From Peptococcaceae bacterium (GTDB lineage: Bacteria; Bacillota; Dehalobacteriia; UBA4068; UBA4997), in contig JAAWKH010000001.1 in the NCBI GenBank assembly GCA_022797295.1, positions 186,060 through 250,059 of the forward strand: a stretch of DNA of 64,000 nucleotides, read 5' to 3'. Below, one piece after another: positions 1 to 64,000 of this stretch. The notes beneath the pieces were generated by a model, which did not search any database, was not told the origin of the DNA, and saw nothing but the letters and a program-made list of their open reading frames with translations. Each line of letters begins with the position of its first letter. Positions within the stretch are counted from its first letter, which is position 1. Both the position numbers and the translations under genes were made by a program.

Positions 1-1412
1 AACAAAATTATCGTAGCACCAAAAATATTTTGGACGCGGCAAACAGCGTTATTGAGCACAACACCCAGCGCAAGCCTAAAGCGCTGTGGACGGACGCGCC
101 GGCGGGCGAACTGATTGAATATCAGGAGCTGCCGGATGATCGGTCGGAGGGTATGTTTGCAGTGGAAACCATTGCTATGATGCGTGAACAAGGCTACGGT
201 TACAAGGATTTTGCGGTGGTTTATCGCACGCACACTCAAGCCCGCGTGTTGGAGGATGCTTTGTTGAAATATGGCTATCCTTATCACATTTATGGTGGCA
301 TGAAGTTTTACGAGCGTAAGGAAATTAAGGACACGCTGGCCTATTTGCGCTTGTTGGTAAACCCAGATGATAACCTGAGCTTGGGCCGGATTATCAATGA
401 GCCTAAGCGTAGCATTGGCGTGGGCAGTTATCAGAAATTGGAGGATGGCGCAGCCCAGCTGGGGCTTTCTGTCTATCGGGTACTGTCAATGCCGGAAGTT
501 CTGCAAAACCTTTCGCCTACAGCGCAAAAAAGCGTAGGGCGTTTTGTGACCCTGATTACGCATTTGCGCAGTCTGGTACATGAGGTGGAAATTCCTGAGC
601 TACTGGACGCGCTTTGGTCGGAAACTGGCTATTTTGATTATCTGGAAAAGCAGGATCCAACCTCGGCCGAATCACGTATTGAAAACCTGAAGGAATTTGC
701 GGCTTCAGCAGTTGAATTTATGGAAAATATGGCTGAGGCGCAGCAAATGGCTGGGGAAGATGAGTTTGATGATGCGGACGATAATTCGCCAACCTTGGAA
801 AACTTTTTGGCGCGCATTGCTTTGATTACTGATACGGACAGCTATGACAGCGAAGATGGCAGCATTACATTGCTGACTATGCACGCTGCTAAGGGTTTGG
901 AGTTTCCGGTTGTATTTATGGTGGGTTTGGAAGAGAAAATTTTCCCGCACGCCAGGGCGCTTACTGATGAAGATGATATGGAGGAAGAGCGTCGTCTGTG
1001 TTATGTGGCGATGACCCGTGCCAAGGAACGTTTGATTATTACTAGGGCTATTCGTCGCAATCTGTTTGGACAATATGTCAACCTACCGCCTAGCCGTTTT
1101 GTGGGAGAAATTCCACCAGAGCTTTTGAATATGCACACATTAAGCTACCGGCGGCCGGAGCTTAAACGTGAACCGGCACCGCCGGCCACCTCATTGTTTG
1201 TCAGCCGGGCCAAGCGTACTTTTGAGCCACAGCCAGAGTCTAAAACTCAACTTATTAATATCGGCGACAAGGTTCAGCATACCAAATTTGGCTTGGGCGT
1301 GGTGGTGAAAATTGAAGGCAGCGGCGAGGAAGCCTCGCTTTCCATTGCTTTTCCTGGGCAGGGCATTAAGGTGCTGATTCAAAAATATGCTCCGCTAAAG
1401 CTAATGAAATAA
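1..1412 (+). CDS. pcrA: ATP-dependent DNA helicase PcrA/UvrD family, C-terminal part (5' end lies outside window)
   Basis: Frame of ORF 30..1412 is open to position 3 (QNYRSTKNILDAANSV...). C-terminal region (KVQHTKFGLGVVVKIEG...) is typical of PcrA. Confidence 0.8.
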   Translation, partial: QNYRSTKNILDAANSVIEHNTQRKPKALWTDAPAGELIEYQELPDDRSEGMFAVETIAMMREQGYGYKDFAVVYRTHTQARVLEDALLKYGYPYHIYGGMKFYERKEIKDTLAYLRLLVNPDDNLSLGRIINEPKRSIGVGSYQKLEDGAAQLGLSVYRVLSMPEVLQNLSPTAQKSVGRFVTLITHLRSLVHEVEIPELLDALWSETGYFDYLEKQDPTSAESRIENLKEFAASAVEFMENMAEAQQMAGEDEFDDADDNSPTLENFLARIALITDTDSYDSEDGSITLLTMHAAKGLEFPVVFMVGLEEKIFPHARALTDEDDMEEERRLCYVAMTRAKERLIITRAIRRNLFGQYVNLPPSRFVGEIPPELLNMHTLSYRRPELKREPAPPATSLFVSRAKRTFEPQPESKTQLINIGDKVQHTKFGLGVVVKIEGSGEEASLSIAFPGQGIKVLIQKYAPLKLMK

Positions 1413-1447
1413 AGCTGATAAAATGATTGCTGAGGGCAGATGTTTTT

Positions 1448-1891
1448 ATGGAATATCAAGAGGTTAAGCAGGATTTGTTCACGGCGCCGTCAGATTATTA
1501 TTTGGCCCATTGTATCAGTGCGGATTTTGCTATGGGTAAGGGAATTGCCGTGCAATTTAATCAGCATTTTGATATGCGAAACAAATTGCAAGCGGCCTTT
1601 CCTGGTTATTTGGCAACTTGGCAGGCGCAAGGGCGCAGTTTTGACTGTCTGTTGCAGGGTCGGGTTTTTAATTTGATAACCAAGGAAAGATATTATCATA
1701 AACCGACTTATCAAAGCTTGCAAGGCGCATTGGAGATAATGCGCGATTTATGTCGCCAGCGGCAAATTCAACATTTGGCGATGCCACTGATTGGTTGTGG
1801 TTTGGATAAATTGCAATGGTCACAGGTTTCAGCCATCGTTCAGCAGGTTTTTGCAGCGGACGAGGGGCAAATTCTGGTTTGTATAAAATAA
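1448..1891 (+). CDS. macro domain (ADP-ribose binding/processing) protein
   Basis: Macro-domain-like motifs (HCISADFAMGKGIA, AMPLIGCGLDKL). ATG at 1448 in frame with the ORF 1427 alt start; GAGGG lies upstream. Confidence 0.5.
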   Translation: MEYQEVKQDLFTAPSDYYLAHCISADFAMGKGIAVQFNQHFDMRNKLQAAFPGYLATWQAQGRSFDCLLQGRVFNLITKERYYHKPTYQSLQGALEIMRDLCRQRQIQHLAMPLIGCGLDKLQWSQVSAIVQQVFAADEGQILVCIK

Positions 1892-1960
1892 AGATATTAA
1901 GCATTTTTGCGGCGTACTTTTCATATGCCTAAGTAATAAGGCATAGGAGGTGCGCCGTTT

Positions 1961-2545
1961 TTGGTTAATTTGATTTGGTTTTTGTTGCTGTTGGCTGGTT
2001 TTGCAGCGGCCGCTTGGCAGGGTAATATTGGTTTGGTGACGCAGGCGGCCTTTGCTGGGGCTAACAAAAGCGTGAGTTTAATCATCTCGCTAGCCGGGGT
2101 GTTGATGCTGTGGTTGGGAGTTTTGGCATTGCTGGAGCAAAGCGGGCTGCTGGCTAAGCTGGGCCGCTTTTTTGCTCCCCTGCTGCACCGGCTTTTTCCA
2201 GAACTGCCGGCAGATAGCCCGGCTTTTTCTGGCATTGTGTTAAACTTTTGCGCCAATCTTCTGGGCTTGGGCAATGCGGCCACTCCCTTTGGTTTGCAGG
2301 CTATGCAGGAGCTACAACGGCTTAATCCCCGGCCGGACACGGCTAGCAATAGTATGATAACCTTGCTTTTGCTGAACACCAGCGCCGTCACCTTACTGCC
2401 AACTACGGTAATTGCTTTGCGCAGTAGTGCTGGTTCTGCTAACCCAGCGGAAATTGTAGGCCTGTGTATTTTATCCTCTGCTTTTGGTTTAGCAGTGGGG
2501 TTGTTGGCGCACACATTATGCCGACGGCTGGGCAGGGGGCGTTAA
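1961..2545 (+). CDS. spmA: spore maturation protein A (nucleoside-recognition/Gate domain membrane protein)
   Basis: Hydrophobic SpmA-like sequence. TTG start at 1961 with GGAGGTG 8 nt upstream. Directly followed by the spmB-like gene. Confidence 0.7.
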   Translation: MVNLIWFLLLLAGFAAAAWQGNIGLVTQAAFAGANKSVSLIISLAGVLMLWLGVLALLEQSGLLAKLGRFFAPLLHRLFPELPADSPAFSGIVLNFCANLLGLGNAATPFGLQAMQELQRLNPRPDTASNSMITLLLLNTSAVTLLPTTVIALRSSAGSANPAEIVGLCILSSAFGLAVGLLAHTLCRRLGRGR

Positions 2546-2546
2546 A

Positions 2547-3080
2547 ATGGCGGAAATTGTTTTAGAGCTTTCACAGTGGGCTATTCCTCTGTTTTTGATA
2601 TTAGCGCCTTTGTATGCATTGTTTAAGGGTGTGGATGTTTACAATGTTTTTTGCGAAGGGGCGGCTAAAGGTTTTGCTTTGCTGGTGCAAATTTTGCCTT
2701 TCCTGCTTGGTATGTTGATAGCGATAGAGGTTTTCAGCGTCAGTGGGGCTATGCAGCTGGTTTTGGGTTGGCTGGAGCCTTGGGCTAATCGCTTGGGATT
2801 ACCGCCGGATATTCTGCCCTTGGCTGTGCTGCGTTCTCTTTCCGGCAGCGGCGCTCTGGCATTATGTTCGCAAATTTTGGAAACACACGGGCCCGATAGT
2901 TTTGTTGGTCGCTTGGCTACCACTATGCAGGGCAGTACGGACACTACCTTTTATGTGCTGACGGTGTATTTTGGTTCAGTGGGCGTTTTGCGTTATCGTC
3001 ACGCGTTGGCAGTTGGTTTGCTGGCTGATTTGGCGGCTTTTGCGGCGGCATTTTGGCTTTGTTCAATGGTTTGGGGTTAA
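2547..3080 (+). CDS. spmB: spore maturation protein B
   Basis: SpmB-like membrane protein, translationally coupled to spmA. Confidence 0.7.
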   Translation: MAEIVLELSQWAIPLFLILAPLYALFKGVDVYNVFCEGAAKGFALLVQILPFLLGMLIAIEVFSVSGAMQLVLGWLEPWANRLGLPPDILPLAVLRSLSGSGALALCSQILETHGPDSFVGRLATTMQGSTDTTFYVLTVYFGSVGVLRYRHALAVGLLADLAAFAAAFWLCSMVWG

Positions 3081-3103
3081 TAAATGTTTCTGAAAAATAA
3101 ACG

Positions 3104-3132
3104 TTGCTTTAACGGCTTTTTTTTGTTATAAT
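3104..3132 (+). promoter_or_regulatory. sigma-A type promoter (TTGCTT-17-TATAAT with TG extension) for gene 3167..3604
   Basis: -35 at 3104-3109, 17-nt spacer, -10 TATAAT at 3127-3132 preceded by TG. Confidence 0.55.
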
Positions 3133-3166
3133 TGGGATAGATAAATTAAAATGAGGAGGTCAGGCT

Positions 3167-3604
3167 ATGACGATTACGGAAATGGTGCAAAATCAGCAGC
3201 AGCAAAGAGGCCGCGAGCTTGCTCAAAAGCAGTCTGGTAAACCGCATGTGAATCCTTATGGAACGCCGGGTATGAGCTTGAACAATGCTGGTGACTTCCG
3301 AAAGACTGTCGCCGTGGATGAAAATGTGGTGCAGCAGGTTAAACAAATTGCTTTTGATCATATGAAAAATGGTTATGGAATGAGCAATGGTGAGGATATT
3401 AGCCAGGTTATTAAAAACTATGTGCTGTCTATTGAGCCGGAGCAGCGTTTGAGCGCCTCCTGGACCTTAAATGAAATTTTTCACAAAGAGGCTGTTCGAT
3501 TGGGCGATTTTGTGCAGCAGCAAAATCCTGGCTGGAATTGGGGCGAAGCCTTTGATACCAGCATTTTAGATAACTATCAGCAGGGCTTTAATATTAAAAT
3601 ATAA
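3167..3604 (+). CDS. hypothetical protein (Gln-rich N-terminus)
   Basis: ATG preceded by AGGAGG at optimal spacing and a strong promoter. No recognisable domain. Confidence 0.5.
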   Translation: MTITEMVQNQQQQRGRELAQKQSGKPHVNPYGTPGMSLNNAGDFRKTVAVDENVVQQVKQIAFDHMKNGYGMSNGEDISQVIKNYVLSIEPEQRLSASWTLNEIFHKEAVRLGDFVQQQNPGWNWGEAFDTSILDNYQQGFNIKI

Positions 3605-3618
3605 TTGCGGATAAAGAA

Positions 3619-4338
3619 ATGCAGGAAAGATTACAGAAAATTTTGGCGCAGCATAATGTGGCCTCTCGTCGGGCGGCGGAACAGTTGATTTTAGCTGGTC
3701 GAGTTCTGCTAAATGGCCAGGTGGCGCAGTTGGGCGATAAGGCGGACGCAGTTGAGGATGAAATTTTGCTGGATGGCAAGCCGTTGCCGCCTTTGGCTGG
3801 TTTACGCTATTTTTTGCTTTACAAGCCGGCAGGCTATATCACTAGCGCGCACGATGAAAGAGGCCGCCGCACAGTGTTGGATTTGCTGCCTGTAGACGGC
3901 GAGCGTTTATATCCGGTGGGCCGTTTGGATTATGCAACCTCCGGTGTGTTGTTGCTGACAAATGACGGAGAGCTGACTCAGGCCTTGTTGCATCCTAAGG
4001 GAGAGATTACGAAAGTTTACCAATGTGCGGTAAAGGGTGCGCTTACGATAGAAAAATTGCGCCAGCTTGAGCAAGGCGTTTTGCTTGACGATGGTTGGAC
4101 GGCCCCTGCCAAGGCCTGCCGACTGAAAGAAAATGTGCTGGAGTTGGCTATTCATGAGGGGCGTAACCGTCAGGTACGCCGGATGATGGCCGCTTTGGGT
4201 TTGGAGGTTATTTGGCTGAAAAGGGTTAGTTTTGCCGGCTTAACCTTGCAGGGATTGAGGCCTGGCCAGTGGCGAGAGTTAACCGCGCCAGAGTTGGACA
4301 GGCTGCTCCGGCTAAAGGCGTGTGGACAAAATATATAA
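3619..4338 (+). CDS. rluB: rRNA pseudouridine synthase (S4 + RsuA/RluB family)
   Basis: N-terminal S4 domain and VGRLDYATSGVLLLTNDGEL catalytic motif. Confidence 0.8.
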   Translation: MQERLQKILAQHNVASRRAAEQLILAGRVLLNGQVAQLGDKADAVEDEILLDGKPLPPLAGLRYFLLYKPAGYITSAHDERGRRTVLDLLPVDGERLYPVGRLDYATSGVLLLTNDGELTQALLHPKGEITKVYQCAVKGALTIEKLRQLEQGVLLDDGWTAPAKACRLKENVLELAIHEGRNRQVRRMMAALGLEVIWLKRVSFAGLTLQGLRPGQWRELTAPELDRLLRLKACGQNI

Positions 4339-4372
4339 AAACATATAATAAACAAGATGGAGGCGAGGGACG

Positions 4373-4870
4373 ATGACAGAAATTAAAAGAAAAGGCGAAA
4401 ACACTGAGGAAAGAATGGAAATGGCCTATGAGGGCGCTCGTGGCTATTTTCGGCAGGGCTTAAACTGTGCAGAGTGTGTGCTTAAAGCTTTTATGGAGGT
4501 TTATGATACCGGCTTGCCTGCAGAAAGCGTGGCGATGGCCACTGGTTTTGGCGCTGGATTGGGGCACACCAAGGAGGGTGTTTGCGGAGCCATCTCTGGT
4601 GCGGTTATGGCTTTAGGCACTGTTAAGGGCCGTCGGAACCCAATGGAGGGCGAGGATATGGCGGAGCGAGTGGCTAAGCTCCAGCAGGAAATTTATCCGC
4701 TGTTTGGCGATTTGGTGCGGGAAATTCAAGCGGCCAATAATGGTTGTTTGCTATGCAAGGATTTGGTGGCGCCTTTTGAGGATTTCAACGATAAACCGCG
4801 CAAAAAATTCTGTATGCAGATGATTGCTGAATGTGCCAAGATGGCAGCTAAGCATGCAGATAAGGAATAA
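4373..4870 (+). CDS. C_GCAxxG_C_C family redox protein
   Basis: CAECVLKAF and GVCGAISGA motifs characteristic of the C_GCAxxG_C_C family. Confidence 0.6.
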   Translation: MTEIKRKGENTEERMEMAYEGARGYFRQGLNCAECVLKAFMEVYDTGLPAESVAMATGFGAGLGHTKEGVCGAISGAVMALGTVKGRRNPMEGEDMAERVAKLQQEIYPLFGDLVREIQAANNGCLLCKDLVAPFEDFNDKPRKKFCMQMIAECAKMAAKHADKE

Positions 4871-4906
4871 ATAAATTTAAACATATGAAATTGGAGGGCG
4901 AACATT

Positions 4907-5452
4907 ATGGAGGCAGAAAGAACCCGCTTGCAGCAGGGAATGGTTCAGGTTTACACCGGCAATGGCAAAGGCAAAAGCACAGCGGCTTTTGGTTTGGCTT
5001 TGCGGGCAGCCGGCTGCAATATGCATGTGGTGATTATTCAATTTATGAAAGTGAGCGGTCATTATGCCGAGGATGAGGGCATTCGCCGTTTGGGTGAAAC
5101 TGTGGAGCATTATTGCTTTGGTAATCCGGGTTGGGTGAAAAAGGGCGAGGGCAGCGAGGCTGATTATGCCCAGGCCAAGGCTGCTATGGACAAGGCCCGC
5201 GAGGCTTTGCAGGACCCTGACGTGGATATTGTGATTTTGGATGAGATTAACAATGCGCTTTACTTTGAGCTGGTGACAGAGGCTGAGGTTTTGGAGCTGA
5301 TGAAAAACAAGCTGCCTAATATTGAGCTGTTGATGACCGGCCGCAACGCGCCGGACGCGATTATGGAAGCTGCTGATTTGGTGACGGAAATGCGCGAGGT
5401 TAAGCATTACTACACCAAAGGCGTGCCGGTGCGTCGGGGAATTGAGTTTTAA
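4907..5452 (+). CDS. cobO: cob(I)yrinic acid a,c-diamide / cob(I)alamin adenosyltransferase
   Basis: GMVQVYTGNGKGKSTAAFG P-loop region typical of CobO/BtuR. Confidence 0.8.
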   Translation: MEAERTRLQQGMVQVYTGNGKGKSTAAFGLALRAAGCNMHVVIIQFMKVSGHYAEDEGIRRLGETVEHYCFGNPGWVKKGEGSEADYAQAKAAMDKAREALQDPDVDIVILDEINNALYFELVTEAEVLELMKNKLPNIELLMTGRNAPDAIMEAADLVTEMREVKHYYTKGVPVRRGIEF

Positions 5453-6025
5453 ATGCAGCAAAAGACAATGGATGTTCAGTTATATTTTGATACGGAAGAT
5501 TTGGGGCCGCACCGTTCGACCAGCCATCCGCTTTTTCGTCAATATTTTGCAGATGATTTGTATTATGATTGCTGTGATGAGGACGCGCCTTTTGGCAGCG
5601 ATGAGGGAAACGACACTCTGTGGGAGCTTCAGAACATTCTGCGCAAAAAACAGGATGTGAACTTTGCTGATTTTCCCCGCTGGATGATTGAGGACGAATG
5701 GGGGCTGACTTATCTGCCGCCGCAAAGCGGGCAGACTGACGAACAGCTGTTGGAGCTGGCGGCCCAAAGCTATAACGGCCTGCCTGGCGATATGGAGCTG
5801 CTGAACACTGTGCAGGTTATTTTGGCGGCTGCCTTTGGCCAGCTGAAAATCGTCGGACAGCTGGACGAGGCTCTGCAAGCTTTGGCTTTTCTGGCTTTGG
5901 ATCGTTGGGAAAAAATGTACCGACTTTTATATGGCTGGTCTGAGGCGGAGCCGCCATATAATATAAGAATTATGCGGCGTGATTTAACGGTGTATGCAAA
6001 CAGCCGAAAGAGGTTGGAAGAATGA
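5453..6025 (+). CDS. hypothetical protein
   Basis: ORF starts on the cobO stop codon. No recognisable domain. The start may instead be ATG 5468. Confidence 0.4.
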   Translation: MQQKTMDVQLYFDTEDLGPHRSTSHPLFRQYFADDLYYDCCDEDAPFGSDEGNDTLWELQNILRKKQDVNFADFPRWMIEDEWGLTYLPPQSGQTDEQLLELAAQSYNGLPGDMELLNTVQVILAAAFGQLKIVGQLDEALQALAFLALDRWEKMYRLLYGWSEAEPPYNIRIMRRDLTVYANSRKRLEE

Positions 6026-7296
6026 CAAACGTTTTGGTGATTGGCGGCGGCGCTGCCGGTTGCATGGCGGCGATTACAGCAGCCAAGGCGGGTGCGACTG
6101 TGACCCTTTGGGAAAAAAATGACCGCCTGGGCCGTAAACTAGCCATAACCGGCAAAGGCCGCTGCAATGTTACCAATGCTGCTCCGATTAATGAGCTGAT
6201 TGCTAATATCACCGGCAACGGCCGTTTTATGCACAGCGCTTTTGCAGCCTTTGATAATCAGGCTGTGATGGATTTTTTTGAAGGGTTGGGCGTGCCCTTA
6301 AAGGTAGAGCGTGGGCAGCGTGTTTTTCCGCAATCCGATAAAGCGGCTGATGTGATTTCCGCTTTGGAAAGAGAACTGAAACGTTTAAAAGTGGAAGTTT
6401 GCTTCAACACCTCAGCGCGACGATTGCTGTTGGCAGAAACAGCCGAGAGCCGGCAGGTGGTTGGTGCAATTTCCTCAGATGGCCGCAAAAAACAGGCAGA
6501 CGCGGTTATTTTAGCAACTGGCGGCGCAACCTATCGGGCAACTGGCAGCAGCGGCGATGGTTATGCTTTGGCAGCAGCGGTTGGGCATCGCATAATTGAG
6601 CCTTTGCCAGCATTGGTTCCGTTGGTAGCTGCTGAACCTTGGGTGGGCGAACTGGCTGGGCTTTCTCTGCGCAATGTGGAATTTAGCCTTTATAAAAATG
6701 GAATGGCAAGCAAAAAAAACTTGCTAGTTAAACTTTTTGGCGAGTTGCTTTTTACTCATTTTGGCCTTTCTGGTCCGGTAGTGTTGACCGCCTCCCGACA
6801 GGCGGCGCTGTTTTGGCGGGACAATCCAGAGCAGCAGTTGCTGGCGCAGCTCAATTTGAAGCCGGCGCTGACGCAGGAGCAACTGAATGCTCGTTTGGAG
6901 CGAGAGTTGGCAGCAGGCCCCAAACGCCATTTACACAATGTTTTGGCGGACTGGTTGCCTAAATCATTAATTTTCCCTTTTTGTCAGCAGGCAGGCTTGC
7001 CGGCAGATAAGCCGCTGAACGCTTTACAACATAAGGAACGGCAGCAACTTCTTCAAACTATTCAGGCTTTGCCGATTAGCTTAATTGGTACTAGGCCGTT
7101 GAATGAGGGTATTGTAACCTGCGGTGGAGTGTGCGTTAAGGAGGTTAATCCCAAAACCTTTGCTTCCAAGCTAGTTGCTGGATTGTTTTTTGTGGGCGAA
7201 CTGTTGGATGTTGACGCGCTGACTGGTGGTTATAATTTACAGATAGCATTCAGCAGTGGGCATGCAGCTGGAATGGCAGCAGCTTTGCCAAGATAA
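6022..7296 (+). CDS. NAD(P)/FAD-dependent oxidoreductase, HI0933/BaiN-like flavoprotein
   Basis: N-terminal VLVIGGGAAGCMAAITAAKAG FAD fold and HI0933-like length. Confidence 0.75.
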   Translation: MTNVLVIGGGAAGCMAAITAAKAGATVTLWEKNDRLGRKLAITGKGRCNVTNAAPINELIANITGNGRFMHSAFAAFDNQAVMDFFEGLGVPLKVERGQRVFPQSDKAADVISALERELKRLKVEVCFNTSARRLLLAETAESRQVVGAISSDGRKKQADAVILATGGATYRATGSSGDGYALAAAVGHRIIEPLPALVPLVAAEPWVGELAGLSLRNVEFSLYKNGMASKKNLLVKLFGELLFTHFGLSGPVVLTASRQAALFWRDNPEQQLLAQLNLKPALTQEQLNARLERELAAGPKRHLHNVLADWLPKSLIFPFCQQAGLPADKPLNALQHKERQQLLQTIQALPISLIGTRPLNEGIVTCGGVCVKEVNPKTFASKLVAGLFFVGELLDVDALTGGYNLQIAFSSGHAAGMAAALPR

Positions 7297-7313
7297 TGCT
7301 AGTTGTTAAATCA

Positions 7314-7356
7314 TAAAAAAACAGGCTGCTTTGAAACATAAGCAGTCTGTTTTTTA
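7314..7356. terminator. bidirectional rho-independent terminator between convergent genes
   Basis: CAGGCTGC...GCAGTCTG stem (one G-U wobble) flanked by an A-run on one side and a T-run on the other. Confidence 0.7.
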
Positions 7357-7371
7357 TGATTGTTATATTTT

Positions 7372-7638
7372 TTATTCAGCAGTGTAGGGCAGCAAAGCCA
7401 CGATGCGGCTGCGCTTGATAGCGTCAGTCAGCATACGCTGATGCTTGGCGCAGTTGCCAGAAACACGGCGGGGTAAAATCTTACCACGCTCAGTGATATA
7501 GTTGCGCAGGCGTGCAGTGTCTTTGTAGTCAATATACTGCGCTTTGTCAACGCAGAAGCGGCAAACACGACGACGGCTGCGGCGGCCACGATTGCCACGG
7601 AAAGGACGTCTTTCCTCCCTAGCTTTTTCTTCAGCCAT
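7372..7638 (-). CDS. rpsR: 30S ribosomal protein S18
   Basis: Typical S18 sequence (RRRVCRFC..., YKD...[16 protein letters not shown]). Confidence 0.9.
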
Positions 7639-7693
7639 GGGTCTTTCCTCCTTATATTATTGCAGTTAGCTGCAAAGTTTTCAATTAAATTTG

Positions 7694-8128
7694 TTAAAAC
7701 GGTAAATCATCGCTGGTGAGAGGCGCTGTGTTTTCAAAACTGTTGATGGCGCCCAGGTTAGGGGATTCATAGCCAGTGTTATTGCTGTTGCTGGAGGCAT
7801 TGCCCTCGTTGCGAGAGGACAAAAAGCGCACATTGTCCGCGATAACTTCAGTTACATAACGACGTTGACCGTCATTGCCATCATAGGAACGAATTTGCAG
7901 GCGGCCATCCACTGCGGCCAGTCGGCCTTTAGCCAAATACTGAGCGCAGTTTTCACCTTGTTTGTTCCAAACTACGATATTAATAAAATCCGTTTCCCGA
8001 TTGCCTTCCTGGTTGGTGAAAGGTCTATCCACAGCCAGGGTGAAAGAACAAACGGCGTGGCCGTTTGGCGTAAAACGCAGTTCAGGGTCTCGGGTTAATC
8101 TGCCGATTAAAACAATTCGGTTTAACAT
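7694..8128 (-). CDS. ssb: single-stranded DNA-binding protein
   Basis: OB-fold SSB sequence with acidic C-terminal tail ending DDLPF. Confidence 0.9.
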
Positions 8129-8140
8129 AAATCACACCTC

Positions 8141-8428
8141 TTATTCAGGCAAACGAGTGACAAGATAACGCAGAACGCTATCTGCAATTCGGAAATTACG
8201 CTCCAGTTCTTGCGGTAATTCCGGCTCAGCTTTAAAGGTTACCAAAACATAGTAGCCTTCGCGAAGTTTCTCGATTTCATAGGCAAGCTTTCTTTTGCCC
8301 CAAATATCGGTTTTCACAACTTCGCCGCCATTTGCCTGAATCAATGCGTTGAACTTTTCCACAGCAGCAGTATATTCCTCCTCGGTCATTTCCGGGCGCA
8401 GAATATATAAAGCCTCGTAATCACGCAT
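8141..8428 (-). CDS. rpsF: 30S ribosomal protein S6
   Basis: Typical S6 sequence. First gene of the rpsF-ssb-rpsR operon. Confidence 0.9.
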   Translation of the reverse strand: MRDYEALYILRPEMTEEEYTAAVEKFNALIQANGGEVVKTDIWGKRKLAYEIEKLREGYYVLVTFKAEPELPQELERNFRIADSVLRYLVTRLPE

Positions 8429-8564
8429 GTCAGCACCTCCCTTCGGACTTCTGGCTGTTTCAGATTAAACTAAAACAGCAGGGATAATTTCACTCGGTGA
8501 GCCGTTTTTTTAAGCTTTTACAGCCCATCTTTTATATTATAGCAGATGTTTTTGCCAAAAACAA
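8429..8564 (-). promoter_or_regulatory. rpsF promoter (TTGTTT-17-TGcTATAAT) and ~100-nt structured leader (candidate S6:S18 autoregulatory leader)
   Basis: Minus-strand -35 at 8559-8564 and -10 at 8536-8541 with TG extension. Leader contains the hairpin GCUGUUU...AAACAGC and ends in GGGAGGUG before the ATG. Confidence 0.5.
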
Positions 8565-8598
8565 GCCCCTAAAGGCAAAAATTCTCAGAAAAAAACAC

Positions 8599-8648
8599 TT
8601 GCAAAAAAAACGTATGTTCGTTATAATATTAAAAGAACGATTGTTTGT
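8599..8648 (+). promoter_or_regulatory. sigma-A promoter (TTGCAA-17-TATAAT) with two LexA/Cheo-box-like sites
   Basis: -35 at 8599-8604 and -10 at 8622-8627. AAACGTATGTTCG (8608-8620) sits in the spacer and GAACGATTGTTTG (8635-8647) near +1. Both are 1-2 mismatches from GAAC-N4-GTTC. Confidence 0.6.
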
Positions 8649-8678
8649 GATTTGTTAGGTGCTGGAGAGTGTTGCTTT

Positions 8679-9953
8679 ATGAATATGAAAAATAGAACTT
8701 ATCTTTGCATTGATCTTAAATCATTCTATGCCTCGGTGGAATGTGTGGAACGTGGCTTGGATCCTATGACGGCCCGTTTGGTGGTGGCCGATCCTGAGCG
8801 TGGTCCTAAAACCATTTGTTTAGCTGTTACGCCAGCCTTAAAAGCTTTGGGGATTGGTGGGCGTTGCCGTGTTTTTGAAATTCCGCCAGCTTTGGATTAT
8901 ATTATGGCGCCGCCTAGAATGCAGCTTTATATTGATTATGCAGCTGAGATTTACGGTATTTATCTTCGTTATATTGCTAAGGAAGATATTCATGTTTATT
9001 CAGTGGATGAAGCTTTTTTAGATGTGACTCCTTATCTGCATACCTATGGCTTGACGGCTAAACAGTTAGCCTTAAAGTTGATGGATGAGATTTTGACAGA
9101 AATTGGCGTGCGGGCAACCTGTGGTATTGGCAGTAATTTGTATCTAGCTAAAATCGCTTTGGATATTACAGCCAAGCATTCTGATGATTTTATTGGTGAG
9201 CTGGATGAATATAGCTATCGGGAAAAGCTTTGGCAGCACAGGCCGCTGACAGATTTTTGGCGTGTGGGCCGTGGTACTATGCAGCGTTTAGCTGCTTATG
9301 GTATTTATACTATGCAGCAAGTGGCTCAAGCTGACGAGGCGTTGCTTTATAAGCTTTTTGGTATTGATGCGGAATTGTTGATTGACCACGCCTGGGGACG
9401 CGAGCCAGTGACGATTGCGGATATCAAGGCCTATCAGCCCAAGACTAACTGTTTAAGCAGTGGTCAGGTTTTGATGCGGGATTATTCTTTTGCAGAGGCC
9501 TGTTTAATTGTTAAGGAAATGGTTGATCAACTTTGTCTTGAACTGTTGGATAAACAGTTGGTTACGGCTTCGCTTAGTATTTATGTGGGATATAGCAACA
9601 ACTTGCACGCCGCAGCTTCTAAAGGTTCAGCCTGTTTGGCTTCAGCGGTCAGCTCTGATAAGGTCTTGATTCCGGCGGCAGTTGGTTTGTTTGAACAGAT
9701 TGTAGATAAAGACAAGCCAGTGCGTCGTATTAATATCAGTTTTAGTAATTGCTTGCCGGAGGGTAACCGGCAATTAAGCTTGTTTGATAATTTGGATGTA
9801 GTTTTGCAAAAAAATCAGCAGGTGCAAAGGACAGTTTTGCATTTGAAAAAGAAGTTTGGTAAGAATACTATTCTAAAAGGTATGGATTTGTCGCCGGCAG
9901 CGACTGCCAAAGAGCGTAACTGTCAGATTGGAGGACACAAAAGTGGGAACTAA
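8679..9953 (+). CDS. Y-family (UmuC/DinB-like) translesion DNA polymerase
   Basis: CIDLKSFYASVE, SVDEAFLDVT and GIGSNLYLAKIA motifs of Y-family polymerases. ATG at 8679 with GGAGAG upstream. Confidence 0.8.
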   Translation: MNMKNRTYLCIDLKSFYASVECVERGLDPMTARLVVADPERGPKTICLAVTPALKALGIGGRCRVFEIPPALDYIMAPPRMQLYIDYAAEIYGIYLRYIAKEDIHVYSVDEAFLDVTPYLHTYGLTAKQLALKLMDEILTEIGVRATCGIGSNLYLAKIALDITAKHSDDFIGELDEYSYREKLWQHRPLTDFWRVGRGTMQRLAAYGIYTMQQVAQADEALLYKLFGIDAELLIDHAWGREPVTIADIKAYQPKTNCLSSGQVLMRDYSFAEACLIVKEMVDQLCLELLDKQLVTASLSIYVGYSNNLHAAASKGSACLASAVSSDKVLIPAAVGLFEQIVDKDKPVRRINISFSNCLPEGNRQLSLFDNLDVVLQKNQQVQRTVLHLKKKFGKNTILKGMDLSPAATAKERNCQIGGHKSGN

Positions 9954-10293
9954 ACCGAAAGGTAAAATGCCAGTGATTGAACGAGCTAAGCAGTTTATGC
10001 CATTTGCAGCCGTGCGTGGCTTGCAGTTGGCATTGCGCCGCAAGGAGCAAGAGTTAGTTCAGGTGCCGCCTAAAATTATGGCAGAGGAGGCTGCCGCTGA
10101 GCTGGACGCTAAGCTGCGTCAACTTTATAAAGGCAGGCCAGTGCTTATAACCTACTTCTTTGCTGGTAATTATCAAAAAGTTAGTGGTAAGGTTTTGCGT
10201 TTGGATAACGTACATTGTCAGTTGCTTTTGCAAGGGAAAGATGAACGTTGGCAGATAAACTTTTCTGATATAATAGATTTGGTTTTGGTATAG
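9943..10293 (+). CDS. YolD-like protein (accessory partner of Y-family polymerases)
   Basis: Small protein immediately downstream of and overlapping the polymerase gene, as yolD/yqjX does in Bacillus. GTG at 9943 has GGAGGA 7 nt upstream, but the start could instead be ATG 9964. Confidence 0.55.
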   Translation: MGTKPKGKMPVIERAKQFMPFAAVRGLQLALRRKEQELVQVPPKIMAEEAAAELDAKLRQLYKGRPVLITYFFAGNYQKVSGKVLRLDNVHCQLLLQGKDERWQINFSDIIDLVLV

Positions 10294-10315
10294 TTAAGGC
10301 TTGTTTATGACTATC

Positions 10316-13300
10316 TTAATCTATGCTTGATAAAATAATGTTGGTATCAGCAGCGATAGTGTATGTGTGCGAGCAACCAGCCTCCAGCATATTTGAATAG
10401 TACCAACTGTCAGGTAGATTGTCTGACCAGTTAGGCAGCTCTTGTTCGTTTATTAAATGCTCAGTACAAGATGTACGATTGAATAACAAATTAAGCAAGG
10501 TTACAGCTTCCGCGCGACTGATTGGTTGATTGGGCCTGAAGCTGCCGTCAGGATAGCCGTGTAATAAGCCGAGATCAGTTGCCTGATTAATGACATCTGC
10601 TGCCCAATGTTCTGCAATATCAGGAAAGGCTTTTGAAATTGAGCGCCCAACAGGGCTAGGTTCATCACTTGTTTGTAAATTATATATACGTATGGCAAGT
10701 GTGGCTAATTCTGCTCGTGTTAGGTAGGAGTTGGGTTTAAAACTGCCATCCTGGTAGCCTTGCAGCAAGCTGTTCTGTTTAAGAAAATCAACAGCAGTGT
10801 CATACCAATTTATTTCAGCGCTTGTTACTGTTTCAGAAGCGTTTGGATTTAGCAAACGATAAAGCATAACTGCTGCTTCTGCTCTGCTTAAATAAGCGTT
10901 TGGTCGTATGGTGCCATCACCATAACCATTAATATAAGCAAAATGTAAAAGTTGCTGATTGTTGGATGTTTGAATAGCTTCTTCTGGTTGAGATTGCGTT
11001 GGTTGTTTTTGTATGCTTCCAGAGCTACTGCTGCTAGGTCTGTTATCTGGATGGTTTTCAGGATAGCCCTCTTGCCAGACGGCATAAAGTGTGATGCTTG
11101 GCTGATTTTGACTTAATATTATTTGATTTCCTGCTTGGTAAATTGTTTCGCTGTTTGTGGGGGTTAATGCCCAACCTATGAAAGTGTAACCGTTTCGCTT
11201 TGGCTTTTCAGCCGTTATTTCAAATTGGTATTTTTCAGCTGTGCTGTAGCAAATTTGTTCCGCTGGTGTATCAAAACCGCCATTGCTATGGTAATACAGG
11301 CAATAAGCTGTTTCTAGCGGCTCTTGCAGGGGAGGTTGAGGAGTGCCAGGTTCTGGTTTTAAGTTATCGTTCAGTTGCCAAACTGCGTAGAGAGTTAGCT
11401 CTGGCGTTTCTTTATAAAGAAGAATTTGGTCTTCCGGTTGATATACTGCGTAATTAGCATTAGCTTGAGGAGCCCAGCCAATAAATTTGTAATTGTGGCG
11501 TGTTGGCTCTTCTTTGGGGATGAAAAAAGTATAGTTTTCAGTTTGAGCAGTAGCTGTTTGAGGGTAAGGCGCGTTGACGCCACCATTGCCGTTAAAGGAA
11601 AGCTTGTATTGATAAAGAGGGAGAGGTGGTGCAGGTTCGGTGCAAATTAGCTTAAAGCAAGGAAGATGTGAGTTGTTTGTTTGCCAGTTTTGTGTTGAGC
11701 TTTTATAATATAATTGTACGGTTTGCTCGTTTTCAGCCCCTAATACAAGCTTGTGCGGGCCATATGTTGTGTTGTATCGTTCAATGTAAGGTTGGGCCTG
11801 AAAGGTTAGCAAACAGCAATATCCGCTGTTGGAATAAGGCAGGCTTGGGCCAATTTGCAGGCCGTTTTGTTCCAGATTTAGGCCAATAGGATAATGCTCC
11901 GTTTGGCTGGCATTGATACATTCTAGTTGAATAGGCGTTGACGTACCTAGAATTTGCGCCAGTTCAGCATAAGTAGGCCTGGCTGGCGCGTGGCAATTTA
12001 TTATGAAAGTGCTATTATAATTGGGCGTTGTAATCCAGGCCTTGTTTTCTTCATCATAAAATAAGGTTAATAACTCCTTAGCTGATGAGTAAGTTGCTAT
12101 CAGCTTGTGGCCGTCTATTCTGGTGTTGTAATCATTCAGATAAGCGGATGGTTTGATGTTTAGGGTGGCGGTAAAATTGTTACTGTTTGTTTGATTGATG
12201 TGAAAGCTGTAGCTGTTTTCTTTAAGTGCATAGCTGAAAGTTAAATGCCCAGCCGCAGTGTTAGCACATTCAAGTTTTACGGCTTCAGATCCTAAAAGCT
12301 CTTTTAGATAGCTATAAGTGGGCTCGTCTGGCAATTTCTGCCAAACAGCGTAAAGTATGGTTTGCTTTTCAGTGGTGATTAAACTGCCGCCAGGCTGGCA
12401 AATTGCTTGTGTTGCGTTGGCCTCTAGGGCCCAACCTAAAAATTTGTAATTAATGCGTTGTGGTATTATTTCTGAAATTGTAAATAGACAATTTGTTTCT
12501 GTGCCGGAGGCGTGTTGTTCGGCAGGAGTGTTAAAACCACCGTTGACGTTGTAATAAAGTGTATATTCAATCGGTTCCGGCTCGGGCGGTTGTTCCTGTT
12601 CTTGCCAGATAGCGTAAAGTACATTTTGTTCATTTAGTGCCAGAAAAACCTCATTTGGCTGAAATTTGGCAATCAATGCGTCAGCGTCTGTATGCCAGCC
12701 TAAAAAATTCCAACCAGGGCGAACTGGTTTTGCCTCTGTTATGGTAAACACATGAAAAAAATCGAAGTCATATTCAATTTGCGGTTCGGGAGCTGTGCTG
12801 CCGCCGTTAGCGTCATATATTAATATATAGCAATGTTCAAGCGGTTGTGGATTATCCTCTTGCCAAATAGCATAGAGAGTGGTTTGCGAATTAATAGCCC
12901 AAAATTCATCGCCAGAGAGAAATTCAGCAGACAGAGCTTCTGAAGAAGTACTCCAGCCTAAAAAAATATAACCAGCTCGCACGGGTTCGTCAGAGCTGAT
13001 TGTGAATTGACAGAATATTTCTGTCGTTTGTTTGGTTTGTGTTGTAGGTGCCTGTTCGCCACCGTTAGCGTCATAAAGCAGCGTGAAGGTTTGAACCGGT
13101 AACGCTTGGTTTGATTGCCAAACTGCATAAAGAATGGTTAGGGGTGTGTTTGAAAAAAAGATTTCGCCGGGCTGATATTCAGCTTGGATGGCATTGGGAG
13201 TGGTGGCCCAGCCAACAAATGTATTATCTGCCAGATTGGGAGTTTCATAAGAAATATAAAAGATGTTGGAGGTGTTCTGTTGCAAAGCCGGTGCATTATC

Positions 13301-13450
13301 ACCGCCGTTAGCGTCATAGATTAAAAAATATTGCGGAACGATTTCTTCATTGCTTGCTGGAATAATATTGTTTGCCATAACCGGGGTGTTGAATAAAAAA
13401 ATCTGCGTTAAAATTACGCAGAGATACAAAGAGAATTTTATTTTTTTCAT
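10316..13450 (-). CDS. large secreted surface protein: signal peptide, 6 Listeria-Bacteroides-type repeats, 2 novel ~115-aa Cys-containing repeats, Pro/Ser linker, 3 C-terminal SLH domains
   Basis: N-terminal MKKIKFSLYLCVILTQIFLF signal sequence. Repeated ...LYDANGG..AP...F.GW....A....G......TLYAVWQ units. C-terminal FAYINGYGDGTIRPNAYLSRAEAAVMLYRLL-type SLH motifs x3. GGGGTG RBS. Confidence 0.8.
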   Translation of the reverse strand: MKKIKFSLYLCVILTQIFLFNTPVMANNIIPASNEEIVPQYFLIYDANGGDNAPALQQNTSNIFYISYETPNLADNTFVGWATTPNAIQAEYQPGEIFFSNTPLTILYAVWQSNQALPVQTFTLLYDANGGEQAPTTQTKQTTEIFCQFTISSDEPVRAGYIFLGWSTSSEALSAEFLSGDEFWAINSQTTLYAIWQEDNPQPLEHCYILIYDANGGSTAPEPQIEYDFDFFHVFTITEAKPVRPGWNFLGWHTDADALIAKFQPNEVFLALNEQNVLYAIWQEQEQPPEPEPIEYTLYYNVNGGFNTPAEQHASGTETNCLFTISEIIPQRINYKFLGWALEANATQAICQPGGSLITTEKQTILYAVWQKLPDEPTYSYLKELLGSEAVKLECANTAAGHLTFSYALKENSYSFHINQTNSNNFTATLNIKPSAYLNDYNTRIDGHKLIATYSSAKELLTLFYDEENKAWITTPNYNSTFIINCHAPARPTYAELAQILGTSTPIQLECINASQTEHYPIGLNLEQNGLQIGPSLPYSNSGYCCLLTFQAQPYIERYNTTYGPHKLVLGAENEQTVQLYYKSSTQNWQTNNSHLPCFKLICTEPAPPLPLYQYKLSFNGNGGVNAPYPQTATAQTENYTFFIPKEEPTRHNYKFIGWAPQANANYAVYQPEDQILLYKETPELTLYAVWQLNDNLKPEPGTPQPPLQEPLETAYCLYYHSNGGFDTPAEQICYSTAEKYQFEITAEKPKRNGYTFIGWALTPTNSETIYQAGNQIILSQNQPSITLYAVWQEGYPENHPDNRPSSSSSGSIQKQPTQSQPEEAIQTSNNQQLLHFAYINGYGDGTIRPNAYLSRAEAAVMLYRLLNPNASETVTSAEINWYDTAVDFLKQNSLLQGYQDGSFKPNSYLTRAELATLAIRIYNLQTSDEPSPVGRSISKAFPDIAEHWAADVINQATDLGLLHGYPDGSFRPNQPISRAEAVTLLNLLFNRTSCTEHLINEQELPNWSDNLPDSWYYSNMLEAGCSHTYTIAADTNIILSSID

Positions 13451-13684
13451 AGATTTCTACACCCCAAATTGTAATATATTTTCAGTGGAAAATGGTTAGT
13501 AGATTTTTAAGTTTTTGACTATTCTTTATTAAAAATCTGATATTATTGCTTATTATAATACTTTTCATTGTTTTTCGCAAGCCTTTTTTGGTATTTTTTT
13601 CCAAATGAACAGATAATTGGAATTGTATTTATAAAGTATTTTGTATTTTATAATGTTTTTGGGGCAAATCTACAAAATAAATAT

Positions 13685-13712
13685 TTACTAATTTCTAAAA
13701 AAAGTGTATAAT
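13685..13712 (+). promoter_or_regulatory. sigma-A promoter of gdhA (TTTACT-16-TATAAT, with a tandem TATAAT)
   Basis: -35 at 13685-13690 and -10 at 13707-13712 with TG immediately upstream. Confidence 0.55.
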
Positions 13713-13734
13713 TATAATCAACTAAGAGCTTTAG

Positions 13735-15099
<1,365 letters not shown>

Positions 15100-15115
15100 A
15101 TTTTATTTGTTGATA

Positions 15116-15149
15116 AAAGCTGTCTGCTTGTTTGCAGGCAGCTTTTGTT
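15116..15149 (+). terminator. rho-independent terminator of gdhA
   Basis: AGCTGTCTGC-TTGTTT-GCAGGCAGCT stem-loop followed by TTTTGTT. Confidence 0.7.
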
Positions 15150-15180
15150 AATAAAAATCAGTAAGGGAGTTGTTGAATAA

Positions 15181-16023
15181 ATGTCTGTTAACGTGACGAT
15201 TAAATTGGCCGATCCGAAAAATGAATTGCAGATTAAAGATGTTCTTTTCAAAGGTATGCGTTATGGTATTATGGATGCTGCCTATAGATTGTCTGAAAAT
15301 GAAATTGGGGAAGTGATGGTTATTTTTAGTGAGGCCAATCTTTGCCGTGGATATGAGATTACATTGCCGCCAGGACAAATAGAGCTGCGCTTGCCAATTC
15401 CCACTAGCGATACGGATATTCGTTTTTTCTATAGTTTGGTGCAAAAGTTGTGCCAAAAGTTTGCAACAACTGATTTTTGGCGCGAGGATGAAAAGGGTAG
15501 CTTTGCGGAAATTCCTGATTATATTAAAGAGGATATTGGTTTAAGCGAGCGAACTTTGCTGATGATGGAGGAGGAAATTGATGCTGGCAAGTTTAATTCC
15601 TTGTATCTTTTTGGCGTTCTCAATCCGATTGCGATCAGCAAAAATGATTTACGGGAAATTGACGGCAGCTTGCAGAAACTGGCAGATTTTTTTCAACGGC
15701 ATCAAGCAATGGATGTTTACTATGCTAAACCTAGTGTTTACCAAAAAAATAACGAAAGCTTGTTTGGCGTGTATGTTCTGTCGGAAGATGTAGTGTCAGT
15801 TTTGCCTAATAAGCCTGGTTTGTTTATGGGACCTAAGGATATGCAGATAGCTGATTGGTATGTTGCCTTTGTTATCGATGATGATTTGGCTGGGACAATT
15901 TCCTATGCCGATTTTTTAGCCGACACTGAACCAAGCGCCGAATATGATGTTGAACATTTTATTATAAGTCTGAATAAAAGGCAGATGACCAAATTGCTGA
16001 GTTTTCATGCCGTACAGCCTTAA
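15181..16023 (+). CDS. hypothetical protein (280 aa, no domain recognised)
   Basis: Long ORF with its own terminator downstream. GGGAG lies 11 nt upstream of the ATG. Confidence 0.5.
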   Translation: MSVNVTIKLADPKNELQIKDVLFKGMRYGIMDAAYRLSENEIGEVMVIFSEANLCRGYEITLPPGQIELRLPIPTSDTDIRFFYSLVQKLCQKFATTDFWREDEKGSFAEIPDYIKEDIGLSERTLLMMEEEIDAGKFNSLYLFGVLNPIAISKNDLREIDGSLQKLADFFQRHQAMDVYYAKPSVYQKNNESLFGVYVLSEDVVSVLPNKPGLFMGPKDMQIADWYVAFVIDDDLAGTISYADFLADTEPSAEYDVEHFIISLNKRQMTKLLSFHAVQP

Positions 16024-16035
16024 ACAGTTTTAAGC

Positions 16036-16078
16036 AAAAGCCCTTTGCCGAAAATTTTTTCAACAAAGGGCTTTACAA
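16036..16078 (+). terminator. rho-independent terminator
   Basis: AAAGCCCTTTG...CAAAGGGCTTT inverted repeat followed by T-rich sequence. Confidence 0.6.
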
Positions 16079-16113
16079 ATTGCCTAAAAAATGGTATAGT
16101 ATATAGGTATTCT

Positions 16114-16187
16114 GCGGGTGTAGTTTAATGGCAGAACAAGAGCTTCCCAAGCTTTTAGCGAGGGTTCGATTCCCTTCACCCGCTCCA
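16114..16187 (+). tRNA. tRNA-Gly (anticodon CCC)
   Basis: Cloverleaf folded by eye. Acceptor stem GCGGGTG/CACCCGC, anticodon loop TTCCCAA, T-loop GGTTCGATTCC, 3' CCA encoded. Confidence 0.85.
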
Positions 16188-16193
16188 TTTGAA

Positions 16194-16224
16194 AAGGTTG
16201 TCTGTTGCAGGCAGCCTTTTTGTG
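16194..16224 (+). terminator. rho-independent terminator after tRNA-Gly
   Basis: GGTTGTCTG-TTG-CAGGCAGCC stem (with G-U pairs) followed by TTTTT. Confidence 0.65.
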
Positions 16225-16434
16225 TATATAAATTCAGGAAATGAAAGCAATAAAATGAGAGATTTTATTAAAGATTTTACGCAAGCAATACAAAGCTTAT
16301 TATAGTTGATTATACCAACAATATTTTTTCTGGAAATTATCTTTTTAGGAGGCAAATTTTTGACGAAACTATTTTAGGCAGTGTTGTCCGAAAAGATAAT
16401 GAGCCGATGTTTGGTAGTTAAAATATATTTAGCA

Positions 16435-16469
16435 GAATGCGGCCATTTTCTAGGAAAATGGCCGCATTC
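16435..16469 (-). terminator. terminator of the glnN-amt operon (perfect 15-bp stem)
   Basis: GAATGCGGCCATTTT-CTAGG-AAAATGGCCGCATTC located just downstream (minus strand) of the amt stop codon. Confidence 0.7.
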
Positions 16470-16507
16470 GCTTGAGTATGAAAGAGTATTAACTTGATAG
16501 ATTCTAA

Positions 16508-18214
16508 TTATTTGTCAATTTCTGGATACTGTAAGGCGTCAAATCCCTCCTTACCGCTGCGCACCTGAATAACGTTCTGCACGTCATAAACGAAAATTTT
16601 GCCATCGCCGTATTCGCCAGAGTAGAGCACTTGTTTAGCAACTTCAACAATCGCATTTACGGGCACTTTAGAAACGATAACCTCCACCTTAACCTTAGGC
16701 ACAAGCTTAGTTTCCATAGCGATGCCGCGGTAAAACTCTGTGGCTCCTTTCTGCAAACCGCAGCCCATAACCTCAGTGACGGTCATACCTGTAACGCCTA
16801 GGGCTGATAAAGCATTTTTTAGGGCTTCAAAGCGAGTGCGCCGGGTGATGATAACCACCTTACTGATACCGCTGTTGCAGGTTGCTGTTTCTGGAATAGT
16901 TTCCGCAGAATTGGGCAGTTTGACCGGAGCAATGTTGTTGTTCTGTGGTTCTGTATCTTCATAAATATTGTGAGTGACGGACATAAAATCTGCATAGGAG
17001 CTTACCAAACCATGTTCAGTAATATCTAAACCGGCAATTTCTTCGGCTGTGGTAACACGCAGGCCAATAGTTTTTTTCAGTATATTAAAGATGATAAACA
17101 TTGTAACGGCCACCCAGGCGATAACACTGACAACGCCCAAGGTTTGCACTGCTAGAAAATGTATGCCATTGCCATAAAGCAATCCTTCATCTATGGAAAA
17201 CAAACCAAGCAACAATGTGCCGCTAGCGCCGCAAACCCCGTGAACCGCAATGGCGCCAACCGGATCGTCAATTTTCAGCACTTTATCAATAAACTCAACC
17301 GCAAACACCACCAGCACGCCGCAGATAGCTCCAATAAGGGCCGCGCCTAGCGGCGAAACTGCGTCGCAGCCGGCGGTGATACCCACCAAACCGGCTAAAG
17401 AGCCGTTCAAGGTCATCGAAACATCTGGTTTGCCGTAACGTACCCAAGTCAACAGCATAGTAATCAAGGTGGCAGTTGCAGCGGACAGGTTGGTTGTTAC
17501 AAAAATGGAAGCAGCTGATGTGGCGCTTTCCAGAGAGGATAGGGCAGTGGTTGAACAGCCGTTGAAGCCGAACCAGGCAAACCAAAGGATGAATACGCCT
17601 AATGCTCCAAGGGTTAGGCTATGGCCGGGAATGGCATGGCTTTTGCCGTTGCTGTCATATTTGCCAATACGAGGCCCAATGCAGGCAGCTCCAACTAGCG
17701 CGGCTACGCCGCCAACCATATGCACGGCGGTGGAACCGGCAAAATCGTGAAATCCCAGCTGGCTTAACCAACCGCCTCCCCAAATCCAGTGGCCGGAAAC
17801 GGGATAAATGCAAGCGCTGATAAGCAATGAATACAGACAATAGGTGGAGAATTTAGTGCGCTCGGCCATTGCCCCTGATACAATCGTGGCGGCTGTGGCA
17901 CAGAACACTGTTTGAAAGATGATAAAAGCAAATGAGGTGTAGCCGCTTTCAGCGCCATAATCGTTGCGGATTAAAAAATCCGGTGTGCCGATTATTCCGG
18001 CAATATCAGAACCAAACATTAAGCCAAAGCCCAGCAGCCAAAAGATAACACTACCAATCGCAAAATCCATTAAGTTTTTCATAATGATGTTACCGGCATT
18101 TTTGGCTCTGGTAAAACCGGTTTCCACCATTGCAAAGCCGGGCTGCATAAAAAACACCAATGCAGCGCCTAGCAACACCCAAAGAGTATCCAGTCCGATA
18201 ATAATTTCTTCCAT
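16508..18214 (-). CDS. amt: ammonium transporter (Amt) fused in-frame to a C-terminal nitrogen regulatory PII (GlnB/GlnK-like) domain
   Basis: N-terminal Amt transmembrane region (FFMQPGFAMVETG...). C-terminal ~112 aa match PII (GMTVTEVMGCGLQKG..., GDGKIFVYDV...). ATG at 18214 has GGAG 9 nt upstream. The ORF is continuous. Confidence 0.8.
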   Translation of the reverse strand: MEEIIIGLDTLWVLLGAALVFFMQPGFAMVETGFTRAKNAGNIIMKNLMDFAIGSVIFWLLGFGLMFGSDIAGIIGTPDFLIRNDYGAESGYTSFAFIIFQTVFCATAATIVSGAMAERTKFSTYCLYSLLISACIYPVSGHWIWGGGWLSQLGFHDFAGSTAVHMVGGVAALVGAACIGPRIGKYDSNGKSHAIPGHSLTLGALGVFILWFAWFGFNGCSTTALSSLESATSAASIFVTTNLSAATATLITMLLTWVRYGKPDVSMTLNGSLAGLVGITAGCDAVSPLGAALIGAICGVLVVFAVEFIDKVLKIDDPVGAIAVHGVCGASGTLLLGLFSIDEGLLYGNGIHFLAVQTLGVVSVIAWVAVTMFIIFNILKKTIGLRVTTAEEIAGLDITEHGLVSSYADFMSVTHNIYEDTEPQNNNIAPVKLPNSAETIPETATCNSGISKVVIITRRTRFEALKNALSALGVTGMTVTEVMGCGLQKGATEFYRGIAMETKLVPKVKVEVIVSKVPVNAIVEVAKQVLYSGEYGDGKIFVYDVQNVIQVRSGKEGFDALQYPEIDK

Positions 18215-18255
18215 TGTAAAATCACTCCAATTTAGTATAGTAAAAAAATTTATAT

Positions 18256-18301
18256 AAAAAAGACGTGCTTTGCGAGGAGAAACCTCACTTGGCACGTCTT
18301 T
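18256..18301 (-). terminator. intergenic hairpin/terminator between glnN and amt
   Basis: Minus strand AAAGACGUGCCAAGUGAGG-UUUC-UCCUCGCAAAGCACGUCUUUUUU. Confidence 0.55.
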
Positions 18302-18321
18302 GTGTCGAATTGTAAAAAAAT

Positions 18322-20409
18322 TTAATAGAACAAAAGCTGACTATAGGTGGGGAAAGGCCAGTATTTAGCGGCGCACAGACCCTCCAGCTTATCAGCAACA
18401 GCTCGCAGCTCATTCATTTTTGGCAAAACAGTGTCGTGATAGTACATTGCTTTAGCCTCTGAGCTTGGTAAATCGCTGTTGTTCAGCAAACTCTGCAAGT
18501 CGGTAATATTTTGAGATAGGTTATCAGTGCATTCGGAAATTTGAGTTAATAATTTTTCCTCAGCAACATAACCAACGCCAGCAATTTGTTTTTTAGCCAG
18601 CAGGCAATCGGCTAATTCGTGTGAATAGGTGAGAACAGCCGGTAAAATTTCGGTTTGAGCCATCTCTAGCATAGTCAAAGCTTCAATATGCAAAACCTTG
18701 TGGTACTCATCCATAATACTTTCTGCACGCGCTTGCATTTCCTTGCGGCTGTAAATACCTTGACGAGCAAACATAGCCACGTTTTTGGTTTCCATGTAGT
18801 GTGGCAAAGCCTCAGGTGTGGATTTTAGATTTAGCAAGCCGCGCTTTTCAGCTTCATCAACCCATTCTGGTGAGTAATTGTTGCCGTTGAAGATAATACG
18901 TTTGTGAGCGAGCAGCTGTTTTTTTAGGAATTTATTAAGGGCTTCGTCAAATTCAGCCGGGTCAACAGTTTCTAACTCATCAGCAAATACGCACAAGGTG
19001 TCGGCCACAATGGCATTCAAGATGATATTTGGGCAAGCCAGCGAGAAGCCGGAGCCTAACATTCTAAATTCAAATTTGTTGCCGGTGAAAGCAAAGGGGG
19101 AAGTGCGGTTGCGGTCGGTGCTGTCCTTGGGCAGTTTGGGCATAGCGCGCACTCCAAAATCCAGATAATCATTGCCCAGCTCCTCATAGGTTTTGTCGTT
19201 GGCCAAAGATTCAATAACTGCTTCCAGTTCATCACCGATAAAAACTGAAACAATGGCCGGCGGGGCTTCATTGGCGCCTAAACGGTGGTCGTTGCCAGCG
19301 CTGGCAACAGAAATACGCATCAAATCCTGATAATCATCCACTGCTTTGATGATAGCAGTTAGGTACGTTAGGAACTGCATGTTTTCGCGTGGTGTTTTGC
19401 CAGGCTCCAGTAGATTTTCACCCAAATCAGTAGCTATAGACCAGTTGTTATGTTTGCCTGAACCATTTACACCTTCAAAAGGTTTTTCGTGAAGCAGACA
19501 GGTCAGGCCGTGTTTGGCAGCCACCTTTTTCATCATTTCCATCACCAGCTGATTGTTATCTGTGGCGTTGTTGGTGGTGGAGTAAATGGTTGCCAACTCA
19601 TGTTGGGCAGGAGCCACCTCATTATGCCGAGTTTTGGCTAAAATGCCAAGCTTCCAAAGCTCTTCGTCCAAGTCCTGCATAAAATTGATAACGCGAGGCC
19701 GGATAGCGCCGAAATAATGGTCTTCCAGCTCTTGCCCTTTGGGAGGCATTGCGCCAAAGAGGGTGCGGCCGGTGAAGCGCAGATCCGCCCTTTGTTTAAA
19801 CATTTCCGCATCAATTAGGAAATATTCCTGCTCCGGCCCAACCGTGGTGCTGACGTGGGTGGCTTCAGTGTTGCCAAACAGGCGCAAAATGCGCAGGGCT
19901 TGTCTGTTGATAGCTTCCATTGAACGCAGCAGAGGAATTTTTTTATCCAGCACCTCGCCGCCATATGAGCAGAATGTGGTGGGGATACACAGGGTGTTAT
20001 CCTTGATGAAAGCGTAAGATGTTGGGTCCCAGGCGGTGTAACCGCGCGCCTCAAAGGTGGAGCGCAAACCGCCGGATGGGAATGAGGAGGCGTCTGGCTC
20101 GCCCTGGATTAAGTTGCGGCCGGAAAACTCCATAATCACGTTGCCACCTTCAGTGGGCTCAATAAAGCTATCGTGTTTTTCTGCGGTGAAGCCGGTTAAA
20201 GGCTGGAACCAATGGGTGTAGTGGGTTACTCCTTTCTGGATCGCCCAGTCCTTCATGGCCACCGCAACGGATTCTGCCAGGGAAGGGTCAAGTGGGTTGC
20301 CGGATTGAATGGTTTTTTTCAAAGCTTTGTAAACAGCTTTGGGCAAGCGTTCCTTCATTACGTTTTCATTAAAGACATTGCTGCCAAACAACTCAGGAAC
20401 ATTAGACAT
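18322..20409 (-). CDS. glnN: glutamine synthetase type III
   Basis: ~700-aa GS with type III N-terminal region. ATG at 20409 preceded by GGAGGTG. Confidence 0.85.
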
Positions 20410-20446
20410 AAAATGCACCTCCAAAATTTCTTCCAATCTTTTTATT

Positions 20447-20477
20447 TGTTAACGAATGTTAACGAAAATTGTAAACA
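20447..20477 (-). promoter_or_regulatory. tandem TGTTAACGAA direct repeats (plus a third TGTAAAC) in the glnN 5' leader; candidate operator
   Basis: TGTTAACGAA at 20447-20456 and again at 20457-20466, then AATTGTAAACA. TGTNA half-sites at helical phasing. Confidence 0.4.
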
Positions 20478-20486
20478 GTTTTAATG

Positions 20487-20521
20487 AAAAAAAGCGCCGC
20501 AGGTAATATCCCCGCAGCGCC
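20487..20521 (-). terminator. intrinsic terminator-like hairpin located between the glnN promoter and the glnN start codon
   Basis: Minus strand GCGCUGCGGG-GAUAUUA-CCUGCGGCGC followed by UUUUUUU. Confidence 0.65.
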
Positions 20522-20539
20522 TTTGCTGAATACTCTAAT

Positions 20540-20568
20540 ATTATATGCCCTGCGCGTTTATTTGTCAA
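20540..20568 (-). promoter_or_regulatory. consensus sigma-A promoter TTGACA-17-TATAAT reading toward glnN
   Basis: Minus-strand -35 at 20563-20568 and -10 at 20540-20545, exact consensus hexamers with a 17-nt spacer. Confidence 0.7.
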
Positions 20569-20636
20569 TAGGGTAAATGCAAATATTTTTAATTTTTTTG
20601 TGCAAGTTACAAGCCTTTAGATGAAGCAAGATAAAC

Positions 20637-21404
20637 TTAGTTGTTCATAAAACGGCTTAAAAATTCCTGTGTACGCGGGTTTTGTGGGGCAGTGAATATT
20701 TGCTTTGGTGGGCCAGCCTCGGCAATAACACCAGCGTTCATAAAAATAGTGTGTGTGCTCACGTCGCGGGCAAACGCCATCTCGTGCGTTACAATAATCA
20801 TTGTCATGCCTTCCTCAGCCAGGCTGCGGATAACATCCAACACCTCGCCAACCATTTCCGGGTCCAGGGCGGAGGTGGGCTCGTCAAAAAGCAGTACCTC
20901 TGGCTGCATAGAAAGCGCACGGGCAATGGCCACCCGCTGCTTTTGGCCGCCGGAAATCTGGTTGGGCTTGGCCTTGATGTAAGGATCCATACCAACCTTG
21001 GTTAGGTATTTCATTGCCACTTCCTCGGCGTAGGCTTTGTTCTGCTTCAAAACCTGGGTAATACCTATCGTGCAGTTATCCAAAACAGTCATATTGTTGA
21101 ATAAATTAAAGCTTTGAAATACCATTCCCACTTTGGCGCGATATTTGGTGACGTTATTTTTTTTGTCCAAAATATTAACGCCTTTGTGCAGAATTTCACC
21201 ACCGGAAGGTGTTTCCAGCACATTAATACAACGCAAAAGGGTGCTTTTGCCGGAGCCGGAAGCGCCGATAATGCTGGTAACATCGCCGGGATAAATGGAA
21301 AAGTCAATATCCTTGAGCACCTGGTGGTTGCCAAAGGATTTTTGCAGATGCTTGACCTCCAAAATTGGTTCTCTGGTTGTTGATTGAATTGTTTGTTCTG
21401 GCAT
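20637..21404 (-). CDS. amino acid (Gln/polar) ABC transporter ATP-binding protein
   Basis: Walker [18 protein letters not shown] signature, Walker [23 protein letters not shown]. Confidence 0.85.
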
Positions 21405-21407
21405 TAT

Positions 21408-22205
21408 TTATACCCCCCTTTTATCGTGTTGGGTAGGAGCTGAAGTCATCCCGCTGGTGTGGGCCAATGTGTCGGTGGTGGATAAATCGTAATTATCCGC
21501 GCCGTCGATACGTTTTTCCACCAGGCGCAGCAGTCGGGAGGAAATCAGGGTCATTGTCAGATAAACGGCGCAGGCAATGCTCATTGATTCAAAATAGGTG
21601 TAATATACGCCAGAAACGGAGCGGGCGAAGAACATTAATTCAGTGGTGGAGATAACCGAAAGCACGGAGCTATCCTTAATATTAATGATGAAATTGTTGC
21701 CAATTTGCGGCATAATATTACGGATAGCCTGTGGCAGCACCACAAAAAGCATCGTCTGAACGTGATTCATACCAATAGCCTTGGCTGCCTCGGTTTGTCC
21801 TTTATCCACTGAAAAAATGCCGCCGCGCATAGTTTCAGCCATATAAGCGCCTGTGTTGATGGAGATAACAAAGAAGCCGGCAAAAAGCGGATCAATATGA
21901 TAAGATGTGTATTGAATGATACCGTAATAAATGAAACCGGCCTGCACCATCATTGGAGTGCCGCGGAAAAATTCCACATAAACACCAATTAAACACTTGG
22001 CTAAACGGACGACAATTTTTTTTGCGGGGCTGTCATTTTTTTCGACTGGAATGGTTTGAACAATGCCGCAGATGAAGCCGATTAAACAGCCGAAAAAGGT
22101 GCCGACAAGCGCCAGAAGCAATGTGATTTTGGCGCCGTCCAGATAACCGGGGCCGTAAGTTTGTATCAAAAATTGAACTTTTTCAAAAAAATTTTTTTCT
22201 GCCAT
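21408..22205 (-). CDS. amino acid ABC transporter permease (His/Glu/Gln/Arg/opine family)
   Basis: Polytopic membrane protein with the EAA-like loop motif. GAGAGGA RBS. Confidence 0.8.
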   Translation of the reverse strand: MAEKNFFEKVQFLIQTYGPGYLDGAKITLLLALVGTFFGCLIGFICGIVQTIPVEKNDSPAKKIVVRLAKCLIGVYVEFFRGTPMMVQAGFIYYGIIQYTSYHIDPLFAGFFVISINTGAYMAETMRGGIFSVDKGQTEAAKAIGMNHVQTMLFVVLPQAIRNIMPQIGNNFIINIKDSSVLSVISTTELMFFARSVSGVYYTYFESMSIACAVYLTMTLISSRLLRLVEKRIDGADNYDLSTTDTLAHTSGMTSAPTQHDKRGV

Positions 22206-22250
22206 TTTAATCCTCTCATTTACAGGTTGGTCAGTACAATTACACGCTCA

Positions 22251-22280
22251 AAAGGAGAGGCTGAAAAACGTCTCTCCTTT
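22251..22280 (-). terminator. intra-operon hairpin (partial terminator) between the binding-protein and permease genes
   Basis: Minus strand AAAGGAGAG-ACGUUUUUCAGC-CUCUCCUUUU. Confidence 0.5.
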
Positions 22281-22309
22281 CGGGCGGAAAATATTAAAAT
22301 TTTTGCATC

Positions 22310-23182
22310 TTATTCATTGGTCAAAGGCTGAATTTCAATGGCTTGGTTCATCATTTCCACAAAGTCCTCTTCAGTCATGTTGTTCAAAACGCTGTTCAGC
22401 TTGTCCAACAGCTCGGTATTACCTTTTTTCAGGGAGATACCAATGTTGATGTCCTCCTGGGAGGCTACAAAATCTTTGCCTTCTTCCATTTCCAGCAGCA
22501 CGAAGTTGGGGTAAACCAGCTTAGCGGCCATAGCGGTGGGTTGGTCTGTCACAATCAAGTCAACCGCACTGCTGTTTAAGGCAACCAACATCAAGGGTGC
22601 GCTTTCCATAGCCGGTTGAATGTCGGCGTCCGGGATTTGGGGCAGCATAACGTCGTACCAAACGGTTTTCAGCTGAGAGGTGCATTTGGCGCCGGCCAAT
22701 GCTTCAACGGAAGTGGCGTTGGCGTATGGCGTATCGTCACGCGTAACGGCGATAATTGAAGCATAATAGTAAGGAGCGGTGAAATCTACGCTTTCCATAC
22801 GCTCGGAAGTGATGGATTGGCCGGCAATGGCGCAATCAATAACGCCAGACTGCACAGCAATCGGCAGACTGTCCCAGTCGATTTTGTGAATTTCCAGTTC
22901 GTAGCCAATCTGGTCGGCCAGATACTTGGCCATCATAACGTCGTAGCCGTTGGCGTAGCTGTTGGTGTCCACAATCGGCACGGCGCCATTGCTGTCATCA
23001 TTTTGCATCCAGTTGTAGGGCGCATAGCCACATTCCATACCAACTCGTAATACTTTACCTTGTTCTTGGTCTTGAGTGCCGCCCTGATTGGTGGCTGGTT
23101 CCTTGCTGGTGCAGGCGCTCAGCCCAGCCAGCATACCGCACAGCAACAGCGCGGCGGTGATTAAATAAGCTAACTTTTTCAT
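22310..23182 (-). CDS. amino acid ABC transporter substrate-binding lipoprotein
   Basis: Signal peptide plus lipobox LSAC. Periplasmic binding protein family 3-like sequence. Confidence 0.8.
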   Translation of the reverse strand: MKKLAYLITAALLLCGMLAGLSACTSKEPATNQGGTQDQEQGKVLRVGMECGYAPYNWMQNDDSNGAVPIVDTNSYANGYDVMMAKYLADQIGYELEIHKIDWDSLPIAVQSGVIDCAIAGQSITSERMESVDFTAPYYYASIIAVTRDDTPYANATSVEALAGAKCTSQLKTVWYDVMLPQIPDADIQPAMESAPLMLVALNSSAVDLIVTDQPTAMAAKLVYPNFVLLEMEEGKDFVASQEDINIGISLKKGNTELLDKLNSVLNNMTEEDFVEMMNQAIEIQPLTNE

Positions 23183-23273
23183 TTTTTAATTCAATCCTTT
23201 CCATTTTTAGTAGCTTTTGGTTGGGGTTAAACTACATTTGTGACAAAATGCAGCAGAAAAACATTATATTATA

Positions 23274-23302
23274 ATTTTAATTTGATATTGCATTGATGTC
23301 AA
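23274..23302 (-). promoter_or_regulatory. sigma-A promoter (TTGACA-17-TAAAAT) of the ABC transporter operon
   Basis: Minus-strand -35 at 23297-23302 and -10 at 23274-23279. Confidence 0.5.
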
Positions 23303-23477
23303 GAGAGAAAGCATAAATTAATAAAGAACTTTGTATAATAAATACTATTGAGATTGGATTGTATTTTTTTTGTTCAAGGTATGGTAATTTAAATTTAGCT
23401 TTGTTATAATTAATAAAACAGGTTGCTAGCAGATTGATCTCAATAAGTTTTCATTATTTAAGGGGAGGAATATTCTT

Positions 23478-23963
23478 ATGAGTTTTATGGAAAAATTAAC
23501 TGATATGGCCAAAAATGCCGGCGGGGTTGCTCAGGATTTGGCTAAAAACGCTGGTGAGGCTGCGCAGGAGCTGGCCAAGGCGGCTCAGGACAAAGCGGCT
23601 TATTTGAAGGAGTTGCAAGGACTAAAATCCGCTATTCGGGAGCAGGAAGGGCTTATTGCTAAGGCTAAGATAGCGATTGCCGATAAAATTTTGGAAGCCA
23701 CAGACGGCCAAATTAGCCAAGAGGTGCAGGAGCTTTGCGCTAAGGTGCGTGAGGCCAAAAGTATGATTACTGGCCTAAAAAATCAAATTGAAAGCTTGCG
23801 CGCTTCAGCTGCGGTGAAAAATCCTGAAGTGGAAAAGGAGATCAATAAGGCGATTGCTGAAATTGACCGCCAAAATGCTTTGGATATAGCAGCTGATGTG
23901 GAGGAGGCAGCTGCCGAAGCAGAGGCCAAAATTGAGGCTGAAGCGGAAGTAAAGGCAGAATAA
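23478..23963 (+). CDS. hypothetical Ala/Glu/Lys-rich coiled-coil protein
   Basis: AAGGGGAGG RBS. Amphipathic low-complexity helical sequence with no TM segment. Confidence 0.5.
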   Translation: MSFMEKLTDMAKNAGGVAQDLAKNAGEAAQELAKAAQDKAAYLKELQGLKSAIREQEGLIAKAKIAIADKILEATDGQISQEVQELCAKVREAKSMITGLKNQIESLRASAAVKNPEVEKEINKAIAEIDRQNALDIAADVEEAAAEAEAKIEAEAEVKAE

Positions 23964-23968
23964 AGCTG

Positions 23969-25147
23969 ATGTTTGGTTTTCGTAAAAAATCCCCTGTTGA
24001 ATCAGGGGCTGCTGGTGAACCTGAAAGAGATTATACAGTATTTGCTGAAGGAATGCAGCAATTCTGGCGCCGCAGATTGCCTGGTGCAGAGTTGGGCCAA
24101 GACGGTGTAATTACAGTACCGGAGCTTGGTTTGCGTTTGTGGCAGGAGTTTTACCAACAACATCCGCAGATTTTGCAAATGGTTTTGCATTGCAATCATC
24201 CAGATTTTACAGATGACTTGACGGAGTTGCTGGTTGCCACTGGCGCCGATCCTGAAGAACAGCTGCAAGGCATGGCTGATCAGGTGGAGAGATTGGTGCT
24301 GGAGCCTTTGCTGAATGCTTTACAAGGACAAAATGGTACTTGGGAGGCTTGGCGTTTGCAAGGACGCGAGCATCTTTTTTTGGCTTGCGAAAGCTTACTT
24401 ATGGGGCGTTGTAAAGCTCAAGAGATCTTTGAGGAAAATGTACCGCAAAGCAGTTTGTGGCAGCGTTTTAAAGCTGAAATCATTCCTTATCTGGGTTGTA
24501 AGCGCAATTACTGGCTAAAGCTTTATCAAAGCAACTTTGCCAATGAGCTTAATTGTGAGGTGCGTATTAATGAGCGATTAGTGCCGGAGCTTAGTGAGCT
24601 TTTAACTCAGGACGCGCAAAAATATGCTGTAACAGATTGGGATCAAAAGCAAACCGTTATGTTGTTGCAGGATACGGCCACCAGCCTTGATTATCCTTTT
24701 AGCGCAGCTAAGGTGCGGGAATATGCTTTGCAGGCATTGAGGATGTTTGCGGCTGGTCAGGATAGCGATACAGTTTTTCAACGGTTGTGGGCTGATTGTG
24801 GTGATGTTTCTTTGAGCTGTGATTTGGCACATTATTTGCCGGAAATTTGCTGCTTTAAATGTGTGCGGGAGGCGGATACGCCTAACAAAACTTTTATTCT
24901 GCGCAGCAAGGGTTGGGCAGATGATTTGCAGCTTCGGGAAACTCAAATTGGCTGTTACGATTGGTGTGAACAGGCCATTAATGAGTTTTTCTCGGTTGAT
25001 AAGCCCAGCCGTGATACATTGACGCAGATAATTAGCTATGGCGCAACGGCCAAAGCGATGAATGCAGCTATTCAAAAGGGATCGCAGACCAAAAATATGC
25101 GTTTTAGCATGTTGTTTTGGGTACCGGATGATTATATACTGCGTTAA
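23969..25147 (+). CDS. hypothetical protein (392 aa, Cys/Trp-rich, no domain recognised)
   Basis: Begins 6 nt after the upstream stop (likely co-translated). Ends at a perfect palindromic terminator. Confidence 0.5.
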   Translation: MFGFRKKSPVESGAAGEPERDYTVFAEGMQQFWRRRLPGAELGQDGVITVPELGLRLWQEFYQQHPQILQMVLHCNHPDFTDDLTELLVATGADPEEQLQGMADQVERLVLEPLLNALQGQNGTWEAWRLQGREHLFLACESLLMGRCKAQEIFEENVPQSSLWQRFKAEIIPYLGCKRNYWLKLYQSNFANELNCEVRINERLVPELSELLTQDAQKYAVTDWDQKQTVMLLQDTATSLDYPFSAAKVREYALQALRMFAAGQDSDTVFQRLWADCGDVSLSCDLAHYLPEICCFKCVREADTPNKTFILRSKGWADDLQLRETQIGCYDWCEQAINEFFSVDKPSRDTLTQIISYGATAKAMNAAIQKGSQTKNMRFSMLFWVPDDYILR

Positions 25148-25191
25148 ACATTAAAGTACCACTGCTTTTTAAGCAGTGGTACTTTAATGTT
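25147..25191. terminator. bidirectional terminator: perfect 21-bp inverted repeat with 3-nt loop
   Basis: AACATTAAAGTACCACTGCTT-TTT-AAGCAGTGGTACTTTAATGTT between convergent genes. Confidence 0.8.
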
Positions 25192-25214
25192 ATTAATGAT
25201 TAATTTGTGTGAAA

Positions 25215-25463
25215 TCAGGCTTGTTCCGCCAGGCAAAGTCTGATAGCCTTGGCAATTTGGTCTGGACAGGAGGTTGGGCGGTTTCCACAGCGGGTGCCGT
25301 TTAGTAGTTCTGCTGTTTCCTGGGCTGGGCGGTTTAACACCAGCTTGGTGATGCCTTGCAGATTGCCGTTACAACCGCCTAAAATTTCCAGTTTGGTAAT
25401 TAAACCGTTTTCAATTTCAATTTCAATTTGGCGTGAACATACGCCTTTGGGAATGTAAATCAA
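25215..25463 (-). CDS. TSCPD domain protein (TIGR03905-like)
   Basis: YIPKGVCSRQI... and RPTSCPDQIAKAI motifs. Start probably the internal TTG (MIYIPKG) after GGAAAGGAAG. Confidence 0.55.
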   Translation of the reverse strand: MIYIPKGVCSRQIEIEIENGLITKLEILGGCNGNLQGITKLVLNRPAQETAELLNGTRCGNRPTSCPDQIAKAIRLCLAEQA

Positions 25464-25712
25464 TATGTTTCGCTTCCTTTCCAAAATATTCTTAAAAACT
25501 GATGTTATAATTATAGCATAATCTGTTATGAATTACAAACCTAAATCCATATTTGGAAAAAAAATTGTATCTTTCCTGATATTTTTCTAAAAAAATACAT
25601 AATAGTACTTGATTTTTTTAGCGAATGTTGTTATCTTAATATTAAAGACTATTATTTTAATGTCTTAAATATTATTAGGGGTAAGATATTTTATTTGAGG
25701 AGGTAATTTACT

Positions 25713-25886
25713 ATGATGAAAATTACAGATGAATGTATTGCCTGCGGCACTTGCCAAGGGGTTTGCCCAGCTGAGGCTGTGGAAACTAATGACGCTGGCG
25801 ACGGCTTCAAAATTAATCCGGATCTTTGTCTGGAATGTGGCGCTTGCGCTGCTGCTTGCCCGGTTGGGGCCATTGTGGAAGAGTAA
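25713..25886 (+). CDS. ferredoxin, 2x[4Fe-4S] clostridial type (57 aa; absent from ORF track)
   Basis: MMKITDECIACGTCQGVCPAEAV...PDLCLECGACAAACPVGAIVEE with two CxxCxxCxxxCP motifs. GGAGG 8 nt upstream. Confidence 0.8.
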   Translation: MMKITDECIACGTCQGVCPAEAVETNDAGDGFKINPDLCLECGACAAACPVGAIVEE

Positions 25887-25962
25887 ACTTTGGCTCAATC
25901 AACCAGCCGCCAGCCTCAAAGGGCGCGACTGGTTGAAATGGTTCTCACTAAGCTTTGTCTGC

Positions 25963-25999
25963 GTCCACTAAAGTGGACTTGCCAATCGCTAAGTGTTCA
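25963..25999 (+). repeat. copy A of a repeated 3'-region element: small hairpin + TTGCCAATCGCTAAGTGTTCA
   Basis: GTCCAC-TAAA-GTGGAC hairpin followed by the 21-nt motif. A near-identical copy lies at 63966..63997. Confidence 0.6.
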
Positions 26000-26009
26000 C
26001 ACAAAACAT

Positions 26010-26044
26010 AAAACGGCTGCTTTTTGTTAGGCAGCCGTTTTTGT
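26010..26044 (+). terminator. rho-independent terminator after the ferredoxin gene
   Basis: AACGGCTGC-TTTTTGTTAG-GCAGCCGTT followed by TTTTG. Confidence 0.7.
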
Positions 26045-26158
26045 GTGAAAACATTCATTTAGCTTTAGGCAAATGGAATCTTTAATAAAATGGTTGTTTT
26101 GTAGGCAAAAGTATGATATAATAATAAGAATATTGGGATAATTTTTGGATGTGATTTT

Positions 26159-26917
26159 ATGGATTTGGCTTATATTAATGATTTTTCGGCCCGATTGGGT
26201 TTGCCGTTTGAACCGGAACTGGTGCCAAAGCATGTGGCGATTGTGATGGATGGCAATGGTCGTTGGGCCAAACAGCGCGGTCAGGAGCGTAATTTTGGTC
26301 ATCGACGCGGCGTGGAAGCATTGGAAAATGTGGTTATCGGTTGCCGCAAGCTGGGTGTGCGTTATCTGACGGTTTATGCTTTTTCTACTGAAAATTGGAG
26401 TCGTCCTAAAGCGGAAATTAGCATTTTAATGGGTTTGCTGAGCGAATTTGCAGATAAAAAGCTGGCTCGTTTGAAAGCTAATCAGGTGCGGGTTCAGGTA
26501 ATAGGTGATTTTGCTGGTTTGCCAATGCTGCAACGCCTGGCCTTGCGTCATTTGTTGGATGAAACAGCTAACGAGCAGGAGTTAGTCTTAAACTTAGCCT
26601 TAAATTATGGTGGTCGAGCGGATATTTTACAGGCTATTAAACAGGCTGCTTATCAGTTGCCGCCAGATAAGTTGCAAGCTATGACTGAAGCTGAATTTAA
26701 CGGTTTTTTGCAGACTGCCGGTCAACCCGACCCAGACTTGTTGATTAGAACCAGCGGCGAGTTGCGTTTGAGTAACTTTTTGCTGTGGCAGTTGGCTTAC
26801 GCAGAATTTTATTTTACAGATGTACTTTGGCCTGATTTTGATGAAGCAGAGCTATTCCGGGCCATCTGTGCCTATCAGAAACGTTCTCGGCGGTTTGGAG
26901 CTGTTGTGGAGGCTTAA
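26159..26917 (+). CDS. uppS: isoprenyl transferase (undecaprenyl diphosphate synthase)
   Basis: HVAIVMDGNGRWA, YLTVYAFSTENW and other UppS motifs. Confidence 0.9.
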   Translation: MDLAYINDFSARLGLPFEPELVPKHVAIVMDGNGRWAKQRGQERNFGHRRGVEALENVVIGCRKLGVRYLTVYAFSTENWSRPKAEISILMGLLSEFADKKLARLKANQVRVQVIGDFAGLPMLQRLALRHLLDETANEQELVLNLALNYGGRADILQAIKQAAYQLPPDKLQAMTEAEFNGFLQTAGQPDPDLLIRTSGELRLSNFLLWQLAYAEFYFTDVLWPDFDEAELFRAICAYQKRSRRFGAVVEA

Positions 26918-26932
26918 CAATGAAGCGGAGGT

Positions 26933-27736
26933 TTGCAAATGTTTAGAGAGCGGGTTTTTAGTAGCATTGGCATTGTCCTGGTGCTTGGTTTGGGGATGTA
27001 TGTGGGCGGATTGGTTTGGGTTGCTCTGATTACGCTTTTGATTTGGGGCGCGTTAAAGGAATATGCCGATATGCTTATGCCTCAGGGATACAAGGTGCCG
27101 TTGCCGCTTTTAATGCTTTTGGCGGTTTTTATGGCGGCTTTACAAAGCTATAATATTGGTATTATAAGCGAGCTTGCTTTGTTGGTAGCTTTTATTGCTA
27201 TGGTGGTTTGGCTGGTTACCACACAGGATGGTTTTGCTAATTTTGCCTTTGGTTTTATGGGATATATGATGATCGCCTGGACGCTTTCCTTTTTGGTTTG
27301 TTTGGAGGCAATGGGCGAGGGATGGCGTTTTACATTGCTGGCTTTTTTGATAGTTTGGGCCACAGACGCTGGAGCTTACTGCACTGGAATGCTTTTTGGT
27401 CGGCACAAAATGGCGCCGGTTATCAGTCCAAAAAAAAGCTGGGAAGGCGCCGTTGGCGGCGTACTCTGCTGTTTGTTGGCTGTTATTGTATATAACAGCC
27501 TGGTGCTGGATTACACCTGGCGTTTTGTACTTTCGGCGGCTTTGGTTTGCTCTATTTTTGGGCAAATTGGCGATTTGTTGGAGTCCTGGCTGAAGCGTTG
27601 GGCTGGGGTTAAGGATTCTGGCAATTTGATTCCGGGCCATGGTGGTTTGATGGATCGTTTTGATTCTTTGATGATGGTAGCGCCGTTGTTGTATTATCTT
27701 TTGATTATCTATCATAGTATTAATATCTACTTTTAA
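26933..27736 (+). CDS. cdsA: phosphatidate cytidylyltransferase
   Basis: CTP_transf_1 signature region (KKSWEG..., GHGGLMDRFDS). Confidence 0.85.
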   Translation: MQMFRERVFSSIGIVLVLGLGMYVGGLVWVALITLLIWGALKEYADMLMPQGYKVPLPLLMLLAVFMAALQSYNIGIISELALLVAFIAMVVWLVTTQDGFANFAFGFMGYMMIAWTLSFLVCLEAMGEGWRFTLLAFLIVWATDAGAYCTGMLFGRHKMAPVISPKKSWEGAVGGVLCCLLAVIVYNSLVLDYTWRFVLSAALVCSIFGQIGDLLESWLKRWAGVKDSGNLIPGHGGLMDRFDSLMMVAPLLYYLLIIYHSINIYF

Positions 27737-27752
27737 TACTATGGAGGCGCTA

Positions 27753-28640
27753 ATGCTGGCTGCTCTGTTGACGCCTTTTTTGTTGGCGCTGTTGTTTTCT
27801 TTGGTTTTGGAACCGCCTATTGCCTTGTTGACTAAGTTTTATGGCAGCAGACGTTTGGCTGCTCTGTTAATTTTTGGTTTGTTTTTGGCGCTGTTGTTGC
27901 TGGGTGCAGGTTTTGGTTTGGCTCGTTTGTTTGCCGAAGCGCAAAAGCTGTTGCTTTATTTAACTCGCTGGGAACTGACGACAGATTGGTGGCGTTCTGA
28001 TTGGGAAGTTTATCTGGCTGATTATGGAATGGAATTAGCCGCTGGCTTGGTTCATTTGCTACAGGCCACGCCATCGGCAATGGTTTCTTTGTTTGTCACG
28101 CTGTTTGCAACCTATTATCTTTGTGTGGAGCCAGATTTGCCGTTGCGTTTGCTGGCTTTGCTTTTGCCAAAGGCCTGGCTTGGACGCTTGCATTTGGTTT
28201 ATCAAAGCGCTTTGGCTGCGTTCAGCGCTTATTTGCGGGCTCAGGCGGTGGTTATGTTGACCAGTACGCTTTGGGCAATGCTGGGGTTATATGTGTTAGG
28301 TGTGGATTATGTGTTGCTTTTAGGCTTGTTGATTGGCCTTTGTGATTTACTGCCGGTACTAGGTCCAGGAACTTTGCTGTTGCCTTGGGCGCTTTTGGTT
28401 GCTCTGCAAGGTGATAGCCATTTAGCAATAGGCCTTTTGGTTATTTACCTGGTGATTTTAATTAGCCGACAACTGCTTGAACCAAAGATTATGGCTGCTG
28501 GTTTGGGTTTACATCCAATGGCCGCTTTGGCGGCCGGTTTCGTGGGGTTAACTTTCTTGGGGCCTTTTGGCTTGCTGATAGGCCCTCTGCTAACCAGTCT
28601 GGGTTATTGTATTTATCGTGAAGGCTGGCGACAAGCCTGA
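27753..28640 (+). CDS. AI-2E family transporter (YtvI/UPF0118-like membrane protein)
   Basis: Polytopic membrane protein with LCDLLPVLGPGTLLLPWALL-type motif. ATG 27753 has GGAGG 5 nt upstream, or the ORF start 27741 could be used. Confidence 0.55.
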   Translation: MLAALLTPFLLALLFSLVLEPPIALLTKFYGSRRLAALLIFGLFLALLLLGAGFGLARLFAEAQKLLLYLTRWELTTDWWRSDWEVYLADYGMELAAGLVHLLQATPSAMVSLFVTLFATYYLCVEPDLPLRLLALLLPKAWLGRLHLVYQSALAAFSAYLRAQAVVMLTSTLWAMLGLYVLGVDYVLLLGLLIGLCDLLPVLGPGTLLLPWALLVALQGDSHLAIGLLVIYLVILISRQLLEPKIMAAGLGLHPMAALAAGFVGLTFLGPFGLLIGPLLTSLGYCIYREGWRQA

Positions 28641-28699
28641 GTTTTGCAGATTGGCAGTCTGTTTATAGCAGTTTATTGTTTAGGAAGTGAAGTTTTGCA

Positions 28700-29875
28700 A
28701 TGAAAAACATAATTATATGCGGTAGCACCGGTTCGATTGGCCGACAAGCTTTGGCGGTTTGCGAATGGTTTCCGCAGCAGCTGCGTCCGGTGGCTTTGGT
28801 GGGTGGTAGCAATATTGAATTGCTGGCTGAGCAGGTGCGCAAATTTAAGCCGGAGGCTGTAGCTCTGGCTGATGAAAGTAAATATCTTGAGTTTAAGCAG
28901 ATACTGGGTGATACGTCGACTGAGATTTTGGTTGGTGAAGCCGGCGTGTTGCAAGTTGCTGCTTGGCCAGGTGCAGATATGCAGGTGGCGGCGATTTCCG
29001 GCCTGGCTGGCTTAAAGCCAACTTTGCAAGGATTAGCTGCCGGTTTGGGGATTGCTTTTGCTAACAAGGAGGTTTTGGTTGCTGCCGGTGAACTGGTGAT
29101 GGAACAGGTGGCCACAGGTCGAGGTTGCTTTTTGCCGGTCGATAGTGAACACTCAGCTATTTGGCAATGTTTGGGAGCTCCGGCTCGGCCTTGGGAGGCG
29201 CAGCCTGAGGTTGCTTCACTGTTGCTTACCTGTTCAGGCGGGCCTTTTAGGGAGGCTGACGCTGCCACGATTGCGAATGCTGGCTCACAAGAAACTTTGC
29301 GTCATCCAACTTGGCAGATGGGAGCTAAAATTACAGTTGATTCGGCTACCCTGCTGAATAAAGGCTTGGAAGTTATTGAAGCGCATTGGTTGTTTAATCT
29401 GCCATATGAGCAGATTGAGGTGATAATTCATCCTGAAAGTATCATTCATTCAATGGTACAATATCGGGACGGGGCTTTGCTGGCCCAGCTGAGCTATCCA
29501 GATATGTGCTTGCCAATTCAGTATGCACTTTCCTATCCAGAACGTTGGCCTAATCAGTTGCGGTCGCTAAATTTTGCTGAAATTGCCAGTTTGACTTTTC
29601 AAAAGCCGGATGAACAGCGTTTTCCTTGCTTCCGTTTGGCCAGGGAAGCTGGCCTGGCGGGCGGCACAATGCCAGCAGTGCTTTCTGGCGCTAATGAGGC
29701 TTTGGTGTCAGCTTTTCTGGCTGGTCGTATTCGATTAGGGCAAATTGCGGATGGATTGGCGGCGGCTTTGGCGGCGCATCAAAGCATCGCTAAACCGGAT
29801 TTGCCAGCTATTGTGCAGGCTGACTCTTGGGCCAGAAATTTTGTAACAGAATGGCTACATAGGCATACGTTTTAA
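28700..29875 (+). CDS. dxr: 1-deoxy-D-xylulose 5-phosphate reductoisomerase
   Basis: IIICGSTGSIGRQAL NADPH fold and Dxr-conserved regions. Confidence 0.9.
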   Translation: MKNIIICGSTGSIGRQALAVCEWFPQQLRPVALVGGSNIELLAEQVRKFKPEAVALADESKYLEFKQILGDTSTEILVGEAGVLQVAAWPGADMQVAAISGLAGLKPTLQGLAAGLGIAFANKEVLVAAGELVMEQVATGRGCFLPVDSEHSAIWQCLGAPARPWEAQPEVASLLLTCSGGPFREADAATIANAGSQETLRHPTWQMGAKITVDSATLLNKGLEVIEAHWLFNLPYEQIEVIIHPESIIHSMVQYRDGALLAQLSYPDMCLPIQYALSYPERWPNQLRSLNFAEIASLTFQKPDEQRFPCFRLAREAGLAGGTMPAVLSGANEALVSAFLAGRIRLGQIADGLAAALAAHQSIAKPDLPAIVQADSWARNFVTEWLHRHTF

Positions 29876-29995
29876 AAATTTTAGAATATTTTTAGAAAAA
29901 TAGCGTTTTGACTATTTAAAAATAGCAGATAATTTTATATAATAAATAGATATTGATTGAATGTGAGATAAGTGTAATGTCAAGGGAGGTATTAG

Positions 29996-31003
29996 ATGAA
30001 CATTGTTTACACGTTGATTATTCTGTGTGCGTTGGTGTTGGTGCATGAGTTTGGGCATTTTGCAGTTGCCAAGCTTAATGATGTTTACGTTGAGGAATTT
30101 TCAATAGGGATGGGGCCAAAGCTGTTTAGTTGGGGTAAAGGGGAAACAAAGTATTCAATCCGATTGTTGCCCATTGGCGGTTATGTGAAAATGGTAGGCG
30201 AAGATGAAGATAGCGATAATGAGCGCGCTTTTTGTAACAAAAGCGTGCCGGCACGTTTGGCGGTTACTTTTGCCGGGCCGGCAATGAACTTTATTTTTGC
30301 AATTATCTTTTTTATGATAGCGTTTATGTATTTTGGCTCGCCAGCCACTAACGGGCTGATTGGCACTGTTGAGCCAGGTAGCTCGGCTGATTTGGCTGGC
30401 GTGCAACAGGGCGATGTGCTGGTGGCTTTGGATGATTTTCAGATAAACACTTGGGATGATATTAGCGCTTTTATGCAGCAGGCTGAGGTTGGCCAACAAG
30501 TTCAGGTTAGCTACACGCGTGAGGGAGAGCTTTTAGTTTCGCAAACACAGCTTGTTGCTAATGAAAATGGTCAGGCCATACTTGGCATACGTCAGGGAAT
30601 ACAGCGGGCTGATTTGTTTAGCTCAATTAAACGTGGCGTTGTGACCACTGTGGAGTTTACGGCGTTGATGTTGACCTCTCTTTGGCAGATGATAACTGGT
30701 CAGGTGGAAATGGAAGTGGCCGGGCCGGTTGGGATGGTTTCTATGGTTGGTGAATATGCCGATGTTGGGCTGATGTATTTGTTCCTGTTTGCGGGCATAT
30801 TAAGCACTAACCTGGGAGTGATGAATTTGCTGCCTATTCCAGCGTTAGATGGAGCCCGGCTGGTGTTTTTGATTATTGAGGGAATTCGTCATAAGCCGAT
30901 TGACCGCAACAGGGAAGCTATGGTGCATTTTGTTGGCTTTGTGCTGCTAATGACCCTAATGTTGGTGATTACCTACTGCGATATTGAGCGGCTGTTGAGT
31001 TAG
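29996..31003 (+). CDS. rseP: RIP zinc metalloprotease RseP (site-2 protease)
   Basis: HEFGHF zinc motif in TM1, PDZ-like middle region, C-terminal LDG motif. Confidence 0.85.
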   Translation: MNIVYTLIILCALVLVHEFGHFAVAKLNDVYVEEFSIGMGPKLFSWGKGETKYSIRLLPIGGYVKMVGEDEDSDNERAFCNKSVPARLAVTFAGPAMNFIFAIIFFMIAFMYFGSPATNGLIGTVEPGSSADLAGVQQGDVLVALDDFQINTWDDISAFMQQAEVGQQVQVSYTREGELLVSQTQLVANENGQAILGIRQGIQRADLFSSIKRGVVTTVEFTALMLTSLWQMITGQVEMEVAGPVGMVSMVGEYADVGLMYLFLFAGILSTNLGVMNLLPIPALDGARLVFLIIEGIRHKPIDRNREAMVHFVGFVLLMTLMLVITYCDIERLLS

Positions 31004-31092
31004 CAAGGTTGGGATTACAACGGTCAAAGCTATGGGCAGAGATATTCTTCAGCCCAAGGACGTTTGCTTTATGCTTAAAAGGATTATCGACA

Positions 31093-32184
31093 ATGAACAA
31101 ATATAATATGATAGAACGCAAAAAGACTAAGCAGGTTATGGTGGGAAACGTGCCGATTGGCGGCGGTTCGCCAGTGGTTATTCAATCGATGACCAACACG
31201 GACACTGCCGATATGCCGGCTACTCTGCGACAGATTAACGAGTTGTCTGAGGCCGGCTGTCAGCTGGTTCGGATTACGGTGCCAGATGAGGCTGCCGCGG
31301 CAGTTTTGCCAAAGCTAACGGCGCAAAGCCCGGTGCCATTGATTGCTGATATTCACTTTGATTATCGTTTGGCGCTGGCTGCTATTCAGGCTGGCATTGC
31401 TGGCTTACGTTTAAACCCAGGCAATATCGCTGACGCGGATAAGGTGCGTCAAGTTGCGCGAGAGGCTAAAGCTGCTGGTGTGCCAATTCGAGTTGGAGTC
31501 AACAGCGGTTCTTTATCCAAAAAAATGTTGGCGCAGCATGGTGGCGTTGTGCCGGCCGCTTTAGTGGAAAGCGCTTTGGAAGAAATAGCTCAGCTGGAGG
31601 CGGAGGATTTTTTTGATATTGTGGTTTCGCTGAAAGCTTCCAACGTGCCGTTGATGTTGGCTGCTTATCGTGAGATAGCGGAGCGTGTAGATTACCCCTT
31701 GCATATTGGTGTAACAGAGGCTGGCACGCCTAAACGTGGTAGTATTAAATCTGCGGTGGGAATTGGCGCTTTGCTAGCCGAGGGGTTAGGCGATACTCTG
31801 CGGGTTTCTCTGAGTGGGGATCCTGTGCAGGAGATTTTTGTGGCTAAGGAAATTTTGCGTAGCCTGGGATTGTATAAAACAGGCGTGGAATATATTGTTT
31901 GTCCAACTTGCGGACGAACAAAAATAGACCTACCGGCTATTGCGGAGGAAATTGAGCAGCGGGTGGAGGCTTTGCATATTTCCAAGCCGCTAAAATTGGC
32001 TATAATGGGTTGTGTGGTAAACGGACCCGGCGAGGCGCGCGAGGCTGATTTTGGTTTGGCCGGCGGCAACAATGAGGGCGTTTTATTTGCTAAAGGGCAA
32101 ATTATAGGCAAGTATCCAGCGGCTGTTCTGGTGGACGAGTTTATGAGTTTAGTGCAAAATAATATAGATATAGAAGTTCTTTAA
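31093..32184 (+). CDS. ispG: 4-hydroxy-3-methylbut-2-enyl diphosphate synthase (flavodoxin-dependent)
   Basis: GcpE family sequence. ORF 31009 is trimmed to ATG 31093 (MNKYNMIERKK...). Confidence 0.85.
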   Translation: MNKYNMIERKKTKQVMVGNVPIGGGSPVVIQSMTNTDTADMPATLRQINELSEAGCQLVRITVPDEAAAAVLPKLTAQSPVPLIADIHFDYRLALAAIQAGIAGLRLNPGNIADADKVRQVAREAKAAGVPIRVGVNSGSLSKKMLAQHGGVVPAALVESALEEIAQLEAEDFFDIVVSLKASNVPLMLAAYREIAERVDYPLHIGVTEAGTPKRGSIKSAVGIGALLAEGLGDTLRVSLSGDPVQEIFVAKEILRSLGLYKTGVEYIVCPTCGRTKIDLPAIAEEIEQRVEALHISKPLKLAIMGCVVNGPGEAREADFGLAGGNNEGVLFAKGQIIGKYPAAVLVDEFMSLVQNNIDIEVL

Positions 32185-32197
32185 GGAGGATTATTTG

Positions 32198-33910
32198 ATG
32201 AAAGCAAGCAATATGTTTGCCCCCACATTAAGGGAGGTTCCGGCTGAGGCGGAAATCATCAGCCACAAGCTGATGCTGCGGGCTGGTATGCTGCGCAAAA
32301 CAGCTTCAGGCGTATATACTTATTTGCCTTTGGCTTGGCGTTCCATTCGCAAAATTGAGGAGATTGTGCGCCAGGAGATGGACGCCAAGGGCGGGCAGGA
32401 GCTTTTAATGCCGGCGGTGCAGCCGGCGGAAATTTGGCAGGAAAGCGGGCGTTGGGATGTTTATGGTGCGGAGCTGTGGCGGGTTAAAGACCGCAATGGC
32501 CGCGATTTTTGCCTGGGGCCAACGCATGAGGAAATGATTAGCATTATTTTCCGCAATGATGTGCGTTCCTACAAACAGCTGCCGCAGCTGTGGTATCAAA
32601 TTCAAACCAAATATCGGGACGAGCGGCGGCCGCGTTTTGGCTTAATGCGCAGCCGTGAGTTTATTATGAAAGATTTGTATTCCTTTGATTTGGACGAGGC
32701 CGGTTTGGCTAAAAGCTATGATTTGATGTATGACGCATATAGCAGAGTGTTTGCGCGCTGCGGTTTGAACTTCCGCCCGGTGGAAGCAGATAGTGGAGCG
32801 ATTGGCGGCAAGGGCAGTCATGAGTTTATGGCTTTGGCGGAAAGCGGCGAAAGTGCAATTTTATATTGTGATACCTGTGATTGGGCTGCCACTGACGAGA
32901 TTGCCGGGCGCGAGCCTTTGCCGGTGCCGGCGGAAGAGATGTTGCCTGTGGAAAAGGTGGACACTCCTGATTGTGGTACTGTGGAGGATGTGGCTAAATT
33001 TTTGCAGGTTCCCACCAATCGCATTGTCAAAACGATGTATTATCAGGCGGACGAGCAGCTGGTGATTGCTTTGGTGCGTGGAGATCGTCGAATTAATGAA
33101 ATTAAGCTGCAAGGCTTGCTAGGTTGTAATGAGCTGACATTGGCTGAAAATGCCGCTTTGGAGGTGCATGGTCAAAAGGTTGGCTATCTGGGGCCGGTTG
33201 GTGTTGATGGCGTTAAGATTGTGGCCGACGCTGAAGTACCGTTGATGTTCAATGTGATTGTTGGCGCAAACGACGGCGAACGCCATTTGTTGAATGTAAA
33301 CTATCAGCGGGGTGATTTCCGCATTGACCAGGTGGCTGATTTGCGTTATCTGGAGGAGGGCGAGCAGTGTCCGCATTGTCAAGGGCATTTGAAGTTAGCA
33401 CGCGGTATTGAGGTTGGTCAAATTTTTAAGCTGCACACCAAGTACAGCGATTCTTTGCATGTTGTCTATGCAGGCGAGGATGGCCAGGAGCACCCGGTGG
33501 TGATGGGTTGCTATGGTATTGGAATTGGCCGCACTTTGGCCGCGGTGGTTGAGCAATGCAATGATGCCGATGGTATTATCTGGCCGATGGCTGTGGCGCC
33601 TTATCAGGCGGTTATTATTCCGGTAAACGATCGAGAGCCAGAGCTGAAAGAAGCGGCAGAGCGCATTTATGCTGAGCTTGAAACGGCTGGTGTGGAAGTG
33701 GTTTTGGATGACCGTCAAGAACGCGCTGGGGTTAAATTTAAGGATGCGGATTTAATTGGTTATCCAGTTCGCATTACAGTTGGCGCCAAAGCGTTGGCCC
33801 GTGGTAATGTGGAAGTGCGTTTGCGCAAAAATGGTGAAATGCAGGAGATTGCTTTGGACAGCCTGACAGATTGGTTGAAAGCTTATATTTTGGTTGAAAG
33901 CTTATATTGA
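32198..33910 (+). CDS. proS: proline--tRNA ligase (bacterial type with editing domain)
   Basis: Class II aaRS motifs and ProRS INS/editing domain length. ATG at 32198, 7 nt after AGGAGGA. Confidence 0.9.
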   Translation: MKASNMFAPTLREVPAEAEIISHKLMLRAGMLRKTASGVYTYLPLAWRSIRKIEEIVRQEMDAKGGQELLMPAVQPAEIWQESGRWDVYGAELWRVKDRNGRDFCLGPTHEEMISIIFRNDVRSYKQLPQLWYQIQTKYRDERRPRFGLMRSREFIMKDLYSFDLDEAGLAKSYDLMYDAYSRVFARCGLNFRPVEADSGAIGGKGSHEFMALAESGESAILYCDTCDWAATDEIAGREPLPVPAEEMLPVEKVDTPDCGTVEDVAKFLQVPTNRIVKTMYYQADEQLVIALVRGDRRINEIKLQGLLGCNELTLAENAALEVHGQKVGYLGPVGVDGVKIVADAEVPLMFNVIVGANDGERHLLNVNYQRGDFRIDQVADLRYLEEGEQCPHCQGHLKLARGIEVGQIFKLHTKYSDSLHVVYAGEDGQEHPVVMGCYGIGIGRTLAAVVEQCNDADGIIWPMAVAPYQAVIIPVNDREPELKEAAERIYAELETAGVEVVLDDRQERAGVKFKDADLIGYPVRITVGAKALARGNVEVRLRKNGEMQEIALDSLTDWLKAYILVESLY

Positions 33911-33979
33911 AGCTGAAATTGCTGCTTGCAACTGTAAATAATTTGGTACGTTTTGGGGATTATTGAACTGGGGGTTTTT

Positions 33980-34759
33980 ATGTTAGAGCTTGGGCTGCAA
34001 CATTCTGCTATGCAGGAGCGCCTGCTGGCAGTGCGCGCGCATCTTGATAAGGTTTATCAGCCTTATGCTGAACGATTGCCGCTATTTTGTCAGCCAACAT
34101 TGGATTGGTTGAATCAAGATTTGCTGCCAACGTTAGTTTTGTTGCCCAATATTGGGGAAGCCGCCGAGGAAGCGCACAATTTGGCATTGGCGCTGGAGAT
34201 TAGTTTTTTGGCTGGCCGGGTGCATGATTTGGCGGCTTTGGCCAGAAAATCACAACCATCATCAAATAAACTTACCAGCCAGGCTATTTTAGTGGGTGAT
34301 TATCTTTATGCTGCGGCGGCGATTAAAATGGTGAATTCTGGTTACAATCAATGGTTGGGCCAGGTGGGCCGCACGCTTTGCCGACGCTCAGAGGGCAAGC
34401 TGGCTCGTTTAAGTTGGCAAACGCGTGCCTATGTGCCGGAAACAGAGCGTATTCTTAATATACATAAGGAGAATGCCGAGGGCCTTGCTTTGGCGGCGGA
34501 GTTGGCAGTGGCTAAATTGGCTTGGTCGCCGAAAGAACGTCAGGCCTGGACGGAATTTGGGTTTTATGTGGGGCAGGCTCAGGGCATACTCTTACTTGAA
34601 CCGCTTTTGCGACGGTCTGATTGCTTGGCTTTTGAGGACGCTTTGTTGCAGGCTGAACGAGCTTTGTTTAATTTGCCAAATTTGCAAGCTGTTGCTAAAG
34701 AACTTATTCTGAAGCGTTTATTTAATTATGATGGAGATAATAAGAAAAATATTAAATGA
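33980..34759 (+). CDS. polyprenyl synthase-like protein lacking DDxxD motifs (candidate non-catalytic subunit of a heterodimeric prenyl diphosphate synthase)
   Basis: ILVGDYLYAAAAIKM resembles the prenyl synthase chain-length region, but the first Asp-rich motif is replaced by VHDLAAL. The stop overlaps the next gene. GGGGGT upstream of ATG 33980. Confidence 0.45.
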   Translation: MLELGLQHSAMQERLLAVRAHLDKVYQPYAERLPLFCQPTLDWLNQDLLPTLVLLPNIGEAAEEAHNLALALEISFLAGRVHDLAALARKSQPSSNKLTSQAILVGDYLYAAAAIKMVNSGYNQWLGQVGRTLCRRSEGKLARLSWQTRAYVPETERILNIHKENAEGLALAAELAVAKLAWSPKERQAWTEFGFYVGQAQGILLLEPLLRRSDCLAFEDALLQAERALFNLPNLQAVAKELILKRLFNYDGDNKKNIK

Positions 34760-35790
34760 AAAAGCTGTTAAATAGAAAAACCACTGAACAAAAACTTTCT
34801 GCCAAATGGCGCCGGATTGTTAAGCAGGAGCTTGGCTGTTTGGAGGGTTATCTGCGGGATAGTATAACATCTGATGATGTTTTGCTGCAAAATGCAGCTT
34901 TGGGGCTGATTGAAGCTGGTGGCAAACGTTTGCGTCCGGCTTTGGCCTATTTGGCGGCGCGGCTGTGGGATGCTAAGGTTGAAGATTTACTGCCTCTGTT
35001 GGCCGCCTTGGAGCTTATTCACACTGGCAGTTTGGTGCATGATGATATTATTGACGAAGCAAAATTACGGCGCGGTCAGCCAACAGTAAATCACGTTTAT
35101 GGTGATTCGGCGGCTTTTTATGTAGGTGACTATCTGATTGGCCGAGCAATGGAATTGATTGCTCTTTGTCAGGATGAGCGGCTGGATTTAAGCTTGAACC
35201 GAACAATTTTACAGATGTGTTTGGGTGAGTTAAAGCAGGAACGGGACTTTTTCCGGCAAGAACAGAGTTATCGGGATTATTTTAATCGCATTCGTCGCAA
35301 AACGGCCCTGTTGTTTGCTGGCAGTTGTGAATGTGGCGCTATTTTGGCTAAGGCTTCTGTTGAGGGCGTTGATTCTCTTTGGCGTTGGGGTTATAATCTG
35401 GGGATGGCTTTTCAGATTATTGACGATATGTTGGACTTGGCGGCAGATGAAAAAATGCTGGGTAAACCGACCGGCAATGATTTGCGACAAGGTAATCTTT
35501 CTTTGGCGGTGCTTTACACAATACGTCGGGGCGATGAGGTTGCTGATTGTTTGGCTCATTACATTAATGCACTGCAAAATGGTGATGAATCAGTGTTGCC
35601 ACAAGCTTTGGCGTTGGTGCGTCAATCGGGCGGATTAAGTTTTGCAGCGGAAACGGCAAATCGTTTTTTGCAAAATTGTGAAAGGGAACAAGACAACTGG
35701 CCAAACACTGCTGGTTATATAAGGCAGGCCTTAAATGAGGTGTTACAGGAATTTAGGGTTCAGATGAAAAATCTGGTGGGAGATTTTTAG
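34756..35790 (+). CDS. polyprenyl diphosphate synthase (catalytic subunit, HepT/IspB-like)
   Basis: Both Asp-rich motifs are present (LVHDDIIDEA, FQIIDDMLD). Confidence 0.8.
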   Translation: MKKLLNRKTTEQKLSAKWRRIVKQELGCLEGYLRDSITSDDVLLQNAALGLIEAGGKRLRPALAYLAARLWDAKVEDLLPLLAALELIHTGSLVHDDIIDEAKLRRGQPTVNHVYGDSAAFYVGDYLIGRAMELIALCQDERLDLSLNRTILQMCLGELKQERDFFRQEQSYRDYFNRIRRKTALLFAGSCECGAILAKASVEGVDSLWRWGYNLGMAFQIIDDMLDLAADEKMLGKPTGNDLRQGNLSLAVLYTIRRGDEVADCLAHYINALQNGDESVLPQALALVRQSGGLSFAAETANRFLQNCEREQDNWPNTAGYIRQALNEVLQEFRVQMKNLVGDF

Positions 35791-35833
35791 CTAAAATAGC
35801 TGATTATATATTAAAATTTTAGGAGGAATAAAC

Positions 35834-36415
35834 ATGGCAATCGAAAAATATTTGGAGCATTTGCCCAAAATCAATCCCAAAAGTTATATTGCGGATTCGG
35901 CTGTAATTATGGGTATGGTAGAGCTGGACGAGGGCACTAGCGTGTGGCCAAACGCCACTATGCGTGGTGACGTAAATTATATTAAGATGGGCAAATTCAG
36001 CAATGTGCAGGACAATGCTGTTGTGCACGTGGCAGCGCAACCATGTCCAACTATTATTGGCGATCACGTGACCATTGGCCATGGCGCTATTGTACACGCC
36101 TGTATTATTGAGGATAACTGCCTGATTGGAATGGGGGCTGTTGTGTTGGACGGCGCCATTATTGGGCGCGGTTCCATTGTGGGCGCCGGTGCAGTGGTGG
36201 CGCCTGGAAAAATTATTCCGCCATATTCCAAGGTTATGGGTATCCCTGGCAAAGTTGTGGCAACTATGACTGAGGACGATGAGCAGGAGCGTATTAAGCA
36301 CGCCCGGCGTTACTGGAACCTGGCCGCTCAGTATATTGAGGGCGGCGAGGCTTATATGCTGGATGAGCCGGAAATTCCGATTGAAACCGACGAGCCCTAT
36401 CAAAAGTATCTGTAA
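35834..36415 (+). CDS. gamma-class carbonic anhydrase family protein (hexapeptide repeat)
   Basis: Left-handed beta-helix hexapeptide repeats. TAGGAGG RBS. Confidence 0.75.
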
Positions 36416-36428
36416 GCGGAGGTATGTT

Positions 36429-37478
36429 ATGTCTGATAAATCAACAGCTTTAGAGGCTGCATTGCAGCAAATTGAAAAAAACTTTGGCAAGGGTTCTATT
36501 ATGAAGCTGGGATCTGGCGCTGCTCAGGGTATTGAGGTTATTTCTACTGGTTGTTTGCCGTTGGATATTGCCTTAGGCGTGGGAGGTATTCCACGTGGGC
36601 GTATTATTGAAATTTATGGGCCGGAATCTTCCGGTAAAACCACGGTGGCCTTGCATATTGCGGCTCAAGCGCAGAAGATGGGTGGCGTGGCTGCCTTTAT
36701 TGATGCTGAGCACGCTTTGGATCCGGTTTATGCGCACAATTTGGGTATAAACTTAGATGAGCTTTTGGTTTCTCAACCAGACACAGGCGAGCAGGCTTTG
36801 GAAATTGCCGAGGCATTGGTGCGCAGCGGCGCGGTTGACGTTGTGGTGGTAGACTCCGTGGCTGCATTGGTGCCGCGGGCAGAGTTGGAAGGCGATATGG
36901 GGGATTCTCACGTTGGTTTGCAGGCTCGTTTGATGAGCCAGGCTTTGCGCAAGCTGACGGGAGCTGTTAACAAAAGCCGTACGGCAATCGTTTTCATCAA
37001 TCAACTGCGCGAAAAAATTGGTGTGATGTTTGGCAACCCAGAAACTACTGCTGGTGGACGAGCCTTAAAATATTACGCTACAGTGCGTATTGATATTCGC
37101 CGCTCAGAAACTCTCAAGCAGGGTAGCGATATGGTTGGCAATCGCACAAAGGCGAAGATTGTGAAGAACAAAGTGGCGCCGCCATTTAAAATTGCCGAGT
37201 TTGATATTGTATTTGGCGAGGGTATTTCGCAGGCAGGTTCGTTGGTTGATTTGGGCGTGAATTTAGGCGTTATCAAAAAGAGTGGCTCTTGGTTTTCATA
37301 TAACGAAGAAAAAATTGGCCAAGGTCGTGAGAATGCTAAAAAATACTTAAAGAATAACCCGGAAATTTTTGCAGAAATTGAAACTAAGGTGCGTGAGCTT
37401 TCGGTAACTTCCAACCGTTTGTCATTTGGAACTACTGATGAAGAAAACGCTGAAAATGCGGAATCAGAAGCACAATAA
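36429..37478 (+). CDS. recA: recombinase RecA
   Basis: Unmistakable RecA sequence (GPESSGKTT Walker A, etc.). The ORF track's N-terminal extension is trimmed to ATG 36429, 7 nt after GGAGG. Confidence 0.95.
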
Positions 37479-37496
37479 ATTAATTTACTAAATTTA

Positions 37497-37793
37497 ATTA
37501 TCCACAAAAAACAGTGTGCAATTTTCACACTGTTTTTTGTGTGCTTTTTTATATGTTCGGTTCGTTTTTGTTGACTAACCTGTGGAAAAGCCTATATAGA
37601 GAGGCTTTAAGGGGTCTAAACCTTTGTTCGGTGGATTTTTTGTGAATAGTTGTTAAAGCTGTGGAAAATGTGGAAAATAGACCGATTTGACCTAAAAATT
37701 TTTGCTAAAATCCTTTAAGTGAAAAAAAATTATTATAGTGTTTTTAGATACCAAAGCCGAAATTTATAGTCCTCAAGGTTGTTATAATCCACA
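37497..37793. promoter_or_regulatory. cluster of DnaA-box-like 9-mers upstream of the dcw operon
   Basis: Perfect TTATCCACA at 37497-37505. TGTGGAAAA at 37581-37589, 37660-37668 and 37669-37677 (tandem). TGTGAATAG at 37642-37650 (approximate coordinates). TAATCCACA at 37785-37793. Each is at most 1 mismatch from TTATNCACA or its complement. Confidence 0.5.
37511..37539 (+). terminator. rho-independent terminator of recA
   Basis: ACAGTGTG-CAATTTT-CACACTGT followed by TTTTTT. Confidence 0.8.
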
Positions 37794-37892
37794 AATTATT
37801 TTGGTTGTTGGGTAAAACTCCCTTTTTATAGCGTATAAACAGTCTGTTTTTGTAGTTAAAAAGAGGGCAAAGAGGCTTGCTTTTTGAGCTAA

Positions 37893-37966
37893 AAATGGTT
37901 AAAATTATGTCAAGGGTGTTAAAAAGTGGTTTAAAAGTGTTGATGTGTGTTAAAAAGTGGTAAAAA
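37893..37966 (+). promoter_or_regulatory. mraZ promoter (TTGATG-16-TGgTAAAAA) overlapped by a 10-11-bp phased array of AAAGTG[G/T] repeats (candidate MraZ boxes)
   Basis: AAAGTGG at 37923, AAAGTGT at 37934 and AAAGTGG at 37954. Degenerate copies at 37893, 37913 and 37944. The -10 lies at 37961-37966. Confidence 0.5.
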
Positions 37967-37992
37967 AACTTGGTCACGGGAGGTGAGAGCTA

Positions 37993-38439
37993 ATGTCATT
38001 CATGGGAACGTACCAAAATAATGTTGACCCTAAAGGTAGAGTGAGCATTCCCGTGAAATACAGAGAGGCTCTCGGTGAACGTTTTTTTGTGACCAAAGGT
38101 TTTGACAGCTGCATCGATATTTACACCGTGGAGGAGTGGGAAAAGTTTGCTGAAAAGCTGCATAAGCTCTCTGTCACCAAGCGTGATATGCGTGATTTTG
38201 TGCGTTTTATCTTTGGCAACGCCACTGAGGTGGAGCTTGACAAGCAGGGACGTATTCTGCTGCCGGCAATGCTGCGTGAAACGGTTGGTATCGAAAAAGA
38301 AGTGATAGTGATGGGCGTGGGGAACAAGGTGGAGATTTGGGACAAGGTCGCCTGGGATGAACGCCAGCAGGCAATCTCGCAGCATATTTCAGAGATTTCA
38401 GAAAATCTGGGCGCCTTTGATGTGGATTTTGATTTTTAA
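37993..38439 (+). CDS. mraZ: division/cell wall cluster transcriptional regulator MraZ
   Basis: MFMGxY-type N-terminus (MSFMGTYQNNVDPKGRVSIP) and duplicated SpoVT/AbrB-like halves. GGAGGTG RBS. Confidence 0.9.
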   Translation: MSFMGTYQNNVDPKGRVSIPVKYREALGERFFVTKGFDSCIDIYTVEEWEKFAEKLHKLSVTKRDMRDFVRFIFGNATEVELDKQGRILLPAMLRETVGIEKEVIVMGVGNKVEIWDKVAWDERQQAISQHISEISENLGAFDVDFDF

Positions 38440-38559
38440 GCCAAATTTGTAAATTGTTTTCCAGATCGTTTTAGTGTAATAGTGTTAAATATAATTTGAG
38501 ATTTGCTAAATTAAGATTATATAATGTGAGCTTTAAAAGCGGATTAAAGAGGTGACTAA

Positions 38560-39498
38560 TTGGAGTTTCAGCATCAACCAGTTTTGATGAACCAAACATT
38601 AAATAGCTTAAAGCTGCGGCCAGGTGGTGTTTATCTGGATGGCACGCTAGGTGGCGGTGGCCACACTGAGGCCATTTTGCAGGCTACGGAGCCTGATGGA
38701 AAAGTGATTGGTTTGGATCAGGATGATGAGGCTTTGGCGGCCGCCAGCCAGCGGCTGAAACCTTTTGGTGAGCGATTTTGCCCAATCCGGGCCAACTTTG
38801 CTGAAATGGAGCAGGTGTTAGCGGCGGAGGGTATTGCCGGGCTGGATGGGGTGTTGCTGGATATTGGCGTTTCATCTCATCAGTTGGACGAGCCCGACCG
38901 AGGTTTTTCCTATATGCAGGACGGCCCGCTAGATATGCGCATGGACAGGCGCGGCGGCCAAACGGCGGCAGACCTTGTGGCAGAGCTTTCCGAATCGGAG
39001 CTGGCAAATTTAATTTATCGTTATGGTGAGGAAAAATTTTCACGACGAATTGCTCGGCGGATTGTGGAGCAAAGAGCACAAACGCCGATTGAAAGTACCA
39101 AACAGTTGGCGGAGCTGATAAGCGCGGCAATTCCTGCGGCTCAACGGCGTAAGGAAAAACAACACCCGGCCAAGCGTACTTTTCAAGCTTTGCGAATTGC
39201 AGTAAATGATGAATTAGGTGTTTTGGAACGTGGCCTGGTTGCAGCTTTTGCTAGTTTGAAATCAGGTGGCAGATTATCTGTAATCACCTTTCATTCGCTG
39301 GAGGACAGAATTGTTAAAAACTATTTTGCGGGATTAGCCAAAGGCTGCGAGTGCCCGCCGGAGTTTCCGGTTTGCGTTTGCGGCAAGCAACCTCAGGCTT
39401 TGCTCATTACTAGACACCCGCAAACAGCCACAGAGGATGAATTACAAAGTAATCCACGGGCTCGCAGTGCTAAGCTGCGTACAGTTGAAAAACTTTAA
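38560..39498 (+). CDS. rsmH: 16S rRNA (cytosine1402-N4)-methyltransferase
   Basis: SAM-binding motifs (YLDGTLGGGGHT, DLGVSS). Confidence 0.9.
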   Translation: MEFQHQPVLMNQTLNSLKLRPGGVYLDGTLGGGGHTEAILQATEPDGKVIGLDQDDEALAAASQRLKPFGERFCPIRANFAEMEQVLAAEGIAGLDGVLLDIGVSSHQLDEPDRGFSYMQDGPLDMRMDRRGGQTAADLVAELSESELANLIYRYGEEKFSRRIARRIVEQRAQTPIESTKQLAELISAAIPAAQRRKEKQHPAKRTFQALRIAVNDELGVLERGLVAAFASLKSGGRLSVITFHSLEDRIVKNYFAGLAKGCECPPEFPVCVCGKQPQALLITRHPQTATEDELQSNPRARSAKLRTVEKL

Positions 39499-39569
39499 GT
39501 TGAAAATTTTAAATTGAACAGCTTTAGGAATTAGTTAAGATTAGGATTTTTAAGGAAAGCAGATAGATA

Positions 39570-40166
39570 ATGCTTTCAGAAAGGATGTGGCCCAAATTGC
39601 AGACAGCCTACAAATATAAGCCAACAGAAGCAGAACAACGTCGAGCAGAATTCAGGGTCTATGAATCCGGAGCTGAAAGCGACAAGCAGAAAGCACTAAA
39701 AAAACGTAGAAGATTACGTTTTCGTCAGCGAGCACAGGTTTTGGCTTCAGTATTTTTAATTTTTATGATGAGCATGGGGTATATGATGTTAAACACCCAG
39801 ATAACAATGCTAGGTTATGAAATCAATAAAACAATGGCGGCTATTGATTCATTGTCCAACGATAATGCCAAACTGCTGCTGGAGATTGAAACTGCAACCT
39901 CGCCGGAAAAAGTGAATGCTTATGCAATGGAGCATTTTAATATGGTTGCGGCAACTGAGGATTCAGTGGTTTACTATGAAAAATCTTTGCAAAATGATTA
40001 TCAGGTGGCAAACAACGGTATGGCGATGGATCCTGCGGTGCTGGGTTATGGCTCAGTTGAGGTTTTGGAGCAGGATTCGGAGAAAAATATCTTAGATACA
40101 ATCAGTTCGCTTTGGCGTTCTTTCACCACTGATGACAGAAATGTTCAGGTGGGTATGAGGAATTAG
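39570..40166 (+). CDS. ftsL: cell division protein FtsL-like (single TM + coiled coil)
   Basis: Basic N-terminus, one TM helix and a leucine-zipper-like periplasmic segment. Position between rsmH and the PBP gene. Confidence 0.6.
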   Translation: MLSERMWPKLQTAYKYKPTEAEQRRAEFRVYESGAESDKQKALKKRRRLRFRQRAQVLASVFLIFMMSMGYMMLNTQITMLGYEINKTMAAIDSLSNDNAKLLLEIETATSPEKVNAYAMEHFNMVAATEDSVVYYEKSLQNDYQVANNGMAMDPAVLGYGSVEVLEQDSEKNILDTISSLWRSFTTDDRNVQVGMRN

Positions 40167-40182
40167 CTTAATAATAACCGGG

Positions 40183-40238
40183 GAATAAAGCCTGTTTGCT
40201 TGCTTTTGATTGCAGTAAAGGCTTTATTCTCTGCTTTT
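40183..40238 (+). terminator. strong hairpin (11-bp stem) with T-rich tail between ftsL and the PBP gene
   Basis: GAATAAAGCCT...AGGCTTTATTC followed by TCTGCTTTT. Confidence 0.5.
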
Positions 40239-40297
40239 AAGGGAATTTTTTAGCTACAAGGTCAATATGTTTATAAGTAAAAGGAGGGGATGCTTTT

Positions 40298-42463
40298 TTG
40301 AAGCACAGTAATTTTGCCGTCAAAAAAAATTTGGCTGGGGTTTTTATGCTAATTACTTTTTGCTTTGTGGCAGTTGGCGTTGGTTTGGGTTATCGCACCT
40401 TGGTGCAAGGGGCGGAATTGCAATCTAAGGCGGAAAACACCCGTACTCGTTCGGTAACCGTGGCGGCTAACCGCGGCACAATATATGACCGTACTGGTTC
40501 AGTGTTGGCGGTTAGTGTTAGCACTGATTCTGTGGCTGTTAATCCAAGTCAGATTGATGATAAGGATCTGCCGGGTGTGGCTGAAAAGCTTTCCGCCATT
40601 TTGGAGCTGGAATATAACAGTGTATATCAACGCCTAACCAAAAATTCGTATTTTGAGTGGATTAAGCGCCGGGCTGATTTTGAAGATGTGGAGGAGCTGA
40701 ATAAGGAAATTGAGGCTAAGGAATTGCCTGGTGTAATGATGGTGGAGGAAACGCAGCGTTATTATCCCAAAGTGACCCTAGCTGCCAATTTGCTGGGCTT
40801 TGCCGGCATTGACAACCAAGGATTGGAGGGAATTGAATATTCCTATGATGAAATTCTAAAAGGTGTGGATGGTAGTATTGTTACTGAATGTGATAGCAAC
40901 AATAATATCATTCAACAGGCTATTCAGGAATATAATCAGCCACAGGATGGTTATAATATATATCTGACGATTGACGAAAACATCCAATATTTTGCGGAGC
41001 GGGAGCTGGATAACCTGATGAACAGCGAAACCCCGCCTAAGGCGGCGGCTGTTTTGGCGATGAATCCGAAAACAGGCGAGATTTTGGCCTGGGCCAATCG
41101 GCCAACCTATGATCCTAACAATTATAAGGATTATGACGACAGCTATCGTCGTAATATGTTGATTACGGATGTTTATGAGCCAGGCTCAACATTTAAGATT
41201 ATCACTGCTTCGGCCGCTTTGGACAGCGGCGCAGTAACAGTTAACGATCGTTTTTATGACCCTGGCTACGTACAGATTGGCTCCAACAAAATCAGTTGCT
41301 GGCGTGATTATCGTCCACATGGTAGTCAAAGCTTTGCGGAGATTGTCCAAAATTCCTGCAATCCGTGTTTTGTTAATTTGGTGCAGCGAATGGAGGAAAT
41401 GCAAAAAGGCACCTTTTATAAGTATATCGACGCTTTTGGCTTTGGTCAAATAACTGGCCTGGGCTTACAAGGCGAGTCTAAAGGTTTGGTTATCAATCCT
41501 GATAAGGTGTCAACATTGGATATTTCCACAATGTCTATTGGTCAAAGCATTGCCGTAACCCCTTTGCAGTTGGTGACAGCTGTTTCGGCGGTGGCTAATG
41601 GCGGCATTTTGTTGCAGCCACAAATTATTTATCGCATTACTGACCGGGAAGGCAATATTGTGCAGGATTTTGAGAAAAAAGAGGTACGTCGGGTTATATC
41701 AGAGGATGTAGCGGATACTGTTTGCTTGATGTTGGAAAACGTGGTTACGAAAGGTACTGGTTCAAAGGCCTATGTGCCTGGCTATCGGGTTGGCGGCAAA
41801 AGCGGTACAGCTGAAAAGCCTGGTGTGGGCGGTTATATGGAGGGGAAATATATTGCCTCGTTCTGTGCGATTGCACCGGTGGATGACCCTCAGGTTGTTA
41901 TGTTGGTTATATTGGATGAACCAAGCGGCGACCTTTATCAGGGCGGCCAGGTGGCAGCCCCGGTTTTGCAGTTGATTATGGCTGATACATTGCGCTATTT
42001 GGGTGTGGTTTCCCAATTACAAGATATTAAAACCGAAAAAATAAATTTTAAGGCAGAGCAGCTGACTTCTGTGCCTGATGTTCGTAATCTGACCGTGGAA
42101 GAAGCCCAAAAGGTAATCTCCGTGGCTGGTCTTAACTATGAATTGCAGGGCGGCGGTACTTATGTGGGTAGTCAAACGCCGGCTTCTTTCAGTCAGGTTG
42201 CCGTAGGTACAACTATTTTGTTGGATACTGTTGGCAGCGCTGGCAGCGATAGTGTGATAGTACCGGATTTAACTGGTAAATATGTGCGTCAGGTGGCGGA
42301 AATTTTGAATGCAATGGGCTTAAAGGTGAAAACCGAGGGCGGCGGCAGAGCCTATGAGCAAAGTCCGGTGCCAGGCTCCAGTGTAAAGCGCGGCGATGTG
42401 ATTACGGTATATTTTCAGAATGAAAATCAACTACCTGTAGAAAATTTAGAGGAACCTTACTAA
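40298..42463 (+). CDS. penicillin-binding protein 2B / FtsI-SpoVD family transpeptidase with two C-terminal PASTA domains
   Basis: PBP dimerisation and transpeptidase domains (STFK, SxN and KSG motifs) plus two PASTA repeats. TTG start at 40298, 8 nt after AAGGAGGGG. Confidence 0.85.
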   Translation: MKHSNFAVKKNLAGVFMLITFCFVAVGVGLGYRTLVQGAELQSKAENTRTRSVTVAANRGTIYDRTGSVLAVSVSTDSVAVNPSQIDDKDLPGVAEKLSAILELEYNSVYQRLTKNSYFEWIKRRADFEDVEELNKEIEAKELPGVMMVEETQRYYPKVTLAANLLGFAGIDNQGLEGIEYSYDEILKGVDGSIVTECDSNNNIIQQAIQEYNQPQDGYNIYLTIDENIQYFAERELDNLMNSETPPKAAAVLAMNPKTGEILAWANRPTYDPNNYKDYDDSYRRNMLITDVYEPGSTFKIITASAALDSGAVTVNDRFYDPGYVQIGSNKISCWRDYRPHGSQSFAEIVQNSCNPCFVNLVQRMEEMQKGTFYKYIDAFGFGQITGLGLQGESKGLVINPDKVSTLDISTMSIGQSIAVTPLQLVTAVSAVANGGILLQPQIIYRITDREGNIVQDFEKKEVRRVISEDVADTVCLMLENVVTKGTGSKAYVPGYRVGGKSGTAEKPGVGGYMEGKYIASFCAIAPVDDPQVVMLVILDEPSGDLYQGGQVAAPVLQLIMADTLRYLGVVSQLQDIKTEKINFKAEQLTSVPDVRNLTVEEAQKVISVAGLNYELQGGGTYVGSQTPASFSQVAVGTTILLDTVGSAGSDSVIVPDLTGKYVRQVAEILNAMGLKVKTEGGGRAYEQSPVPGSSVKRGDVITVYFQNENQLPVENLEEPY

Positions 42464-42548
42464 AAATGGCGAATTATATATAGTTACGTATTTTTATTGT
42501 TATGACTTTAATGCGTCGACGTTAATGGGACAGAGAGGAGGCAAGAAA

Positions 42549-44045
42549 ATGAGATTAAGAGATATTGCAGTTTATTTGGGTATCAGTCCTGATAGCGTGC
42601 CGGATATTAATGTGAAAAATTTGCATTATGATTCGCGCACAGTGCAGCCGGAGGATGTGTTTATTGCTTTGGTTGGCACGAACACAGATGGACATAATTA
42701 TATTGAACACGCTGTTGCTAATGGAGCGGTTGCGGTGATTGCTGAATATGCACCGCCTAGTGTGGCTGCTCATACGCCGGTGCTGGTGGTAAAGGACACC
42801 AGAGAGGTTATCTCTTTGCTGGCTGAGTTGGTGCACGATTTTCCTGACCGCAAGCTGAACATTGTGGGTGTTACTGGTACCAATGGCAAAACCACTACCA
42901 CCAATTTAATTCGTTATTTTTGGCAGCGCCGCCAGCTAAAAGCAGGCTTGATTGGTACTATTTGTAATTATTGTAATGAGCGTCGATTGCCGGCGGTGAA
43001 CACTACGCCGGAGCCTCTGCATTTGGCAGAGTTACTCTCGCAGTTGGTGGAGGAGGAATGTACACATTTGGTTATGGAAGTTTCCTCGCACGCTCTTAAA
43101 CAAAAGCGGGTGGATGCTTTGCGTTTTCAAGGGGCTGTGTTTACCAATTTAACACAGGACCATTTGGATTATCATCGTACCTTTGAGGATTATCTGGAAG
43201 CTAAATTGCAGCTGTTTAGGATGTTAGGCCGTGACCAAGCCAGCGAGGCAACAGCTGCTCAGGCGCGTTTTGCGGTTGTGAACATTGACGACCCACGCGC
43301 TACGCATTTTTGCCAGGCGGCCGAGGAAGCCAAAGCGCAGCTTTGGACGTATAGTCTGGAACAACCGGCCACCTTACAGGCTCAGAATTATCATCTGACC
43401 AGGCGCGGCGCTGAGTTTGAACTGCTTTATCAGGGGCAGTCTTATGCGGCAAGCTTGCCGCTTTCCGGTAAATTCAACGTTTATAATGCAATGGCGGCTT
43501 TGTGTGTTTTGCTGGCTGAGGGATTTGCTTTGTCTGAACTTTTGCTGGATTTGCAGGAGGCTCCACAAGTGCCTGGCCGTTTTGAAAAGATTGAGGAAGG
43601 GCAGCCTTTTAGTGTGATTGTTGATTATGCGCACACGCCGGACGGTTTGGAAAATGTTCTGCATACGGCGCGTGAGTTGGTGTCTGGCCGTTTGATAACT
43701 GTGTTTGGTTGTGGAGGCGACCGTGATCATGGAAAACGCCCGCAAATGGGTGAGTTGGCTGGCCGTTTGAGTGATTATGCGATTATTACTTCAGATAATC
43801 CGCGTACCGAAGACCCTCTGGCCATTATTGCGGATGTTGAAGCAGGTATTAAACCTGTAAGCCAGAATTACATGGTGGAACCGGATCGGCGAGCAGCTAT
43901 CGGCATGGCTTTGGCAATGGCAGGGCCGGATGATTTGGTGTTGATTGCCGGCAAAGGCCATGAGGATTACCAACTTGTGAATGGCCGAGTGCTAGATTTT
44001 GATGACCGCAAGGTGGCGCGAGAGTTTTTAACTGACGCAAAATAA
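42549..44045 (+). CDS. murE: UDP-N-acetylmuramoyl-L-alanyl-D-glutamate--2,6-diaminopimelate ligase
   Basis: Mur ligase motifs (GTNGKTT). The DNPR motif (ITSDNPRTEDP) suggests meso-DAP specificity. ATG 42549 follows AGAGGAGG. Confidence 0.85.
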   Translation: MRLRDIAVYLGISPDSVPDINVKNLHYDSRTVQPEDVFIALVGTNTDGHNYIEHAVANGAVAVIAEYAPPSVAAHTPVLVVKDTREVISLLAELVHDFPDRKLNIVGVTGTNGKTTTTNLIRYFWQRRQLKAGLIGTICNYCNERRLPAVNTTPEPLHLAELLSQLVEEECTHLVMEVSSHALKQKRVDALRFQGAVFTNLTQDHLDYHRTFEDYLEAKLQLFRMLGRDQASEATAAQARFAVVNIDDPRATHFCQAAEEAKAQLWTYSLEQPATLQAQNYHLTRRGAEFELLYQGQSYAASLPLSGKFNVYNAMAALCVLLAEGFALSELLLDLQEAPQVPGRFEKIEEGQPFSVIVDYAHTPDGLENVLHTARELVSGRLITVFGCGGDRDHGKRPQMGELAGRLSDYAIITSDNPRTEDPLAIIADVEAGIKPVSQNYMVEPDRRAAIGMALAMAGPDDLVLIAGKGHEDYQLVNGRVLDFDDRKVAREFLTDAK

Positions 44046-44073
44046 GTTTTTTTGATTGGCGGAGGCTTGGTTT

Positions 44074-45060
44074 ATGGAGAAAGCGATGATTGCTTTGGCA
44101 GCGGCGTTTGCTGTGGCTGTGCTGTTGGGCCCGGTTTTAATTGCCGGGCTTAGGGTGCTGAAATTTGGACAAACCATTCGAGATGATGGGCCAAAAAGAC
44201 ATTTGCTGAAATCTGGCACGCCAACAATGGGCGGGGTTATCTTTTTGCTGCCCTTTGTGCTGGCTTCGTTGCTGCTGACTGACAGATCGCCGGTGGTGAT
44301 GCTGTTTGTTGGCACAGTGTTGCTTTTTGGCTTGATTGGTTTTGTGGATGATGGTATTATTGTTATGCTACATCGTTCCTTGGGTTTGACAGCCAAACAA
44401 AAACTATTGCTGCAATTTGTTTTCGCTTTTGGTTTCATTTACTTGGCCGAACAGCATTTGGGGCGTGGTACGGATTTGATTTTTCCTGTCACTGGCTATA
44501 AATGGGAGCTGGGCTGGGTATATTATCCTTTGCTGGCCACTTATATGGTGTTTATTGTAAATGCGGTTAATTTAACGGATGGTTTGGACGGTTTGGCCGG
44601 GGGTATCAGTTTTTTGGTGCTGCTGGGCTATTTGCTTATTTGTTTGACCGCGTCCTTGCAGCCGCCGTTGCCTGGTTTGGATTATCAAATGCTGGCAATG
44701 ACGGCGGCCGCTTTGGCTGGTGGCTTGCTTGGCTTTTTGCTTTTCAACAAATATCCGGCTAAAGTTTTTATGGGAGACACAGGCTCTCTGGCTTTGGGCG
44801 CGGCGGTGTTTGCGCTGGCGATACTCACCAAAACCGAAGTTGTTTTTGTGCTATTGGGTTTAGTGTATATTGTGGAAGCGCTTTCGGTGGTTATTCAGGT
44901 GACTAGCTTTAAGCTTTTTGGCCGCCGGGTGTTTAAGATGAGCCCTTTACATCATCATTTTGAGATGTGCGGTTGGAGCGAGGTGCGTATTGTGCGCAGC
45001 TTTTGGGCGGCAGCAGCTCTTTTTGTGCTGCTGGGTCTGTTGCTTTTAGCGATAAGCTGA
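44074..45060 (+). CDS. mraY: phospho-N-acetylmuramoyl-pentapeptide-transferase
   Basis: Typical MraY membrane protein. ATG 44074 lies 8 nt after GGAGG. Confidence 0.9.
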   Translation: MEKAMIALAAAFAVAVLLGPVLIAGLRVLKFGQTIRDDGPKRHLLKSGTPTMGGVIFLLPFVLASLLLTDRSPVVMLFVGTVLLFGLIGFVDDGIIVMLHRSLGLTAKQKLLLQFVFAFGFIYLAEQHLGRGTDLIFPVTGYKWELGWVYYPLLATYMVFIVNAVNLTDGLDGLAGGISFLVLLGYLLICLTASLQPPLPGLDYQMLAMTAAALAGGLLGFLLFNKYPAKVFMGDTGSLALGAAVFALAILTKTEVVFVLLGLVYIVEALSVVIQVTSFKLFGRRVFKMSPLHHHFEMCGWSEVRIVRSFWAAAALFVLLGLLLLAIS

Positions 45061-45111
45061 GTAGCCTGCTTGTTGTAATAAATAAAACCTGAAAAAGGGG
45101 TGGGGATAATT

Positions 45112-46482
45112 TTGCAAGATTTGTCTAATAAAAAAGTTTTGGTGATTGGCGCTGGCCTTTCCGGCCGGGCAGCGGCGATTTTTTTGGCGACCAAAGGCGC
45201 TAAAGTTACTTTAACCGATAACAAAACTGCCGCAGATTTGGATGGTTTGGCAGATTTGTCGGAAAAAAATGGGGTGCGCTTGCTGTTGGGCGGTATGCCA
45301 GAGGGCGAGGCTGTTGAGGATTATCAGTTGGCTGTTATCAGCCCTGGAATACCGTTGGATAATCCCACTGCTTTAAGCGTACAACAAGCCGGTGTGCCGT
45401 TGCTGGGCGAGCTGGAGCTGGCTTATCAGTTTAGTCACAATCCTTTTTTGGCAATTACCGGCACTAATGGCAAAACTACCACCACCTCGCTTTTAGGTTA
45501 CATACTTGAGCAATCAGGTAAACAGTGCATAATCGGCGGAAATATAGGTAAACCTTTGGTGAATACGGTTGAGGATTTGCCGCCGGACGCTTGTGTGGTG
45601 GCGGAGCTTTCCAGTTTTCAGTTGGAAACAGCGCAAGAATTTAAGGCTCACATTGGCGCTTTTTTGAACCTGACCCCCGACCATTTGTATCGACATGGGG
45701 ATATGGCTAATTACGGTGCGATTAAAGCCAAAATTTTTGCACACCAAACCCCGGCTGATTTTGCAGTTTTGAATTATGACGATGAATTGGTACGGGCCTG
45801 GGCGCCGAAGCTTGGCGGCACGGTGGTGTTTTTCAGCCGGCAGGTAGACTTATCGGAGGGTATGCTGGCGCAAAACGGACGTTTGCTTTGGCGTTGGCAA
45901 GGCCGGGAAGTTGATATTATGCCTGCGGATGAAGTTTTAATTAAAGGGCCGCATAATTTAGAAAATGCTTTGGCGGCGGCGGCAATGGCTCTTTTGGCTG
46001 GAGTGGAGCCGCGACAGGTGCGTTTGGCTTTGCAAAGTTTTCCCGGTGTTGAACATCGCCAGGAGCGGGTTGGGGAATTTGGCGGCGTGCTTTATGTGAA
46101 TGATTCCAAAGGAACCAATCCTGATTCCACTATTATGGCTCTTAGGGCGTGCACCAGGCCAACGGTGCTTATCTTAGGCGGCTATGAAAAAAATTCTGAT
46201 TTTAGCTCTTTGTTGCCTTTGATTAAGGAAAAGGTTAAACATATTGTGCTGGTGGGGCAAACGGCGGAGCGAATTGCTGAAACCTTGCAGGCCGGCGGCT
46301 TTAAGGCATATGAAAGCGCTGGGATGGATTTTGAACGTTGTGTGCAGTTGGCGGCGGCTGCCGCTGAGCCTGGTGATGAGGTTTTGCTATCGCCAGCTAG
46401 CGCTAGTTGGGGAATGTTCAATAATTTTGAGGAACGCGGTGAATGTTTTAAGCAGTTGGTGCACAAGCTTGGCAACTTATAG
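45112..46482 (+). CDS. murD: UDP-N-acetylmuramoylalanine--D-glutamate ligase
   Basis: KKVLVIGAGLSG N-terminal fold and GTNGKTTT motif. Start is TTG 45112 after GGGGTGGGG, or alternatively GTG 45100. Confidence 0.85.
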   Translation: MQDLSNKKVLVIGAGLSGRAAAIFLATKGAKVTLTDNKTAADLDGLADLSEKNGVRLLLGGMPEGEAVEDYQLAVISPGIPLDNPTALSVQQAGVPLLGELELAYQFSHNPFLAITGTNGKTTTTSLLGYILEQSGKQCIIGGNIGKPLVNTVEDLPPDACVVAELSSFQLETAQEFKAHIGAFLNLTPDHLYRHGDMANYGAIKAKIFAHQTPADFAVLNYDDELVRAWAPKLGGTVVFFSRQVDLSEGMLAQNGRLLWRWQGREVDIMPADEVLIKGPHNLENALAAAAMALLAGVEPRQVRLALQSFPGVEHRQERVGEFGGVLYVNDSKGTNPDSTIMALRACTRPTVLILGGYEKNSDFSSLLPLIKEKVKHIVLVGQTAERIAETLQAGGFKAYESAGMDFERCVQLAAAAAEPGDEVLLSPASASWGMFNNFEERGECFKQLVHKLGNL

Positions 46483-46626
46483 GTTTAACTGGAATAATCT
46501 TGTTGATATTGGTATATGAGGGCGGTCTTTAGCATAATTTTTAGATAGCTCGGTCTGGAATATGGGGAGGGCTTTTTGTTACAATAATAAAGGAATTTAA
46601 GCATCGTCAGAAGAGGAGGAATTGGC

Positions 46627-47739
46627 TTGGCCAATAAAAAAGGACGGATTGATTACTGGCTGTTTTTAATTGTCTTCATTTTGGTTTGCATTGGCCTTGT
46701 GATGGTTCTTTCGGCCAGCCAATATACCGCAACCTACGAAAAGGGCGATTCCTATTATTACCTTAAACGGCAGCTGGTTAATGGAGCGTTGGGTTTGGTG
46801 GTAATGGTTTTGGCTATCAATATTGATTATCGCGTTTATGGCAAAATGCACAATATCATATTCTGGACTGGTGTTGCTTTGATGGTGCTGGGTATGTTTA
46901 CCACGATGGGTGAAACCGGCGGTAGCGGCGAGGGGTCTAAACGTTGGCTTGAAATTGGCGGTATTCGTTTTCAGCCATCAGATGTTATGAAGCTTTCTAT
47001 GATTGTGCAAATTTCCTATTTGCTTTCAATCCGCACCAAACCTTTTAAGAGCTTTATGAAAGATTTTGTACCCTATTTGATATTCACTGGTTTTTGCTGT
47101 GGTCTGGTTGCCTTAATGGATTTGGGTACCGGCATTGCAATGGGTATTACTTTAATGTTGATATTCCTGATTGTGGGCGTGCCAAAACGCTATTTGCTGG
47201 CTTTGATACTTGCTGCTCTTGGGGCGGTGGCCGGATTGGTTGCGATGAAGCCTTATCGCTTGCAACGCTTAACCAGCTTTTTAGACCCCTGGGCAGATTA
47301 CTATGGCAAAGGCTATCAGGTTATTCAATCCCTGCTGGCCATTGGCTCCGGTGGCCTGATGGGCGTTGGCCTGGGCCAGGGCGGCGCCAAATGGTATTAT
47401 CTGCCGGAACAGCATACGGATTTCATTTTTTCCACTTTGGTAGAGGAGGGCGGTATGTTGGCTGGGTTGGTGGTGCTGTTGTTGTTTTTGGCTTTCACCT
47501 GGCGTGGTTTGACTATCGCCTTGAAAGTTAATGATTATTTTGGTACACTGTTGGCTACTGGTTTAACTTTGTTGGTTAGCGTGCAAGCTTTGGTAAATAT
47601 TGCCATTGCTTTGGGCCTGATGCCAGTTACCGGTATTACATTGCCGTTTATTAGCTACGGCGGCACTTCATTGGTAATTTCTTTGGCGGCGGTGGGTGTT
47701 CTGCTGAATATATCACGTCACGCTAGGTTGGAAAAATAG
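46627..47739 (+). CDS. ftsW: SEDS-family peptidoglycan glycosyltransferase FtsW/SpoVE
   Basis: 10-TM SEDS sequence. TTG start at 46627, 7 nt after GAGGAGG. Confidence 0.85.
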   Translation: MANKKGRIDYWLFLIVFILVCIGLVMVLSASQYTATYEKGDSYYYLKRQLVNGALGLVVMVLAINIDYRVYGKMHNIIFWTGVALMVLGMFTTMGETGGSGEGSKRWLEIGGIRFQPSDVMKLSMIVQISYLLSIRTKPFKSFMKDFVPYLIFTGFCCGLVALMDLGTGIAMGITLMLIFLIVGVPKRYLLALILAALGAVAGLVAMKPYRLQRLTSFLDPWADYYGKGYQVIQSLLAIGSGGLMGVGLGQGGAKWYYLPEQHTDFIFSTLVEEGGMLAGLVVLLLFLAFTWRGLTIALKVNDYFGTLLATGLTLLVSVQALVNIAIALGLMPVTGITLPFISYGGTSLVISLAAVGVLLNISRHARLEK

Positions 47740-47777
47740 TTAGCAAAATAAATTTTAAAATAAATGGAGGGATATTT

Positions 47778-48902
47778 ATGAATGTAATGCTAAGCGGCGG
47801 CGGCACTGGCGGGCATATTTACCCAGCTTTGGCTGTGGCTGAGGCTATTCGTCAAAAATATCCCGACTCACGTTTGGTTTATGTTGGCAATGTTGATGGT
47901 ATGGAGCATGAGCTGGCCAAGGAGGCTGGTTATGAGTTTATACCGGTGAGCGTGGCCGGTTTTAAAGGCCGAGGGCCGCTGCAAATGTTGCAAATGCTCT
48001 ACAAAAATTGGCGCGGTTTGGCTGAGGCAAAGGCGTTACTGCGACAGTTTCACCCGGATTTGGTGATTGGTACCGGCGGTTACGCCTGCGGGCCGTTGCT
48101 TTTGGAGGCCACTCGTTTGCACATTCCAACTCTTTTGCATGAGCAAAATGCAATTATGGGCAAAACTAACAAGATTTTGAGCCGTCACGTGAATAAAATT
48201 TGCCTGACATTTCCGATTGCTAATTTACCGGATGCTGTGTCTGCTAAGTGTGAACTGACTGGTTTGCCAGTGCGTCGGGCAATTTTGGAAACGGATACCG
48301 CTGCTGCTCGTCAGCATTTAGGCTTGGCTGTTGATAAGCCGGTGCTGGTGGTAACTGGTGGTAGTCAGGGGGCCAGGCATATTAATCAAGCAATGGCTGA
48401 GCTTTGGCCAGAGTTGTTGGCGGCTGGTGTGCAAATTGTGCACATTACAGGAGAAAAGCTGTTTGATGAAACAGCACAACTGGCCCGCCGGAACGGCTTG
48501 CCAGTTGATCCGAAAACCCAGCAGGCCAAAGATGGTTTTTTGTTGTTGCCTTATCTGCATCATATGGAATATGCTTTGGCCGCTGCGGATTTGGTAATCA
48601 GTCGGGCGGGAGCTTCCTTTTTGGCTGAAGTTATGGCTTTAGGACGGGCGGCTATTTTGGTGCCTTATCCTTATGCGGCGGGAAATCATCAGGTTTATAA
48701 TGCGCAAGCATTGGTGGAGGCTGGGGCCGCTTTGTTGATTGAGGACGCGGCGTTGTCTGCTCAGAGTTTGCGGCAGGCTTTACAAAAAGCGCTTTTTGAT
48801 ATAAATTTAAGGGAAAAAATGGCGGCAAATTCCGCTGCTTTAGGCAAACGGGAGGCCGCAACAGCTATAATTGGCGTTGCAGCTGCCGTAGCCAGGCTTT
48901 AA
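47778..48902 (+). CDS. murG: undecaprenyldiphospho-muramoylpentapeptide beta-N-acetylglucosaminyltransferase
   Basis: GGTGGHIYPALAV N-terminus typical of MurG. GGAGGG RBS. Confidence 0.9.
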   Translation: MNVMLSGGGTGGHIYPALAVAEAIRQKYPDSRLVYVGNVDGMEHELAKEAGYEFIPVSVAGFKGRGPLQMLQMLYKNWRGLAEAKALLRQFHPDLVIGTGGYACGPLLLEATRLHIPTLLHEQNAIMGKTNKILSRHVNKICLTFPIANLPDAVSAKCELTGLPVRRAILETDTAAARQHLGLAVDKPVLVVTGGSQGARHINQAMAELWPELLAAGVQIVHITGEKLFDETAQLARRNGLPVDPKTQQAKDGFLLLPYLHHMEYALAAADLVISRAGASFLAEVMALGRAAILVPYPYAAGNHQVYNAQALVEAGAALLIEDAALSAQSLRQALQKALFDINLREKMAANSAALGKREAATAIIGVAAAVARL

Positions 48903-48933
48903 TGGCCTAAGGTTGATTGGGGAGGAATAGGTT

Positions 48934-50325
48934 TTGTTGAATACGGTTAAGCATGTACATTTTGTAGCCATTGGCGGCATTGGTATGAGCGCCTTGGCTC
49001 GCATACTAAATGGCTGGGGCGTTAAGGTTTCCGGCTCGGATGTGGTGGATAGTGTTATGACGCGTGAGTTGGCTGGCCTGGGGGTTACGGTATACCAAGG
49101 CCACGATGTGGCAAATCTGGCAGATGATGTGGATTTGCTGGTGTATTCGTCAGTTATTCATCAAGATAATCCAGAATATGCTGAAGCCAAGCGGCGGGGT
49201 ATCCGTATTATGTGTCGCGCAGAGCTGTTGGCAGAAATGCTACGTTTGCGTCAAGGCATTGCGGTGGCAGGCGCGCACGGCAAAACTACTACCACCGGTA
49301 TGATTGGCACCGCTTTGCTGCAAATGCAGCAGGAGCCCACGATTGTGGTGGGTGGGGTGCTTTCCACAATCAAGGCCAATTCCTGTTGGGGGTTGGGCAA
49401 CTATATGGTTGCCGAGGCTGATGAAAGCGACGGTTCGTTTTTGATGCTGCCAACTAAGGTGGCGGTGGTTACCAATGTGGAAAATGATCATCTTGACCAT
49501 TATGGTAGTATGGAAAATATTATTAAGGCCTTTGAGCAGTTTGTAAATCAGTTGCCGTCGGACGGCCGGGCTGTAATAGGGTTGGATTGCCCTGTGTTGC
49601 GGGAAATGTTGCCTAGAGTTTCCAGCCAGTGCGTAACATTTGCTTTGCATGACTCAAAAGCGGATTATACGACCAGCGAAATTCATTATCAGGGATTTGG
49701 CAGTTCAACTCAAGTTTTTTGTCGCGGCCAGCTTTTGGGTGATTTGCATTTGGCTGTGCCAGGTGAATATAATGTGGCCAATGCTTTGGCCGCAGTGGCC
49801 ACCCTGCATAGTTTGGGCTTTGCTTTTGCGGATATTGCCGCCGGTTTAGCTGCTTTTAAGGGCACGGTGCGTCGCTTTGAAAAGTTAGGTCAGGATACGG
49901 CGCGACAGATTACGGTTTATGATGACTATGCACATCATCCCAGTGAAATTAAGGCCCTGTTGCAGGGTGCGCGTAATTTGGCAGCCAAACGTTTGGTGGT
50001 GGTTTTTCAGCCGCATCGTTACAGCCGAACGCAGCTTTTGTTCCGAGAATTTGCCTCTGCCTTTGACCAGTCCGACGTTTTGGTGCTGAATGAAATTTAT
50101 CCGGCTTTTGAGGAGCCGATAGACGGGATAAATTCACAAGCTTTGGCCAAGGCTGTGCGTAGCCGGGGTAAGAAGTTTCCGGTTTACTATGCACGTACTG
50201 AAAAGGATGTTTTGCAAACCCTGGATCGAATTGTGGAGAATGGCGATTTGGTGCTGATTGCCGGAGCTGGTAATATTAGGCATACTGGCGAGGTTTATGC
50301 TGCACAAATTGAAGGTGGTAATTAA
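48934..50325 (+). CDS. murC: UDP-N-acetylmuramate--L-alanine ligase
   Basis: HFVAIGGIGMSALA N-terminus and GAHGKTTTT motif. TTG start after GGGGAGGA. Confidence 0.9.
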   Translation: MLNTVKHVHFVAIGGIGMSALARILNGWGVKVSGSDVVDSVMTRELAGLGVTVYQGHDVANLADDVDLLVYSSVIHQDNPEYAEAKRRGIRIMCRAELLAEMLRLRQGIAVAGAHGKTTTTGMIGTALLQMQQEPTIVVGGVLSTIKANSCWGLGNYMVAEADESDGSFLMLPTKVAVVTNVENDHLDHYGSMENIIKAFEQFVNQLPSDGRAVIGLDCPVLREMLPRVSSQCVTFALHDSKADYTTSEIHYQGFGSSTQVFCRGQLLGDLHLAVPGEYNVANALAAVATLHSLGFAFADIAAGLAAFKGTVRRFEKLGQDTARQITVYDDYAHHPSEIKALLQGARNLAAKRLVVVFQPHRYSRTQLLFREFASAFDQSDVLVLNEIYPAFEEPIDGINSQALAKAVRSRGKKFPVYYARTEKDVLQTLDRIVENGDLVLIAGAGNIRHTGEVYAAQIEGGN

Positions 50326-50345
50326 CAGAGAGAGTTGGGAGAAGA

Positions 50346-51308
50346 TTGACTATAGCTATAAATAATCAGGATTTGAATGGGAAAATGGCGGAGCTGTCTG
50401 CTGAGTTTATCGGTACAATTCGTCAGAATGTTTCAATGCAGGAATATACATCTTGGCGGATTGGCGGTTCTGCTGATTGGTTGGTGGAGCCGGCTAATCA
50501 GTCAGAGGTTATACGTGTGCTGGATTTTTGCGCAGACAATGCGGTGCCTTTAACGATAATTGGCCGCGGAAGTAATTTGCTGGTTTCTGATGCGGGCATT
50601 GCCGGACTGGTGTTGCGTATTGGGGAAAATTTGAGCCGTGTGGAGATTGAGCCTCAAGCTGATAATTATTTAGTGAGGGCGGAATGCGGCGTTCTTTTAG
50701 CCGCTTTAAGCCGGCAAACAGCGGAGGCTGGCGTTGGCGGTTTGGAATGGGCTTGTGGAATTCCTGGCAACTTAGGCGGCGCTTTGATGATGAATGCTGG
50801 CGCTTACGGCGCTTCGATTGGTGAATTTGTCACTGAGGTGCAGGTTGCTGCATATACTGGGGCAGAAAAACGGAAGGCGGTTTTGCAGACTTTGCATGGA
50901 GATGATTTGCATTTTGCATATCGCAGTGGTTGTTTACCAGAAAACACAGTGGCGCTTAATGTTGCTTTGTGTTTACCTGCTGGCAATCGCGAGGATTCTT
51001 TGATGCGTATAAGCGAGATTTTAAGCTCTCGCCGGCAAAATCAGCCTTTGGAGTATCCCTCTGCTGGTAGTGTTTTTCGCAATCCGCCGGGATCACACGC
51101 TGGCTATTTGGTTGAGCAGTCTGGTTGTAAGGGTTTAACTGTGGGTGGCGCTCAGGTTTCAGAAAAGCATGGCAATTTTATCATCAATTTGGGCGGAGCC
51201 ACGGCAGCAGATGTGCTTAGTCTTATTGAACAGGTGCAACAAATTGTGGCCAAAAAAACTGGCTATGATTTGGAAACGGAGGTGCGTTTGCTGGGCAGAC
51301 AAAATTAA
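50346..51308 (+). CDS. murB: UDP-N-acetylenolpyruvoylglucosamine reductase
   Basis: FAD-binding MurB sequence. Start codon uncertain: TTG 50346 or ATG 50385. Confidence 0.8.
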   Translation: MTIAINNQDLNGKMAELSAEFIGTIRQNVSMQEYTSWRIGGSADWLVEPANQSEVIRVLDFCADNAVPLTIIGRGSNLLVSDAGIAGLVLRIGENLSRVEIEPQADNYLVRAECGVLLAALSRQTAEAGVGGLEWACGIPGNLGGALMMNAGAYGASIGEFVTEVQVAAYTGAEKRKAVLQTLHGDDLHFAYRSGCLPENTVALNVALCLPAGNREDSLMRISEILSSRRQNQPLEYPSAGSVFRNPPGSHAGYLVEQSGCKGLTVGGAQVSEKHGNFIINLGGATAADVLSLIEQVQQIVAKKTGYDLETEVRLLGRQN

Positions 51309-51348
51309 ACGGGCCGGGGGATGCGACGACATAGGGGAGGCTGGCCTG

Positions 51349-52653
51349 ATGGAAAGACTTTTGATTAATGGCGGCAGAAAACTAGATGGAGAAGTGCAGA
51401 TAAGCGGCGCTAAAAATGCTGTTTTGCCAATTTTGGCAGCATCTTTGCTAACTAATGGCTGTTGCGTTATTAAAAATGTGCCAAAGCTGGATGATGTTTA
51501 CGTAATGCTTTCAGTTTTGGAGGAGCTCTCGGTGCGTGTCAGCTGGCAACGAAACGAGCTGCGTTTGGACTGTTCCAGAGTGGCGCCAGCTGCTCCAAAC
51601 CCAGAAATTTTGGGTAAGATAAGAGCCTCCAATTTGATTTTGGGACCGCTTTTGGGTCGTTTTAAGGAAGCTGAAATTGGAGCCTGCGGTGGTTGTTCCA
51701 TTGGTAGCCGCCCAATGAATTTGCATTTTGCGGCGTTGGAGGTTTTGGGAGCCAAGGTTTTGCCTTTGGAGGCAGGTTATTTTGTTTTTGCCAAAGCTTT
51801 GCGTGGTGGCGAGGTACATTTAGCATTTCCTAGTGTTGGAGCAACGGAAAATTTGTTGATGGCCGCCAGTTTAGCTGAGGGTAAAACGGTGCTTTATAAT
51901 GCTGCGACTGAGCCTGAAATTGTTGATTTGGCAGGTTTTATCAATGCTATGGGTGGCAAAATTAGTGGCGCAGGTAGCGATGTTATTACGATTGAGGGAG
52001 TTAAGAGACTCGGCGGAGCGGAATATACAATAATGCCAGACCGTATTGAAACAGGCACTTTGTTGGTGGCTGGGGCGATGTGTGGTGGACGTTTGCATTT
52101 GTCTGGCGCTCGGCCGGAGCATAATCAGGCTTTATTGCAAGCATTGCAGCAGGCAGGAATTAGTTTTACATATAATATTGGTGACAGTAAAGAAAGCTTT
52201 ATTGAGATTTGCGGCTGTGCTGGCCGTCCCTTGCCTTTACAAATAACCACAGCATCTTATCCCGGTTTCCCCACGGATATGCAGCCGCAGCTTGCGGCAA
52301 TGCTTAGCTTGTCACAAGGGCAATCTGTAATTTGTGAACGAATTTTTGAAAATCGTTTTCGTTTTGTGGATGAATTAAAAAAAATGGGAGCCTCTATACA
52401 ATTACGTGGTAATTGTGCTATAATAGATGGTGTGACGAGGTTGCACGGAATGTCAGTTTGCGCTACTGACCTGCGGGCAGGTGCGGCTATGGTGTTGGCA
52501 GGTTTGGCGGCAACTGGGCGAACAGTGGTTGAACAGGTTGAATATATTGACCGTGGCTATGAGGATTTTGCAGGTAAGCTAAACTGCTTGGGAGCTGATA
52601 TTTGTCGGCTAGATAATTTTGGTAATGAAAAAGGCTGTAAATTGGTGGTTTGA
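51349..52653 (+). CDS. murA: UDP-N-acetylglucosamine 1-carboxyvinyltransferase
   Basis: EPSP-synthase-fold MurA sequence. ORF 51145 is trimmed to ATG 51349 (MERLLINGG...), 8 nt after GGGGAGG. Confidence 0.9.
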   Translation: MERLLINGGRKLDGEVQISGAKNAVLPILAASLLTNGCCVIKNVPKLDDVYVMLSVLEELSVRVSWQRNELRLDCSRVAPAAPNPEILGKIRASNLILGPLLGRFKEAEIGACGGCSIGSRPMNLHFAALEVLGAKVLPLEAGYFVFAKALRGGEVHLAFPSVGATENLLMAASLAEGKTVLYNAATEPEIVDLAGFINAMGGKISGAGSDVITIEGVKRLGGAEYTIMPDRIETGTLLVAGAMCGGRLHLSGARPEHNQALLQALQQAGISFTYNIGDSKESFIEICGCAGRPLPLQITTASYPGFPTDMQPQLAAMLSLSQGQSVICERIFENRFRFVDELKKMGASIQLRGNCAIIDGVTRLHGMSVCATDLRAGAAMVLAGLAATGRTVVEQVEYIDRGYEDFAGKLNCLGADICRLDNFGNEKGCKLVV

Positions 52654-52683
52654 TTTTTAGATTAGCGAATAAAAACGTTTGGT

Positions 52684-53511
52684 TTGTTGGCAGGTGGCAA
52701 ATTGGGCAAAGTAGTTTCATTTGAAGCAGAAGTGAATAAGCGAAAAAAACGTCGGGTGGGCAGTTTGGCCTGGATAGGCTGGGTTTGTTTGATGCTGATT
52801 GCCCTAGCGTTGGGCTATGGTTTTGCCCAATCATCAATATTTAATGTGCGTAGTATTGAAGTGAATGGGGTTAGCCGAATTTCAAAGGAAGATATTGTGG
52901 CGCTTTCTGGTTTCACTTTAGGAGGTCATATTTATGAGGCAAACCTCAACAAGGCGCAAACGATGATTAAAACCAATTTGTGGGTGGAGCAGGTGAGCGT
53001 TGAACGACGCCTGCCCTCCACGTTGGTAATCAATGTGATAGAACGGGTGCCAGTGGCTGCTATCATCACGCAGGATTCCCTTTATATTGTGGATTTTAGT
53101 GGAACCCTGCTGTTAAAGCAAAAGCTTTTGGATGGTTTGGCGGTTATTGCTGTTTCCGGGATTACTGGACTTGATCCTGATATTAAATTAGGGTCGGTGC
53201 TGGAACCGGAGGGGGTTGGAGTGGCTTTGTCTGTTATCAAGCAGATGGACGAGCGTTCAGCGGCAGTGGTTTCAGAATTAGACGTCAGCAACACACAAGA
53301 TATTGTGGCCCATTTGAGTTATGGCGTTGATTGCCATTTGGGAGACAAAAGTGATTTTGGCAAAAAATTTACAGTAGCAATGGAAATTATTGATAGTGAA
53401 CGCCGTAAGGGTTTGCTGGAAAGTGTGGATTATATTGATGTTTCCTTGCCTGAGCAGCCGGTTTTGTCGTATCTGAATTTGGAACCAACGGAACCTTGGC
53501 CGGTTTATTGA
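52684..53511 (+). CDS. ftsQ: cell division protein FtsQ/DivIB (POTRA domain)
   Basis: Basic N-terminus, single TM and POTRA-like region. Start codon uncertain (TTG 52684, TTG 52708 or GTG 52729). Confidence 0.65.
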   Translation: MLAGGKLGKVVSFEAEVNKRKKRRVGSLAWIGWVCLMLIALALGYGFAQSSIFNVRSIEVNGVSRISKEDIVALSGFTLGGHIYEANLNKAQTMIKTNLWVEQVSVERRLPSTLVINVIERVPVAAIITQDSLYIVDFSGTLLLKQKLLDGLAVIAVSGITGLDPDIKLGSVLEPEGVGVALSVIKQMDERSAAVVSELDVSNTQDIVAHLSYGVDCHLGDKSDFGKKFTVAMEIIDSERRKGLLESVDYIDVSLPEQPVLSYLNLEPTEPWPVY

Positions 53512-53614
53512 TGATAAATAATATAGTGACAAATTAAAAAAAATAAAAAAACAGCTTATGATAGCAGGATTTAGAGAAAATGTGCCGAAATAATTCAAGA
53601 TTAAGTATGTTAAT

Positions 53615-53691
53615 TAGCATTTTTTGTGTAGCATTATTTTAATTTAGTATTGTAGTTTAGCATTGAAAGTTATCAACAGGCGGGTTATATT
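53615..53691 (+). promoter_or_regulatory. four TAG(C/T)ATT direct repeats overlapping a putative ftsZ promoter (TTGAAA-17-TATATT)
   Basis: TAGCATT at 53615, 53629 and 53658. TAGTATT at 53645. -35 at 53663-53668 and -10 at 53686-53691. Confidence 0.45.
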
Positions 53692-53745
53692 CAAAATTTT
53701 ACTTTGCTTTTATGGCGTTGTATGGCCCGGAAAGGGGTTAGAAGA

Positions 53746-54918
53746 ATGGGAAACCAAGAAACTGGTTATCAAAATGACAATGCGAAGATTTTTGTGGTTG
53801 GTGTTGGTGGCGGTGGCAACAATGCCGTGAACCGTATGATAGATTGTGGGTTGGATACAGTGGAGTTTTTGGCCTTGAACACAGACAGCCAAGCTTTACA
53901 AGTTTCGCGTGCCAAGCAAAAAATTCAGATTGGCACTAAGCTGACTAAAGGCTTGGGCGCGGGGGCGGATCCGGAAGTTGGCCGCAAAGCGGCTGAGGAA
54001 AGCCGCGAGGAAATTAAGAATAAACTTCAAGGCGCGGATATGATATTTATCACTGCTGGAATGGGCGGTGGCACCGGCACCGGCGCTGCGCCGGTTGTGG
54101 CTGATTTGGCCAGAGAAATGGGCGCTTTGACGGTTGGCGTGGTGACCAAACCATTTAGCTTTGAAGGGCGCAAACGTGCTCAGCAGGCGGAAATGGGTAT
54201 TACAGATTTGAAAGAAAAGGTAGACGCGATTATTACGATACCTAACGATAAAATTTTGCAGATGATTGACAAAAAAACTTCAATGGCCGAGGCCTTTTCC
54301 TATGCAGACGAAGTTTTGCGTCAAGGTGTGCAAGGTATATCTGATTTGATTTCTAAATCGGCATTTATTAATGTTGACTTTGCGGATGTTAAAACTATCA
54401 CCAAGAATGCAGGCACTACAATGATGGGTATTGGTATTGCCGATGGTGAGAACAAGGCTTTGGAGGCTGCTCAAGCAGCTATTTCCAGCCAGTTGTTGGA
54501 AACCAGCATTGACGGCGCCAAGGGCATTTTGTTTAACATTACTGGTGGTAGCAGTTTGTCTATGATGGATATTAATGAAGCTTCTGACTTCATTTCCAGC
54601 GTGGCTGACCCAGACGCTAACATTATTATGGGCGCAGGCTATGATGATTCTTTGGGTGAGGCAATCCGGGTTACCGTAGTTGCAACCGGCTTTGACGGCA
54701 AACCTAAGAGTAGCACTCCGTTTACGCTTCCCACTCGTAATTTGAATGTACCGGTGGGACGTGCTGTAAACACTCCCAGCAATAATGGTGGTGGAATTAA
54801 TCTGCCAACACGCCGGGAACAGCCTGAAGTTCCTGCTGCTCCGGCTGCGCCAGAGCCTCCGTCTTTCAAGGTGCCTTCTTTTGATGATGTAGAACTGCCG
54901 TCGTTTTTGCGTAAATAG
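53746..54918 (+). CDS. ftsZ: cell division GTPase FtsZ
   Basis: GGGTGTG tubulin signature ([20 protein letters not shown]). ORF is trimmed to ATG 53746, 7 nt after AAAGGGGT. Confidence 0.95.
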
Positions 54919-54969
54919 AGCCAAAAATTGCCAATGAATTTTAGCTGAAAATAAAACATGGTAAAGCAT

Positions 54970-55003
54970 AAGGCGGCTTTTCTTTACGGAAGGCCGCCTT
55001 TGA
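54970..55003 (+). terminator. terminator-like hairpin after ftsZ
   Basis: AAGGCGGCTTTTC-TTTAC-GGAAGGCCGCCTT. The T-tract is weak. Confidence 0.5.
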
Positions 55004-55053
55004 TATTAAAATGAATAGAACCGTCTTGATTGGTAACGAACAGGAGGGAAAAA

Positions 55054-57306
55054 ATGAAATCTGAACAACAGGTTGCGACAACCTTTGATGAATTGTTGGC
55101 GCAAATTCGTGAATATAATCCCAGCTGTGATGAGGAACGTATTCGGCAAGCCTATGAATTGGCTGATCGCTTGCATAAGGATCAGTTGCGGGATTCCGGC
55201 GAACCTTATATTATGCACCCAATGGCCGTGGCTAGTATTCTGGCCAGTTTGCATATGGACGACACTACAATTATGGCTGGTTTGATGCATGATGTGGTAG
55301 AAGATACAGAGATGACTCTGGATGATATTCGCGAGCTTTACGGTCCAGAAATGGTTCTGCTGTTAGATGGTGTTACCAAGCTTTCTAAACTGGCTTTTCG
55401 TTCTAAACAGGAGCGTCAGGTGGAAAACCTGCGCAAAATGTTTTTGGCAATGAGCAAGGATATTCGTATTATTATTATCAAATTGGCTGACCGTCTACAT
55501 AATATGCGTACGCTTGCTTCGCATCATTCAGAACTGCGCAAAAAGGAAATCGCTCTGGAAACTCAGGAGATCTTTGCTCCTTTGGCGCACCGTTTGGGCA
55601 TTTATAAAATTAAATGGGAGCTTGAGGACCTATGCTTGCGTTATCTGGAGCCGGACGCTTATCGAAATTTGGTGGAGCAGATTACGATGCGACGAGATGA
55701 GCGCGAACAGTTACTTAATCAGGTTGGCGAAACCATTCAGAAGCATTTACAGGAGGCAAATATTAAGGCTGAGATTAGTGGGCGGCCAAAAAACTTTTAC
55801 TCAATATATCGAAAAATGCAGCGTCAGAACAAAAACCTGAATGAAATTTATGATATTCATGCGGTTCGGGTACTGGTGGACAACGTGAAAGATTGTTATG
55901 GCGCTTTAGGCACTGTTCACACTCTTTGGAAGCCAATGCCTGGCCGGTTTAAGGATTACATTGCTATGCCAAAGGCCAATATGTACCAAAGCCTGCATAC
56001 AACTGTTATTGGGCCGTCTGGCCAACCTGTTGAGGTGCAAATCCGTACCTATGAAATGCATAGGGTGGCGGAATATGGTATTGCTGCACACTGGAAATAT
56101 AAAGAGGGCAAGGTTGGTTTGGATAACACCAGCAATGTGCGCGATATGGATAATCGTCTGGCTTGGATGCGTCAAATGTTAGATTGGCAGAAAGAGGTTA
56201 GCGACGCCAGAGAGTTTGTGGAAAATGTTAAGGGCGATTTGTTTGGCGATTTGTCGGTTTTTGTGTTTACACCAGCTGGTGATGTGATGGAGTTACCCTA
56301 TGGCGCTACGCCGATTGATTTTGCTTATCGTATTCACACTCAGGTGGGGCACCAATGTGTTGGCGCTAAAGTGGACGGTCGTATTGTACAGTTGGATACA
56401 ACGTTGGAAAATGGTAATATTGTTGAAGTTTTAACTACCCGTGGCACTGGACCAAGCCGGGATTGGTTAAAAATCGCTAAAACCAGTCAGGCTAAAAACA
56501 AAATTCGTCAATGGTTCCGACAAAAAGGTCGGGATGAGTTTTCTGTGCAAAAAGGCCGCACGATGCTGGAGAAAGAGGCCGAAAAACAGAATATGGACAC
56601 GGCGGCAATGTTCAAGAGCGATAGGATTGCGGATATTAGCAAAAAAGCCAATTTTGTTTCGGCTGAAGATATGTATGTGGCTTTGGCGGAAGGTGCTATC
56701 ACAGCGATTGGCATTATTAACCGTATAAAAGATGACAATGCACTGCGCAAAGCGTTGTTTTTAGAGCCTGAACAGCAAGCTGTTAGCAAAACGGCAGCCT
56801 CAACAATGAAGCTTCGTCCTTTTAGCAATGAGAATGCTACCCATGATAAAGGCGTTTGGGTGAAAGGCGAGGCTGATTTAATGGTGCGTATTGCTAACTG
56901 TTGCCGTCCACTGCCTGGTGATGAAATTATTGGTTATATTACCAGAGGGCGCGGTGTTTCCGTGCATAAGGTGGATTGTCCCAATATGAATTATTATCGT
57001 CGCCATGAATCGGAACGTTTGGTGGATGTGCAATGGGATAATGAAAACACTGGCGTTTTCCAGGCGGAGCTGGGTTTGACGGCTGTTGACCGTGACGCGC
57101 TTGCGATGAATGTTATGGCGGCGATTTCGGAAACCAAAACTCGTATCAATTCCATTAGCTTTGATGTTGATGCTGATAAAATTTGTCATGGCACAATTCG
57201 TATTGAAATTAATAATTTGAATCAGTTGGAATATATTATAAATAAATTAAAGAAAATTCGCGGTGTTACTAATGTTTACCGTAGAACTCAGGGAGAAAAA
57301 AACTGA
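55054..57306 (+). CDS. relA: bifunctional (p)ppGpp synthetase/hydrolase Rel (RSH)
   Basis: HD hydrolase, synthetase, TGS and ACT regions. ATG 55054 follows AGGAGGG. Confidence 0.9.
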
Positions 57307-57307
57307 G

Positions 57308-57763
57308 ATGAGAGCAGTTGTGCAAAGAGTAACTTCAGCTAGAGTGTTGTTGCAGGAGCAAGATGGGCGCGAGGCAGGACGAATTGGTCGTGGTTTGGCT
57401 GTGCTTTTGGGCGTTGGCAAGGAGGATGGGCCGGCGGACGCCCGCTGGTTGGCTGAAAAAATTGTTAATCTGCGAGTTTTTGCTGATGCGGATGGTAAAA
57501 TGAATCGCGGCCTGTTAGATGTTGGCGGAGAGGTTTTGGCAGTTTCCCAGTTTACGCTTTATGGTGATTGTCGGCGCGGTCGACGGCCGGGGTTTGACCA
57601 AGCGGCTCCGCCAGCGGAGGCTGACGCGCTTTATCAGCTTTTTGTGGCGGAGTTGCAAAAAGCTGTGCCAGTAGCCTGCGGCGTTTTTCAAACGGATATG
57701 TTGGTGGAGATTAATAACGACGGCCCGGTAACGTTGCTGTTGGACAGTCAAAAACTTTTTTAA
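57308..57763 (+). CDS. dtd: D-aminoacyl-tRNA deacylase
   Basis: MRAVVQRV... and SQFTLYGD motifs. The start overlaps the rel stop. Confidence 0.9.
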
Positions 57764-57789
57764 TAGATGACGGGGAGGTAGTTTGATTA

Positions 57790-58434
57790 ATGTTTGAATA
57801 TAAGTTGACAGATGAAAATTTGCTTTTACAAAGGTTTGAGCTGGGGCAGATATATACAAACTGCTACTTGGTGGCAGATAAAGAGGCAAAAGAATTGGCT
57901 GTGGTTGACCCCGCCGGTGATTTTGATGTTTTGCAGGCTGCGATTGACCAGACCGGCTGTGAGGTAAAATATATTTTTAACACTCATGGCCATTGGGATC
58001 ACGTGGGGGCCAATGCGCAACTACGCGAATATACTGGTGCGCCGATTTTAATTCATAAAGATGACGCTCCGATGTTAAAACAGGGATATGACACTGTTTT
58101 TCAAGTGCGAACAGAACCATCAGCTGCTGATAAGTTTCTGGAGGAGGGGCAGACATGGTCTCTTGGCCGTTATAATATAGAAGTTTTGCACACGCCAGGA
58201 CATACTAAAGGCGGCGTTTCGCTGGTGATACCTGGGCAACTGGTTTTTTCCGGCGACACTCTTTTTCAGCTTTCTATTGGACGAACTGACTTGTTGGGCG
58301 GTAGCTTCAACGAGCTTATGGATAGTATTCGCAACAAGCTTTTTAAGTTGCCCGATGAACTACTGGTTTTTTCCGGCCATGGCGCACATACCTATATTGG
58401 CGAGGAGAAGAAATATAATCCGTTTTTGAATTAA
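57790..58434 (+). CDS. MBL-fold metallo-hydrolase (glyoxalase II-like)
   Basis: HxHxDH motif (THGHWDHVG). Confidence 0.75.
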   Translation: MFEYKLTDENLLLQRFELGQIYTNCYLVADKEAKELAVVDPAGDFDVLQAAIDQTGCEVKYIFNTHGHWDHVGANAQLREYTGAPILIHKDDAPMLKQGYDTVFQVRTEPSAADKFLEEGQTWSLGRYNIEVLHTPGHTKGGVSLVIPGQLVFSGDTLFQLSIGRTDLLGGSFNELMDSIRNKLFKLPDELLVFSGHGAHTYIGEEKKYNPFLN

Positions 58435-58468
58435 ATTAAAGCCTAAGCTTTTGGAGGTTGTAAGATTT

Positions 58469-59734
58469 ATGCTGACGAAAAGGCCGCGAGGTACAAATGA
58501 TTTTTTGCCGGAGGACACTGCTAAATGGCAGTATTTGGAAAAGCTATTACGGGAAATTTGCCAACAGTTTGGTTATGCAGAGCTGCGAACGCCTATATTT
58601 GAGGAAACCGCCTTGTTTCTGCGGGGCGTTGGCGATACGACGGATATTGTCCAAAAAGAGATGTATACATTTGAGGATTCCGGCGGGCGTAGCCTGACAT
58701 TGCGGCCGGAAAACACAGCTTCTGCGGTGCGGGCTTATGTGGAAAACAAGCTTTTTGCTGGTCAACAACCAGTTCGCTTGTTTTATATGGGGCCGATGTT
58801 TCGTTATGAACGTCCACAGGCGGGGCGTTTTCGGCAGTTTCATCAATTTGGAGTGGAGTGCTTTGGTGCGGCTTCACCGGCGGCTGACGCTGAGGTTATT
58901 GCTTTGGCCTGGGAGTTTTACCGTCGGCTTGGTTTGCAAGGTTTGGAGTTAAATTTGAACAGCGTGGGCTGCCCAAACTGTCGGCCGACATATCGTCAGG
59001 CCTTACAGGATTTTCTGCGTCCGCATTTGGACGAGCTTTGTCCAACCTGTCAGGAGCGTTTTGAAAAAAATCCCTTACGGATTTTGGATTGCAAAAATCC
59101 GCAGTGTCAACAGTTTTTACATGGTGCGCCAACCACTTTGGATGCGCTTTGTGATGATTGTCGGGTGCATTTCGACGCGGTGCAGGAATATTTGCAGGCT
59201 GCGGCTATTCCTTATCGTTTGAACACCAATCTGGTGCGAGGTTTGGATTATTACACTAACACGGCGTTTGAAATTTTGCTTTCTGATATTGGAGCACAAA
59301 GTGCTGTTTGCGGCGGCGGGCGTTACAATGGCCTGGTTGAGGAGTTGGGCGGCAAGCCGGCGCCTGGCGTTGGCTTTGCCTTAGGTATGGAGCGCGTTTT
59401 CAGCGCCTTAAATGCGCAGGGATTGGAGCTGCCAGTTGCACCAGGGCTGGATGTTTTTGTGGCAGTGCTGGACAAGCAAGCTCAAAAGCAGGCCTTTCAG
59501 TTGGCCTGTGCGTTGCGAAGTCAGGGTTTGGCCGTGGGTTATGATACCTTGGAGCGCAGCCTGAAAGCTCAGTTGAAATATGCGGACAGTCAAAGGGCGG
59601 CATATACGTTGCTGGTTGGCGGCGATGAGCTAGCTCGTGGCAGCGTAGTGCTGCGTGATATGCAAAGCAGTGAGCAAAGCGAATTTCCCATTGAGGAGAT
59701 TGGTGCGGTTTTGACAGCACGATTGTTGAATTAA
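58469..59734 (+). CDS. hisS: histidine--tRNA ligase
   Basis: Class II aaRS HisRS motifs. ORF is trimmed to ATG 58469 (MLTKRPRGTNDFLPE). Confidence 0.9.
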   Translation: MLTKRPRGTNDFLPEDTAKWQYLEKLLREICQQFGYAELRTPIFEETALFLRGVGDTTDIVQKEMYTFEDSGGRSLTLRPENTASAVRAYVENKLFAGQQPVRLFYMGPMFRYERPQAGRFRQFHQFGVECFGAASPAADAEVIALAWEFYRRLGLQGLELNLNSVGCPNCRPTYRQALQDFLRPHLDELCPTCQERFEKNPLRILDCKNPQCQQFLHGAPTTLDALCDDCRVHFDAVQEYLQAAAIPYRLNTNLVRGLDYYTNTAFEILLSDIGAQSAVCGGGRYNGLVEELGGKPAPGVGFALGMERVFSALNAQGLELPVAPGLDVFVAVLDKQAQKQAFQLACALRSQGLAVGYDTLERSLKAQLKYADSQRAAYTLLVGGDELARGSVVLRDMQSSEQSEFPIEEIGAVLTARLLN

Positions 59735-59827
59735 AATCGAAAAAAATAATTATTTCGGACTTGTTTGTAGATAAAATTGTGCTATAATATTTATATATTT
59801 TGTTGCTGTTATTAGGAGGAATATTTA

Positions 59828-61630
59828 ATGAGCGAGTCTTTGGCAGGATTGCGCCGTACTATGATGTGCGGTGAGGTTGGATTGCCTCAAGTTGGTAGCG
59901 AGGTTGTGCTGATGGGCTGGGTGCAGCGCCGGCGCGACCATGGCGGCCTGATTTTTATTGATTTGCGCGACCGCACAGGTTTAGTGCAGATTGTTTTTGA
60001 CCCTGAAAGTGGGCCGGATGCTTTTGGCAAAGCGGAACGGGTGCGTAATGAGTACGTTTTGGCAGCAGTGGGCAAGGTGCGCCCGCGGCCGGAGGGCACG
60101 GTGAACCCCAATTTGGCAACTGGTGAAATTGAGGTTTATATCAGTGAGCTAAGAGTGCTTGCCGCTTCCGCAACGCCGCCGTTTGCTGTGGAGGACGATG
60201 TGAATGTTGACGAGTTGGTGCGTTTGCAATATCGTTATCTGGATTTGCGCCGCCCGCAAATGCAGGCTAATTTGCAGTTGCGTCACAAGGTTGCTTTTGC
60301 TATGCGCGATTACTTGAACCGCAACGGCTTTTTGGAAATTGAAACGCCGGTTTTGGGTAAGAGTACGCCGGAGGGCGCTCGTGATTATCTGGTGCCTAGC
60401 CGAGTACATCCAGGCGAGTTTTATGCTTTGCCGCAATCACCGCAGCTTTACAAGCAGCTGTTGATGGTTTCCGGTTTTGATAAATATTTTCAGATTGCTC
60501 GTTGCTTCCGGGATGAGGATTTGCGGGCAGACCGGCAGCCTGAATTTACCCAGCTGGATTTGGAAATGTCCTTTATTGATGAAGAGCAAATTCAGGGGCT
60601 TATGGAGGGCCTGGTGGCAGAGGTTTTTGATAAAGCGCTGGGAGTTAAGATTCCCACTCCTTTTAAGCGTTTGACTTGGCACGTGGCTATGGAAACCTAT
60701 GGTTCAGACAAGCCTGATTTGCGTTTTGATTTGCCGCTGATTGATGTGGCTGATTTGGTTATTGATTCCGAATTTAAGGTGTTTGCTAATGTGGCTAAAA
60801 GCGGCGGCCGAGTGAAAGGCATTAATGCCAAAGGTTGCGCTAAATATTCTCGCCGGGAGATTGACGCTTTGACGGCCTATGTGGCTATTTACGGCGCTAA
60901 AGGTTTGGCTTGGCTGAAAGTGACAGAAAACGGTTTGGAATCATCAATCAGCAAATTTTTCACTGCTGAACAATTGGAAGCTTTGTGCCAGCGTATGCAG
61001 GCGCAGCCTGGTGATTTGCTGCTGTTTGTGGCTGATAAACCGTCGGTGGTGGCGGATGCGTTGGGCCATCTGCGTTGTGAAATTGCTAAACGCGAGGGCT
61101 TGATTGACGATAAAGAATTTAACTTCTGCTGGGTGGTTGAATTCCCGCTGTTGGAATGGTCTGAGGATGAGAAACGTTACACGGCAATGCACCATCCTTT
61201 TACCTGCCCAATGCTGGAGGACGTGGAATATTTGGACAATGAGCCTGGTCGTGTGCGGGCTCGTGCCTACGATATGGTGCTAAATGGCATTGAGTTGGGC
61301 GGCGGTTCCATTCGTATTCACAGCATGGAATTGCAGGAAAAAATGCTTGAGTGCTTGGGCTTTACTAAGGAGCGGGCCCATGAAAGCTTCGGTTTCCTGT
61401 TGGACGCTTTTGGCTATGGCGTGCCGCCGCATGGTGGTATGGCTTTTGGCCTTGATCGTATGATTATGTTGATGACTGGAGCTGAAAGTATTCGTGACGT
61501 TATTGCTTTCCCCAAAACACAAAGCGCTTCATGTATGTTGACTCAGGCTCCCGGCGAGGTTACCGATAAGCAGCTTAAAGAGCTGGCAATTCGGGTTAGT
61601 ATGCAAGCAAAAGTTGAAAAGCAAAAGTAA
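59828..61630 (+). CDS. aspS: aspartate--tRNA ligase
   Basis: OB-fold anticodon-binding domain, GAD insertion and class II motifs (FRDEDLRADRQPEFTQLD). AGGAGGA RBS. Confidence 0.9.
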   Translation: MSESLAGLRRTMMCGEVGLPQVGSEVVLMGWVQRRRDHGGLIFIDLRDRTGLVQIVFDPESGPDAFGKAERVRNEYVLAAVGKVRPRPEGTVNPNLATGEIEVYISELRVLAASATPPFAVEDDVNVDELVRLQYRYLDLRRPQMQANLQLRHKVAFAMRDYLNRNGFLEIETPVLGKSTPEGARDYLVPSRVHPGEFYALPQSPQLYKQLLMVSGFDKYFQIARCFRDEDLRADRQPEFTQLDLEMSFIDEEQIQGLMEGLVAEVFDKALGVKIPTPFKRLTWHVAMETYGSDKPDLRFDLPLIDVADLVIDSEFKVFANVAKSGGRVKGINAKGCAKYSRREIDALTAYVAIYGAKGLAWLKVTENGLESSISKFFTAEQLEALCQRMQAQPGDLLLFVADKPSVVADALGHLRCEIAKREGLIDDKEFNFCWVVEFPLLEWSEDEKRYTAMHHPFTCPMLEDVEYLDNEPGRVRARAYDMVLNGIELGGGSIRIHSMELQEKMLECLGFTKERAHESFGFLLDAFGYGVPPHGGMAFGLDRMIMLMTGAESIRDVIAFPKTQSASCMLTQAPGEVTDKQLKELAIRVSMQAKVEKQK

Positions 61631-61834
61631 ACTTTCTTATGCTTGCAATTACGCAAATTTTCCTTTAGCACAGCAGAGGTGAACCGTCCAAAATGGTATG
61701 GCTGAACCCAAATGATTGTAAAAGTCAAAAATATCTTGAATTGAGGTTAAACGCGCCAAAAAAATGAAAAGATATTTCTGGAATTTAATCCTCTTAACTG
61801 GTAAAAATTTGACAAGCTAAAAGGCTAATATAAC

Positions 61835-61865
61835 AAATATCCCTCAATTTAATTGGGGGATATTT
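61835..61865 (+). terminator. 13-bp hairpin with T-rich tail ~200 nt downstream of aspS
   Basis: AAATATCCCTCAA-TTTAA-TTGGGGGATATTT. Confidence 0.45.
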
Positions 61866-61976
61866 CTGCTTACTTTATTGAAGTGAGTGCAAAGTTAGTA
61901 ATTATATGCAAGAAATGTACTATACTTCAATTTTTGAACAATGTGAACACTCTTTCACAAAGGAGATATTTTTATA

Positions 61977-62429
61977 ATGGAGAAAATAAAAGATTTTTTG
62001 GCAGCTCCAGATAAAAAACAGGATGAGTTTTGGGAAAGCGATGTCCTTGTTTGGATTGATTGGCGGGAATATGACGAATATATTATTCAATATTTTAACG
62101 AAAAATTGCCTGATGAAGATAAAATTAGCTTTGAGTGTGTAGATATAGACAAAAAAAGAGGCGTTGACATTCTTTTGAAAAAAAATGGTGTTGAAACACC
62201 AATTCCTTATGCAGACGATTTTATGGATCGGGATATTACAATAAAAAGTGTTCAGAAATATTTATATCCAAAATATCAAATTCGTTTATATATTGATTCT
62301 TCGGGTTGTGATACACTTGCTTTTTGTATTTATCCAACTGAGCAATGGAATCAGCTGGAGCAGGAATTTGGTGCAGAAAAGGTCGCTTCTTATTTTCAGC
62401 CGATAAAGGCGAATAGTAAAATGTTTTAA
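61977..62429 (+). CDS. hypothetical protein encoded in an AT-rich islet (orphan, possibly horizontally acquired)
   Basis: AAAGGAGA RBS. Composition clearly more AT-rich than the flanking housekeeping genes. No domain recognised. Confidence 0.5.
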   Translation: MEKIKDFLAAPDKKQDEFWESDVLVWIDWREYDEYIIQYFNEKLPDEDKISFECVDIDKKRGVDILLKKNGVETPIPYADDFMDRDITIKSVQKYLYPKYQIRLYIDSSGCDTLAFCIYPTEQWNQLEQEFGAEKVASYFQPIKANSKMF

Positions 62430-62572
62430 ATAAATATAGTTTTATGTTGCATTATTTGTTTGTTTTGTTGTTATAACTATATTTTTTAAGTTTTATATAT
62501 CAATAGTCCAAAATAAATTGTTTATTCTTGTTTGTTTTGAAAAAAAGCGAATAATTGGCCTAAAATTTTTAT

Positions 62573-62827
62573 TGATATTTTCAAATATTGGTGCTATAAT
62601 GTTAGCAATAGCGGAATATAATATACTTGCCCGACAGTGTGCGAAGAGATGCTGATAAGTTTTGAGCCAACACTCAAAATATGGGATTCTTATATTTGTC
62701 TGTGGACTTAATGCCTCCATCGAGTGGACTAAGGAAGCAGCTTGCGGAAGCCCACCTGCATATGCAGGTTCAAAACATCGGCGTTGGACCGGCATTGTGG
62801 GGCATTTTTTTATTAGGAGGGGATTTT
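62573..62827 (+). promoter_or_regulatory. sigma-A promoter (TTGATA-16-TGcTATAAT) plus ~220-nt structured leader upstream of pyrF
   Basis: -35 at 62573-62578 and -10 at 62595-62600. The leader contains the palindrome CCTGCATATGCAGG (62755-62768) and a T7 run (62805-62811) directly before RBS AGGAGGGG. Confidence 0.5.
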
Positions 62828-63562
62828 GTGGCTTTAACACAACAAGAGGCTAAGGAAAAAATAATTGTGGCATTGGATGTGCCAAACCGAGAGCAGGCCT
62901 TACAGCTGGTGGAGCAGCTTTATGATGAAGTTGGCGCTTTCAAAATTGGTATGCAGTTATATAATGCTGAGGGGCCAAGTATTGTGAAGGAAATTCAGCG
63001 GCTTGGCGGCAAGGTGTTTATTGATTTGAAGCTGCATGACATACCAAACACTGTGGCCGAGGCTACCAAAGTGTTGACTAATTTGCAGGCTTTTATTATG
63101 ACTCTGCACGCAGGCGGCGGCAAAAAAATGCTGGCTGCGGCTGCCAAAGCGGTGGCGGAAAGTGTGCCGGAAAATGGCTGCAAACCGTTGGTGGTTGCGG
63201 TGACAGTTTTAACCAGTTTGAGTCAGCAGGAATTTACAGAAGAAATTGGTGTTGAGCGGTCGATTGCTGAACAGGTGGTTATTTGGGCAAAAATGGCCAA
63301 AGAAGCAGGTTTAGCTGGCGTTGTGGCTTCGCCGCAGGAAATTGAGGTTATCCGTCAGGCTTGCGGACCAGATTTTGTGATTATTACGCCGGGAATTAGG
63401 CCGCTTTGGGCCGCGGCAAATGACCAAAGCCGGATTATGACGCCAAAGCAGGCTGTGCAGGCAGGCGCAAATTACTTGGTGATTGGCCGGCCAATTACGG
63501 CGGATAAGGAGCCAAAGGCTGCTGCACGCCGTATTGTTGAGGAAATTATGGAGGTTCATTAA
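62828..63562 (+). CDS. pyrF: orotidine 5'-phosphate decarboxylase
   Basis: KIIVALDV, FKIGMQL, LKLHDIPNTV and VIGRPIT motifs. The in-frame ORF 62681 is trimmed to GTG 62828, 5 nt after AGGAGGGG. Confidence 0.85.
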   Translation: MALTQQEAKEKIIVALDVPNREQALQLVEQLYDEVGAFKIGMQLYNAEGPSIVKEIQRLGGKVFIDLKLHDIPNTVAEATKVLTNLQAFIMTLHAGGGKKMLAAAAKAVAESVPENGCKPLVVAVTVLTSLSQQEFTEEIGVERSIAEQVVIWAKMAKEAGLAGVVASPQEIEVIRQACGPDFVIITPGIRPLWAAANDQSRIMTPKQAVQAGANYLVIGRPITADKEPKAAARRIVEEIMEVH

Positions 63563-63564
63563 GC

Positions 63565-63951
63565 TTGAGCGATAAACAACAACTTTTATACTGTGCGGAC
63601 AAGGCCTTGTGTAGCTTGCAAAAAGCGCAAAAGAAATTATATAGCGCTCATAATATGGGTGTGTTTGATATTTGGGGAGGCGGTTTGCTGACCAGTATGG
63701 CTAAGCACGGTGATTTGAACGAAGCCAACTATTATCTGAAAGAAGCCAAACAAGATTTGGAAGTTTTGAAGGATCAGATGGGTGGGGTTGATTTGCAGAT
63801 TGATTTAGGCAGTGGATTGGAAGCTATTGATATTTGGCTTGACAACATATTTATAGATTTGACGGTTCAGGATAAAATCTGCGCTGCTCAGACGCAGGTT
63901 CATCAGGCTATTTCTCAGTTGCAAAGTATTATTGCAAAGCTTAAAGATTAG
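63565..63951 (+). CDS. hypothetical helical protein (128 aa)
   Basis: TTG start 10 nt after GGAGG. No domain recognised with confidence. Confidence 0.45.
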   Translation: MSDKQQLLYCADKALCSLQKAQKKLYSAHNMGVFDIWGGGLLTSMAKHGDLNEANYYLKEAKQDLEVLKDQMGGVDLQIDLGSGLEAIDIWLDNIFIDLTVQDKICAAQTQVHQAISQLQSIIAKLKD

Positions 63952-63965
63952 CTGTTAATATGCCG

Positions 63966-63997
63966 GCCTATCAGGCTTGCAAATCGCTAAGTGTTCA
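63966..63997 (+). repeat. copy B of the repeated 3'-region element: small hairpin + TTGCAAATCGCTAAGTGTTCA
   Basis: GCCT-ATC-AGGC hairpin followed by a motif 20/21 identical to 25979..25999. Cut by the window end. Confidence 0.6.
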
Positions 63998-64000
63998 TTA

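Follow-up and report, generated by a model that had tools for sequence, protein, structure and literature searches.

A hairpin-forming interspersed repeat beside intrinsic terminators in an uncultured gut Bacillota lineage

Introduction

BOX elements of Streptococcus pneumoniae have the modular composition boxA-boxB(n)-boxC (Croucher et al. 2011, PMC3049150). As in BOX, the elements described here are small modular interspersed repeats of a Firmicute in which an internal module occurs in strain-variable tandem number; in both cases stem-loops are predicted to form upon transcription, the copies are enriched downstream of coding sequences and lack an adjacent transposase, and genes that are co-transcribed with a copy may be affected. 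However, whereas the boxA and boxC ends pair with one another in the manner of terminal inverted repeats, the ends of the present element fold separately, and there is a fixed junction with the A-tract of a terminator. The likeness is architectural only, and no sequence relationship to the box consensus is apparent.

REP sequences are palindromes of 20–40 nt with an unpaired GTAG or CGTC tag (Di Nocera et al. 2013, PMC3733652). Similarities are noted between the present family and REP/BIME sequences and the RAYT-mobilised REPINs, all being extragenic imperfect palindromes found mostly downstream of genes or between convergent genes, in clusters or arrays, with a conserved stem mismatch and the possibility of forming hairpins in RNA. 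REPs are present in hundreds of copies, mainly in Proteobacteria, whereas the present family has a 58-nt core and about ten copies per genome, and its array units run head-to-tail instead of being inverted. The foot of the hairpin lacks a GTAG or CGTC tag, and no RAYT gene was seen in the flanks of 79 copies, taken to 2.5 kb.

The PATE elements derived from IS200/IS605 resemble the present family in having subterminal hairpins, neither inverted terminal repeats nor an obvious target duplication, insertion beside a short conserved flank, and an orientation bias, which in the present family is confounded with gene orientation. Unlike in PATE, the left and right hairpins are unrelated here, and the left one (P1) is interchangeable. 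No full-length cognate insertion sequence (tnpA/tnpB) was seen in about 8 kb around each copy. Terminal inverted repeats of the MITE kind are absent as well, the left end AATCAACCAG and the right end GTGTTCAYAC not being inverted copies of each other but belonging to separate local hairpins.

A strong tie to gene 3' ends and intrinsic terminators is a property that the family has in common with SPRITE, a pneumococcal repeat resembling a Rho-independent terminator, and with class C group II introns. Class C introns choose a "safe haven" at terminators, and the layout of gene, terminator and reverse-complement element that is typical of the present family mirrors that choice. The element is nevertheless no terminator itself (no U-tract follows the core), and inspection by eye revealed neither intron end sequences nor a hairpin like domain V. 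A group II intron fragment was rejected by eye, since the ends and P1 are unlike intron 5' ends or domain V. The family reported here is undescribed, while its kind, that of BOX, REP and PATE, is already known. The motif by which it was recognised was not found printed in the literature that was searched.

Results

The window, i.e., the whole 64,000-nt stretch of DNA that was analysed, contains two 21-mers, TTGCCAATCGCTAAGTGTTCA (copy A) and TTGCAAATCGCTAAGTGTTCA (copy B), which are identical at 20 of 21 positions (Table 1). They are the sole matches to each other in the window at up to three mismatches on either strand; no match occurred in dinucleotide-preserving shuffles of the window (0/100), and none is expected by chance. 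The pair was located correctly in the original prediction, which also described a small hairpin in front of each 21-mer (GTCCAC-TAAA-GTGGAC in copy A and GCCT-ATC-AGGC in copy B) and a plus-strand stop codon upstream of it. Both descriptions agree with our analysis, the stop codons being that of a 57-aa 4Fe-4S ferredoxin gene (fer; TAA, 25884-25886) for copy A and that of a 128-aa ORF (TAG, 63949-63951) for copy B. The terminator said to follow copy A was recovered by RNA folding as an intrinsic-terminator hairpin with a T-run and a stem at about 26013-26038, which a simple terminator scan overlooked because its loop is 9 nt long. Copy B is indeed cut by the window edge. Beyond the motif as it was first described, the similarity of copy A reaches about 80 nt further upstream, and copy B goes on as a tandem array.

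Table 1. Positions of the repeat copies, their parts and the adjoining terminator in the window
Feature	Position	Strand	Basis
Copy A, complete "type I" element (AATCAACCAG ... GTGTTCACAC): P1, spacer and core	25897..26002	+	Copy alignment, covariance model
P1, variable 5' hairpin (CAACCAGCCGC ... GCGACTGGTTG)	25900..25935	+	RNA fold
Core rod-like hairpin: P0 CACUAAGC/GCUAAGUG with invariant A.A mismatch, P3 UGUC/GCCA, P2 apical	25946..25995	+	Pairing counts against slid-partner controls
P2, apical hairpin GTCCAC-TAAA-GTGGAC	25963..25978	+	Fold; covariation across copies
21-mer of copy A: 3' strands of P3 and P0 plus UUCA tail of core	25979..25999	+	Motif search, covariance model
A-tract, intrinsic terminator hairpin and T-tract; insertion target/context, outside the repeat	26003..26049	+	RNA fold; same terminator in MGBC125362
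Inverted core-less "type II" remnant (P1 + GTTTTCACAC) on the far side of the copy A terminator	26043..26085	-	blastn, pattern search
Copy B: 5'-truncated first unit (P2 63966-63976, 21-mer 63977-63997) plus first 3 nt of next unit	63966..64000	+	Same-species contigs continuing the array

The 21-mer is one arm of a hairpin-forming repeat element of ~105 nt, which consists of the variable 5' hairpin P1 and a 58-nt rod-like core hairpin with helices P0, P3 and P2. A small intergenic repeat family had been among the candidates put forward for the motif, and this one proved right, as the 21-mer belongs to a multi-copy hairpin repeat; the small hairpin noted in front of it is a conserved structural part, the apical helix P2, in which compensatory changes occur. 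When the flanks of the copies are aligned, P1 is followed by the box (G)TTCACACTAAGCTCTGTCTGCG, the small variable hairpin P2 and the box CTTGCNAATCGCTAAGTGTTCAYAC, after which similarity ends abruptly. Compared with more than 20 other copies, copy A has sharp limits, starting at AATC and ending at GTGTTCAYAC, and a covariance model scores it at 75.8 bits over 25940-26002. The core is flanked by GUUCA and UUCAYAC tails. P1 forms a hairpin in most copies (mean MFE -15.8 kcal/mol vs -9.2 in shuffles) and is of at least six unrelated sequence types, the same position being filled by unrelated hairpins in other subfamilies. Units that are truncated at the 5' side and retain the exact 3' end were found at at least seven loci; a 9-mer probe for copies with the 5' half only was too noisy to give a count.

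On the far side of the copy A terminator, the inverted type II remnant is 95.8% identical to an array unit over 24 nt (blastn) and matches the pattern at 20/21 positions at 26063-26083 on the minus strand, where none is expected by chance. It is missing from the empty sites of relatives. No further copies were found in the 64,000-nt window, where the covariance model with its filters off returned only copy A and the edge of array B. A weak model match at 1129-1174 on the minus strand (11 bits, E = 1.7), which resembles the 5' box (GGTTCACGTTTAAGCTC) and lies inside a 460-aa ORF, was discarded as chance. A three-mismatch match to the 16-mer core at 15992-16007, just upstream of a tRNA-Gly(CCC) gene (16114-16187, plus strand), is likewise at chance level. 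A promoter reading of the motif (TTGCCA-17-...) was rejected for want of an acceptable -10 box, and parS, LexA-type or other dyad operators were rejected on the ground that the motif is non-palindromic in duplex DNA.

In the core, the two conserved boxes pair with each other to produce a rod, in which P3 has the general form UNNC/GNNA. For 20 hand-picked copies, 92% of the cells in the alignment are paired and six pairs have changed on both sides, compared with 22-39% pairing in slid-partner controls. In a set of 71 distinct copies, obtained after the metagenome scan and model search, 93.6% of the cells are paired (slid-partner controls again 22-39%), and double-sided changes are seen in 9 of 15 pairs (84 cells vs 25 in shuffles), although this alignment leans towards the proposed structure because it was fitted to the model. 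RNAalifold independently finds P0 and part of P2. P3 covaries between GC, UA, CG and AU and P2 between CG, UA and GC, and the sequence of P0 is nearly invariant. The compensatory substitutions across the aligned copies indicate that the core hairpin is under selection and kept by such changes. As RNA, the segment 25887-26052 folds into P1, core and terminator with z = -6.0. The strand on which folding takes place is not distinguished by the counts of G.U and A.C pairs; a raw asymmetry of 4 vs 18 arose from misaligned composite copies, and fell to about 3 vs 5 when these were left out. Because the motif is base-paired inside this hairpin, and no complementary partner is present within the window, the suggestion that it is the seed target of an sRNA was not borne out. 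The sole polymorphism inside copy A in ten strains, G25995T (L044 position 1783), breaks the outermost C-G pair of P0, and the covariance model gives the altered copy 67.4 bits in place of 75.8.

Locus A is fixed in all ten same-species contigs (10/10), with one SNP inside the element. Six related species with fer-uppS synteny were reached through UppS homologues (85, 80, 76, 72, 70 and 65% identity), and in all six the fer-uppS spacer has no element. The two closest relatives align cleanly around an insertion of ~112 nt, which is placed between the fer stop codon and A(A/C)AAAACATA with the terminator. MGBC125362, which has no element at locus A, keeps the homologous terminator ACGGCTGCC...GGCAGCCGT. 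The situation at the other locus is similar: in three relatives, whose 128-aa proteins are 65-72% identical, the spacer is 33 or 126 nt long and array B is missing, and those with the 126-nt spacer keep the terminator AAAAAGAGCTATCGCC...GGTGATAGCTCTTT. Conservation in related species, on which the original prediction was to be judged, is thus not seen at the orthologous fer-uppS (six relatives) and 128aa-MFS (three relatives) spacers. Because the terminators are kept where the element is missing, both window copies are evidently lineage-specific insertions, which went in directly 5' of the A-tract of an intrinsic terminator that was already there. Deletions in the relatives would in principle give the same picture, but would have to be independent precise losses at two loci in several lineages. 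Comparison of filled and empty sites indicates GTGTTCAYAC as the 3' end of the element, placed immediately 5' of the terminator A-tract. With regard to target-site duplication, some copies have ACAA or CAA on both sides, and the filled and empty sites are too diverged to give base-exact junctions. Two orthologous pairs in different species keep a copy, L010/L030 and L015/L011. In the latter pair, P1 type and terminator stem differ, and the 3' box of the core is the same except for the variable N position (C/T), which indicates that copies can persist and remodel.

For 60 distinct copies there was sufficient sequence downstream, and in 37 of these a stable hairpin comes within 16 nt or less of the copy, a class assigned by script that took in a few non-terminator hairpins and in which an A-tract with a hairpin (bidirectional intrinsic terminator) predominates by eye. 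The others are followed by the next array unit (4), lie in toxin-antitoxin-like leaders (8) or have other settings (11), such as that of a copy directly 5' of the ribosome-binding site of ssb. A copy also occupies the corresponding position in front of an ORF that we take, by eye, to be a phage tail-sheath gene. Of 25 callable rows in the first set of loci, about 17 have a convergent gene beyond the terminator; on the P1 side, about 13 of the neighbouring genes are co-directional with the copy and about 12 divergent from it. The GC skew of the element strand is negative in 34 of 45 loci (binomial p = 0.0008, some loci being orthologous duplicates), and the coding majority is opposite to the element strand in 32/45. 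This strand bias implies a typical layout of gene, terminator and reverse-complement element, for which the opposite-strand junction next to the T-tract reads ...TTTT directly followed by GTRTGAACAC.

The window copies, in sense orientation between stop codon and terminator, form a minority class, although array B conforms to the terminator rule when it is read from the convergent MFS transporter gene. It was proposed earlier that the motif is a protein-binding 3'-UTR element. The position of the two window copies agrees with this, but elsewhere the family is mostly antisense (32/45 loci), also occurs in 5' leaders, and is absent from orthologous 3' UTRs. A simple dispersed repeat had been named as the outcome that would speak against the motif; a dispersed repeat it is, but one with a marked context, its 3' end abutting a terminator. 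The neighbouring genes form no coherent class, and the copies do not lie in sense upstream of a coherent gene set, the arrangement of a riboswitch or cis-regulatory leader.

Further observations relate to the terminators and flanks at individual loci. In MGBC125362, the T-tract of the 6S RNA gene is followed at once by a diverged reverse-complement copy (L104 315-440, minus strand); this copy comprises a core scoring 51 bits, a type II P1 and a half-core remnant, and the window species has no copy at its 6S site. The terminators at L053, L062, L063, L072 and L100, which are beside copies or at an empty site, have in common a stem like GCGGCGTT...AACGCCGC, and may constitute a second, terminator-like repeat family (cf. 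pneumococcal SPRITE). The contig pairs L072/L084, L074/L088 and L061/L083 have the same flank on one side of a type I copy and different flanks on the other, which could be due to recombination between copies or to assembly chimeras at the repeat.

In same-species contigs, which were found via the 128-aa protein, copy B is seen to begin a head-to-tail array with a period of 89 nt. A truncated unit composed of P2 and the 21-mer comes first, and the array ends at a terminator shared with the convergent MFS gene. Between this gene and the 128-aa ORF, the spacer measures 196, 208, 285 or 476 nt across strains, equal to about 1.4, 2.4 and at least 3.4 units, where the last value is a lower bound because N runs mask part of the array in two public contigs. 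These runs are at L002 10636-10735 and at about L006 10402-10501. A CRISPR array was rejected, as the 89-nt units are contiguous and head-to-tail, and have no spacers. The repeated 3' half-cores of the 5'-truncated units are a likely substrate of array expansion, and growth may proceed by unequal recombination or slippage between them. The earlier proposal of recombination sites is unsupported as a dedicated function, although unit number does vary between strains and some metagenome contigs share one flank only. Array B could serve as a typing marker; the repeat also breaks MAG assemblies. A different array was observed in a GC-richer metagenomic organism (L090 7731-8026, minus strand), where five cores without P1 follow in tandem with a period of 58-59 nt. 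Two core variants alternate in it, resulting in a super-period of 117 nt, and the array is flanked by the start of a divergent gene and the end of a convergent one.

Outside the window, three MAGs have the module within convergent RNA pairs, each composed of an mRNA for a 24-27-aa peptide and an antisense RNA with a common bidirectional terminator. The peptides follow the pattern M..(R/K)(I/L)T(L/F).IG.F...IE......NR(H/R), and have no Pfam or NCBIfam match. In the peptide mRNA, the Shine-Dalgarno sequence is sequestered and the stop codon lies inside the bidirectional terminator, and the antisense RNA starts from a TTGACA-17-TATAAT promoter. The 24-27-aa ORFs are at L013 (-372), L014 (-7118), L026 (+1617), L031 (+141) and L034 (+1810). 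Judged from these features of the sequence, the loci look like an undescribed type I toxin-antitoxin family. The module is found in the toxin-like mRNA leader at L014, L016, L031 and L034, in the antisense RNA at L026 and in both RNAs at L013, so that it appears as an optional insert. In this respect the related MAGs resemble the repeat-embedded type I toxin-antitoxin loci LDR and QUAD/Sib of E. coli and par of Enterococcus. Unlike these systems, the window copies have no small ORF, and the module is optional and seemingly an insert instead of a working part. Neither the window nor the strain contigs contain a member of the 24-27-aa ORF family, and the window copies are not type I toxin-antitoxin loci. 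Nor does locus B have the composition of a type III system, in which a ToxI-like array is associated with a co-directional toxin; beyond array B come a terminator and the convergent MFS gene. The modular use in the toxin-antitoxin-like RNAs shows how repeats of this kind can be recruited into transcripts.

Multiple copies of the family are present in a clade of uncultured Bacillota. A scan with GCNAATCGCTAAGTGTTCA over one genome per species gave 4-9 exact-motif stretches in each of four species-level uncultured MAGs, many of them at contig ends, along with single chance matches in unrelated phyla. The four MAGs bear the label Peptococcaceae or Bacillota, and one of them comes from a mouse-gut catalogue. 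A metagenome scan added 45 loci. MGBC125362 carries the family at L011, L013, L026, L036 and L104. The family was not found in IMG/VR contigs, PLSDB plasmids or INPHARED phages, and a phage or plasmid origin was rejected on this basis. Within 2.5 kb of 79 copies there is no transposase, reverse transcriptase, other mobilising gene or recurrent protein family. Rfam 15 at gathering thresholds finds only 6S RNA and tRNA in the whole window, and only far-sub-threshold chance matches over 25850-26160 at E up to 10.

Discussion

We consider it probable that the motif belongs to a new family of interspersed repeats that are structured and modular, are of the BOX/REP/PATE kind and seek the flanks of terminators. 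The element would then be, or recently have been, a non-autonomous mobile element, and its core hairpin would be conserved through recognition by a trans-acting factor, most plausibly a mobilising enzyme that acts on single-stranded nucleic acid. Recognition by a mobilising factor is favoured because the boundaries are sharp and no promoter travels with the element, most copies are antisense, there is no tie to a gene class, the element is absent from orthologous sites, and 5' truncations occur. Against this reading, there is no mobilising gene near the copies, terminal inverted repeats are lacking, and copy numbers are modest; the invariance of P0 could also come from gene conversion among copies. 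Given the sense position between stop codon and terminator, the window copies should be co-transcribed as an extra 3'-UTR structure. They would at most modulate termination, or the stability of the 3' ends, in the transcripts of the ferredoxin gene and the 128-aa ORF, and they are best seen as 3'-UTR passengers and not as dedicated regulators of the two genes.

A less probable but credible alternative is that the module is a functional structured RNA (a protein-binding, processing/stability or sRNA domain), which works in cis on 3' ends or in sRNAs derived from 3' UTRs, and that its dispersal is secondary. For some copies a consensus sigma-70 promoter immediately precedes the module or a ribosome-binding site immediately follows it, so the module is certainly present in some RNAs, and an RNA function could conserve it. 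At L013 and L026, the TTGACA-17-TATAAT promoter puts P1 and the core at the 5' end of an antisense RNA; other copies are in the 5' UTR of the small toxin-like ORFs, or directly 5' of the ribosome-binding site of ssb and of the ORF classified by eye as phage tail-sheath. However, the promoter is not part of the element, since the similarity between copies begins exactly at the foot of P1, and most copies are antisense to local genes (32/45 by coding majority, 34/45 by GC skew). The hairpin covaries, the invariance of P0 and of the internal loops fits a recognition site, and a terminator immediately 3' is the usual design of an sRNA, but there is no recurrent gene class and no Rfam match. Likewise, locus A is unchanged in ten strains but for one SNP, whereas the unit number of array B is unconserved even within the species, and relatives that have kept the genes and terminators lack the element in the orthologous UTRs.

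A further proposal is that the element is a relic of a single-strand-DNA transposon (IS200/IS605-PATE or REP/RAYT type) and that an HUH (Y1) transposase mobilises it in trans, by recognition of its core hairpin on the lagging-strand template; in this specific form we regard the proposal as unlikely. HUH enzymes recognise hairpins with stem mismatches, and the conserved stem of the core has an invariant A.A mismatch. Hairpins at both ends, the lack of terminal inverted repeats and of a clear target duplication, and the fixed junction beside a T-tract are also in line with such a transposon. The two end hairpins are unrelated, however, and P1 is freely replaced, which is unlike a situation in which one transposase recognises both ends, and no Y1 or TnpB gene is located within 2.5 kb of any copy. 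The strand bias (negative GC skew at 34/45 loci, p = 0.0008) would suit the lagging-strand scheme, but GC skew is confounded with gene orientation in short loci, and the bias may just mean "downstream of a gene's terminator"; the asymmetry of wobble pairs gives no folding strand. The tag that defines REP, GTAG/CGTC, is absent (PMC3733652), and the copy number is far under that of a typical REP. An IS200/IS605- or REP-like single-strand-DNA route is possible, but its defining partners were not seen near the copies.

Equally doubtful is a mechanism outside the known MITE, REP and PATE systems, i.e., a structure-dependent mobile element of a new type, for which intrinsic terminators would be the homing sites and which would insert with fixed polarity at the A/T-tract, and whose module was perhaps co-opted as an RNA domain in the small-ORF/antisense family. 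Room for a single-stranded or an RNA-mediated (SINE-like) route is given by 3' ends that stay intact while the 5' truncation varies, by a target rich in A, and by the absence of inverted repeats and of a linked transposase. A duplex-DNA protein-binding or site-specific recombination site (an operator, or dif/att-like) that occurs twice by happenstance is highly improbable, since conservation tracks the pairing in the hairpin with compensatory changes and thus single-stranded folding, the motif has no dyad in duplex DNA and no linked recombinase or regulator, and the points that would agree with it are the invariance of P0 and the one-sided flank sharing of L072/L084, L074/L088 and L061/L083, which is explicable by assembly chimeras or ordinary homologous recombination at repeats.

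Under the preferred reading as a terminator-flank-seeking interspersed repeat, the family offers a clean case of a structured repeat whose preference for the flanks of terminators is precise, in a gut lineage of uncultured Bacillota. Few elements are known to use terminators as safe insertion sites, and the family would join them if the mobilisation route were worked out. For annotation, the motif should be treated as a mark of insertion, and not as a regulatory signal common to the ferredoxin and pyrF-region operons. In the latter region, a 6S (SsrS) RNA gene (62626-62807, plus strand; Rfam 87 bits) is located directly upstream of pyrF. The mechanically called 293-aa pyrF ORF (62681-63562) overlaps the 6S RNA gene, which implies that the true pyrF start is later; the pyrF gene calls in the strain contigs are 245-289 aa long.

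Follow-up and report, generated by a model that had tools for sequence, protein, structure and literature searches.

A partly conserved cluster of putative DnaA boxes upstream of the mraZ division operon in an uncultured gut Firmicute

The window analyzed here, a 64-kb stretch of DNA from an uncultured gut Firmicute, contains a 514-bp spacer (32% G+C) between recA and mraZ. This spacer carries six DnaA-box-like 9-mers within 296 bp (37498-37793): one TTATCCACA, three TTTTCCACA, one TAATCCACA, and one weak CTATTCACA. We regard it as an evenly balanced proposition that the spacer is a DnaA-responsive regulatory region situated 120-410 bp upstream of the one conserved mraZ promoter, itself under MraZ autoregulation. 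In this Firmicute, transcription of the division genes may respond to replication status, as reported for Bacillus subtilis. The motifs, their excess, their restriction to the spacer, the conserved footprint at box 4, the promoter, and the MraZ operator can be read directly from the sequence; binding by DnaA and an effect of this binding on transcription are what we infer from them. The features of the locus are as follows, with coordinates referring to the window.

36429-37478, + strand: recA coding sequence (Pfam RecA, E = 1e-140)
37498-37506, + strand: putative DnaA box 1, TTATCCACA; perfect consensus, 14.0 bits
37503-37541, + strand: recA intrinsic terminator; 16-pair stem, 7-nt loop, T-run
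37581-37589, - strand: putative DnaA box 2, TTTTCCACA (TGTGGAAAA on the + strand); 11.6 bits
37618-37630, + strand: candidate LexA (Cheo)-type box, AAACCTTTGTTCG; CGAAC-N4-GTTCG-type palindrome, not a DnaA box
37641-37649, - strand: putative DnaA box 3, CTATTCACA (TGTGAATAG on the + strand); weak, 10.5 bits
37660-37668, - strand: putative DnaA box 4, TTTTCCACA; conserved core of the cluster
37669-37677, - strand: putative DnaA box 5, TTTTCCACA; exact tandem copy of box 4
37785-37793, + strand: putative DnaA box 6, TAATCCACA; 10.9 bits, about 120 bp upstream of the predicted mraZ start
37877-37905, + strand: mraZ core promoter; -35 TTGCTT (37877-37882), 17-nt spacer, -10 TAAAAT (37900-37905)
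37916-37960, + strand: MraZ operator; five GTG[G/T] repeats at 10-11 bp spacing, directly downstream of the promoter
37993-38439, + strand: mraZ (Pfam MraZ); first gene of the mraZ-rsmH-ftsL-pbp division/cell-wall operon

Box 1 begins 20 nt past the recA stop codon. A preliminary description of this DNA had placed a perfect TTATCCACA at 37497-37505 in the loop of the recA terminator; the box itself holds, but its position is 37498-37506, and only its last four bases enter the terminator, where they form the 5' foot of the stem. The same description counted five further sites at one mismatch from the perfect box. This is correct for four of them, whereas box 3, at 37641-37649, has two mismatches relative to TTATCCACA and one relative to TTATNCACA, from which all six sites differ by one mismatch at most. 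TGTGGAAAA is the reverse complement of TTTTCCACA, and both forms of the word are used below. Four of the six boxes, all inside 180 bp, are matches to the strict Schaper-Messer DnaA-box consensus TTWTNCACA (PMC5835720). The start-to-start gaps are 83, 60, 19, 9, and 116 bp, i.e., a mean spacing of about 57 bp for six boxes, which makes the group a DnaA-box cluster by the definition of Mackiewicz (at least three boxes, mean spacing below 100 bp; quoted in PMC7561715). The tandem boxes 4 and 5 are probably the product of one duplication event, so the cluster is better counted as five independent sites than as six.

The operon downstream of the spacer gives Pfam matches to MraZ, MraW methylase, FtsL, and a transpeptidase, and the earlier placement of the cluster upstream of an mraZ division operon is thereby upheld. 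On the other side of the spacer, the recA ATG is separated from the end of the preceding gene by 13 nt. The promoter at 37877-37905 is the sole sigma-70-like promoter predicted in all close relatives and is kept across all aligned lineages. The MraZ operator repeats are likewise kept in all relatives, and their layout at 37916-37960 fits the GTGG repeats described at mraZ for Firmicutes (bioRxiv 10.1101/2022.02.09.479790); with the B. subtilis DnaA matrix introduced below, two 9-bit TTTTTAACA matches also fall within this operator. Because the promoter and the operator are placed at 37877-37960, about 120-410 bp separate the DnaA-like boxes from the predicted mraZ transcription start downstream of them.

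Other possible contents of the spacer were considered and rejected. Two further promoter-like sequences, TTGACT-16-TATATA at 37571-37598, which contains box 2 in its spacer, and TTTAGA-16-TATAGT at 37743-37770, are not conserved among close relatives. Searches against Rfam, at the gathering threshold for the window and at E values up to 10 for 37400-38050, returned only sub-threshold noise in the spacer, and the fold of 37600-37912 is not stable (z = +0.31). Spacer ORFs of at least 20 aa are short, and relatives show indels that are not multiples of three; an 11-bp deletion in relative L016 falls inside a 77-aa minus-strand spacer ORF. The spacer shows no significant similarity to other parts of the window, as a repeat or mobile element would.

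The window as a whole is rich in DnaA-like words: 42 sites lie within one mismatch of TTATCCACA, against 15.4 ± 4 in dinucleotide shuffles. This 2.7-fold surplus points to a general excess, biased to the TGTGG orientation on a strongly G-skewed leading strand. Such a background is what would be expected if the cluster were a chance product of an AT-rich, G-skewed spacer and one 9-bp tandem duplication, its conservation deriving from the LexA-type box, promoter-upstream elements, and common ancestry. The 4-5 other copies of TGTGGAAAA in the window, all in coding sequence (1-1.7 expected window-wide), and the single duplication behind boxes 4 and 5 are in line with this explanation, as are the lineages without boxes and the inflation of conservation counts by the shared ancestry of close relatives, both described below.

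The density in the spacer, however, exceeds this background. Five sites within one mismatch of TTATCCACA inside 300 bp were obtained in 1 of 300 shuffles. Of the 16 strict TTWTNCACA matches in the window, four are found within 180 bp of the spacer, where 0.21 would be expected, and none of 1000 shuffles of the spacer's own sequence, which control for its AT-richness, reached four. The window was also scored with an IDAP-seq-derived matrix that summarizes 150 DnaA boxes with experimental evidence of binding in B. subtilis (Smith and Grossman 2015, S3 Table). Under this matrix, which represents B. subtilis DnaA rather than this clade's own protein, the spacer is the best-scoring 300-bp stretch of the 64 kb, with a summed 2^score of 29,456, threefold that of the runner-up (9,383) and far above the median of 372. 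The shuffles and the matrix ranking thus agree with the original statement that the cluster is much denser than chance would produce.

MraZ homologues form a graded series from 99% to 60% identity, drawn from uncultured gut MAGs (Peptococcaceae, Bacillota, Candidatus Avidehalobacter). The gene order hexapeptide-repeat gene, recA, mraZ, rsmH, ftsL, pbp is retained in most of these relatives; the exceptions are the L012, L024, and L100 lineage, in which a flavodoxin gene is inserted, and L008 (the 60% lineage), which has a peptidase gene upstream instead of recA. Among relatives with at least 90% MraZ identity, box 4 is 0.96 identical to the window, the same value as for the -35 and -10 elements, compared with 0.69 for the unannotated rest of the spacer. 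The corresponding values in close relatives are 0.87 for box 6, 0.78 for box 5, 0.64 for box 1, and 0.42 for box 3. Boxes 2 and 3 are lineage-specific, box 2 being shared only with L017. In every relative with at least 90% MraZ identity, TGTGGAAAA occurs at the position of box 4 or of the neighboring box 5. The tandem arrangement is also present in L016 and L102, while its second copy is degenerate in L014, L018, and L019. At the aligned position of box 1, L014, L018, and L019 carry TTTTCCACA, which differs from TTATCCACA at the degenerate W (position 3) of the DnaA consensus, and L016 and L017 have no box. The box 6 position reads AAATCCACA in L014 and L019, and its core is broken in L016 and L018.

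Beyond these close relatives, the word recurs at other places in the spacer. TTTTCCACA is found at different positions in all ten species-level relatives with at least 83% MraZ identity. The group at about 84% MraZ identity has the same 9-mer in the opposite orientation at about -275; L023 retains it there despite diverged flanks, and in L020 it is absent from about -275 and present at -314. In L008, where recA does not precede mraZ, an inverted pair at -376 combines a perfect TTATCCACA with TTATCCACC. No strict box was found in five lineages (L012/L024/L100, L096, and L098), which are more distant or rearranged. Over 17 clade representatives, 24 strict boxes were counted against 2.84 expected, a pooled figure that overstates the evidence because the related loci share ancestry and are not phylogenetically independent; the boxes correspond to about five independent origins, with differing positions and orientations in at least four lineages. 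The bases flanking the 9-mer are unconserved; the motif thus spans exactly 9 bp, as a DnaA box does.

The word is also confined to this place. In the 17 related loci (106 kb in total), TGTGGAAAA/TTTTCCACA has 15 copies, and 15 of 15 lie within 520 bp upstream of mraZ, with 0 copies in the 97.7 kb of flanks; the concern that a generally over-represented word had been picked up is thereby ruled out. At 70 outgroup Firmicute mraZ loci, from Planococcaceae, Sporosarcina, Desulfosporosinus, and B. subtilis, no box enrichment was found, and the matrix score upstream of mraZ is 2.2 times the locus median, compared with 21 times in the clade. The arrangement is therefore clade-specific and independently evolved. 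The four boxes where shuffles give 0.21, the elevated identity of box 4 over the spacer background, the 15 copies in relatives' spacers and none in their flanks, the independent gains of the word in at least four lineages, and the outgroup spacers, which are of similar composition, all argue against a chance origin, which we consider unlikely.

TGTGGAAAA could also be the site of another DNA-binding protein of the clade, e.g., a division or stress regulator, and its resemblance to a DnaA box a coincidence. Relatives with at least 83% MraZ identity always retain the exact word TTTTCCACA, in no case TTATCCACA with its higher affinity; where strict boxes are missing, the box 4/5 position is occupied by GTGGGGAAAA-like sequences, which make poor DnaA boxes; and the inverted repeat of L008, TTATCCAC-N6-GTGGATAA, is typical of dimeric regulators. 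In addition, GTGG, the core of MraZ repeats (bioRxiv 10.1101/2022.02.09.479790), is present in all DnaA boxes. MraZ itself was rejected as the binder: the true repeats, at 37916-37960, follow the promoter and have the form AGTGK, spaced 10-11 bp apart, while the cluster consists of TGTGGAWWA at irregular gaps and does not represent extra MraZ repeats. To our knowledge, no other motif fits the 9-mer better than the DnaA box. The Spo0A box, which we take to be TGTCGAA, differs from it at the key C, and of the Rex- or CRP-type palindromes presumably only half-sites match. A conserved unit of exactly 9 bp that is used in both orientations is as expected for the asymmetric DnaA box, the window also holds a perfect TTATCCACA and a TAATCCACA, and box 1 toggles between A and T at precisely the degenerate position 3. 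Recognition by another protein is, on balance, rather improbable.

The region is not an origin of replication. The GC skew is about +0.2 across the whole window without a switch, the neighboring genes are recA and mraZ with dnaA/dnaN not adjacent, and no DnaA-trio (TAR/YTA) arrays were found at the locus. The presence of a DnaA-box cluster within an AT-rich spacer recalls oriC, but there are far fewer boxes here and the accompanying genes, skew switch, and trio array are missing. Both oriC and an ectopic origin were rejected on these grounds, in agreement with the initial view that this is not oriC.

DnaA might bind these boxes in a role other than transcription, as a titrating or chromosome-organizing site in a long spacer. 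The datA locus of Escherichia coli is an example of such a site. Several DnaA-box clusters away from the origin have been described in B. subtilis (sda, ywlC, yydA, ywcI-vpr, gcp-ydiF, and trmE; PMC2533591), and, like the present one, they comprise several intergenic boxes away from the DnaA-trio/DUE machinery. Some are regulatory: the sda cluster lies upstream of its promoter, and sda is under positive control by DnaA, while ywlC and yydA are regulated negatively (PMC2533591). Others are stable DnaA sites without an obvious promoter role, e.g., gcp-ydiF between convergent genes, for which control of the initiator level has been suggested (PMC2533591). A role of this kind would suit the distance of the boxes from the mraZ promoter and the location of the perfect box 1, which sits at the recA 3' end beside the terminator and not at a promoter.

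The density of the boxes, however, is low for a titrating site. Ishikawa et al. (2007) use a density/affinity index A, calculated over four successive boxes; each of the eight sites to which DnaA binds stably in living B. subtilis has a value above 0.3 (PMC2533591). In the present cluster the index reaches a maximum of 0.19, at 37581-37677, which is the highest value in the window and below the 0.3 that marks stable or titrating clusters; spacing is wider than in the B. subtilis clusters, and TTTTCCACA is the prevailing type of box. Moreover, candidate DnaA-binding sequences specific to individual Bacillus species generally lie near oriC (Ishikawa et al., PMC2533591), whereas there is no origin within the 64 kb. 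The relatives have few and variable boxes (1-4, and none in some lineages), and in L008 the boxes remain with the mraZ upstream region although the upstream gene has changed. A purely titrating or organizing function consequently appears improbable to us.

Inside the cluster, the palindrome at 37618-37630 is of a kind common to promoters of SOS genes in the same organism, which would make it a LexA (Cheo) box. Its pattern, RAACNNNTGTTCG, has two copies in the window, where 0.14 would be expected. The one outside the spacer is situated in the promoter of a Y-family polymerase/YolD operon, between -35 and -10, beside a second box, GAACGATTGTTT; this operon is a classic SOS unit. All matches to the pattern in relatives lie either upstream of recA or in the recA-mraZ spacer. 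It marks the recA promoter in more distant relatives, e.g., CGAACAAATGTTCGA as a box pair, while all relatives with at least 90% identity have no spacer upstream of recA and carry the LexA-type box downstream of recA, in the mraZ spacer. Boxes of this type are also present upstream of mraZ in L024 (-231) and L096 (-291). In close relatives, the box is 0.94 identical to the window, compared with 0.69 for the rest of the spacer. The position of this box in the cluster suggests a joint input of replication and DNA damage.

It could further be supposed that the region is mainly an SOS (LexA) operator, controlling transcription of the division operon or of an unannotated spacer product, and that the DnaA-like boxes are secondary. 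The box is conserved like the promoter, outside the mraZ upstream region its pattern is seen only at the Y-family polymerase promoter of the window and at recA promoters of relatives, and three lineages (relatives with at least 90% MraZ identity, L024, and L096) have the box upstream of mraZ. Yet the 9-mer repeats, a separate motif with its own footprint, would be left unexplained, no conserved promoter overlaps the LexA-type box, and no conserved ORF or structured RNA was found downstream of it. A predominantly LexA-directed function is thus quite improbable in our judgment, and the box is in any case compatible with a DnaA-responsive region.

The nearest precedent for such a region is the yllB (mraZ)/ftsL locus of B. 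subtilis. According to papers that cite Goranov 2005 (PMC2533591, PMC8203912, and bioRxiv 10.1101/2022.02.09.479790), ChIP places DnaA at the yllB/ftsL promoter region, on which it acts negatively; PMC2533591 and PMC8203912, as citing papers, bear out the precedent invoked in the preliminary description. The two loci share the target operon, mraZ-rsmH-ftsL-pbpB, a core layout with MraZ GTGG repeats downstream of a TAAAAT -10 element, seen likewise in the B. subtilis locus (L103), and the proposed logic, in which the replication initiator acts as a transcription factor linking replication to division. They differ in the upstream gene, which is bshC in B. subtilis and recA here, and in the spacer, which is about 125 bp long and without boxes in B. 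subtilis, compared with 514 bp and six boxes, one of them perfect, in the present locus. In L103, no DnaA box of at least 8 bits was found between -798 and the mraZ ATG. A gene-name search of the supplementary files on the 269 in-vitro DnaA-bound B. subtilis regions gave no mention of yllB, mraZ, ftsL, bshC, or rsmH. The proposal that the cluster is the equivalent of the B. subtilis operator therefore fails in the sequence sense: the B. subtilis mraZ promoter lacks comparable boxes within about 800 bp, and the cluster described here is an analogue rather than a homologue. Judged at the sequence level, it is much stronger than its supposed B. subtilis equivalent.

A further parallel is ftsZ of Caulobacter crescentus, for which DnaA-dependent transcription, reported as activation, is known from Hottes et al. 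(2005) as cited in PMC8203912. By that account, DnaA at the promoter region of a division gene couples its expression to the replication cycle, as is proposed here. Caulobacter belongs to another phylum, the target there is ftsZ and not the mraZ promoter, and its DnaA-box consensus may differ from the one used in this clade.

In the reading we favor, DnaA, most likely in its ATP form, would bind cooperatively to box 1, which is perfect, and to the TTTTCCACA boxes of medium affinity, and thus occupy the region 120-410 bp upstream of the mraZ promoter. This binding would alter the amount of transcription entering mraZ-rsmH-ftsL-pbp, and the expression of FtsL, an unstable division protein, would thereby follow the replication-initiation status. 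The promoter itself would be autoregulated by MraZ through the five GTGK repeats, at about +4 to +48, and the LexA-type box inside the cluster probably adds a DNA-damage input. By analogy, repression would match the report on yllB/ftsL, while the upstream position resembles that of sda, where DnaA acts positively; for simple repression, a distance of at least 120 bp upstream of the sole conserved promoter is an awkward position. Several observations weigh against this reading. In B. subtilis, DnaA is readily detected in vivo at no more than the eight strongest of its 269 in-vitro sites (PMC4447404), the density/affinity index of the cluster stays below the value of stably bound sites, box 4 alone is strongly conserved, and five related lineages have no strict box.

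More tentatively, the region may be a three-input operator of the division operon, with the DnaA boxes reporting initiation status, the LexA box reporting damage, and the MraZ repeats providing autoregulation. In this same doubtful but possible reading, the mraZ upstream region would have acquired its DnaA and LexA sites independently of B. subtilis and kept them through site turnover. Were this the case, the locus would provide the clearest example at the sequence level of a dcw promoter to which both replication and DNA damage are directly coupled in transcription.

DnaA is well known as a transcription factor, and clusters of its boxes outside the origin are also well known, so that the element is of an expected kind. 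The coupling of replication and division in bacteria is only partly understood. As relayed by the citing papers, the link between DnaA and ftsL in B. subtilis rests on ChIP at a promoter without clear boxes. A clade with a clear, partly conserved cluster of DnaA-like boxes beside a LexA-type box would offer a cleaner system in which to ask whether division genes are tuned directly by the replication initiator.

The GC skew of the window is very strong (approximately +0.2) and uniform over positions 1–64000, except for 16–24 kb, a stretch with genes on the minus strand. DnaA-like words occur at 2.7 times the shuffle frequency and, on the plus strand, show a strong bias to the TGTGG orientation. 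RNAs in the window include:

16114–16187: tRNA-Gly, CCC anticodon
62626–62807: 6S RNA (Rfam RF00013, 87 bits)

The recA–mraZ spacer of the window contains invariant blocks, and an MraZ operator lies directly 3′ of the conserved promoter:

37731–37745: block TTATAGTGTTTTT, invariant among close relatives
37842–37864: block CAGTCTGTTTTTGTAGTTAAAAA, invariant among close relatives
37916–37960: MraZ operator, five GTG[G/T] repeats with a spacing of 10–11 bp

Neither block matches a DnaA, LexA, or MraZ motif, and neither is part of a conserved promoter. Two MraZ repeat units of the window also score as DnaA boxes, at approximately 9 bits (TTTTTAACA). Among the mraZ loci of related genomes (L-numbers, each with its own coordinates), L012, L006, and L008 have three operator repeats each, and L016 carries an 11-bp deletion within the operator. 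In Bacillus subtilis (L103, 2940–3000), the MraZ repeats are GTGGAG, GTGGTG, and GTGGTG; among them is GGTGGATAG, a DnaA-box-like word with two mismatches and the sole DnaA-like sequence near the B. subtilis mraZ promoter.

The region ahead of mraZ is rearranged in some relatives. A peptidase gene, not recA, precedes mraZ in a lineage with 60% MraZ identity (L008 and L009), and in other lineages recA and mraZ are separated by an inserted flavodoxin-like (FMN reductase) gene that runs on the opposite strand:

L008 2178–2199 and L009 506–527: TTATCCACAATTTGGTGGATAA, two head-to-head DnaA boxes separated by 4 bp, in the spacer upstream of mraZ
L012 2908–3579, L100 915–1586, and L101 1888–2559: flavodoxin-like gene

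In the latter three loci, strict DnaA boxes are absent 5′ of mraZ.

LexA-type boxes occur elsewhere in the window, where 8590–10293 looks like an SOS-controlled operon with a TTGCAA...TATAAT promoter ahead of its polymerase gene:

8608: LexA-type box AAACGTATGTTCG, in the promoter
8635: LexA-type box GAACGATTGTTT, in the promoter
8652–9953: Y-family DNA polymerase, IMS domains
9928–10293: YolD-like protein

Ahead of recA, no LexA box is found in the window or its closest relatives, in which recA starts 13–14 nt past a hexapeptide-repeat gene (36415–36429 in the window). More distant relatives have a 130–200 bp spacer 5′ of recA that holds one or two canonical LexA boxes (L004 2482; L006 2425/2446; L012 1726/1747; L101 720/741). 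The lineage of the window may have lost or rewired the SOS control of recA.

A further LexA-type site lies within the DnaA-box cluster upstream of mraZ:

37618–37630: LexA (Cheo)-type box AAACCTTTGTTCG

This box shows no variation in any relative with at least 90% MraZ identity, and a LexA-type box 5′ of mraZ recurs in L024 (−231) and L096 (−291). This conservation and recurrence suggest an SOS input to the upstream region of the division operon.

Follow-up and report, generated by a model that had tools for sequence, protein, structure and literature searches.

An AT-rich islet between aspS and the 6S RNA gene of a Peptococcaceae bacterium carries a conserved gene of a candidate toxin-immunity family

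The window analyzed here is a 64-kb stretch (64,000 nucleotides) of a contig from a Peptococcaceae bacterium, and the features of the region around the islet are collected in Table 1. The left anchor, aspS, closes the gene run rel-dtd-MBL-hisS-aspS, and its product is identical to NCBI MCI9044039.1 from a Peptococcaceae bacterium MAG. The end of this housekeeping run at 61630, as given in the initial annotation, was confirmed.

Table 1. Features of the aspS-pyrF region, in window coordinates
Feature	Position	Strand	Description
aspS, aspartyl-tRNA synthetase, left anchor	59828..61630	+	Pfam tRNA-synt_2 (9.4e-126), GAD, tRNA_anti-codon
5' spacer of the islet	61631..61834		Lineage-specific, GC ~31%, without recognisable feature
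Hairpin with weak T-rich tail	61835..61865	+	14-bp stem, 3-nt loop; 15-nt arms 93% complementary
Ribosome-binding site AAAGGAG	61959..61965	+	11 nt ahead of the ATG, read from the sequence
ORF150, acidic cytoplasmic alpha/beta protein, 150 aa	61977..62429	+	17.9 kDa, unnamed conserved family
3' spacer of the islet	62430..62568		Very AT-rich; end of the variable region
6S promoter	62572..62600	+	TTGATA-17-TGcTATAAT, TG-extended; 11/12 matches, best promoter-like site of the region
6S RNA gene (ssrS/bsrA type)	62626..62807	+	RF00013; true right-hand neighbour of the islet
pyrF (OMP decarboxylase)	62828..63562	+	Pfam OMPdecase 1.8e-60, domain from residue 11

The GC content across about 61600-62700 is 26-33%, compared with 45-55% in the flanks. 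The segment 61701-62600 is the lowest-GC 900-nt stretch in the window (GC 0.289, z = -4.4, relative to a window mean of 0.457 with an sd of 0.038), and ORF150 has the lowest GC3 (0.253, against 0.471 +/- 0.058; z = -3.8) among the 49 ORFs that are 150 aa or longer. Both measures bear out the AT-rich islet of about 1 kb that had been noticed at this site. Its right border had been placed at 62680, a position that falls within the 6S RNA gene; the variable islet proper is 61631..62568, about 0.94 kb, and homology to relatives returns at the -35 box of the 6S promoter, where similarity to the related loci L015 and L016 picks up at 62569-62571. The 5' spacer gave no match in blastn and tblastn comparisons with the related loci L014, L015, and L016 and with the neighbours of ORF150 homologs, nor any Rfam match at E <= 1, and the fold of 61631-61700 is no more stable than that of shuffled sequences. 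On the other side of ORF150, the whole 3' intergenic stretch (62430-62625) has a GC of 0.20, and the inverted repeat I4, a weak A/T hairpin followed by a T-run at 62429-62487 (dG -11.2, z = -2.2), may terminate ORF150 transcription.

The segment to the right of the islet matches RF00013 over model positions 1-187 of 187 with 87.3 bits (E = 7.5e-17), a full-length covariance match well over the gathering score of 46.4. It has its own housekeeping-sigma promoter, which aligns with L016 4499-4530 and L015 6895-6925, and promoter and gene together share 85% identity with L016. The 6S RNA gene also lies downstream of aspS in L016, L017, L018, L020, L021, and L022. Judged by this match, the promoter, and the conservation at the same locus, the segment is a 6S RNA gene. 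The initial annotation had the islet sit with its single gene between aspS and pyrF and had pyrF begin at 62681; the 6S RNA gene intervenes, and the ATG at 62681 lies within it. The start of pyrF is the GTG at 62828, which follows an AGGAGG site, lies 20 nt past the T-run of the 6S RNA gene, and corresponds in alignment to the ATG with which the L016 ortholog begins. An arrangement of hisS-aspS with 6S RNA is known from a 2002 study (pmid 12177353), as cited in PMC10578484. Like the system represented in that citation, the 6S RNA gene of the window has its own sigma-A-type promoter and lies downstream of hisS-aspS, with the synteny kept in the relatives examined; unlike it, the window has an acquired gene parting aspS from 6S, and the gene past 6S is pyrF, not yrvM.

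The hairpin in the islet folds with a dG of -17.5 kcal/mol (z = -4.4), and none of 200 shuffled sequences folded equally well; together with the complementarity of the arms, these values show that the hairpin reported at 61835..61865 in the initial annotation is real. It is the sole intergenic piece of the islet kept in L014 (6867-6900, 88%) and was not found upstream of other homologs of ORF150. A role as a family-wide cassette signal was rejected, the hairpin being confined to the window lineage and L014. The hairpin probably serves as a leaky aspS terminator and bounds the acquired cassette on the 5' side.

The 150-aa ORF originally called at 61977..62429 was confirmed together with its ribosome-binding site. 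The protein has a pI of 4.55 and zero transmembrane segments, and carries the family motifs WxDWRE, DRD, QIR, and DTLAF. Scans against Pfam, NCBIfam, and PADLOC assigned it to no family, and the search of PHROGs gave a partial, weak match to phrog_9800 (function unknown; 1.5e-6, residues 97-143). With ORF150 as the query, tblastn found no match in the plasmid and phage collections, and there is thus no evidence of a plasmid- or phage-borne gene; a second ORF150-like copy was not found in the window. Structure prediction, which had been proposed as a check in the initial annotation, gave a confident AF2 model (pLDDT 96.3, pTM 0.90) with no solved relative, as there was no fold match in PDB or BFVD and no sequence match in PDB. 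Glutathione reductases proper use FAD and NADPH and are about 450 aa long. That name is given to ORF150 in the public record MCI9044040.1, and NCBI and UniRef use it for both ORF150 and P0105, but the protein is only 150 aa long, has no Pfam or NCBIfam domain, that of pyridine-nucleotide-disulfide oxidoreductases included, and resembles no PDB entry in sequence or fold; this identity, to which we give practically no credence, is refuted on sequence grounds and the public name is unfounded.

Most close homologs are 167 aa long and carry a 17-residue C-terminal helix (EMDMxEVFxLLExRGE) that is absent from ORF150. The missing helix, and the failure to find a good, consensus-like promoter directly upstream of the gene, would fit a decaying, C-terminally truncated remnant without function. 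Such a remnant is very improbable given the dN/dS of 0.205 between ORF150 and the L014 copy, the presence of the identical protein on 340 contigs, and the confident predicted fold of the 150 residues. Furthermore, many distant members and all fusion proteins of the family stop at the same position, about residue 150, indicating that the 150-aa form is a complete core domain. By its pattern of substitution and conservation, ORF150 is a real gene that is kept by purifying selection.

The site was compared with that of relatives, where the gene is common to the window and the sister MAG L014. The nearest gene-less relative whose contig reaches the site, L015 (AspRS 91% identical), has an empty site with just 92 nt from aspS to the 6S promoter, and L017, L018, and L021 show the order aspS, a spacer of about 150 nt, 6S, and pyrF. 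In two further relatives the aspS-6S slot holds unrelated cargo, a ferritin-like gene in L016 (Ferritin, 1.9e-28) and a nucleotidyltransferase gene in L020 (NTP_transf_2). L040 was set aside as an informative variant, as it is probably an assembly chimera or recombinant. Because relatives have either other cargo in the slot or an aspS-6S-pyrF order in which the spacer measures about 90-150 nt, comparison of the loci indicates that the islet is a lineage-specific acquisition. The small horizontally acquired insertion proposed in the initial annotation is thereby supported by the empty site of L015, the other cargo in L016 and L020, and the deviant composition. Conservation of the islet in all relatives, which would have spoken against an insertion, is not seen, L015 being empty and L017, L018, and L021 having a minimal spacer; the direct aspS-pyrF adjacency that was to be looked for in relatives is replaced by aspS-6S RNA-pyrF. 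A functional tie of ORF150 to 6S RNA or aspS was rejected: the gene is missing from relatives that retain aspS-6S-pyrF, and its homologs occur in unrelated contexts.

The dS values between the window and L014 are 0.60 for ORF150, 0.72 for aspS, and 0.90 for hisS. A recent acquisition event is unsupported, since the dS of ORF150 is on par with those of aspS and hisS, indicating vertical inheritance since the split from L014. The same values, the sharing of the gene with L014, its presence in 23/23 contigs read with identical AspRS, and a slot that is evidently prone to turnover would also fit a gene that is ancestral at the site, with differential loss or replacement in relatives instead of gain. 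We regard this as improbable: five of the five more distant relatives with site-spanning contigs are without the gene and three of them have the minimal 150-nt spacer, the GC3 of 0.25 persists against a genome-typical 0.47, and close homologs (65-72% identity) are found in other gut Firmicutes, where their genomic contexts are unrelated, the last of which observations indicates horizontal spread. The islet has the deviant composition and the absence at the syntenic site in close relatives that mark a genomic island; the integrase, tRNA/att, and flanking direct repeats of a classical genomic island or integrative element were not found. No recombinase ORF is present in 61631-62568, there is no tRNA near the islet (the sole tRNA of the window is at 16114), and a search for direct or inverted repeats marking insertion ends returned short, chance-level matches only.

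The gene had been described as an orphan that matches nothing. This does not hold, as 116 homologs were found by a word-indexed search and 523 homolog clusters at 50% identity by an exhaustive profile search (E <= 1e-3). The residues D28, R103, and D112 are nearly invariant across very distant members. The settings of the family include Paenibacillus, Carnobacteriaceae, and human-gut metagenome contigs; of the eight host contexts examined, most have a homolog whose GC is under that of its flanks, and in L031-33 a homolog and a small resolvase are inserted between rplI and dnaB. Fusions to TPR and Sel1 repeats occur in the family (P0304, P0237, P0308, and P0310). Among the 38 multidomain relatives scanned, the partners were Sel1, DUF805, and an unnamed N-terminal domain only, none of the 38 carrying a recognised Imm, SUKH, or SUFU domain, and further relatives have TPR and a partial NADAR as partners. 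Faint matches to DUF6630 (PF20335) near the N-terminal WxDWRE were seen in 4 of 94 members (best E = 1.2e-4). Membership was rejected on score, at 12.7 bits compared with a gathering threshold of 27, and the window ORF150 does not match DUF6630 at E <= 1. The likeness is thus confined to the WxDWRE region of few members with all scores far under the gathering threshold, so that DUF6630, itself uncharacterised, is at most a remote relative. A conserved partner gene was likewise rejected: L002 and L011 each have a 114-aa gene upstream of the homolog, the two being mutually unrelated, and no remnant of any homolog neighbour was found in the window islet.

The neighbourhoods of the homologs are rich in immunity-type genes. 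Some of them share arrays with SUFU, Colicin_Pyocin immunity, and SUKH-like genes, others lie close to SUFU/DUF7832 and Imm33-TPR genes, and others adjoin a 1481-aa SUKH-SUFU-DUF4253 protein and a weak match to Imm17, by a serine recombinase. The homolog is found 1-3 genes downstream of a protein of ~1,300-2,200 aa in 16 or more gut loci. The copy of this giant protein that was scanned, from L075 (1864 aa), has the architecture Imm68-Imm33-DUF4261-SUFU-DUF7832-DUF4253, and no ORF150-like domain was found inside the giant polyimmunity proteins. Downstream of the L075 copy come DUF4274, UPF0167, and DUF4304; all are co-oriented, and the gene order is shuffled between loci. A census of the neighbours within 4 kb, dereplicated to 150 clusters and listing the top 25 families as raw counts, had as its six commonest Pfam families SUFU (5), DUF4253 (5), DUF7832 (4), DUF4261 (4), SMI1_KNR4 (4), and SUKH_6 (3). 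The immunity-rich loci are not fully independent observations, since many belong to related organisms of the human gut. Co-oriented heterogeneous immunity arrays occur in L002-5, L011-12, L025-27, L028, and the gut loci mentioned above, and they fit what Zhang et al. 2012 (PMC3482391) define as heterogeneous polyimmunity loci and polyimmunity proteins; several Imm families are, like the ORF150 family, fused to TPR/Sel1-type repeats. The window copy resides in no such array and is solitary between housekeeping genes, as are the copies in L006, L010, and L035 in their own contexts, and the sole neighbour of note of the Carnobacteriaceae copy (L037/L038) is a DUF4241 gene. No toxin gene was found beside the window copy or any homolog examined, nor among the top 25 families of the census, and the gene upstream of the window copy is aspS, not a toxin gene or C-terminal toxin cassette. 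The immunity-like character suggested in the initial annotation thus gains contextual support from the polyimmunity loci of the homologs and none from the position of the window copy, which is outside any array.

ORF150 shares several properties with the immunity proteins of polyimmunity loci (SUKH, SuFu, Imm33, Imm66-69, and others; Zhang, Iyer and Aravind 2011, PMC3113570; Zhang et al. 2012, PMC3482391). The window protein is likewise a small alpha+beta domain that stands alone in the cytoplasm, its homologs occupy co-oriented, strain-variable arrays with SUFU, SUKH, Imm33, Imm68, and DUF4253/4261/4274, these arrays adjoin giant polyimmunity proteins and sometimes recombinases, and the family has TPR and Sel1 fusions as well as isolated, 'supernumerary' copies. 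Unlike those proteins, ORF150 matches no Pfam Imm, SUKH, or SuFu model and its family has no seen fusion to a recognised immunity domain; unlike those systems, no cognate toxin was seen and the window copy is solitary. The orphan immunity genes and acquired interbacterial defence genes of gut bacteria (for example PMC12247911) are similar in being immunity-type, horizontally acquired, and maintained in the population with the toxin not in cis. In contrast to that account, which concerns T6SS effectors exchanged by Gram-negatives, the host is a Gram-positive-type Bacillota MAG, and the window gene is a single cassette without mobile-element genes whose function is read from context.

We consider it somewhat probable that the islet represents a lineage-specific single-gene acquisition in the aspS-6S spacer and that the gene encodes a standalone polymorphic-toxin immunity protein, the function being suggested by genomic context. 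A non-toxin cellular role, as a small enzyme, ligand-binding protein, or stress protein that collects in variable 'grab-bag' regions beside polyimmunity genes, is unlikely although it accounts for several observations. The near-invariant D/R/D and W residues, held across members that are just 25-35% identical, fit an enzyme or ligand-binding protein too, and in at least half of the independent contexts (the window, L006, L010, L031, and L035) the vicinity lacks a recognised immunity gene. The missing toxin neighbour and the missing fusions to known Imm domains point the same way, and one fusion or adjacent partner is a fragment of NADAR, an ADP-ribose-processing enzyme domain. Against such a role, the commonest neighbour families are all immunity-type, the homologs are embedded within co-oriented arrays, which goes beyond mere proximity, and neither a catalytic fold nor a cofactor-binding motif was detected in ORF150. 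The broader proposal, that the ORF150 family is an undescribed immunity superfamily with a fold lacking a solved relative and that the aspS-6S spacer is a recurrent single-gene landing slot, is put forward tentatively, as falling a little short of probable.

Under the favored reading of an acquired immunity gene, the ancestral order in the Peptococcaceae-like Bacillota group was aspS, a spacer of 90-150 nt with a terminator, 6S with its own promoter, and pyrF. The AT-rich cassette, comprising the hairpin and one gene, would have entered this permissive spacer in the common ancestor of the window organism and L014, followed by vertical inheritance and retention by purifying selection. In gut Firmicutes the family resides in co-oriented, fast-shuffling polyimmunity loci. 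No good promoter was found upstream of ORF150, so the gene is probably transcribed when aspS transcription reads through the weak hairpin. The protein would bind the toxic C-terminal domain of a competitor's polymorphic toxin, presumably stoichiometrically, and neutralise it, providing pre-emptive protection with no cognate toxin gene in cis.

Since the family is widespread and elsewhere lies in toxin-immunity clusters, ORF150 is best seen as an ordinary small acquired defence-type gene and not a true orphan, and the phenomenon itself, one such gene in a permissive intergenic slot, is ordinary as well. The family is sizeable, is missing from the curated libraries searched, and has a confident predicted fold without a solved relative, making it a candidate new polymorphic-toxin immunity family of gut Firmicutes. 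If confirmed, it could serve as a marker with which to profile antagonism between bacteria in microbiomes, and as a new toxin-recognition scaffold. At the locus itself, the annotation is corrected by the addition of the 6S RNA gene and by moving the pyrF start out of it. Public gene calls likewise over-extend pyrF into the 6S RNA gene.

The GC content in 300-nt windows falls from 45–55% in the flanks to 26–33% across ~61600–62700, immediately 3' of aspS, which ends at 61630 and closes a run of rel, dtd, an MBL-fold gene and hisS. The stretch 61701–62600 is the GC minimum of all 900-nt windows in the 64 kb (0.289 versus a mean of 0.457, sd 0.038; z = −4.4), and ORF150, the 150-aa gene in this AT-rich islet, has the lowest GC3 among the 49 ORFs with 150 aa or more (0.253; mean 0.471, sd 0.058; z = −3.8). 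The initial annotation had reported the compositional shift, the ORF, the hairpin and the end of aspS, all of which are borne out by the sequence, the shift strongly so, but it overlooked a 6S RNA gene; the right border it had drawn at 62680 and the pyrF start it had presumed at ATG 62681 both fall inside that gene. The second-lowest GC stretch of the window is 12901–13800 (0.342), and the second-lowest GC3 belongs to an ORF of 1044 aa that contains an S-layer-homology region (PDB Sap, E = 2.8e-13).

Features of the aspS–pyrF region, aspS–6S spacers of relatives and neighbors of ORF150 homologs (positions refer to the window, or to the named contig for L-numbered loci)
Feature or locus	Position	Strand	Details
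1044-aa ORF	10316..13450	−	S-layer-homology region
Hairpin	61835..61865		arms 15 nt, 93% complementary; dG −17.5 kcal/mol, z = −4.4
ORF150	61977..62429	+	150 aa; AAAGGAG just 5'
A/T hairpin and T-run	62429–62487		probable end of ORF150 transcript
6S promoter	62572..62600		TTGATA-17-TGcTATAAT; best promoter-like site in region, 5' of 6S gene
6S RNA gene	62626..62807	+	Rfam scan, full-length RF00013, 87.3 bits vs gathering score 46.4, E = 7.5e-17
pyrF	62828..63562	+	GTG start 62828, preceded by AGGAGG site; 244 aa
ORF128	63565..63951	+	128 aa, directly after pyrF
L014			AspRS 97.5% identical; 3' of aspS, 167-aa ORF150 homolog (77% aa, 83% nt)
L015			AspRS 91% identical; aspS–6S 92 nt with GC-rich terminator
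L016	3926–4447		AspRS 88% identical; aspS–6S holds 173-aa ferritin-like gene (Pfam Ferritin, 1.9e-28)
L017, L018, L021			AspRS 62–65% identical; aspS–6S gap ~150 nt
L020	4094–4876		AspRS 63% identical; aspS–6S holds 260-aa nucleotidyltransferase gene
L022	6735–11000		AspRS 56% identical; aspS–6S 4.2 kb including pyrrolysine insertion (PYLIS) element
L002–5			homolog beside SUFU, colicin/pyocin immunity, SUKH-like gene, YfbO
L011–12			homolog beside SUFU-DUF7832, Imm33-TPR, Fic
L025–27			weak Imm17 match immediately 5' of homolog; 1481-aa SUKH-SUFU-DUF4253 protein, DUF4274, UPF0167; serine recombinase beside
L028			homolog beside SUFU-Imm33-TPR protein, DUF4261
L031–33			small resolvase and homolog between rplI and dnaB

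Counted from the GTG, which lines up with the ATG of the ortholog in relative L016, pyrF enters the OMPdecase domain at residue 11. Public pyrF calls reach into the 6S RNA gene, giving 288–293 aa instead of 244 aa, and correcting the annotation of the locus is a useful outcome. Having a 6S gene 3' of aspS is a long-standing layout among Firmicutes (2002, pmid 12177353, as cited in PMC10578484 and PMC3299989). The gap from 6S to pyrF is 20 nt, with the pyrF ribosome-binding site directly after the 6S T-run. Because the 6S–pyrF pairing is kept in L016, L017, and L018, pyrF may be partly expressed via read-through from the strong 6S promoter. ORF128, which overlaps the pyrF stop region, is conserved in same-species contigs L001, L039, and L119 and had zero matches in Pfam, NCBIfam, PADLOC, and PDB.

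An AspRS scan with one genome per species yielded 11 MAG loci labeled Bacillota, Peptococcaceae, Clostridia, or Syntrophomonadaceae. The direct adjacency of aspS and pyrF considered in the initial annotation is not seen in L017 and L018, where pyrF directly follows an intervening 6S gene; the spacer there is short and lacks ORF150. In L015, the nearest relative spanning the site without the gene, homology to the window restarts exactly at the 6S −35 box (62569); as the spacer contents also differ among relatives, the variable islet is placed at 61631..62568. With its varied cargo or empty state, the spacer acts as a slot in which single accessory genes repeatedly turn over, so that the earlier proposal of an acquired segment holds.

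In the sister MAG L014, the homolog carries the same hairpin 5' (88% identity), the sole conserved intergenic piece, and has a different downstream neighbor. The dS values between the window and L014 are similar for ORF150 (0.60), aspS (0.72), and hisS (0.90), placing ORF150 already in their common ancestor, and the dN/dS of 0.205, compared with 0.02–0.05 for the synthetases, indicates purifying but relaxed selection. The order aspS-ORF150-pyrF-ORF128 is present in each of the 23 contigs read whose AspRS is identical, and the identical ORF150 protein occurs on 340 contigs. A short metagenome contig (L040:1–1546) joins the 5' half of a homolog and an upstream gene, both from another clade, to a 3' half and AT-rich 3' flank almost the same as in the window. 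Judged by its sequence, the upstream gene looks like an isopropylmalate dehydrogenase. Either natural recombination or chimeric assembly produced this contig.

ORF150 has zero matches among Pfam, NCBIfam, and PADLOC models, but its description as an orphan is contradicted by 116 homologs (45–100% identity) in a word-indexed search and 523 clusters at E ≤ 1e-3 in an exhaustive profile search, 225 of them at E ≤ 1e-10. These come nearly throughout from metagenomes, with a few from Paenibacillus and one Carnobacteriaceae genome. Most close homologs have 167 aa with an additional C-terminal helix; in many distant members, and in all fusion proteins, the C terminus falls near residue 150, and thus the window protein represents the entire core domain. 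The protein is acidic (pI 4.55), lacks a hydrophobic segment, and is predicted by AlphaFold2 on the family alignment to adopt an α/β fold (pLDDT 96.3, pTM 0.90). Conserved positions include W26, D28, W29, R30, R61, D64, R85, D86, Q101, R103, and D112-T-L-A. Membership in DUF6630 was rejected, the few matching members scoring far below threshold. The public name "glutathione reductase" of an identical protein (MCI9044040.1), shared in UniRef by the Paenibacillus homolog P0105, has no support in the 150-aa sequence and looks like a propagated misannotation. TPR- or Sel1-repeat fusions exist in the family. Many distant members, such as P0159, P0161, P0175, P0189, and P0155 (305–449 aa), bear, singly or in duplicate, an unnamed N-terminal domain of ~140 aa that matches no Pfam family and features an EELF.Y..L stretch, PPHI.W, a VEYRY-type strand, and an LP.SL motif.

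Homologs are scattered over many unrelated genomic sites, with GC below the flanks in most of 8 contexts examined, which is consistent with horizontal spread. A metagenome scan, with genes called and clustered in this analysis, added 80 loci; at least 16 loci place the homolog 1–3 genes downstream of a protein of ~1,300–2,200 aa. The scanned copy (L075:2153–7747, 1864 aa) reads Imm68-Imm33-DUF4261-SUFU-DUF7832-DUF4253 and is followed by co-oriented DUF4274, UPF0167, and SnoaL-like or DUF4304 genes, shuffled in order between loci. DUF7832-DUF4253, SMI1_KNR4, and DUF4261 proteins are further neighbors. In 150 dereplicated clusters of neighbors within 4 kb, the six commonest Pfam families by raw count were SUFU (5), DUF4253 (5), DUF7832 (4), DUF4261 (4), SMI1_KNR4 (4), and SUKH_6 (3), with Imm68, Imm33, DUF4241, and SUKH_5 likewise recurrent. 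Co-orientation, strain variability, recombinase adjacency, and immunity-domain–TPR fusion define heterogeneous polyimmunity loci and proteins (Zhang et al. 2012, PMC3482391), and the immunity-rich ORF150-homolog loci match this description.

This context makes the immunity-like role suggested earlier plausible, but about half of the independent contexts, the window among them, have no immunity neighbor, and many of the immunity-rich loci stem from gut organisms that are related. Neither the window copy nor the homologs at the examined loci had a toxin gene next to them, no fusion to a recognized immunity domain was found among 38 multidomain relatives scanned, and the domain is absent from the giant polyimmunity proteins. 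An enzyme, too, could have such near-invariant polar residues. We therefore regard it as evenly balanced whether ORF150 is an immunity-type protein of polymorphic toxin systems; that the islet was acquired and that the RNA gene is 6S stands on much firmer ground. The findings draw attention to an undescribed family as a candidate for immunity, the biology itself being unsurprising.

In the proposed mechanism, a cassette of hairpin and gene settled in the permissive stretch that separates the aspS terminator from the 6S promoter. Because a good promoter is absent upstream of ORF150, its transcription probably proceeds by read-through past the weak hairpin, and probably stops at the A/T hairpin and T-run. 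The protein would bind an incoming toxin domain in the cytoplasm and serve, without a toxin of its own, as a pre-emptive immunity factor, resembling the role proposed for supernumerary SUKH genes (PMC3113570).

The giant proteins (1,481–2,231 aa) are on human-gut Firmicute contigs (L075:2153–7747, L043:1827–8522, L050:2174–7474, and L026:10729–15174). The two annotated ones, L075 and L026 (SMI1_KNR4, SUKH_6, SUFU, DUF7832, and DUF4253), each hold several immunity-type domains. Several small genes in the shuffled arrays after them lack an assigned family (clusters 4, 8, 11, 14, and 31) and may represent additional immunity families not yet described.
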